Virus record (IMG/VR): IMGVR_UViG_2711768069_000006 | Length of the DNA: 7,070 nucleotides | Direction: 5' to 3' (one strand) | Source of the DNA: a virus | Taxonomy: Duplodnaviria; Heunggongvirae; Uroviricota; Caudoviricetes | In this document: in pieces, positions 1 to 7,070 of the stretch | How the letters are laid out: each line of letters begins with the position of its first letter | How positions within the stretch are numbered: the first letter of the stretch is position 1 | Made by a program: the position numbers and the translations under genes | Notes under the pieces: generated by a model | Database searches by the model: none | Seen by the model: only the letters and a program-made list of their open reading frames with translations | Told to the model about the DNA's origin: nothing

Positions 1-195
1 ATACTGCCCGACGGAAATCCCGGCTTTTTGTGCAGCCAGCGCCTGGCGGCTCAGGCCCTGTTCAACAGCACTGGCGGTTTTTCTGGCGTCAGTCTCCAGT
101 CCGGAAAAATGACGCCTTACCCGGCTCATCTGCTCATCGAAACGGACCGCATCCAGACTCAGGTCAATAACAAGATCACCAACCGGCTGGGACAT
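1..195 (-). CDS. H: Tail tape-measure protein, N-terminal 65 codons (gene runs off the left edge of the window)
   Basis: Minus-strand ATG at 195..193; my translation of 195..1 is MSQPVGDLVIDLSLDAVRFDEQMSRVRRHFSGLETDARKTASAVEQGLSRQALAAQKAGISVGQY, which closely matches the lambda gpH N-terminus as I recall it. Frame is open to position 1. Start overlaps the end of the T frame (stop 176..178) by 20 nt. Not in the ORF track because it has no stop within the window. Confidence 0.9.
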   Translation of the reverse strand, partial: MSQPVGDLVIDLSLDAVRFDEQMSRVRRHFSGLETDARKTASAVEQGLSRQALAAQKAGISVGQY

Positions 196-1047
196 ATCTC
201 ACACCTCCGGAAATCCCCGCTGAAGCCATCATTAATGCGACATCATCCTCGCTGACATCCGCCACATCCGCAGACGATAAAATCTCACGCCCTCCGTCCC
301 CACCAAACCGGACGCCTCCGGCAAGTCCTGCCGCTTTCTGCATCAGCATTTTTTCCTCATCCGGCATCTCCGTCTGCGCTTCCTCACGCCGGGGGGCAAG
401 CAGACTGAAATCAGAGGGATGCATATCCGGATCGCAAAAAAACAGGCTGAGTACGGCGTACGTCAGCCCGGAAAAATGCATATCCAGCTGGGTATCGAGA
501 AAATAATGCGTACGGTAAAAACGGTGCCAGTCGGCATATTCGGTGGATGTCATCCCGGCAAGCATGGCGCGCCAGTCAGGCCTCCCCATCTCACGCGCCA
601 GTCTGAGGGCAAAATTCAGCTCGCCGTCGAAGACTTTCCCGCAGAAAAATCATCATCAGTCAGCGCGTTATTTTTCGCCACTTCAGTAATATCAGTATCC
701 GGACGAACAGCTTCGATCATCCCGGACAGGCACAACACCACGTCTTCCGCCCGGGCAATGGCATCGGCAGGCCAGGTGGTGAGCACTTCCTGCTCTATCT
801 TCATCACGGCCTCATTCATTGACGGTGACTGCGTTTTCTGTGGATGGTTATGCCACAGGGACATCGCCACCAGAAACGCGCCGGTTCTGACGAGATCTTC
901 CACGCTTACCTGCAGGTTGCCGCTGGATTCTGCCTGTTCTGCACGCCGTTTCAGGAGGGCAAGATGCTCGATACGCTGCAGCGCAGACAATTCGGAAAGC
1001 GTGACGGACACACCGTTATATTCAAATTGTTCTGTTTTCAGAAACAT
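176..1047 (-). CDS. T: Tail assembly chaperone G-T fusion made by -1 programmed frameshift (G frame 1047..~635, then T frame to 176)
   Basis: The T-frame ORF (track 176..589, containing MLAGMTSTEYADWHRFYRTHYF) stays open upstream through the slippery site at 634..640 with no stop; I translated 640..587 in that frame as GKVFDGELNFALRLAREM. The T frame is exactly -1 relative to G. T has no independent ribosome binding site context, as expected for a frameshift-only product. Confidence 0.85.
616..1047 (-). CDS. G: Tail assembly chaperone G (143 aa)
   Basis: Protein MFLKTEQFEYNGVSVTLSELSALQRIEHLALLKR... closely matches lambda gpG. I place the start at the ATG at 1047..1045, preceded by GGAGG (about 1053..1057), rather than the track start at 1119, which would overlap V by 59 nt. 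Confidence 0.9.
   Translation of the reverse strand: MFLKTEQFEYNGVSVTLSELSALQRIEHLALLKRRAEQAESSGNLQVSVEDLVRTGAFLVAMSLWHNHPQKTQSPSMNEAVMKIEQEVLTTWPADAIARAEDVVLCLSGMIEAVRPDTDITEVAKNNALTDDDFSAGKSSTAS
634..640 (-). promoter_or_regulatory. Slippery heptamer G GGA AAG (minus strand) for the G/GT -1 ribosomal frameshift
   Basis: Plus-strand ctttccc at 634..640 is GGGAAAG on the minus strand. GGA and AAG are the zero-frame Gly-Lys codons of G (protein ends ...FSAGKSSTAS), 7 codons before the G stop at 616..618. This is the same heptamer and frame arrangement as the lambda G/GT shift site. Confidence 0.85.
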
Positions 1048-1060
1048 GTATGACCTCCGT

Positions 1061-1813
1061 TTACCCTGCAGCGCCCGCTTCAGTAACGGTGACTTCAGCC
1101 ACTGCGGCGAACTGACCATTTCCGCTCACCACAGGGATCTGCACCTTACCTGTCGCCACGCCGTTTACCGTAATTGTCATATCTTTCACACTAATGGTGG
1201 CTTTCGACGGATCGGCGGAAACCGCTCTGAACGTCTTGTCTGTTGCACTTTCCGGCTCAAAAGAAACCGTCAGGGTGGTTGTTTTCCCTTTTGCCACCGT
1301 ACCGGATGTCGGCGTCACCTTAATCGCACTGACCGGCGTAATTTTGCTGCGTTCTTCCGCTACAGAAGGTTTGCCCACGTTGGTCACTTTCACCGTGCGG
1401 GTGATCACTTCTTTCGCCGTCACGGCCTTACCGATACTGCTGACCCAGCCACGAAACACATCCACCGTGCCGTTCGGAAAACGGATTTTATAGGCCCGCA
1501 CATCCCCGCTTTCAAACCAGCCTATAAGCCCTTTCTGACCTTCTTCTCCCGGTTTCCAGGCCAGCGTAAAACTGGTATCTCCTGCAGACTTCTGCCCCTG
1601 CCCGGTCGCGGTCCAGTCCGCGTCTTCATCATCCAGGTAGTTATCATCGTAGGGTTCTGCCGTCATCTCGCCCGGCGTCAGATCCTTCACCTTAGCCAGT
1701 CGCAGCCAGTCATCGTCTGACAACGGGTTTGCATAAGCATCACCCTTGCCGTTGTAAACCCACAGAGTGGTACCGGCACCTTTTACCGGCTCAAGGGGAT
1801 TTGGTGTTGCCAT
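1061..1813 (-). CDS. V: Major tail tube protein V (250 aa) with C-terminal Ig-like domain
   Basis: Near-collinear match to lambda gpV ([91 protein letters not shown]-terminal ...[29 protein letters not shown]). GAGGA Shine-Dalgarno immediately upstream, overlapping the U stop. Confidence 0.96.
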
Positions 1814-1820
1814 ATCGTCC

Positions 1821-2216
1821 TCACATCTCGTATGTAATGGAATAAGTCAGATCTGCAGAACTCCATAACGCCATATCGTCATCACGACGATACTCATAGC
1901 CCTGCGTAACCATCGTGGTAATCAGTCCTGCCAGAGCCGGGATATCGCTCATCACCGGATAAATCCGGGACTCCATCCACGAATCCAGCTCCGAATCCGG
2001 TACCTGTGCCGGTAAAAACACCTCAATATGCAGTGTGGCCCGCCAGGTATCTGCATCCAGCTCTTCACCGGTATACTCTGCATCCGTCAGATAAACCGCG
2101 ATCGCAGGAAAATCCTCTTCGTCAAAAACAACGGGGCGACCATCAAACAGCGTCGCCCCGTGTTCATGCTGCTCGAGTGCATCCAGCACTGCGGCACGAA
2201 TGTCAGTGTGTTTCAT
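1821..2216 (-). CDS. U: Tail terminator protein U (131 aa)
   Basis: [54 protein letters not shown]...[10 protein letters not shown] matches lambda gpU. ATGA start/stop overlap with Z at 2213..2216. Confidence 0.95.
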
Positions 2217-2788
2217 CGTTTTATCGCAATCCTCAGTTGTTGTTTCAGCGCGGATGCCAGTTCTTTAGGCAGGCGTTCACGCCGGATACGGTCAACATTC
2301 TCATCAAATGCCTGTTTCAGTGGGGCCGCCATCGGGATTTTCACCACCTGAATGGGAAGGCGATTACGCTTTTTCCTTCCCTTGTCGTCATTGCCCTCCT
2401 TATATCTGGCCTGGGGAAGACGTTGCATAACATGCCAGCGCCCATTATTTAATCGCTGGATAAATGCCCGCTGATAACGATGCTGACCGGCTTTGAGTAT
2501 GCTGTTCGGACGACGCCCCAGCATTCTGATCCCCAGCTTAATCACAGGGAGATCACCGCGGTTAACGATAATTCTGGCATTCGGATTTCTGACCGTCGCC
2601 CGTTTCAGTCTGGACCGTTCCTTTACCAGTTTCCGTCTCACCCTGGTTTCCCGGGCAACCTGTGATGAAGACTGATTAATCGCCGTTGTGGCCACGCGGT
2701 TAATCGTCATTGCTGAAGCCGCCGGAATGGCGTTTTTACGAACCCGGCTCAGATTATCAATCGCCTGAGCAAGCCCTTTTATCGCCAT
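2213..2788 (-). CDS. Z: Tail completion protein Z (191 aa)
   Basis: Length and sequence consistent with lambda gpZ. ATG at 2788..2786, 15 nt downstream of the FII stop; its stop overlaps the U start. Confidence 0.9.
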   Translation of the reverse strand: MAIKGLAQAIDNLSRVRKNAIPAASAMTINRVATTAINQSSSQVARETRVRRKLVKERSRLKRATVRNPNARIIVNRGDLPVIKLGIRMLGRRPNSILKAGQHRYQRAFIQRLNNGRWHVMQRLPQARYKEGNDDKGRKKRNRLPIQVVKIPMAAPLKQAFDENVDRIRRERLPKELASALKQQLRIAIKR

Positions 2789-2803
2789 AATTTCACCCTG
2801 CGT

Positions 2804-3157
2804 TTATCGTCGCCGGTTAACAGCGGGTGGTTGCCCACGGTTGAGCCAGAGATAACAGCTTCCCCCGTCATCCGGAGAAACACGATCCACCCAGAACATC
2901 TCGCCGTTAATGGTCAGCGTGTCACCACGCCGCACGGCACGCACCGTATCCGTCCGCACAAATAATGACGGGCTGCTTCCTTCAATACGGACCCCGCCAC
3001 CGGCAAAACCCAGCGACTCCGGATCGTCAAAAACCCCCTGAACTTCGCCGCCACGTTGTGCCCCCGAGGTGAACTGCGCACAGAGCCCCATCACTTCAAC
3101 AATCGTTCTGTCCACCCCGGCAAGGGCAGCATCAAAGGAATTCTCAAAATCACGCAT
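2804..3157 (-). CDS. FII: Head-tail joining protein FII (117 aa)
   Basis: MRDFENSFDAALAGVDRTIVEVMG...GVFDDPE...GVRIEGSSPSLFVRTDTVRAVRRGDTLTI...FWVDRVSPDDGGSCYLWLNRGQPPAVNRRR matches lambda gpFII, including the identical C-terminal tail. Start overlaps the FI stop by 8 nt. Confidence 0.94.
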   Translation of the reverse strand: MRDFENSFDAALAGVDRTIVEVMGLCAQFTSGAQRGGEVQGVFDDPESLGFAGGGVRIEGSSPSLFVRTDTVRAVRRGDTLTINGEMFWVDRVSPDDGGSCYLWLNRGQPPAVNRRR

Positions 3158-3518
3158 AAACGGCCATTCCGCTCCTAACCATGTCTTTTGCCACTGAGGG
3201 GGGCATCAGAATTACTCTGCCAGCATCAACATGCTCAACAGGCTCACCTGTTTCATCGTCAACACCGCACAGGTAAAAACACTTCAGAAGCCTGATACGT
3301 TCCAGAATACCAACGTCATCCTCACCGGTGTGCCTGCATGCCTGCTCATGAACGGTATCATCAACATCTGCGATTTCATTTTCCGAGGCGCAAACCTCCT
3401 CTTCCCACTCTGCCACACGCTGTGCGATATCCGCAGCACTCCCCGACATATCCGCCTCGCGCCCCAGCAGACCAGCCAGTTCACGAAGACGTTTCTGATT
3501 TTCTTCTTTTGTTGCCAT
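3150..3518 (-). CDS. FI: DNA-packaging / head assembly protein FI-like, divergent (122 aa)
   Basis: Position between E and FII, similar size, and loose resemblance to lambda gpFI at the N-terminus (MATKEENQKRLRELAGLLGRE...), but clearly more diverged than its neighbours. I place the start at the ATG at 3518..3516, preceded by GGGAG; the track start at 3566 is a GTG inside the upstream hairpin with no ribosome binding site. Confidence 0.7.
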   Translation of the reverse strand: MATKEENQKRLRELAGLLGREADMSGSAADIAQRVAEWEEEVCASENEIADVDDTVHEQACRHTGEDDVGILERIRLLKCFYLCGVDDETGEPVEHVDAGRVILMPPSVAKDMVRSGMAVYA

Positions 3519-3533
3519 ATCCAGCTCCCTGTG

Positions 3534-3561
3534 AAAAAAACACGGGGGCATTTCGCCCCCG
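3534..3561 (-). terminator. Rho-independent terminator-like element: 7-bp GC stem, 5-nt loop, then a U7 tract
   Basis: Minus-strand RNA reads CGGGGGC-GAAAU-GCCCCCG followed by UGUUUUUUUC (stem 3561..3555 and 3549..3543, U-tract 3540..3534). It starts 8 nt after the E stop (3570..3572) and ends 15 nt before the FI start. Confidence 0.55.
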
Positions 3562-3569
3562 CTCACGGA

Positions 3570-4598
3570 TTATTTCACCTGTACCACCACAAACTCATCC
3601 GGATCCGGCAGCACCATCAGCGGCGCGGACTGCGTCATGGTGAATTCACAGGACGGATCGCCCACGGTCAGCCAGTGTTTCGGGTAACGGGAAGAAGCCA
3701 CCACTCCTTCAGACAACGCCTGTGCATCCTTAATGGCTCCATAGCAACGAATCCCCTCTGCTGCCGTATTCCCCAGCACCAGCGTGCCCTCCGGCAGATA
3801 ACGTTTTTCGGTACCGTCCTCTGCCACATAAGACGTTTTCGCCACCACAATGGCCAGATCGCCGTAATACCCCTTGAAGGATACCACTGCGCCCAGATCT
3901 TTCACTGCCGTTTCGAGTTGTGAATTTGAACCGCGACGGGTATCCATTTTTTCGCGGAAAAGCTTAAAGCCATTCAGCAGACGCCAGACGGTACCGTCCA
4001 TAATGGCAATATTCACAAGACCACTGGCCTGATCACAGAAAAGGTCGATATCATATGTCGGGTCGAACGTGTCACGATCCTGTTTTGACCACTCCTTACC
4101 GCTACCTTGTATGATGTTATTCTTCGTCGATCGGCCAAAATCGACTTCAATTTTCTCGAACTGGTCTCCTTCCATCGTATATTTGCCATACAGCACGGCA
4201 TTCACCGCCTGCATTTCTTCCACCTGCACAATAGCGTGCTCTTCCTGTTTGAGGTTATCAGTGATGATACGCAGACGACGGTAGGCCGGGTCGTTCAGCT
4301 GAGCCGGATCTTCACCGGGAAGGCGCTCAACCGCCTGCTGGTAATTAAATTCGTGTTTCGGCTTGACGTAGCCCGGACGCAACACGCGGGTTTCACCACC
4401 ACGATGGCGCAGCACTTTTCCTTCAACGATCGGGGAGACATAGGCCGCCACCGGCGTTTTTCCGGTAATTTTGTCCAGCATCACCTCTTCGGTGTGGAAA
4501 TTCACCGTACGGCGGAAAAACAGCTCCAGAAATAGCGCACGGAATTTCACTTTTTGTTCGGTATAACCGAGTAACTGGCGGGTCGTAAACAATCCCAT
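3570..4598 (-). CDS. E: Major capsid protein E (342 aa)
   Basis: Collinear match to lambda gpE (YVSPIV, PGYVKPKHE, DPAYRRLRII, QVEEMQAV, KYTM, TRRGSNS, LETAVKDLG, GNT...YG, SAPLM, DPDEFV). AAGGAA Shine-Dalgarno 7 nt upstream of the ATG at 4598. Confidence 0.97.
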   Translation of the reverse strand: MGLFTTRQLLGYTEQKVKFRALFLELFFRRTVNFHTEEVMLDKITGKTPVAAYVSPIVEGKVLRHRGGETRVLRPGYVKPKHEFNYQQAVERLPGEDPAQLNDPAYRRLRIITDNLKQEEHAIVQVEEMQAVNAVLYGKYTMEGDQFEKIEVDFGRSTKNNIIQGSGKEWSKQDRDTFDPTYDIDLFCDQASGLVNIAIMDGTVWRLLNGFKLFREKMDTRRGSNSQLETAVKDLGAVVSFKGYYGDLAIVVAKTSYVAEDGTEKRYLPEGTLVLGNTAAEGIRCYGAIKDAQALSEGVVASSRYPKHWLTVGDPSCEFTMTQSAPLMVLPDPDEFVVVQVK

Positions 4599-4626
4599 AA
4601 ATCAGTTCCTTTCATTCAGAAATCAG

Positions 4627-4648
4627 TCAGGCCACCATGGTGGCCTGA
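4627..4648. repeat. 22-bp perfect palindrome TCAGGCCACCATGGTGGCCTGA in the D-E spacer
   Basis: Checked base by base: 4627..4648 is its own reverse complement, centred on CCATGG. It lies between the D stop (4656..4658) and the E ribosome binding site and start (4598). No U-tract follows it on the mRNA strand. Confidence 0.8.
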
Positions 4649-4655
4649 TAACGTG

Positions 4656-5003
4656 TTACGGCAGAGCCGCGTGACTCAGGGCTGTGCCGGCAAAGGCATT
4701 TGCCTTTTTGTGTTCATCCACACTGTCAGGCCAGCGGATTGCCTCCGTCGCAAAGGTCCCCGACTTGTAATAGGTCAGCACCGTCTCTGTGCCTTCAAGC
4801 GGCAGTACCAGTATGCCAACCGCACTACCGGCTTTCTGTCCATCCCAGACCACCAGTTTCCCGGTGGCTTCATCCAGCATCAGGGGCGTCAGAGCCGGTG
4901 TTGCAGAAGAAATCCCGCTGCTGCCTGTGGCGGTATGAGCCGGATCATTACCAGCAAAAATACGTACTTCCGCACGCTGTTCAGTGATGGTTTTCGTCAC
5001 CAT
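4656..5003 (-). CDS. D: Head decoration protein D (115 aa)
   Basis: NDPAHTAT, TPLMLD, KLVVWDG, AVGIL, YKSGTF and AFAGTA motifs match lambda gpD; position between C/Nu3 and E; ATG at 5003..5001. Confidence 0.93.
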   Translation of the reverse strand: MVTKTITEQRAEVRIFAGNDPAHTATGSSGISSATPALTPLMLDEATGKLVVWDGQKAGSAVGILVLPLEGTETVLTYYKSGTFATEAIRWPDSVDEHKKANAFAGTALSHAALP

Positions 5004-5039
5004 TTTGTTAAAACCTCATATTGATGGTCAGCACTGACT

Positions 5040-5642
5040 TCATGGCATGGCCATGAGCATTTTCACGTCCGCATCACCGTCTGCTGACGTCTGTGACACG
5101 CCACCCCGCACCGCTGCCGGTGAATGATTCGCCATGAAATGTTCAAACAGGGCGGTTGTGGATGCAGAGACCGGTTCGGCCTTACCTGATCCCGCAGCCA
5201 GCACAGCCCGGGCGTTCTCCACGGTCATTCCCGGGCAGGCAGCCAGTTTTTCAGCCTGCGCTTCTGCCCCTTTTGCCTCATCCAGGGCCATGATCTGATC
5301 ACGAAGTGAGGGCCCGGCATCCGCCAGTGGTGCAGCCGCCAGGATCGGGCGGGCTTTTTCCACCGTCATCTCCGGCATCGCCGCCAGCGTTGCCGCCAGT
5401 TGTTCACGACCGTTCGCTTCTTCACACGCCATAATGCGATCGGCTTCACTCTGCGCGGATGCCACCGGCTGCTGCGGTGCCGCCGCGGCCAGAATCGCCC
5501 GGGCCTGTTCAACGCTCATGCCCTGTTGCCCTGCCAGCATCGTGGCAAGCTGTTCACGTCCTTTCGCTTCCTGACACGTCAGGATCCCCATCACTCGCTG
5601 GTTCTCCTGCACTGCGGCTTCCGTTGCAGTTAATTGCGGCAT
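5040..5642 (-). CDS. Nu3: Nu3-like scaffolding protein, translated from a nested in-frame start inside C (200 aa)
   Basis: Internal ATG at 5642..5640 preceded by GAGGAGG (5653..5647); product begins MPQLTATEAAVQENQRVMGILTCQEAKGRE... The product length of 200 aa is essentially the same as lambda Nu3, which is likewise nested in-frame in the 3' part of C. Confidence 0.65.
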   Translation of the reverse strand: MPQLTATEAAVQENQRVMGILTCQEAKGREQLATMLAGQQGMSVEQARAILAAAAPQQPVASAQSEADRIMACEEANGREQLAATLAAMPEMTVEKARPILAAAPLADAGPSLRDQIMALDEAKGAEAQAEKLAACPGMTVENARAVLAAGSGKAEPVSASTTALFEHFMANHSPAAVRGGVSQTSADGDADVKMLMAMP

Positions 5643-6460
5643 AGTGCCTCCTCTGACATTACTGTTCAGCGCCGTGGCCATCACACTGATGGCATCCGAC
5701 GCATTGATTAATTCATCCGCCAGCCCGGCCTCAATGCCGGACTGACCTTCAAAAACGGCGGCCTCTGTTCCCGTGACGGCATCAACAGACAGACCGGTAA
5801 ACATGGCCACTTTTTCGGCAAACATCCGGCGCGCCGCATCAATGCGCTGCTGCATGTCCTGGCGAACCTCTGCCGGTAAGGCTTCAAACTGATTGCCATC
5901 CACCTTGTGCGCCCCTGAGTAAATCAGCGTGATATCCACACCGGCCTGCGCCAGATGACCGGCATAGCTGACATGGCTCATCATCACGCCAATGGAGCCG
6001 ATACGGGATGTCTGGGTAACCAGCCGTCGGGAGCAGGCCGACGCCAGCAGCATGGCTGCAGAACAGGCCGTGTCATTGCACAGTGCCCAGACCGGCTTCT
6101 GCTGACGGAGGCGGTAAATCATGTCAGCGCAGTCAAACGCGCCGGCGGCCTGCCCGCCCGGACTGTCAATGTCCAGCAGTACGCCCCGCACCTGGCTATC
6201 CGCCATTGCCTGCTGAAGACAGGCGACAATGCCGTCATAGCCTGTCATTCCGGAAAATGGCCGCATACCCCCCAGCCGGTGCACCAGCGTGCCGGTCACC
6301 GGCAGTACAGCAATACCGTTCACCACCCATGTGGTACCGAAAGACTTGCTGCCCCCATCTCGCGCCCGAGCGCGCAAAAGAAAACCCGCGCATAGGCGGG
6401 CTCCAGAAGCAGCGGTTCATTGAATGCTGCGGCAATAATGTGTGAAAGATTACGTCTCAC
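5040..6460 (-). CDS. C: Head maturation protease / minor capsid protein C; reading frame is interrupted near the 5' end (frameshift or error at about 6330..6365)
   Basis: The main ORF (5040..6416 in its frame) encodes VVNGIAVLPVTGTLV..., with strong resemblance to lambda gpC through the protease and scaffold regions. It has no credible start in its own frame: no ATG or GTG before the conserved region, and the track start is a TTG with no Shine-Dalgarno. The lambda-like N-terminus (V)RRNLSHIIAAAFNEPLLLEPAYARVFFCALG is in the other frame (6460..6323, stop at 6320..6322), starting at a GTG at 6460 behind GAGGAG and overlapping the B stop by 11 nt. Confidence 0.85.
5172..5600 (-). repeat. Three tandem diverged repeats of about 141-150 bp (about 48 aa) within the C/Nu3 scaffold region
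   Basis: Protein repeats: RVMGILTCQEAKGREQLATMLAGQQGMSVEQARAILAAAAP / RIMACEEANGREQLAATLAAMPEMTVEKARPILAAAP / IMALDEAKGAEAQAEKLAACPGMTVENARAVLAAG. At DNA level, compare the segments starting at about 5196, 5337 and 5487 (for example gccaggatcgggcgggctttttccaccgtcat versus gccagaatcgcccgggcctgttcaacgctcat). Confidence 0.75.
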
Positions 6461-7070
6461 GTGGTGTTGTCTCCTCTTCCGGCCTGCGACTCTCCGCTAT
6501 CTGCTGCTGATACGCCTGCGCTATCCACACCGGACGTGAGAGTCCGGCTTTTTCCCGCTCTGCAGATTCCCTGACCTGCTGGCGGAAAATGTCCTGATAA
6601 TCCTCGCCCATCAGCGCCAGCTCTTTCTCATACGTGCTCAGTCCGGCCTCAATGCGCATCACCGATTCCTGAACCTCCTTGAGCCCGTCAATGGCCATTC
6701 TTCCGGCACCAATCCACTCTGCCCGTGACCAGGCTGATCGCGCCTGATAAAAATCAAAACGCGCCCGTGGCGGACGGATAATCCCCCGAAGAAGTGCCTC
6801 TTCCAGCCAGCAGGAAAACATCTGCGTGGCCAGCCGGGCCGCAATAAATTTTCGCCGCCCCATAAAATAGCGCCACGACTCATTGGCAGAGGCCCTGGCA
6901 CTTGAATAACTGACCTTCGAGTAATCACGGGACAACTGTTCGTAGGAAACGCCAAGACCGGCGGCGATATACCGCAGCAGCGCCTGTTCAAGCGCCGAAA
7001 ATCCATTGTCTGAATCCTGCGCAGTCTGTAGTTTCAGATCATCCCCGGGGAAAAGGTGCGGAATTTTGAC
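6450..7070 (-). CDS. B: Portal protein B, C-terminal 206 codons (gene continues beyond the right edge)
   Basis: The frame is open from the window edge at 7070 down to the TAA at 6450..6452. My translation of 7070..6936 (VKIPHLFPGDDLKLQTAQDSDNGFSALEQALLRYIAAGLGVSYEQ) continues into the track ORF (...SRDYSKVSYSSARASANESWRYFMGRRKF...MAIDGLKEVQESVMRIEAGLSTYEKE...), matching the lambda gpB C-terminus. The track start at 6935 is a TTG artefact, not a real start. Confidence 0.93.
   Translation of the reverse strand, partial: VKIPHLFPGDDLKLQTAQDSDNGFSALEQALLRYIAAGLGVSYEQLSRDYSKVSYSSARASANESWRYFMGRRKFIAARLATQMFSCWLEEALLRGIIRPPRARFDFYQARSAWSRAEWIGAGRMAIDGLKEVQESVMRIEAGLSTYEKELALMGEDYQDIFRQQVRESAEREKAGLSRPVWIAQAYQQQIAESRRPEEETTPRET

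What the first reader, a model, noticed from the sequence alone, without database searches (positions are those of the whole stretch)
634..640. The lambda G/GT -1 frameshift signal is conserved to the nucleotide
The minus strand carries G GGA AAG with GGA-AAG as the zero-frame Gly-Lys codons of G, 7 codons before the G stop. The T ORF is in the -1 frame and is open through the site, with no start context of its own. This arrangement lets me annotate a G-T fusion that an ORF caller would report as two unrelated ORFs, and it indicates the tail assembly module is functional.
Basis: partly seen in the sequence, partly recalled or inferred. Interest (0 to 1): 0.4.

Follow-up and report, generated by a model that had tools for sequence, protein, structure and literature searches.

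The report
Lambda-type G/GT tail chaperone frameshift site
This is the well-known programmed -1 ribosomal frameshift site of phage lambda's tail-assembly chaperone genes G and T, present intact in a lambda-like E. coli-type prophage; it is real but ordinary and already understood.

Summary
GGGAAAG lies at 640..634 on the minus strand, phased G GGA AAG in gene G (616..1047), with GGA 7 codons before the TGA stop. The T frame is -1 and opens at 649, 9 nt upstream of the heptamer. The two frames overlap by 34 nt.

G matches lambda gpG (PF06894, TIGR01674). The -1 extension matches lambda gpT (PF06223, TIGR01715). The genes sit between V and H as in lambda. The 15 bases TTTCTGCGGGAAAGT and the distance to the G stop are identical to lambda.

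In 266 related loci, T is always -1 and an in-phase slippery heptamer is always present in the overlap. Only the A-AAG core is near-constant (265/266). T's first ATG (589) has the weakest Shine-Dalgarno of the 11 starts scored. It is Phe in many relatives, and conserved coding sequence lies upstream of it. PGAP still annotates G and T separately.

The mechanism is tandem -1 slippage giving a 143-aa G and a minor 290-aa GT. This has been known since 1993.

Two caveats. A nested hairpin starting 7 nt downstream is only a weak candidate stimulator. The window also carries a private 85-nt frameshifting deletion in head protease gene C, so "functional" holds at most for the tail genes seen here.

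The parts
634..640 (-). Slippery heptamer G GGA AAG (X XXY YYZ) at the site of -1 slippage. The last G (634) is read twice in the fusion.
   Evidence: identical to lambda's site
616..1047 (-). Gene G: tail assembly chaperone, zero-frame product of 143 aa (15.7 kDa), stop TGA at 616-618
   Evidence: PF06894 E=1.9e-51; TIGR01674 equivalog, 167.7 bits against cut-off 74.45; size
1054..1058 (-). GGAGG Shine-Dalgarno of G. This single initiation site serves both G and GT.
   Evidence: duplex -10.2 kcal/mol
176..634 (-). T segment (-1 frame) of the fusion. GT = complement(join(176..634,634..1047)), 290 aa, 32.1 kDa. The -1 frame is open from 649.
   Evidence: PF06223 E=3.7e-12, found only in the fusion; TIGR01715 equivalog, 203.8 bits against cut-off 77.35; size
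650..658 (-). Three consecutive TGA codons in the -1 frame (Asp-Asp-Asp GAT codons in the G frame). They close the T frame immediately upstream, limiting productive -1 entry to 616-649.
587..589 (-). First ATG in the T frame. PGAP uses it as the T start. It is probably not a real initiation codon.
   Evidence: PGAP CDS; SD -2.3 kcal/mol, weakest of the 11 starts scored; Phe in N15, phi80, cdtI
556..626 (-). Candidate downstream stimulatory structure (inconclusive). Outer stem 619-626 pairs with 556-563 and starts 7 nt 3' of the heptamer. It encloses an inner hairpin, 593-600 pairing with 565-572.
   Evidence: specificity control not passed
1061..1813 (-). Gene V (major tail tube protein with C-terminal Big_2 domain), upstream neighbour of G as in lambda
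1..195 (-). 5' end of gene H (tape measure protein). The ATG is at 193-195 and overlaps the end of T. H is cut by the window edge.
   Evidence: SD -10.8 kcal/mol

Best explanation
This is the programmed -1 ribosomal frameshift site of a lambda-type tail assembly chaperone gene pair.

Ribosomes initiate once, at the strong G start (ATG 1047). Most read G GGA AAG in frame and terminate 5 codons after the AAG codon, giving G (143 aa). A small fraction slip back one base while tRNA-Gly and tRNA-Lys occupy GGA-AAG. These tRNAs re-pair with GGG-AAA, and the ribosome then continues with GTC TTC GAC... in the T frame, giving the 290-aa GT fusion.

By homology with lambda, G and the G part of GT coat the tape measure protein H. 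The T part recruits the tail tube protein V. Neither protein ends up in the virion, and the large G:GT excess is set by the frameshift frequency.

Shown here: the sequence, phase and frame geometry; homology of both halves; synteny; conservation of the arrangement in relatives; and the lack of a credible independent start for T.

Inferred from lambda experiments and not tested here: that slippage actually occurs, its frequency (about 4%, roughly 30:1), and the protein functions.
For: - Sequence and phase.
- Chance expectation in the overlap is about 0.03 or less.
- G = PF06894/TIGR01674 and T = PF06223/TIGR01715, both above curated cut-offs.
- Gene order Z-U-V-G-T-H.
- The heptamer, its flanks and the stop spacing are identical to lambda.
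- tblastn of the fused protein hits 185 phage records, and each of the 40 records listed matches in two pieces (G and T in different frames).
- T is -1 in all 15 inspected loci, and an in-phase slippery motif lies in the overlap in 14 of them. The exception is the decayed Shigella copy.
- In 266 of 266 loci with the T motif, an in-phase heptamer sits exactly 42 nt upstream of the ARE(F/M)GR motif. Counts: 156 GGAAAAG, plus one further locus (L151) with that heptamer and an upstream CGAAAAG; 105 GGGAAAG; 2 AAAAAAG; 1 AGAAAAG; 1 GGGAAAA.
- N15's record annotates its GGAAAAG as 'slippery sequence for -1 translational frameshift'. Phage 434's record annotates a joined GT CDS.
- T lacks its own start.
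- Literature: lambda G/GT slippery sequence GGGAAAG, zero frame kept about 96% of the time, tRNA-Lys(UUU) thiolation modulates the rate (PMC3296357); 30:1 ratio and chaperone roles (PMC5009743); G_GGA_AAG is highly shift-prone in E. coli (PMC5009743; PMC6924986).
Against: - There is no expression or protein data for this locus.
- No Rfam family covers the site.
- No SD-like stimulator is visible upstream of the heptamer (direct reading).
- The downstream structure is not convincingly selected, so the efficiency here cannot be predicted.
- The prophage carries a disrupted head protease gene. The signal may therefore sit in a defective element that is rarely or never expressed productively.
Confidence: 0.93

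Rival explanations
1. T is an independent gene translated from its own ATG at 589, as PGAP annotates. The heptamer is then irrelevant.
For: An ATG exists at 589, and PGAP calls a 137-aa CDS from it. The ORF listing reports the same ORF.
Against: - It has the weakest SD pairing of the 11 starts scored in the window (-2.3 kcal/mol).
- The 15 codons between the heptamer and this ATG encode residues conserved across relatives (E143, F146, A151, R152, E153 invariant).
- Those codons lie inside the TIGR01715 profile match.
- The Met is Phe in N15, phi80, Kp4865-4, cdtI, Fels-1 and the Providencia phage.
- Reviews of the lambda work describe T sequence made as the frameshift fusion gpGT (PMC5009743).
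Confidence: 0.03
2. T is made by termination-reinitiation coupling. Ribosomes finishing G at TGA 616-618 scan 27 nt and restart at ATG 589.
For: The G stop and the ATG are close together, and coupling is common in phage late operons (general knowledge).
Against: The objections are the same as for independent initiation: conserved coding sequence upstream of the ATG and a non-conserved Met. Coupling also does not explain why an in-phase slippery heptamer is retained in 266 of 266 loci, at a fixed 42 nt from the T motif.
Confidence: 0.02
3. The signal is an intact relic in a defective prophage. It is sequence-perfect but no longer used, because the element cannot make particles.
For: There is an 85-nt frameshifting deletion in head protease gene C within the same window. 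It is absent from the complete E. coli genomes listed as best matches.
Against: Z, U, V, G and T are all full length against their profiles. The G/T segment is 100% identical to that of an apparently intact prophage, so there has been no decay in the tail module. The Shigella copy, which has many stops and frameshifts, shows what real decay looks like. This rival concerns present-day use, not what the element is.
Confidence: 0.15
4. The frame change arises by transcriptional slippage (RNA polymerase stuttering on the A run), not by ribosomal slippage.
For: The motif contains a homopolymeric run.
Against: The A run is only 3 nt long (4-6 nt in relatives). From general knowledge of the systems reviewed in PMC5009743, productive transcriptional slippage needs much longer runs. 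In lambda the rate responds to tRNA-Lys modification (PMC3296357), which points to the ribosome.
Confidence: 0.01

Closest known systems
Phage lambda G / G-T -1 programmed frameshift (Levin, Hendrix and Casjens 1993; Xu, Hendrix and Duda 2004, 2013, 2014)
   Same: - Identical heptamer G GGA AAG.
- An identical 15-nt core, TTTCTGCGGGAAAGT.
- The same 7-codon distance to the G stop.
- The same -1 frame, and the same position between V and H.
- The fused protein is 73% identical to lambda's.
   Different: - The G C-terminal tail upstream of the site has diverged, with indels.
- The -1 frame opens only 9 nt upstream (three TGAs), against 39 nt in lambda.
- The first post-slip codon is GTC here, against GTG in lambda. 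Lambda's RefSeq T CDS can therefore be drawn from that GTG, whereas here no start codon exists at that position.
- T is longer at its C-terminus and overlaps H by 20 nt, against 8 nt in lambda.
N15 gene 14/15, phi80, cdtI and Fels-1 tail chaperone frameshift (G GAA AAG)
   Same: The proteins are homologous, the frame geometry is the same, and the heptamer sits at the same distance (42 nt) from the conserved ARE(F/M)GR motif.
   Different: Their P-site codon is GAA (Glu), which re-pairs with GGA through a second-position mismatch. PMC6924986 describes this motif as less slippery. The window has the fully canonical lambda version.
E. coli dnaX tau/gamma frameshift (A AAA AAG)
   Same: Both are -1 tandem slippage in E. 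coli that ends on A-AAG and is decoded by the single tRNA-Lys(UUU). Both set a fixed ratio of two products from one initiation event.
   Different: dnaX has a proven upstream SD-like element and a downstream stem-loop, shifts about half of the ribosomes, and gives a shorter product. Here no SD-like element is present, the downstream structure is unproven, the expected rate is a few percent, and the product is longer.

Membership tests
Lambda-type G/GT tail assembly chaperone with -1 PRF | Two ORFs lying between the major tail protein gene and the tape measure gene | tested here: met
   V (PF16461 + Big_2) is at 1061-1813, then G, then T, then H starting at 195. PGAP's neighbour list in the prophage that is 100% identical over window 150-1100 agrees.
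Lambda-type G/GT tail assembly chaperone with -1 PRF | The downstream ORF is in the -1 frame relative to the upstream ORF and overlaps its 3' end | tested here: met
   The T frame is -1 and open from 649. The G stop is at 616-618, giving a 34-nt overlap.
Lambda-type G/GT tail assembly chaperone with -1 PRF | An in-phase slippery heptamer X XXY YYZ inside the overlap | tested here: met
   G GGA AAG at 640..634 is the only such motif in the overlap.
Lambda-type G/GT tail assembly chaperone with -1 PRF | The upstream product is homologous to lambda gpG | tested here: met
   PF06894, 173.5 bits against cut-off 27. TIGR01674 equivalog, 167.7 bits against cut-off 74.45.
Lambda-type G/GT tail assembly chaperone with -1 PRF | The -1 extension is homologous to lambda gpT | tested here: met
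   PF06223, 46.9 bits against cut-off 25.9. TIGR01715 equivalog, 203.8 bits against cut-off 77.35.
Lambda-type G/GT tail assembly chaperone with -1 PRF | T has no independent initiation, and coding constraint extends from the slip site | tested here: met
   ATG 589 has the weakest SD of the 11 starts scored. Residues upstream of ATG 589 are conserved and lie inside the TIGR01715 match. The Met is not conserved. This is a sequence-level inference only.
Lambda-type G/GT tail assembly chaperone with -1 PRF | The frameshift arrangement is conserved among homologues despite sequence divergence | tested here: met
   266 of 266 loci keep an in-phase heptamer 42 nt upstream of the T motif, across fused proteins down to 28% identity.
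Lambda-type G/GT tail assembly chaperone with -1 PRF | A GT fusion protein is actually made at a low percentage of G and is required for tail assembly | not testable with these tools
   This is known for lambda only (PMC5009743; PMC3296357). It needs protein or reporter experiments on this sequence.
-1 PRF sites with a downstream RNA stimulator (dnaX/IS911-like) | A stable structure 5-9 nt 3' of the heptamer that is maintained by selection | tested here: inconclusive
   For:
- A nested stem starts 7 nt downstream (dinucleotide-shuffle z = -2.0).
- It is present in the lambda, Stx, N15, phi80 and Kp lineages.
- 90% of cells are paired, and one pair covaries cleanly: A-U in 34 sequences, G-C in 17.
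- Synonymous variation is suppressed on the inner arms.

Against:
- With the protein held fixed, z for the window is only -1.35.
- Control segments elsewhere in T score as low.
- The structure is not kept in the cdtI, Fels-1 and Providencia clade.

The most novel reading that the evidence does not exclude
The lambda / Stx-phage / N15 / phi80 clade of G/T genes shares a conserved nested RNA structure. An 8-10 bp outer stem begins 5-7 nt 3' of the heptamer and pairs the end of G with T codons 26-28. It encloses a GGCGCG/CGCGCC hairpin formed by the LAR and WRA codons. This structure could act as a frameshift stimulator and would explain the unusual nucleotide-level conservation of the first 30 T codons. 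As far as I could find in the held literature, no defined stimulator has been described for lambda G/T, but I could not read Levin et al. 1993.
Probability: 0.2. Interest if true: 0.35.

Novelty: already known. Interest (0 to 1): 0.08.

Why it matters
The practical value is annotation. PGAP, and even lambda's own RefSeq record, list G and T as separate genes. As a result the biologically essential 290-aa GT fusion is missing from protein sets, and T is given an arbitrary, truncated N-terminus. Recognising the heptamer allows the correct join, complement(join(176..634,634..1047)).

Biologically it adds nothing new. It is one more lambdoid prophage with the textbook signal. The family-wide survey done here shows that only the A-AAG core is near-constant (265 of 266 loci). 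About 60% of the sampled relatives use the nominally less slippery G GAA AAG. This is a modest, mostly known point: N15's site is annotated as such.

Tried and rejected
1. Rfam scan of the whole window found nothing. No curated family exists for this site.

2. Levin et al. 1993 and Xu et al. 2013 are not in the held library. Statements about lambda therefore rest on reviews and on Maynard et al. 2012. Two further literature searches found no description of a lambda G/T stimulator.

3. The genome-contig scan gave little diversity. Most hits were lambda DNA itself in assemblies of unrelated genera. I switched to three viral-contig scans with differently ordered alignments.

4. Downstream structure as a proven stimulator. 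Dinucleotide shuffles, covariation counts and synonymous-site conservation looked encouraging. Synonymous-codon randomisation gave only z = -1.35 for the window. Equal-sized control segments of T reached z of -2.3 to -3.5. I therefore do not claim it.

5. Upstream SD-like stimulator. Neither the 30 nt upstream of the heptamer in the window nor the roughly 30 nt upstream in lambda contains GAGG, GGAG or AGGA (direct reading). Rejected.

6. Other slip sites in the overlap. The script found no other in-phase X XXY YYZ heptamer or A-AAG tetramer between 616 and 649. P-site-only slippage on T TTT at 645-648 cannot be excluded as a minor route, but nothing supports it.

7. Tandem repeat search of the window returned nothing.

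8. Sharma et al. 2014 was searched for G_GGA_AAG values but yielded no usable passage.

Full report
**What is in the window.** The minus strand of the 7070-nt window carries the late-operon head-tail module of a lambdoid prophage:
- the 3' end of the portal gene;
- the S49 head protease/scaffold gene (lambda C homologue, 5040-6377 plus a detached 5' fragment);
- head decoration protein D (4656-5003);
- major capsid protein E (3570-4598);
- FI (3150-3518) and FII (2804-3157);
- Z (2213-2788), U (1821-2216) and V (1061-1813);
- G (616-1047);
- the T frame (176-649);
- the first 195 nt of tape measure gene H.

Window 150-1100 is 100% identical to a prophage in the chromosome of E. coli Z1323HEC0393. 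It is 95% or more identical in about 1,460 complete E. coli records. Its best matches in the phage collection are an Escherichia phage (96.6%) and Stx2a-converting phages (96.2%).

**Checking the observation.** The minus strand reads ...ACT GAT GAT GAT TTT TCT GCG GGA AAG TCT TCG ACG GCG AGC TGA.
- GGGAAAG occupies 640..634.
- GGA and AAG are zero-frame Gly-Lys codons of the 143-aa G ORF.
- GGA is the 7th codon before the TGA at 616-618.
- In the -1 frame the three Asp codons read as TGA TGA TGA. The frame then opens at 649 and stays open through the heptamer to a stop at 176-178.

A bare GGGAAAG is expected about once in a window of this size and composition (1 found, 1.15 expected), so the heptamer alone means nothing. 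Its phase and position are what matter. Among 1847 in-phase positions in the window's genes, only five carry any canonical X XXY YYZ motif, and only this one is XXXAAAG. The overlap offers about ten in-phase positions. The chance expectation is therefore roughly 0.03 for any canonical motif and 0.005 for this class.

**What it is.** G matches the lambda gpG family (PF06894, E = 1.9e-51; TIGR01674 equivalog, 167.7 bits against a cut-off of 74.45). The -1 extension matches lambda gpT (PF06223, E = 3.7e-12, seen only in the fused protein; TIGR01715 equivalog, 203.8 bits against a cut-off of 77.35).

A direct alignment with lambda NC_001416 shows 15 identical bases across the site (TTTCTGCGGGAAAGT) and the G stop at the same distance. 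The G C-terminal tail immediately upstream has diverged, with indels. The fused protein is 73% identical to lambda GT.

**Comparative evidence.** A tblastn search with the fused protein finds 185 phage records, and each of the 40 records listed matches in two pieces, meaning G and T lie in different frames.

In 15 loci inspected by script, T is in the -1 frame every time. An in-phase slippery motif lies in a 25-85 nt overlap in 14 of them. The exception is a Shigella flexneri copy, which is a decayed pseudogene with multiple stops and frameshifts in G.

I extended the survey to 272 loci from three scans of viral contigs plus annotated phages. Of these, 266 have a recognisable T motif. All 266 have an in-phase heptamer exactly 42 nt upstream of the ARE(F/M)GR motif:

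| Heptamer | Loci |
|---|---|
| GGAAAAG | 156 (plus L151, which also has an upstream CGAAAAG) |
| GGGAAAG | 105 |
| AAAAAAG | 2 |
| AGAAAAG | 1 |
| GGGAAAA | 1 |

The lambda heptamer is thus one of several variants, and only the A-AAG core is near-constant (265 of 266). N15's GenBank record annotates its GGAAAAG as the 'slippery sequence for -1 translational frameshift'. The phage 434 record carries a joined GT CDS.

**T has no start of its own.**
- The first start codon in the T frame is ATG 589, which PGAP uses.
- Its upstream region pairs with the anti-SD at only -2.3 kcal/mol, the weakest of the 11 starts scored in the window. G scores -10.2 and H scores -10.8.
- The 15 codons between the heptamer and that ATG encode residues that are invariant across relatives down to 28% identity (E143, F146, A151, R152, E153).
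- Those codons lie inside the TIGR01715 profile match, which begins at residue 5 after the slip.
- The Met itself is Phe in N15, phi80, Kp4865-4, cdtI, Fels-1 and a Providencia phage.
- The first post-slip codon is GTC here, against GTG in lambda. So not even the device used in lambda's RefSeq record, where T is drawn from that GTG, is available here.

**Mechanism.** The best-supported mechanism is the lambda one. There is a single initiation at G. tRNA-Gly and tRNA-Lys slip together by -1, from GGA-AAG to GGG-AAA, in a few percent of ribosomes. The result is abundant G (143 aa, 15.7 kDa) and scarce GT (290 aa, 32.1 kDa).

For lambda, the held literature states the following:
- The zero frame is kept about 96% of the time.
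- Both Lys codons are read by tRNA-Lys(UUU), and loss of its 2-thiolation raises frameshifting and lowers phage yield (PMC3296357; PMC7618472).
- The G:GT ratio of about 30:1 is critical. G binds the tape measure protein and the T domain binds the tail tube protein V. Neither protein is in the virion (PMC5009743).
- G_GGA_AAG is among the most shift-prone heptamers in E. coli (PMC5009743; PMC6924986).

These steps are inferred for this locus by homology. None was tested here.

**Stimulatory elements.**
- No SD-like element is visible in the 30 nt upstream of the heptamer (direct reading), and Rfam has no matching family.
- Downstream, folding predicts a nested structure. An outer stem (619-626 with 556-563) starts 7 nt after the heptamer. 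It encloses a GGCGCG/CGCGCC hairpin (593-600 with 565-572). The dinucleotide-shuffle z-score is -2.0.
- The same architecture is predicted in lambda, 434, Stx1 phages, N15, phi80 and Kp4865-4. It is not predicted in cdtI, Fels-1 or the Providencia phage.
- On 51 distinct sequences, 90% of cells pair, against 22-45% when the partners are slid. One pair covaries without exception (A-U in 34 sequences, G-C in 17), and its 3' change is synonymous. Most pairs never vary, and the covariation probably reflects a single event.
- Synonymous variation is suppressed at T codons 13, 14, 16, 21, 23 and 24, which form the inner arms.
- With the protein sequence held fixed, native folding is lower than synonymous-randomised versions in all eight lineages of that clade. 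The window's own z is only -1.35.
- Control segments elsewhere in T reach z of -2.3 to -3.5.
- I therefore record the structure as a candidate only.

**The 'functional module' remark.** Z, U, V, G and T are full length against their profiles, which is consistent with an intact tail module as far as the window shows. The window is not collinear with the intact E. coli prophage, however. It lacks 85 nt inside the 5' part of the S49 head protease gene, with the junction at 6330|6329. Because 85 is not a multiple of three, the first 46 codons run into a stop (ORF 6320-6460). The remainder (5040-6377) is left with only a TTG and a weak SD. In the best-matching complete E. coli genomes listed, the 85 nt are present: every listed hit is two pieces spanning 276 nt. 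The element may therefore be defective for head maturation. An intact frameshift signal says nothing about that.

**Verdict.** The element is a textbook lambda G/GT -1 frameshift site, already known both as a mechanism and, in effect, as this very sequence in public genomes. Its only practical consequence is a corrected annotation: complement(join(176..634,634..1047)). Interest is low.

Noticed in passing
window 6329/6330 (minus strand), affecting 5040-6460: There is an 85-nt deletion relative to the otherwise near-identical E. coli prophage, inside the 5' part of the S49 head protease (lambda C homologue). It shifts the frame: a 46-aa N-terminal fragment (ORF 6320-6460) ends in a stop, and the large ORF 5040-6377 keeps only a TTG pseudo-start. 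The 85 nt are present in the best-matching complete E. coli genomes listed.
   Followed up: partly
loci L005-L022: The genome-contig scan returned lambda-identical G/T loci in assemblies labelled as unrelated genera (Neobacillus, Oceanobacillus, Kitasatospora, Shewanella, Leeuwenhoekiella, Pseudomonas, Chromatium and others). Many are low-coverage contigs, and three are about 48.4-48.5 kb, which is the lambda genome length. This looks like lambda DNA contamination of those assemblies, not real prophages.
   Followed up: no
related loci L024, L025, L028-L031 and about 150 IMG/VR loci: About 60% of the sampled G/T homologues use G GAA AAG rather than a canonical X XXY YYZ heptamer. The P-site tRNA-Glu would re-pair with a second-position mismatch, and PMC6924986 calls this motif unfavourable for slippage. 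Single variants also occur: AGAAAAG (L187) and GGGAAAA (L148). Only A-AAG is near-constant.
   Followed up: partly
window 650-658 (minus strand): The Asp-Asp-Asp codons (GAT GAT GAT) of G read as three consecutive TGA stops in the T frame, ending 9 nt before the heptamer. In lambda the -1 frame opens 39 nt upstream instead. In this lineage any premature -1 slip would terminate at once. Whether this is selected or incidental is unknown.
   Followed up: no
L023 1480-2000 (Shigella flexneri SFBU0723 chromosome): This is a decayed copy of the same locus. G is interrupted by several stops and frameshifts, yet TTTCTGCGGGAAAGTGTTCGACGG is still recognisable. It is a useful contrast with the intact window.
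   Followed up: partly
window about 419-505 (minus strand; T codons 45-73): In the synonymous-randomisation control this segment of T folds much more stably than expected from its protein sequence in the window, lambda and Stx1a lineages (z = -2.6 to -3.5). It does not in N15, phi80 or Kp4865-4. The cause is unexplained. It could be a lineage-specific RNA structure or a codon-composition effect.
   Followed up: no
window about 5040-5500 (minus strand), C-terminal part of the protease/scaffold ORF: The translation shows three imperfect repeats of about 40 aa (…QEAKGREQLATMLAGQQGMSVEQARAIL…, …EEANGREQLAATLAAMPEMTVEKARPIL…, …DEAKGAEAQAEKLAACPGMTVENARAVL…) in the region corresponding to the nested scaffold (Nu3-like) part. 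Tandem Repeats Finder sees nothing at the DNA level.
   Followed up: no
L001 (lambda NC_001416) 10115-10549; L002 7512-7925: Public annotation of T is inconsistent. Lambda's RefSeq record starts T at the GTG whose first base is the last base of the heptamer. PGAP starts the window-type T at an internal ATG 45 nt further on. N15 marks the CDS as 5'-partial with a slippery-site feature. Only phage 434 among the inspected records carries the correct joined CDS.
   Followed up: yes

What the first reader, a model, noticed from the sequence alone, without database searches (positions are those of the whole stretch)
3534..3566. Terminator-like hairpin with a U7 tract inside the late operon, directly after major capsid gene E
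A GC-only 7-bp stem (CGGGGGC/GCCCCCG) with a 5-nt loop is followed by UGUUUUUUU on the mRNA strand, which is the textbook architecture of an intrinsic terminator. It sits between E and FI, the boundary between proteins needed in hundreds of copies (D, E) and those needed in few. It could attenuate transcription, subject to readthrough by Q-type antiterminated polymerase, or act as a 3' stabiliser of processed upstream mRNA. The FI ribosome binding site lies immediately downstream of the U-tract.
Basis: partly seen in the sequence, partly recalled or inferred. Interest (0 to 1): 0.45.

Follow-up and report, generated by a model that had tools for sequence, protein, structure and literature searches.

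The report
Terminator hairpin after phage capsid gene
A real, evolutionarily conserved terminator-type RNA hairpin follows the major capsid gene of this lambda-like E. coli prophage; it is an ordinary, previously noted kind of element whose exact job inside the late operon has not been measured.

Summary
On the minus (mRNA) strand, CGGGGGC-GAAAU-GCCCCCG (3561..3543; 8 pairs with the outer G·U, 3562..3542) is followed by UGUUUUUUU (3542..3534). It starts 7 nt after the stop codon of the major capsid gene (phage 21 gene 7 / lambda E homologue). The FI Shine-Dalgarno sequence (3530..3525) and ATG (3518..3516) follow.

The element is not chance. Only 3 of 1000 shuffles of the window gave an equally strict terminator.

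A stable GC hairpin sits in the same place in every relative examined, with unrelated stem sequences: about 17 lambdoid hairpin lineages and 13 distant Casjensviridae-like phages. The D/E spacer hairpin is not conserved in this way.

U-rich tails are much better in lambdoid phages (5.6 of 9 U) than in the distant phages (3.5 of 9).

An identical prophage encodes a lambda-Q-type antiterminator 14 kb upstream on the same strand.

Best reading: an intrinsic terminator that stops unmodified RNA polymerase and is read through by Q-modified polymerase. Its conserved hairpin marks and protects the 3' end of the capsid mRNA segment.

The homologous N15 site is already annotated as a putative terminator, and T7 and P22/L have analogues. 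No transcript data were available, so function is inferred. Interest is low to moderate.

The parts
3570..4598 (-). Major capsid protein gene (lambda E / phage 21 gene 7 homologue). Stop codon TAA at 3572..3570.
   Evidence: Pfam Phage_cap_E 2.5e-65. 95.5% amino-acid identity to phage 21 gp7. Annotated as major capsid protein in the identical RefSeq prophage.
3542..3562 (-). Terminator-type hairpin: 5' arm GCGGGGGC (3562..3555), loop GAAAU (3554..3550), 3' arm GCCCCCGU (3549..3542). It begins 7 nt after the E stop codon.
   Evidence: Sequence. Folding (-16.8 kcal/mol). All 80 pair cells are paired across 10 distinct variants, including one compensatory change. A hairpin occupies the same position in all relatives.
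3534..3542 (-). U-rich tract UGUUUUUUU (8 of 9 U) directly 3' of the GC core.
   Evidence: The majority of relatives read UGUCUUUUUU. Lambdoid lineages average 5.6 U in 9, against a background T frequency of 0.21.
3525..3530 (-). Shine-Dalgarno sequence AGGGAG of FI, 3 nt after the U-tract and 6 nt before the ATG.
   Evidence: An RBS is annotated at the homologous place in phage 21 record M81255. It is predicted to be largely unpaired: mean 0.60, the highest of the nine late-gene RBSs in the window.
3150..3518 (-). FI (DNA-packaging chaperone) gene, ATG at 3518..3516. The mechanical ORF that starts at GTG 3566 runs through the hairpin and is not the likely start.
   Evidence: Pfam Packaging_FI 5.7e-16. 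RefSeq and M81255 both use the ATG. ORF list.

Best explanation
This is an intrinsic (Rho-independent) terminator-type element in the 51-nt spacer between the major capsid gene and FI. It lies inside a late operon that is transcribed under lambda-Q-type processive antitermination.

Proposed mechanism:
1. RNA polymerase that has not been modified by Q forms the 8-bp GC hairpin in its exit channel while paused on the U-tract, and releases the transcript at about 3536..3534. Such polymerase would come from read-in or spurious initiation in the lysogen, or be a minor fraction during lytic growth.
2. Q-modified polymerase coming from PR' ignores the site, so FI and the tail genes are still made.
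3. On read-through RNA the same hairpin folds after transcription. Once the single-stranded U/A-rich spacer downstream is cut, it blocks 3'-to-5' exonucleases. The D-E capsid segment therefore persists longer than the distal RNA.

The net effect is a defined, protected 3' end for the mRNA of the protein needed in the largest amount. The operon stays closed to unlicensed transcription.

Shown: the structure, its strand and position, its conservation, and the presence of a Q gene. Inferred: termination, read-through and stabilisation.
For: Canonical anatomy:
- 8-bp stem with 7 GC pairs, 5-nt loop, 8 of 9 U, sense strand only.
- An equally strict site arises in only 3 of 1000 shuffles.

Position:
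- The two largest spacers among the window's gene junctions flank E; the other junctions are shorter or overlap.
- It is the only canonical terminator in about 19 kb between terminase and the end of J in the identical prophage. All other sense-strand candidates are also intergenic: after Q, after the tRNAs, after J and after lom.

Conservation by position and structure, not by sequence:
- The post-E 45-nt window is more stable than the locus average in 23 of 23 lineages (z from -0.9 to -4.5). It is the most stable window of the whole locus in 8.
- About 17 distinct lambdoid hairpin cores and 13 Casjensviridae-like cores were found, many with UUCG or GAAA loops.
- The 21-like clade shows one compensatory and three wobble-preserving changes, and none that disrupt pairing.
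- Internal control: the D/E spacer hairpin is not conserved in distant relatives.

U-tract:
- It is enriched in lambdoids (5.6 of 9 U) over Casjensviridae-like phages (3.5 of 9), Mann-Whitney p = 0.001. It is also enriched over those hosted by enteric bacteria, Vibrio or Aeromonas, p = 0.016. This fits full terminators being tolerated where Q exists.

Antiterminator:
- A Q gene of the lambda type (PF03589, 1e-49) lies 14 kb upstream, co-oriented.

Precedent:
- The N15 record annotates the homologous hairpin as a putative rho-independent terminator.
- T7 T-phi sits immediately after major capsid gene 10 and transcript abundance drops after it (PMC6938266).
- Phage L/P22 has a predicted terminator at the end of the procapsid module inside the late operon (PMC8022706).
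- A terminator library study addressed terminator-mediated enhancement of upstream mRNA stability (PMC11696848, title and abstract).
- That Q-modified polymerase resists intrinsic terminators is established knowledge (Roberts and colleagues; the Q21 and Q-lambda structures of 2019-2022), cited from memory.
Against: - No 3'-end, RNA-seq or half-life data for this or any homologous site could be found in the held literature.
- From memory, classical lambda work (Ray and Pearson 1974-75; Sampson et al. 1988) concluded that late genes are transcribed about equally and that translation initiation sets the protein ratios. Those papers were not held. If correct, that argues against strong attenuation here and leaves little room for a large stability effect.
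- Several lambdoid lineages (N15, phi80, L117, L164) and most Casjensviridae-like phages have poor U-tracts. Termination as such is therefore not what is universally conserved.
- The lambdoid versus Casjensviridae contrast is not corrected for phylogeny or host GC content.
- Within-clade covariation alone is not significant: 93 of 500 shuffles reach it.
Confidence: 0.55

Rival explanations
1. Pure insulation. The only selected function is to stop polymerases that did not start at PR' with Q, such as spurious or read-in transcription in the lysogen. This keeps tail and packaging genes silent in the prophage. There is no meaningful effect on capsid mRNA level or stability during lytic growth.
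For: - Good U-tracts are concentrated in temperate lambdoid lineages that carry Q.
- The same logic was proposed, with RNA-seq support, for the terminators inside the antiterminated pLS20 conjugation operon (PMC8191782).
- It was offered as one possibility for phage L/P22 (PMC8022706).
- The junction is present in prophages of 1563 of 5426 complete E. coli genomes, so the lysogenic state is its usual condition.
Against: - It does not explain why the site is always immediately after the capsid gene. Insulators could sit anywhere in a 20-kb operon.
- It does not explain why phages of the Casjensviridae-like group keep the hairpin with poor U-tracts.
Confidence: 0.2
2. Leaky attenuator. Even Q-modified polymerase (or, in phages without Q, ordinary polymerase) terminates here in a fixed fraction of passages. 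This directly lowers transcription of FI and everything downstream relative to D and E, as T-phi does in T7.
For: - The position is identical to T7 T-phi, where transcript abundance drops after the terminator (PMC6938266).
- The site lies at the boundary between high-copy and low-copy virion proteins.
- Partial termination is one of the options named for phage L/P22.
- Weak U-tracts in phages without a known antiterminator would fit deliberately inefficient terminators.
Against: - Major tail protein V (about 200 copies per virion in lambda, from memory) lies downstream and also needs high expression.
- Q-modified polymerase is highly terminator-resistant (established knowledge).
- Classical lambda hybridisation data indicated roughly equal transcription along the late operon (from memory; papers not held).
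Confidence: 0.12
3. Translational element. The hairpin uncouples FI initiation from ribosomes terminating on E, or sets FI translation by shaping the structure around its RBS. Transcription is irrelevant.
For: - In an 81-nt fold the UCC right after the stop codon pairs with the GGG of the FI Shine-Dalgarno sequence, enclosing the hairpin.
- N15 and phi80 show an analogous UCCA/UGGA closure.
- The FI RBS lies 3 nt after the U-tract.
Against: - With more 3' context the outer helix disappears and the FI Shine-Dalgarno sequence is the most accessible of the nine late-gene RBSs (mean unpaired 0.60).
- The outer helix is broken in natural variants: CCGGGAG in L028, L084, L091 and L092, and a different 3' flank in L009.
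- It does not explain the U-tract enrichment.
Confidence: 0.08
4. No function. The hairpin is a chance palindrome, or a passive remnant at a mosaic module joint.
For: - The spacer lies between the prohead module and the head-completion module.
- Homology to many phages ends about 120 nt into FI.
Against: - Only 3 of 1000 shuffles give such a site.
- A hairpin is present in 30 or more independent lineages with unrelated sequences.
- All natural stem variants preserve pairing.
- The homology breakpoint is inside FI at about 3396, not at the hairpin.
Confidence: 0.03

Closest known systems
Phage N15 stem_loop 7053-7073 between gene 8 (major capsid) and gene 9 (FI homologue), annotated 'putative rho-indep. 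transcription terminator' in NC_001901
   Same: Homologous flanking genes (58% amino-acid identity in the capsid protein). Same spacer. GC hairpin a few nt after the stop codon. Sense strand.
   Different: Unrelated stem sequence (GUGGCCC-AUUC-GGGCCAC). Much poorer U-tract (CUUUCUGGA, 4 of 9 U, against 8 of 9 here). Neither site has been tested experimentally as far as the held literature shows.
Lambda E/FI spacer hairpin (AUGGCCC-UUCG-GGGCCAU, then UGUUUCUCU; NC_001416 about 7163-7190)
   Same: Same genes, same position (starts 3 nt after the E stop) and same orientation. Conserved in 65 lambda-type loci examined.
   Different: Shorter stem with a UUCG tetraloop and an interrupted U-tract (6 of 9). 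Not annotated in the lambda record. The window's version is the stronger terminator on paper.
T7 T-phi, the terminator immediately after major capsid gene 10
   Same: A terminator hairpin placed directly after the major capsid gene inside a long co-directional structural gene block. Transcript abundance falls after it, yet downstream genes are still expressed (PMC6938266).
   Different: T-phi acts on T7 RNA polymerase, and downstream genes have their own promoters. There is no processive antiterminator. No sequence relationship.
Predicted intra-late-operon terminator at the end of the procapsid module of Salmonella phages L and P22
   Same: A lambdoid late operon with a single promoter and Q-type (gp23) antitermination. 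The terminator lies at the end of the capsid/procapsid gene block. [quoted passage not shown] They suggest partial termination or blocking of spurious transcription (PMC8022706).
   Different: P22-type coat protein and head module, not the E family. Prediction only.
Internal terminators of the pLS20 conjugation operon, bypassed by the conAn processive antitermination system
   Same: Multiple intrinsic terminators inside a long operon. Only polymerases licensed at the operon start read through them. Proposed to limit spurious transcription and to allow differential expression (PMC8191782).
   Different: A Gram-positive plasmid with an RNA-plus-protein antiterminator. The terminators are not tied to one particular gene.

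Membership tests
Intrinsic (Rho-independent) transcription terminator | GC-rich stem of about 5-14 bp with a short (3-8 nt) loop | tested here: met
   8 pairs (7 G-C plus 1 G·U), loop GAAAU, -16.8 kcal/mol.
Intrinsic (Rho-independent) transcription terminator | U-rich tract of 7-9 nt immediately 3' of the stem on the transcribed strand | tested here: met
   UGUUUUUUU, 8 of 9 U, starting at the last stem position. The plus strand has no such tail.
Intrinsic (Rho-independent) transcription terminator | Located in untranslated RNA downstream of a stop codon, in the sense orientation | tested here: met
   Starts 7 nt after the E stop codon and ends 15 nt before the FI ATG. Same strand as all ten genes of the window.
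Intrinsic (Rho-independent) transcription terminator | Transcript 3' ends generated at the U-tract by RNA polymerase alone | not testable with these tools
   No Term-seq, RNA-seq or in vitro transcription data for this or a homologous site were found.
Lambda-Q-type antiterminated late operon | Q antiterminator gene upstream of, and co-oriented with, the lysis and morphogenesis genes | tested here: met
   Not in the window itself. In the 100% identical prophage of E. coli FDAARGOS_536, a 273-aa protein matching PF03589 (1e-49) lies 14 kb upstream on the same strand. It is followed by tRNAs, lysis genes, terminase, portal, protease, D and E.
Lambda-Q-type antiterminated late operon | PR' promoter with a Q-binding element and a tR' terminator just downstream of Q | tested here: inconclusive
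   Two terminator-like hairpins lie about 80 and 410 nt after the Q stop codon (L109 5947 and 6275). The promoter and Q-binding element were not examined.
mRNA 3' stabiliser hairpin (exonuclease barrier within a polycistronic RNA, as described for REP elements in malE-malF or the puf operon; from memory) | Stable stem-loop at the 3' boundary of the more highly expressed upstream segment | tested here: met
   The hairpin directly follows the capsid gene in 30 or more lineages, whether or not a U-tract follows.
mRNA 3' stabiliser hairpin (exonuclease barrier within a polycistronic RNA, as described for REP elements in malE-malF or the puf operon; from memory) | Longer half-life of the upstream segment that depends on the hairpin, and processed 3' ends at its base | not testable with these tools
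   Requires decay measurements in wild-type and stem mutants.
Any curated RNA family (Rfam 15) | Match at or above a family's gathering score | tested here: not met
   No match anywhere in the window on either strand.

The most novel reading that the evidence does not exclude
The hairpin after E-family major capsid genes may be an ancient, near-universal RNA element of this capsid module. It was found here in gamma-, beta- and alpha-proteobacterial phages down to 24% capsid protein identity.

On this reading its core function needs no U-tract. It would act as a 3'-end-defining or exonuclease-blocking structure that sets capsid mRNA dosage. It would have been upgraded to a full intrinsic terminator only in lineages that own a processive antiterminator (Q).

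A further, less likely extension: the hairpin plus U7 end yields a stable Hfq-binding RNA derived from the capsid 3' UTR.
Probability: 0.3. Interest if true: 0.5.

Novelty: new member of a known kind. Interest (0 to 1): 0.3.

Why it matters
How a single 20-kb late transcript yields proteins over a very wide range of amounts is a classical question for lambda. Casjens and co-authors wrote in 2020 that the roles of terminators inside late operons are not known (PMC8022706).

The comparative picture assembled here gives that question a concrete handle:
- The hairpin is always present after the capsid gene.
- Good U-tracts appear mainly where a Q antiterminator exists.

Stem mutants and U-tract mutants at one defined site in lambda or phage 21 would separate three possible roles: termination, insulation and RNA stabilisation.

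There is also a practical consequence for annotation. The site should be marked as a regulatory feature, and FI should start at the ATG (3518), not at the GTG inside the hairpin.

As a single observation it is ordinary. It is a textbook terminator at a place where terminators have already been noted.

Tried and rejected
Literature: ten full-text searches for direct transcript evidence found none for lambdoid E/FI sites. Topics covered the lambda late operon, terminators, ribosome profiling, Term-seq, ONT-cappable-seq and gpFI/gpE. Sampson et al. 1988 and Liu et al. 2013 are not held. The EHEC Term-seq paper covers only tR'.

Rfam: no family matched.

Repeat element: the hairpin is a single copy in the window, so it is not a REP-like or dispersed repeat.

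RNase III site: rejected, because an 8-bp stem is far shorter than RNase III substrates (established knowledge).

Bidirectional terminator: rejected, because the plus-strand tail is CUCACGGAU.

Occlusion of the FI RBS: suggested by the 81-nt fold but not supported with more context or by natural variants.

Within-clade covariation statistics: too little variation to be significant on its own, with 93 of 500 shuffles reaching it. The argument rests on cross-lineage positional conservation instead.

The genome-contig scan with a single protein gave only 7 loci. Wider sampling came from two IMG/VR scans and from tblastn against phage records.

Full report
**What the window is**

All long ORFs with family matches lie on the minus strand and follow lambda order:
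- C/Nu3-type S49 protease, 5040-6377
- head decoration protein D/shp, 4656-5003
- major capsid protein E, 3570-4598
- FI, 3150-3518
- FII, 2804-3157
- Z, U, V, G and T

The DNA is closest to phage-21-type head genes: 87% identity to M81255 and 94-96% to PhiR5_1. A 501-base stretch across the junction (3300-3800) is 100% identical to a prophage in the E. coli FDAARGOS_536 chromosome. The E/FI junction occurs in 1563 of 5426 complete E. coli genomes.

**The observation**

The minus strand reads UAA-UCCGUGA-GCGGGGGC-GAAAU-GCCCCCGU-GUUUUUUU-CAC-AGGGAG-CUGGAU-AUG.

- The hairpin is 3562..3542.
- The U-tract runs to 3534.
- The stem-loop energy is -14.8 to -16.8 kcal/mol, and it is part of the MFE and centroid folds in context.
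- It is the best of the loose terminator-like hits in the window.
- Under a strict definition it is the only hit on either strand, and that definition is met in 3 of 1000 dinucleotide shuffles.
- It is single-copy, matches no Rfam family, and is not a terminator when read on the plus strand.
The mechanical ORF starting at GTG 3566 runs through the hairpin and is not the start used by M81255 or RefSeq.

**Close relatives**

Eighty IMG/VR loci with capsid proteins at least 94% identical, together with phage and genome records, gave 17 distinct spacer sequences.

- The hairpin is essentially invariant.
- The four natural stem variants all keep pairing. One is a compensatory G:C to A:U (E. coli and Shigella chromosomes, L009 and L010). 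Three are G:C to G:U.
- With so little variation the covariation statistic is not significant by itself (93 of 500 shuffles).
- The uninterrupted U7 of the window is a minority form (8 of 87). Most relatives read UGUCUUUUUU.

**Distant relatives**

The strongest evidence is positional.

- Lambda, N15, phi80, Gifsy-1 and prophages of Providencia, Serratia and E. whittamii have quite different GC hairpins starting 0-21 nt after the capsid stop codon. So do about ten further lambdoid lineages from IMG/VR and 13 Casjensviridae-like phages of gamma-, beta- and alpha-proteobacteria, down to 24% capsid identity.
- Many of these hairpins have UUCG or GAAA loops.
- In 23 of 23 lineages tested, the 45-nt window after the capsid gene folds more stably than the average of its locus (z from -0.9 to -4.5). 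In 8 it is the most stable window of the whole locus.
- In the distant phages the spacer after the capsid gene is 55-81 nt, while junctions further downstream are tight or overlapping.
- As an internal control, the hairpin in the D/E spacer of the window (4648..4627) is conserved in the 21-like clade but absent from most distant relatives. Hairpins are therefore not a general property of spacers in this module.

**Hairpin versus U-tract**

U was counted in the nine bases after the last G-C pair.

| Group | Lineages | Mean U of 9 | Background T frequency |
|---|---|---|---|
| Lambdoid | 17 | 5.6 | 0.21 |
| Casjensviridae-like | 13 | 3.5 | 0.19 |

- The difference gives Mann-Whitney p = 0.001.
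- Against only the five Casjensviridae-like phages hosted by enteric bacteria, Vibrio or Aeromonas, p = 0.016.
- The test is not corrected for phylogeny.
- The universally conserved part is the hairpin. A terminator-grade tail is a feature mainly of the lambdoid group, and the window has one of the best.

**Operon context**

In the identical prophage, a 273-aa protein with the lambda Q domain (PF03589, 1e-49) lies 14 kb upstream on the same strand. It is followed by a methylase, tRNAs, an esterase, lysis genes, terminase, portal, protease, D and E.

A moderately strict terminator scan of that 40-kb locus finds sense-strand candidates only in intergenic positions:
- two just after Q
- one after the tRNAs
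- the D/E and E/FI sites
- one between the tail assembly gene and J
- one after J and one after lom

Between terminase and the end of J, only the E/FI site has a canonical U-tract.

**Mechanism**

Established knowledge (from memory) is that Q-loaded RNA polymerase is resistant to intrinsic terminators, because Q restricts hairpin formation at the RNA exit channel.

The best-supported reading is therefore a conditional terminator. Unmodified polymerase stops at the site, and Q-modified polymerase passes it. The hairpin then folds in the read-through RNA, where it can protect the upstream D-E segment from 3' exonucleases once the U/A-rich spacer is cut.

- That the hairpin is kept even where the U-tract is poor favours an RNA-level role for the stem.
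- That good U-tracts cluster where Q exists favours a true termination or insulation role in lambdoids.
- Both roles have precedent. T7 T-phi lies directly after capsid gene 10, with a drop in transcripts after it (PMC6938266). A library study addressed terminator-mediated enhancement of upstream mRNA stability (PMC11696848). The internal terminators of the antiterminated pLS20 operon were proposed to suppress spurious transcription (PMC8191782).
- For P22/L the authors list the same options and say that the roles of such terminators are not known (PMC8022706).

The rivals are pure insulation, leaky attenuation, a translational role and chance. They are scored separately in the rival explanations.

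- The translational idea came from an outer helix that pairs the UCC after the stop codon with the FI Shine-Dalgarno sequence. That helix is broken in natural variants. With more context the FI Shine-Dalgarno sequence is predicted to be the most open of the late-gene RBSs.
- Against strong attenuation stands classical lambda work, recalled from memory, that late genes are transcribed about equally. Those papers were not held.

**Known or new**

The homologous N15 hairpin is annotated as a putative rho-independent terminator. Analogous sites are on record for T7 and P22/L. The phage 21 record and the RefSeq prophage leave this one unannotated.

It is a new, unannotated member of a known kind. 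No experiment on any lambdoid E/FI site was found in the held literature, so termination, read-through and stabilisation remain inferences.

**Verdict**

- Function is untested.
- The single site is of low interest. The family-wide pattern gives modest added interest, because it makes an acknowledged open question testable.

Noticed in passing
window 4627-4648 (-), in the 57-nt spacer between shp/D (4656-5003) and E (3570-4598): There is a second strong hairpin, UCAGGCCACC-AUGG... (9 pairs, palindromic), with a poor tail (CUGAUUUCUG), so E is bracketed by two hairpins. It is conserved with loop and stem variants in the phage-21-like clade but absent from most distant E-family phages. It may mark the 5' boundary of a processed E mRNA, or be a weak terminator after D.
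   Followed up: partly
window 3519-3566 (-); PV340550.1 (L007 900-1316): The first in-frame start of the FI ORF is a GTG at 3566, inside the hairpin region, which gives 138 aa. At least one deposited phage record (PhiR12_2) annotates FI from that position. M81255 and RefSeq use the ATG at 3518 (122 aa), which has a good Shine-Dalgarno sequence. The long form is probably an annotation artefact.
   Followed up: partly
window 3534-3542 (-) versus L001, L006, L007 and most of L015-L094: The window's U-tract is UGUUUUUUU. The majority of close relatives (79 of 87 junctions) have UGUCUUUUUU, one base longer and interrupted by a C. The window therefore carries the variant predicted to terminate better.
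   Followed up: partly
window about 3396 (-), inside FI: Nucleotide similarity to phage 21 and many related phages runs through E, the spacer and the first 120 nt or so of FI, then stops (query positions 404-408 of 3300-3800). A mosaic joint therefore lies inside FI rather than at the intergenic hairpin.
   Followed up: no
window 634-640 (-), near the end of G (616-1047): The lambda-type slippery heptamer GGGAAAG is present once, at the place expected for the G/GT -1 frameshift that joins the tail assembly chaperones G and T. One occurrence is what chance alone would give (mean 1.15), so only its position is meaningful.
   Followed up: partly
window 3500-3541 (-): With FI coding sequence included, the U7 run is predicted to pair with the purine-rich FI codons 3-8 (AAAAGAAGAAAAU). 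This alternative structure would exist only in read-through RNA. Its significance is unknown.
   Followed up: no
L109 (NZ_CP033762.1) 28722-28741, 32343-32360 and 33018-33037: In the identical prophage, a palindromic hairpin between the tail assembly gene and J looks terminator-like on both strands. Canonical terminators follow J and the lom-family gene, which is the classic moron arrangement. These lie outside the window.
   Followed up: no
L098 (Pseudomonas phage ZRG1) 1580-2044: The gene that follows the capsid gene and its hairpin, at the position of FI, is annotated as a protein containing a Rho termination factor N-terminal domain. This is a curious neighbour for a terminator-like hairpin. 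It was not examined.
   Followed up: no

What the first reader, a model, noticed from the sequence alone, without database searches (positions are those of the whole stretch)
4627..4648. 22-bp perfect palindrome in the D-E intergenic spacer
TCAGGCCACCATGGTGGCCTGA is a perfect, GC-rich inverted repeat that fills much of the 57-nt gap between D and E. With no U-tract after it, it looks less like a terminator and more like an RNA processing or stability hairpin (for example an RNase III-type target), a translational coupling modulator for the highly expressed E gene, or a dimeric protein-binding site. A perfect palindrome of this length is unlikely to be chance in a short spacer.
Basis: seen in the sequence. 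Interest (0 to 1): 0.45.

Follow-up and report, generated by a model that had tools for sequence, protein, structure and literature searches.

The report
Conserved RNA hairpin before capsid gene
The palindrome is real, and it is the phage-21-lineage version of a stem-loop that sits between the head-decoration and major-capsid genes of nearly all lambda-like phages, so it is an ordinary, already recognisable kind of late-operon RNA hairpin.

Summary
The 22-bp perfect palindrome at 4627-4648 is confirmed and is not chance. The genes lie on the minus strand and are phage-21-type (shp/D and gene 7/E homologues), not lambda itself. On the late mRNA the palindrome folds into a 9-bp G+C-rich stem with a 4-nt loop, extendable to 13 pairs (-16.8 kcal/mol).

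In 27 of 28 other D-E spacers of 50 nt or more that I examined (lambda, N15, phi80, Gifsy-1, Serratia, Kluyvera, Erwinia, Vibrio and others), a G+C-rich hairpin occupies the same spacer. It usually carries a U6-8 tail, which makes it a textbook intrinsic terminator, and the N15 record annotates it as one. Stem sequences differ between lineages through compensatory changes.

Within the phage-21 clade the stem is about nine times less variable than third codon positions, while the two central loop bases vary freely (AT or GC). The motif occurs only at this junction, never dispersed. A second hairpin, here a canonical terminator, follows E in every lineage examined.

Most likely this is a terminator-derived intercistronic hairpin that has lost its U-tract. 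It would act mainly as an mRNA decay barrier and at most as a weak terminator. The RNase III and protein-operator readings are not supported. Interest is low.

The parts
4627..4648 (-). The 22-nt perfect palindrome. On the late mRNA (minus strand) it forms a 9-bp G+C-rich stem (UCAGGCCAC/GUGGCCUGA) capped by a CAUG tetraloop.
4622..4652 (-). Extended hairpin: four additional weak pairs (GUUA/UGAU) across a bulged C. Predicted -16.8 kcal/mol; spacer folding z-score -3.4.
4637..4638 (-). The two central loop nucleotides, which are the only freely variable positions. They read AT here, GC in phage 21 and most relatives, and AC once.
4656..5003 (-). Head decoration gene (lambda D / phage 21 shp homologue, 115 aa). 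Its stop codon lies 7 nt upstream of the palindrome.
3570..4598 (-). Major capsid gene (lambda E / phage 21 gene 7 homologue, 342 aa). Its ATG lies 28 nt downstream of the palindrome.
4607..4610 (-). AGGA Shine-Dalgarno sequence of the capsid gene. It is not paired with the hairpin and corresponds to the RBS annotated in the phage 21 record.
4599..4626 (-). A/U-rich tail and leader between the hairpin and the ATG (CUGAUUUCUGAAUGAAAGGAACUGAUUU). It is nearly invariant in the clade, has no U-run longer than 3, and contains two CUGAUUU repeats.
3532..3562 (-). Second hairpin, immediately after the capsid gene: GCGGGGGCgaaatGCCCCCGU followed by GUUUUUUU, a canonical intrinsic terminator shape. Together with the palindrome it brackets the E cistron.

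Best explanation
The palindrome acts as RNA, not as a DNA site. On the late transcript (minus strand of the window) it folds into a stable G+C-rich stem-loop in the spacer between the head-decoration gene and the major capsid gene.

It is the phage-21-lineage form of a hairpin found in the same spacer of almost all lambda-like head operons. There it normally has the full shape of an intrinsic terminator (stem plus U6-8). In a Q-antiterminated late operon that terminator is read through, so the hairpin remains embedded in the polycistronic mRNA.

In this lineage the U-run has been lost while the stem has been kept and is the strongest of those compared. I therefore infer that here it terminates poorly. 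I infer that it works mainly as a structural element of the mRNA: a barrier to 3'-to-5' exonucleases that stabilises the upstream decoration-gene segment after endonucleolytic cleavage. Together with the terminator hairpin directly after E, it would delimit the segments encoding the two most abundant head proteins.

Shown: the structure, its position, its conservation, compensatory change between lineages, and its absence elsewhere in genomes. Inferred: read-through by Q-modified polymerase (established for lambdoid late operons), weak termination, and the stabilising role.
For: Position and fold:
- The RNA fold gives a 13-pair hairpin of -16.8 kcal/mol. The spacer MFE has z = -3.4 against shuffles.
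- 27 of 28 other D-E spacers of 50 nt or more contain a G+C-rich hairpin: lambda, N15, phi80, Gifsy-1, Serratia, Buttiauxella, Kluyvera, Klebsiella, Erwinia, Trabulsiella, an alpha-proteobacterial MAG and Vibrio K290. Xylella Salvo is the one without. Most have a U6-8 tail.
- The N15 record annotates this stem-loop as a putative rho-independent terminator.

Covariation:
- A structural alignment of 20 such hairpins gives 9 consensus pairs, 5 of them with double-sided compensatory changes. One is G-C in lambda and Gifsy-1 against A-U in the 21 type, within a shared AGGCC.C...G.GGCCU frame.

Constraint within the phage-21 clade (55 haplotypes chosen by capsid protein, not by the hairpin):
- The outer 8 pairs have nucleotide diversity (pi) of 0.009, against 0.082 at third codon positions (Mann-Whitney p = 0.006; segregating sites 3/16 against 100/199, Fisher p = 0.018).
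- The two central loop bases have pi of 0.27.
- Window against phage 21: 16% of third positions differ, but only 2 of 57 spacer bases differ, and both are the loop centre.

Context:
- All 120 exact copies in IMG/VR lie at this junction.
- The same 1,870 E. coli records hold the motif as hold the junction.
- A hairpin also follows E in all 13 lineages checked. It has a U-run here and lacks one in lambda and N15, so hairpins without U-runs recur on either side of E.
- The two spacers flanking E are the largest in this part of the operon; the other genes abut or overlap.
- Protective intercistronic hairpins of this kind are documented in E. coli operons (PMC5927463).
Against: - There are no transcript-end, half-life or termination data for this element or for its lambda counterpart in the literature I could search.
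- The U-run in most relatives argues that termination, not stability, is the ancestrally selected activity. The loose scan still scores this site as terminator-like, with 5 T in 8.
- The whole spacer, not only the stem, is conserved in the clade, so part of the stem's low diversity could reflect general constraint on the E leader.
- Several lineages have no D-E hairpin at all: Providencia, Aeromonas PhAER-5, Chi-like phages and Xylella Salvo. It is therefore dispensable for this head type.
- D and E are needed in similar amounts, so a stability boundary between them has no obvious stoichiometric purpose.
- The between-lineage comparisons involve few independent clades.
Confidence: 0.5

Rival explanations
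1. It is still a working intrinsic terminator or insulator. Polymerases that did not start at the late promoter and were not modified by Q stop here, and again after E. This keeps the capsid gene silent in the lysogen, while Q-modified polymerase reads through.
For: - Its positional counterparts in about 20 lineages are textbook terminators: a hairpin plus U6-8.
- N15 annotates it as a terminator.
- The hairpin aligns with those terminators.
- The consensus scan lists it second among terminator-like sites on the sense strand.
- Terminators as insulators inside antiterminated operons of mobile elements are documented (abstracts of PMC11658703 and PMC8191782).
Against: - The tail is CUGAUUUCU, or UUCUGAAUG after the extended stem. 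There is no U at the first position and no run longer than 3. By established knowledge of intrinsic termination this predicts low efficiency.
- The D stop codon is only 3-7 nt from the stem, so a trailing ribosome would interfere with hairpin formation.
- The tail is nearly invariant in the clade without being U-rich.
Confidence: 0.25
2. It is a translation-related element for the capsid gene. By locking up the G+C-rich spacer sequence, it would keep the A/U-rich leader and the Shine-Dalgarno sequence single-stranded. Alternatively it would uncouple E initiation from ribosomes terminating at D.
For: - The hairpin abuts the 5' edge of the E ribosome-binding region, and the leader downstream is A/U-rich and nearly invariant.
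- Lineages with a U7 run directly before a weak GGGA Shine-Dalgarno sequence (-4 kcal/mol) contrast with lineages lacking the run, which have stronger ones (-5.6 to -12). This hints that the sequence after the hairpin serves translation.
Against: - The hairpin does not pair with the Shine-Dalgarno sequence or the start codon.
- The Shine-Dalgarno/U-run correlation rests on essentially two large clades.
- Lineages with no D-E hairpin still express E.
- A similar hairpin also follows E, where no start site needs insulating by this logic.
Confidence: 0.1
3. It is a functionless relic of the ancestral terminator, kept only because the clade is young.
For: The U-run is gone. A decayed copy exists in a Shigella/E. 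coli prophage lineage (TCAGGTCACTGCGGTAGCCTGA, -9.4 kcal/mol; L088). Single stem-breaking variants occur (L014, L076).
Against: - Stem diversity is about nine times lower than at third codon positions across 55 haplotypes, and there are no stem differences between window and phage 21 despite 16% third-position divergence.
- The one common variant (G to U at the pair next to the loop) only enlarges the loop.
Confidence: 0.08
4. It is an RNase III processing site, or a DNA binding site for a dimeric protein.
For: Perfect dyad symmetry. Both common centre variants (AT and GC) keep the DNA palindrome perfect.
Against: - The helix is only 9-13 bp, short of the roughly two helical turns RNase III normally requires (established knowledge).
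- The sequence is not conserved between lineages while the structure is.
- There is a single copy per prophage, deep inside an operon, with no other copies in the window or in genomes.
- A non-palindromic centre (AC) exists (L044).
- AT and GC centres are fully linked to flanking haplotypes, so they represent one evolutionary event.
Confidence: 0.05

Closest known systems
The stem-loop between lambda D and E (AAAGGCCGCcuguGCGGCUUUUUUU) and its N15 and phi80 counterparts. It is annotated in the N15 record as 'putative rho-indep. transcription terminator' (NC_001901 5980..6004).
   Same: It lies in the same spacer, between homologous decoration and major-capsid genes, on the same strand. It has a G+C-rich stem of 8-9 pairs with a 3-5 nt loop, and it aligns structurally with compensatory changes.
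   Different: Here the tail is CUGAUUUCUG instead of U7. The stem is longer and more stable, lies closer to the D stop (7 nt against 17-29 nt) and farther from the ATG (28 nt against about 13-20 nt). The Shine-Dalgarno sequence is stronger.
Protective intercistronic hairpins that cause differential decay of polycistronic mRNAs: the malE-malF REP, the puf intercistronic stem-loop and the papBA type (Dar and Sorek 2018, PMC5927463).
   Same: A stable stem-loop in an intercistronic spacer next to the most highly expressed genes of an operon. No U-run is required. There is evolutionary conservation of structure.
   Different: No half-life or 3'-end data exist for this element. It is not a dispersed REP sequence. 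The genes on both sides are needed in similar amounts, unlike malE against malF.
Internal, partially read-through terminators that flank phage major capsid genes or tune operon stoichiometry. Examples are T7 T-phi after gene 10 (from memory), weak phage terminators mapped by ONT-cappable-seq (PMC9163698) and internal terminators in Clostridium ABC operons (PMC9045158).
   Same: Hairpins placed next to the capsid gene inside a long structural operon. In this window a canonical terminator follows E.
   Different: The palindrome lies upstream of the capsid gene, where termination would reduce capsid expression rather than raise it. It also lacks the U-run.

Membership tests
Lambda-like D-E intercistronic hairpin (positional family) | Lies in the spacer between a decoration gene (Pfam HDPD) and a major capsid gene (Pfam Phage_cap_E), on the sense strand | tested here: met
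   Pfam assignments; coordinates; the same layout in lambda, N15, phi80, Gifsy-1 and about 20 prophage lineages
Lambda-like D-E intercistronic hairpin (positional family) | G+C-rich stem-loop whose pairing is kept across lineages through compensatory substitutions | tested here: met
   RNAalifold on 20 hairpins gives 9 pairs, 5 with double-sided changes. The 21 type differs from lambda and Gifsy-1 by G-C to A-U at one pair. The sequences were pre-cut around the hairpins, which favours the structure.
Intrinsic (Rho-independent) terminator | Stable G+C-rich hairpin on the transcribed strand | tested here: met
   9 pairs with 6 G-C; -16.8 kcal/mol with the extension
Intrinsic (Rho-independent) terminator | U-rich tract (typically 6 or more U within 8-9 nt) directly after the stem | tested here: not met
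   The tail is CUGAUUUCU and the longest U run is 3. It passes only the loose '5 T in 8' rule of the scan. Relatives have U6-8.
Intrinsic (Rho-independent) terminator | Measured release of transcripts 7-9 nt after the stem | not testable with these tools
   No transcript-end data were available. Term-seq of O157:H7 Sakai exists (PMC7547250) but could not be read here.
Protective intercistronic mRNA hairpin (malE-malF / puf type) | Stable stem-loop in an intercistronic spacer, conserved as structure | tested here: met
Protective intercistronic mRNA hairpin (malE-malF / puf type) | Decay intermediates ending at the hairpin, and a longer half-life of the adjoining segment | not testable with these tools
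   Needs 3'-end mapping and a rifampicin chase; nothing was found in the searchable literature.
REP/BIME-type dispersed extragenic palindrome | Many copies dispersed in intergenic regions of the host chromosome | tested here: not met
   The motif is found in exactly the same 1,870 records and 1,865 genomes that hold the D-E junction. In IMG/VR, 120 of 120 copies are at the junction.
RNase III processing site | About two helical turns (roughly 20 bp) of near-continuous duplex | tested here: not met
   9 continuous pairs, or 13 with a bulge. The length requirement is from established knowledge, not tested.
Operator for a dimeric DNA-binding protein | Sequence, not only symmetry, conserved among relatives, usually near a promoter and often repeated | tested here: not met
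   The stem sequence differs between lineages. There is a single copy. No promoter-like site was found in the window.

The most novel reading that the evidence does not exclude
The two hairpins that bracket the major capsid cistron, one before E and one after it, form a conserved post-transcriptional 'cassette' in lambda-like phages. It would set capsid mRNA dosage independently of termination. On either side the U-run can be present or absent, depending on the lineage. Where the U-run before E is present (lambda type), it may serve mainly as a U-rich translational enhancer compensating for a weak Shine-Dalgarno sequence. That would explain why the phage-21 lineage, with a stronger Shine-Dalgarno sequence, could lose it while keeping the stem.
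Probability: 0.15. Interest if true: 0.45.

Novelty: new member of a known kind. Interest (0 to 1): 0.2.

Why it matters
This finding matters little on its own. The hairpin is present in about a third of complete E. coli genomes (1,865 of 5,426) as part of phage-21-type prophage head operons. It is an unannotated counterpart of the lambda and N15 D-E stem-loop.

Its modest value is as a natural experiment. The same conserved hairpin occurs with a U-run in the lambda type and without one in the 21 type. This could help separate the terminator role from the mRNA-stability or translation roles of the structures that flank capsid genes in antiterminated late operons. It is also relevant to anyone engineering D or E fusions or rebuilding these operons.

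Tried and rejected
- Rfam, at a permissive E-value on 4400-4900, gave only noise (SpR20, 14 bits against a gathering score of 45).
- Ten full-text literature searches and several direct look-ups found no experimental work on the D-E hairpin of lambda or phage 21. Casjens and Hendrix 2015, Liu et al. 2013 and Sampson et al. 1988 are not held.
- A dispersed repeat (REP-like) is rejected.
- I suspected a 2-nt indel in some E. coli hits (499 against 501 aligned bases). This was only alignments ending 2 nt early.
- The idea that the AT-to-GC change preserving perfect DNA symmetry signals DNA-level selection, or template-switch 'correction', is set aside. The two centres are completely linked to flanking haplotypes, so they count as one event. 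An AC intermediate exists, and the bases lie in the RNA loop.
- A bidirectional terminator is rejected. The plus-strand tail UAACGUGUUACGG has no U-run.
- An outer helix pairing the end of D with the E start region appears in the minimum-free-energy fold. It could not be tested because those positions do not vary in the clade.
- RNase E motif matches (GA|UUU, twice in the spacer) are at the chance level of about 1 expected.

Full report
**The observation**

Window 4627-4648 is TCAGGCCACCATGGTGGCCTGA, two perfectly complementary 11-nt arms with nothing between them. It is the longest perfect inverted repeat in the 7,070-nt window. Only 1 of 300 dinucleotide-preserving shuffles of the window produced an arm that long with zero gap, and the analytic expectation is 0.0017.

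**Context**

The genes are on the minus strand. In sense order, Pfam assigns:
- an S49 protease/scaffold gene (5040-6377);
- a lambda-D-type decoration protein (4656-5003);
- an E-type major capsid protein (3570-4598);
- then FI, FII, Z, U, V, G and T homologues.

The DNA is 95-96% identical to the phage 21 head operon (M81255; shp and gene 7). The junction occurs in 1,865 of 5,426 complete E. coli genomes.

The 57-nt D-E spacer and the 51-nt spacer after E are the largest intergenic gaps in this part of the operon. The other genes abut or overlap.

**Structure**

On the sense RNA the palindrome forms 9 pairs, because the two innermost 'palindromic' pairs cannot close a loop. The cap is a CAUG tetraloop. 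Four weak pairs extend the stem across a bulged C, giving -16.8 kcal/mol. The whole spacer folds with z = -3.4 against shuffles. The stem begins 7 nt after the D stop codon and ends 28 nt before the E start codon. The AGGA Shine-Dalgarno sequence is left unpaired. The tail is CUGAUUUCUGAAUG, with no U-run longer than three.

**Close relatives (the phage-21 clade)**

I used eighty IMG/VR loci chosen by capsid-protein similarity, which is blind to the hairpin, plus phage 21 and genome hits. After removing one locus with an IS element inserted in the spacer, these gave 55 distinct haplotypes of a 657-nt D-spacer-E stretch. Nucleotide diversity (pi) and segregating sites were:

| Region | pi | Segregating sites |
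|---|---|---|
| Third codon positions (D and E) | 0.082 | 100 of 199 |
| Outer eight stem pairs | 0.009 | 3 of 16 |
| Two central loop bases | 0.27 | 2 of 2 |

The stem is less variable than third positions (Mann-Whitney p = 0.006; Fisher p = 0.018).

The one frequent stem variant, G to U at the pair closing the loop, only widens the loop. Rare singletons break a pair or create a G-U wobble. Window and phage 21 differ at 16% of third positions but at only 2 of 57 spacer bases. Both differences are the loop centre, AT against GC.

The leader downstream of the hairpin is even more conserved (pi 0.005). The stem is therefore one constrained part of a constrained spacer.

**Distant relatives**

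These comparisons are the decisive evidence. I read the D-E spacers of lambda, N15, phi80, Gifsy-1 and about 25 further distinct prophage lineages from a scan of one genome per species.
- Every spacer of 50 nt or more in the lambda-like set contains a G+C-rich hairpin.
- In most of them it is followed directly by U6-8. Examples are lambda AAAGGCCGCcuguGCGGCUUUUUUU and N15 AAAAGCCGCcugcGCGGCUUUUUUU.
- The N15 GenBank record annotates its copy as a putative rho-independent terminator.
- Gifsy-1, the nearest outgroup, has AAGGCCGCgaaGCGGCCUUUAUCGUAUUU, with a weakened U-run.
- Serratia and Trabulsiella are intermediate.
- A more distant Vibrio phage has a canonical terminator hairpin in the same spacer.

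A structural alignment of 20 of these hairpins gives nine consensus pairs, five of them with double-sided compensatory changes. The 21-type stem fits the frame AGGCC.C...G.GGCCU shared with lambda and Gifsy-1, and differs by a compensated G-C to A-U pair.

There are exceptions. Providencia (short spacer) and Xylella Salvo (60-nt spacer) have no hairpin there. In Aeromonas PhAER-5 and Chi-like phages the two genes abut or overlap. The element is therefore common but not obligatory.

**A second hairpin**

Every one of the 13 lineages I checked also has a stable hairpin directly after the capsid gene. In this window it is a canonical terminator shape (3562..3542, then GUUUUUUU). In lambda and N15 that downstream hairpin lacks a U-run. 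Hairpins therefore flank E in general, and which one carries the U-run differs by lineage.

**What the evidence excludes**
- A dispersed repeat. All 120 exact copies with any centre in IMG/VR are at this junction, two of them with an IS element inserted beside it. A 31-nt query finds the same 1,870 E. coli records as the 501-nt junction query.
- A sequence-specific protein operator. Lineages keep the structure, not the sequence. The site is single-copy, deep inside an operon, with no promoter-like site nearby.
- A described RNA family. Rfam returned nothing meaningful.
- RNase III is unlikely, because the helix is 9-13 bp. The length requirement is established knowledge, not tested here.
- The perfect symmetry of both centre variants carries no weight. 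AT and GC are fully linked to flanking haplotypes, so they represent one event. An AC centre exists, and these bases lie in the loop.

**Mechanism**

Shown: a conserved RNA hairpin at a conserved operon position, derived from or equivalent to a terminator hairpin, and without a U-run in this lineage.

Taken from established knowledge: lambdoid late operons, including that of phage 21, are transcribed by Q-modified polymerase that ignores terminators. Such hairpins therefore persist inside the mRNA.

Inferred:
- Without a U-run, and with the D stop codon only 3-7 nt from the stem, termination should be inefficient here.
- The retained and strengthened stem then most plausibly acts as a barrier to 3' exonucleases and as a boundary of stable decay intermediates. 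The malE-malF and puf intercistronic stem-loops, and many E. coli operons, work this way (PMC5927463).
- The post-E terminator would close the other side of the capsid cistron.

I give this reading about 0.5. The structural and homology part alone I rate much higher, about 0.85. The main rival, at 0.25, is that the hairpin still works as a weak terminator or insulator against polymerases not modified by Q, which is what the U-runs of most relatives suggest. A translational role for the E leader gets 0.1. It is hinted at by an inverse relation between U-run length and Shine-Dalgarno strength, but that relation rests on essentially two clades. A functionless relic (0.08) is disfavoured by the low stem diversity.

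**Limits**
- No transcript-end, half-life or termination measurements could be accessed. The library lacks the classic lambda late-gene papers, and ten searches found nothing specific.
- The hairpins used were pre-cut around the structure, which favours it.
- The between-lineage trends involve few independent clades.

**Verdict**

The finding is correct as an observation and partly correct as an interpretation. The element is an unannotated member of a recognised kind: a terminator-type intercistronic hairpin flanking the capsid gene in lambda-like late operons. Its lineage-specific feature is the lost U-run. Interest is low (0.2).

Noticed in passing
L267:583-1296 (NZ_CP142919.1), also L059, L154 and L255; the insertion point corresponds to window about 4620/4621: An IS200C element (tnpA) is inserted in the D-E spacer 6-8 nt downstream of the palindrome in several independent prophages. 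It carries both AT- and GC-centre hairpins, and the left junctions are slightly different (CTGATT|GTGCACAG against CTGATT|GTTGTGCACAG). This suggests a recurrent insertion hot spot beside the hairpin, within the CTGATTT motif.
   Followed up: partly
window 3532-3562 (minus strand): A canonical intrinsic-terminator shape lies directly after the capsid gene: GCGGGGGCgaaatGCCCCCGU plus GUUUUUUU. A hairpin follows the capsid gene in all 13 lineages examined, with or without a U-run.
   Followed up: partly
L269:1647-1670 (Vibrio phage K290, OZ196675.1): The spacer after this distant phage's capsid gene holds a perfect 24-nt palindrome, TGATTGCGACCATGGTCGCAATCA. It has the same ACCATGGU core and CAUG loop as the window's palindrome. 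This is probably coincidence.
   Followed up: no
L095-L110 and L132-L140 (genome-contig hits): Short, low-coverage contigs carrying lambda-type E genes (about 60% identical to the query), spot-checked as identical to lambda in the D-E spacer, appear in assemblies of unrelated organisms (Bradyrhizobium, Kitasatospora, Paenibacillus, Prevotella, Akkermansia and others). This is almost certainly lambda DNA contamination of those assemblies.
   Followed up: partly
MT713136.1 250152-250479 (Aeromonas phage AP1, 254 kb): A 200-330 bp segment is 96% identical to the 5' end of the capsid gene and starts exactly at the ATG, in an unannotated part of a jumbo Aeromonas phage record. It is likely an assembly chimera or contamination.
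   Followed up: no
D-E spacers of lambda, N15, phi80, Kluyvera and others against window, Gifsy-1 and Serratia: Lineages with a U6-7 run after the hairpin have a weak GGGA Shine-Dalgarno sequence about 2 nt after the run (predicted -4 kcal/mol with the anti-SD). Lineages without a long U-run have stronger ones (-5.6 to -12). The U-run may double as part of the E translation-initiation region.
   Followed up: partly
window 4620-4626 and 4599-4605 (minus strand): The spacer contains two copies of CUGAUUU, one just after the hairpin and one just before the ATG. Each fits the loose RNase E RN|WUU motif, although about one such match is expected by chance.
   Followed up: no
L088/L089 (E. coli ECMA0423 and Shigella flexneri SFBU1023): A decayed copy of the hairpin (TCAGGTCACTGCGGTAGCCTGA, -9.4 kcal/mol) occurs in a lineage whose capsid match stops at residue 336. 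This is possibly a degenerating prophage.
   Followed up: no

What the first reader, a model, noticed from the sequence alone, without database searches (positions are those of the whole stretch)
6320..6460. Head protease gene C is split between two reading frames, with a C5 homopolymer at the likely break
The conserved body of C (from VVNGIAVLPVTG onward, stop at 5040) has no plausible initiation codon or ribosome binding site in its own frame. A lambda-like N-terminus (RRNLSHIIAAAFNEPLLLEPAYARVFFCALG) is encoded in a different frame, starting at a GTG at 6460 behind GAGGAG and ending at a TGA at 6320..6322. Both frames are open across 6323..6416, and the only homopolymer where the lambda-like alignment changes frame is ccccc at 6352..6356. 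Adding one base there gives a continuous ORF ...FFCALGREMGGSKSFGTTWVVNGIAVLP.... This is either a homopolymer-length assembly error, or a genuine frameshift (or a 3n+/-1 deletion) that would inactivate the protease and imply a defective prophage. A programmed shift is less likely, since there is no canonical slippery heptamer at the junction.
Basis: partly seen in the sequence, partly recalled or inferred. Interest (0 to 1): 0.55.

Follow-up and report, generated by a model that had tools for sequence, protein, structure and literature searches.

The report
Prophage head protease broken by deletion
The head-maturation protease gene of a phage-21/lambda-like prophage in this E. coli draft contig is split because 85 bases are missing compared with every relative, not because of a one-base homopolymer error; this is ordinary prophage decay or possibly an assembly fault.

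Summary
The split is real in the sequence. On the minus strand, a 46-codon ORF (6460..6320) carries the conserved N-terminus of lambda gpC / phage 21 gp5. The S49 protease plus Nu3 scaffold body (to the stop at 5040) lies in the -1 frame.

The break is not at the C5/G5 run (6352..6356). Intact relatives have the same G5 and read on in the upstream frame. The cause is a net 85-bp (3x28+1) deletion at the junction 6330|6329. It removes codons 44-73 of a 501-codon gene.

The two closest E. coli prophages are 99.9% identical over all 7070 bases, and this is their only indel. All relatives examined have one continuous C gene, including phage 21 and nine other contigs that break at the same portal position. 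The junction sequence was not found in 5,426 complete E. coli genomes, GTDB species representatives, JGI metagenomes or IMG/VR.

The window is the whole contig CYFY01000109.1 of draft assembly GCA_001284365.1.

Most likely this is a recent inactivating deletion (a pseudogene in a defective prophage). A short-read assembly artefact cannot be excluded without the reads. A programmed frameshift and a homopolymer error are rejected. Weak reinitiation at the GTGA stop/start overlap is possible but would give a protease lacking a conserved N-terminal segment. Interest is low.

The parts
6450..7070 (-). 3' part of the portal gene (lambda B / phage 21 gene 4 homologue), cut by the contig end; stop TAA at 6452..6450
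   Evidence: ORF and translation. PF05136 Phage_portal_2 on the called gene. Annotated 'phage portal protein' in relatives.
6471..6476 (-). Shine-Dalgarno GAGGAG of gene C
   Evidence: Sequence. Predicted pairing with the 16S 3' tail is -9.1 kcal/mol. The same bases are annotated as the RBS in phage 21, OL657228.
6320..6460 (-). 5' fragment of gene C: GTG start, 43 native codons (MRRNLSHIIAAAFNEPLLLEPAYARVFFCALGREMGAASLSVP), then three out-of-frame codons (HGW) and TGA
   Evidence: Identical to residues 1-43 of the intact 501-aa protein. 69% identity to lambda gpC residues 6-44, E = 4e-18.
6352..6356 (.).
   Evidence: The run is identical in the window and in intact relatives.
6329..6330 (-). 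Deletion junction. 85 bases present in all relatives (ACAGCAGGTACAG...CCCGTGTTTAC, codons 44-73) are missing between 6330 and 6329. The T at 6329 is A or C in relatives.
   Evidence: Alignments to O145:H28 RM12761, phage 21, Z1323HEC0393, F8704-2 and a Logan contig.
5040..6326 (-). Body of gene C (residues 74-501 of the intact protein): complete S49 (SppA-like) protease fold plus the C-terminal Nu3 scaffold domain, now in the -1 frame relative to the start
   Evidence: PF01343 Peptidase_S49 at 120 bits (cut-off 24.9). The alignment to B. subtilis SppA begins at GIAVLPV. The serine aligned to lambda Ser166 is present. 100% identical to the intact relative over the aligned rows.
6320..6323 (-). 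GTGA overlap: the stop TGA (6322..6320) of the 46-codon ORF overlaps an in-frame GTG (6323..6321) of the body; a second in-frame GTG lies at 6326..6324. This is a possible but weak reinitiation site. The public annotation CTZ88377.1 starts here.
   Evidence: Sequence. Candidate starts. SD pairing only at background level. Exact 427-aa and 428-aa products are in the public collection.
5040..5642 (-). Nested scaffold gene (lambda Nu3 / phage 21 gene 6 homologue), in frame with the C body, with its own ATG at 5642 and GAGGAGG at 5653..5647; intact
   Evidence: Corresponds to the annotated scaffolding CDS and RBS of phage 21. SD pairing is -12.0 kcal/mol. No indel against relatives.

Best explanation
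The window is a complete 7,070-bp contig from an E. coli draft genome. It carries the head and proximal tail genes of a phage-21/lambda-type prophage on the minus strand.

The head-maturation protease/scaffold gene C (lambda gpC, phage 21 gp5; peptidase family S49) has lost a net 85 bp, which is 3n+1. The lost stretch lies in the poorly conserved linker between the conserved N-terminal segment and the first strand of the protease fold.

Expected translation:
- Translation from the normal GTG/GAGGAG start yields 43 native residues, three wrong ones and a stop.
- The protease fold is left without a proper start.
- The nested Nu3 scaffold gene, with its own strong ribosome binding site, and all downstream genes in the window are unaffected.

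C is essential for lambda growth, so the prophage as written should be unable to mature heads. That makes it a defective prophage carrying a young pseudogene.

Shown: the deletion, its position, its uniqueness, and the intactness of the rest of the window. Inferred: that the deletion is biological rather than an assembly fault, and that it abolishes function.
For: 1. The split and its coordinates are established.
2. The two closest prophages (E. coli Z1323HEC0393 and O39:NM F8704-2) are 99.9% identical over all 7,070 bases, with 8 and 10 substitutions. The 85-bp gap is the only indel.
3. Phage 21, the O145:H28 prophage and a Logan contig place the gap in the same position and have the same G5 run.
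4. In relatives the gene is a single 1,506-nt CDS starting at the GTG that corresponds to window 6460.
5. Nine other public contigs that break at the same point in the portal gene all read C continuously from that GTG.
6. The junction was not found in four collections: no full-identity one-piece hit in 5,426 complete E. coli genomes, and zero exact matches in GTDB representatives, JGI metagenomes and IMG/VR.
7. Among close relatives, length variation (451-551 aa) lies only in the C-terminal Nu3 repeats, never in the N-terminal 75 residues.
8. Lambda, Chi-like, FelixO1-like and other phage S49 proteases all have an N-terminal segment of 50-73 aa with an NxP(L/A)(L/I) motif. A product starting at VVNG would therefore lack a conserved element.
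9. In-frame starts after the break have no Shine-Dalgarno pairing above background.
10. C is scored as essential in lambda (table in PMC10695390).
11. The window is contig CYFY01000109.1 of GCA_001284365.1. The depositor's annotation simply starts the protein at the GTG after the break.
Against: - No reads are available, so a misassembly in this short-read draft cannot be excluded. The region is a multi-copy prophage repeat, since many E. coli genomes carry 2-9 related copies.
- The junction shows no clean deletion signature. There is no flanking direct repeat longer than 3 nt and no unusual DNA fold. One base at the junction (T at 6329) does not match any relative, so the event needs either a deletion plus a substitution, an 86-bp deletion plus a 1-nt insertion, or two deletions of 53 and 32 bp.
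- Only one contig carries it, so there is no independent replicate.
- The stop of the short ORF overlaps an in-frame GTG (GTGA), so some reinitiation giving a protease with the complete S49 fold is conceivable. gpC is needed only in low copy number (my own recollection, not checked here).
- Loss of function was not tested.
Confidence: 0.7

Rival explanations
1. Assembly artefact. The isolate's prophage has an intact C gene, and the 85 bases were lost when the short-read draft was assembled or gap-closed in a region repeated among several lambdoid prophages.
For: - The window is a small whole contig of a draft assembly.
- Its end falls at a point in the portal gene where at least nine other assemblies also break, which marks a repeat boundary.
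- E. coli genomes commonly hold several related copies: median 2 places, up to 9.
- The junction is unique in all collections searched.
- The junction has an unmatched base and no clear microhomology.
- The Prokka-style product name suggests an automated high-throughput pipeline (inference from my own knowledge).
Against: - De Bruijn contigs normally contain only k-mers present in reads, so a novel junction usually needs read support (general knowledge).
- The flanks on both sides match relatives perfectly and there are no Ns.
- Real inactivating mutations in this linker do occur. An unrelated E. coli run (SRR31383025) carries an independent CGA-to-TGA nonsense codon 19 codons after this break.
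Confidence: 0.22
2. The gene still functions as two pieces. Ribosomes that terminate at TGA 6322..6320 reinitiate at the overlapping GTG (6323 or 6326). They make a 427/428-aa protease-scaffold protein that has the complete S49 fold but lacks residues 1-73. The 46-aa peptide may or may not act in trans, and the product supplies enough protease for head maturation.
For: - GTGA stop/start overlap.
- The SppA-like fold begins at GIAVLPV, immediately after the break.
- The serine aligned to lambda Ser166 is retained.
- Only a few gpC molecules are needed per prohead (my own recollection, not checked here).
Against: - There is no Shine-Dalgarno pairing above background before either GTG.
- GTG starts are weak.
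- The missing N-terminal segment is conserved from lambda to Chi-like and FelixO1-like phages and is invariant in length in close relatives.
- The architecture occurs in a single contig, with 99.9%-identical intact relatives, so there has been no time for selection.
- A structure prediction meant to show how the N-terminus packs failed, with mean pLDDT 42.
Confidence: 0.05
3. One-base homopolymer miscall at the C5 run 6352..6356.
For: Adding one base there does join the two frames arithmetically.
Against: - All intact relatives have exactly five bases there and continue in the upstream frame for another 8 codons shared with the window.
- The lambda alignment of the upstream frame also runs past the homopolymer, to residue 41.
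- The window lacks 85 bases elsewhere.
Confidence: 0.01
4. Programmed -1 ribosomal frameshift that joins the two frames.
For: The body is in the -1 frame relative to the start, and the two frames overlap by 94 nt.
Against: - No X XXY YYZ heptamer lies in the overlap.
- No relative has a split gene.
- The overlap exists only because of the deletion.
Confidence: 0.01

Closest known systems
Phage 21 gene 5/6 (head-tail preconnector protease / scaffold; OL657228, M81255) and its E. coli prophage alleles annotated 'S49 family peptidase' (e.g. WP_053899249.1)
   Same: - About 99% nucleotide identity across the portal-C junction, and 99.9% to the closest prophages over the whole window.
- Same GTG start and RBS.
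- Same nested scaffold start.
- Same gene order: portal, C/Nu3, D, E, FI, FII, Z, U, V, G, T.
   Different: The window lacks 85 bp (codons 44-73), so the 501-codon ORF is broken into 46 codons plus an out-of-frame body.
Bacteriophage lambda gpC / Nu3 (NP_040584, NP_040585)
   Same: - N-terminal segment 69% identical.
- Protease body 53% identical, including the serine aligned to Ser166.
- Nested Nu3 architecture.
- Essential for growth.
   Different: - The linker sequence between the N-terminal segment and the fold is divergent.
- The Nu3 region has a different repeat content.
- Lambda's gene is intact.
Bacterial signal peptide peptidase SppA (PDB 3RST, 4KWB; family S49)
   Same: The fold-level sequence match covers residues 77-290 of the intact protein (E = 1e-15). 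It shows that the whole protease fold lies downstream of the break.
   Different: SppA has no phage N-terminal segment or scaffold domain, and it is a membrane-associated host protein.
Gene decay in cryptic/defective lambdoid prophages of E. coli
   Same: A single inactivating lesion in an essential morphogenesis gene of an otherwise intact-looking late operon. An independent nonsense allele in the same linker occurs in another E. coli.
   Different: Nothing distinctive. The rest of the prophage lies outside the contig and could not be examined.

Membership tests
Lambda gpC / phage 21 gp5-type prohead protease-scaffold (Peptidase S49) | Peptidase_S49 domain above Pfam's gathering score | tested here: met
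   PF01343 scores 120.1 bits against a cut-off of 24.9 on the downstream body. SppA structures match at E = 1e-15.
Lambda gpC / phage 21 gp5-type prohead protease-scaffold (Peptidase S49) | Nucleophile serine equivalent to lambda Ser166 / SppA active-site serine | tested here: met
   Ser106 of the 445-aa ORF aligns with lambda residue 166 within ND..CSA..LLASA and with the serine in the AASGG motif of B. subtilis SppA. The identity of lambda Ser166 as the nucleophile is from my own recollection of Medina et al. 2010, which could not be read here.
Lambda gpC / phage 21 gp5-type prohead protease-scaffold (Peptidase S49) | Gene sits between the portal gene and the decoration/major capsid genes, overlapping the portal stop | tested here: met
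   The GTG at 6460 overlaps the portal stop at 6452..6450. D (4656..5003) and E (3570..4598) follow.
Lambda gpC / phage 21 gp5-type prohead protease-scaffold (Peptidase S49) | Nested in-frame scaffold (Nu3) start with its own RBS | tested here: met
   ATG at 5642 behind GAGGAGG (-12.0 kcal/mol). It corresponds to the annotated phage 21 scaffold CDS and RBS and to lambda nu3.
Lambda gpC / phage 21 gp5-type prohead protease-scaffold (Peptidase S49) | One continuous reading frame from the conserved N-terminal segment through the protease fold | tested here: not met
   The frame is broken at 6330|6329 by a net 85-bp deletion. The locus is therefore a pseudogene of this family, not an intact member.
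Programmed -1 ribosomal frameshift | Slippery heptamer X XXY YYZ in the zero frame within the overlap | tested here: not met
   None found in 6460..6320.
Programmed -1 ribosomal frameshift | Two-frame architecture conserved among relatives | tested here: not met
   All relatives examined encode a single ORF.
Homopolymer-length sequencing error | The window differs from relatives by +/-1 base inside the homopolymer | tested here: not met
   The G5 run is identical in the window and in intact relatives.
Genuine genomic deletion (pseudogene) as opposed to an assembly artefact | Sequencing reads or an amplicon spanning the novel junction | not testable with these tools
   No reads are available. 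The junction was found only in this contig.

The most novel reading that the evidence does not exclude
The deletion is real and the prophage is still viable. Termination at TGA 6322..6320 is coupled to reinitiation at the overlapping GTG, giving a protease-scaffold protein without residues 1-73. This would show that the N-terminal segment conserved from lambda to Chi-like and FelixO1-like phages is dispensable, or can act in trans as a 46-aa peptide.
Probability: 0.04. Interest if true: 0.3.

Novelty: already known. Interest (0 to 1): 0.08.

Why it matters
It matters little beyond annotation.
- The locus should be labelled as a frameshifted pseudogene of the S49 head protease. The public record instead presents a 427-aa protein starting at an internal GTG.
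- The prophage should be treated as probably defective for particle formation.
- A frame break near a homopolymer need not be a homopolymer error. Alignment to close relatives moved the lesion about 25 bases and changed its nature from 1 base to 85 bases.
- If reads showed it to be an artefact, it would be a small example of a deletion introduced in multi-copy prophage regions of short-read drafts.

Tried and rejected
1. Homopolymer error at 6352..6356: rejected by the alignments.
2. Programmed frameshift: no slippery heptamer and no conservation of the split.
3. Search for a second occurrence of the junction: no full-identity hit in complete E. coli genomes, and zero exact matches in GTDB representatives, JGI metagenomes and IMG/VR.
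   - The exact 46-aa and 445-aa products are not in the 15-billion-protein collection. The 427-aa product traces to this contig alone.
   - The identical 428-aa product comes from a different allele with a nonsense codon, not the deletion.
4. Deletion mechanism: there are no flanking direct repeats longer than 3 nt. The deleted stretch folds no better than shuffles (z = 0.09). The single-event and two-event models could not be told apart.
5. Structure prediction of the intact 501-aa relative from a shallow 12-sequence alignment, to see how the N-terminal segment packs: mean pLDDT 42, unusable, and no fold search was run.
6. Literature on gpC residues:
   - Medina et al. 2010 is not held.
   - A full-text search returned irrelevant papers.
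7. Homologues that naturally lack the N-terminal segment: lambda, FelixO1-like, Chi-like, Aeromonas and Xanthomonas phage proteases all have 50-73 residues before the fold.

Full report
**What the window is.** The 7,070 bases are the complete contig CYFY01000109.1 of the E. coli draft assembly GCA_001284365.1, in reverse orientation. The minus strand carries a phage-21/lambda-type late operon:
- the 3' part of the portal gene (7070..6450)
- C/Nu3 (6460..5040)
- D (5003..4656)
- E (4598..3570)
- FI, FII, Z, U and V
- G (1047..616) and T (589..176)

These assignments rest. Across the portal-C junction, nucleotide identity to phage 21 is about 99%. Two E. coli prophages, in strains Z1323HEC0393 and O39:NM F8704-2, match the whole window at 99.9%.

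**Checking the observation.**
- A GTG at 6460, 10 nt behind GAGGAG (6476..6471), opens a 46-codon ORF that ends at TGA 6322..6320.
- This GTG is the annotated start of the intact 'S49 family peptidase' in RefSeq genomes and of the capsid protease/scaffold gene in phage 21. The same bases are annotated there as the ribosome binding site.
- The 46-aa product matches lambda gpC residues 6-44 at 69% identity, E = 4e-18.
- The body from VVNGIAVLPVTG to the stop at 5040 is in the -1 frame and matches lambda gpC at E = 5e-120.
- Both frames are open over 6323..6416.

So the split is real and far beyond chance.

**Where the break is.** Alignment of the window with intact genes gives the same answer for the O145:H28 prophage, phage 21, the two 99.9% relatives and a Logan contig.
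- The window and the intact genes are identical through ...GAGATGGGGGCAGCAAGTCTTTCGGTACCACA.
- Then 85 bases of the intact gene are absent (ACAGCAGGTACAG...CCCGTGTTTAC).
- The sequences rejoin at GGGTGGTGAACGG.
- The junction lies between window positions 6330 and 6329.
- The intact protein reads ...GREMGAASLSVPQQQVQFDAPGMLAETDEYMAGGKRPARVYRVVNGIAVLP... The window reads ...GREMGAASLSVPHGW*.

Even the lambda alignment of the upstream frame runs past the homopolymer, to residue 41.

Over the full 7,070 bases the two closest relatives differ by only 8 and 10 substitutions, and this is the sole indel.

**Nature of the event.** The base at 6329 (T) matches no relative; they have A or C. The change can be written in three ways:
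- an 85-bp deletion plus an adjacent substitution
- an 86-bp deletion between two ACA triplets plus a 1-nt insertion
- two deletions of 53 bp (ACA microhomology) and 32 bp (GG microhomology) with no substitution

These readings come from inspecting the alignment. No direct repeat longer than 3 nt flanks the deletion. The deleted stretch has no unusual single-strand fold (z = 0.09). The mechanism of the deletion is unresolved.

**Uniqueness.**
- A junction-spanning 81-nt query has no full-identity, one-piece match in 5,426 complete E. coli genomes. The top hits all span 166 nt in two pieces.
- Exact junction patterns are absent from GTDB species representatives, JGI metagenome contigs and IMG/VR.
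- Nine other public contigs break at exactly the same place in the portal gene, which marks an assembly repeat boundary. All of them read C continuously from the GTG.
- The exact 427-aa product is in the public protein collection and traces to this contig alone (CTZ88377.1, called from the GTG at 6323).
- The identical 428-aa product (CTW83686.1 and a Logan contig from SRR31383025) comes from a different allele. That allele keeps the 85 bases but has a CGA-to-TGA nonsense codon at residue 67.

**Consequence for the protein.**
- Pfam places the S49 domain wholly downstream of the break, at 120 bits.
- The alignment to solved SppA structures starts at GIAVLPV, just after the break.
- The serine that aligns with lambda Ser166 is retained.
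- The lost segment (residues 44-73) is the linker that differs most between lambda and phage 21.

The frameshift separates the fold from its start. In-frame GTGs at 6326 and 6323 have only background-level Shine-Dalgarno pairing: -3.0 and -3.7 kcal/mol, against a window mean of -3.6, -9.1 for the true start and -12.0 for Nu3. An ATG at 6266 has a G-rich stretch directly abutting it, and it would remove the first strand of the fold.

The GTG at 6323..6321 overlaps the TGA of the short ORF (GTGA). Termination-reinitiation at low efficiency is therefore conceivable, but the product would lack residues 1-73.

That N-terminal segment is not a lambda peculiarity.
- Proteases from Chi-like iEPS5, Aeromonas AhMtk13b, Xanthomonas Seregon and FelixO1-like Alf5 all carry 50-73 residues before the fold, with a shared NxP(L/A)(L/I) motif.
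- Among close relatives, all length variation (451-551 aa) lies in the C-terminal Nu3 repeat modules. None lies in the first 75 residues.

Lambda C is scored as essential (PMC10695390). It takes part with B and Nu3 in the initiator of head assembly (PMC3224144).

The nested scaffold gene (ATG 5642, GAGGAGG 5653..5647) and all other genes in the window have no indel relative to intact relatives.

**Best explanation and rivals.**
- Pseudogene, about 0.7. I consider it near certain that the frame split in this sequence is caused by the 85-bp loss. It is most likely a genuine, recent inactivating deletion that leaves the prophage defective in head maturation.
- Assembly artefact, about 0.22. This is the main rival. 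The contig is a short piece of a short-read draft in a region that is multi-copy in many E. coli (median 2, up to 9 places per genome). The junction is unique and slightly untidy. It cannot be tested without reads.
- Functional truncated or split protease through GTGA coupling, about 0.05. It is possible but disfavoured by the weak start context and the conserved missing segment.
- Homopolymer miscall and programmed -1 frameshift: both rejected. The run is identical in intact genes, there is no X XXY YYZ heptamer, and no relative is split.

**Comparison with the known, and novelty.** The locus is a frameshifted allele of the phage 21 gene 5/6, lambda C/Nu3 family.
- It meets the family's domain, active-site-serine, synteny and nested-scaffold criteria.
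- It fails the criterion of one continuous reading frame, so it is a pseudogene of that family.

Mutational decay of morphogenesis genes in lambdoid prophages is commonplace, so nothing here is new in kind. Interest is low. The practical value is a corrected annotation, and the point that the lesion is 85 bases at 6330|6329 rather than one base at 6352..6356.

**What did not work.**
- An AlphaFold2 model of the intact relative from a shallow alignment was unusable, with mean pLDDT 42.
- Medina et al. 2010 on gpC could not be read.

Noticed in passing
window 634..640 (minus strand), with G at 1047..616 and T at 589..176: The canonical lambda G/GT programmed -1 frameshift site is present. GGGAAAG lies in the G GGA AAG register just before the G stop (...DDDFSAGKSSTAS*). 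The -1 frame is open from the heptamer into T (GKVFDGELNFALRLAREMGRPDW...).
   Followed up: yes
L005 (Logan SRR31383025 contig 83) 4239..4458; corresponds to the stretch deleted from the window: A different E. coli prophage keeps the 85 bases but has a CGA-to-TGA nonsense codon at residue 67 of C, in the same linker. It gives a 66-aa ORF followed by a 428-aa call from the GTG. This is an independent inactivation of the same gene.
   Followed up: partly
window 5040..5642 (Nu3 domain) and relatives P0017, P0047, P0109, P0125, P0123: The scaffold part of C/Nu3 is built of repeated modules of about 40 aa (..EA.GREQLA..LA..PGMTVE.AR.ILAA..). Their copy number varies among close relatives, giving proteins of 451 to 551 aa. 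The window has the 501-aa-type arrangement.
   Followed up: partly
window 7070 (contig end inside the portal gene): At least nine unrelated public assemblies (Logan contigs L012-L020) break at exactly the same base of the portal gene. This indicates a sharp boundary between shared and divergent sequence among co-resident lambdoid prophages, and so mosaicism within the portal gene.
   Followed up: partly
window 6323..5040; public record CTZ88377.1: The deposited annotation presents the broken gene as a 427-aa 'phage head-tail preconnector protein' starting at an internal GTG, with no pseudogene flag. The 46-codon 5' fragment is not annotated.
   Followed up: yes
L004 (E. coli O39:NM F8704-2) 474..2809: In one of the two closest relatives, an IS66-family element (ISEc22) is inserted at the terminase small subunit gene of the otherwise near-identical prophage. 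That copy may be defective by a different route.
   Followed up: no
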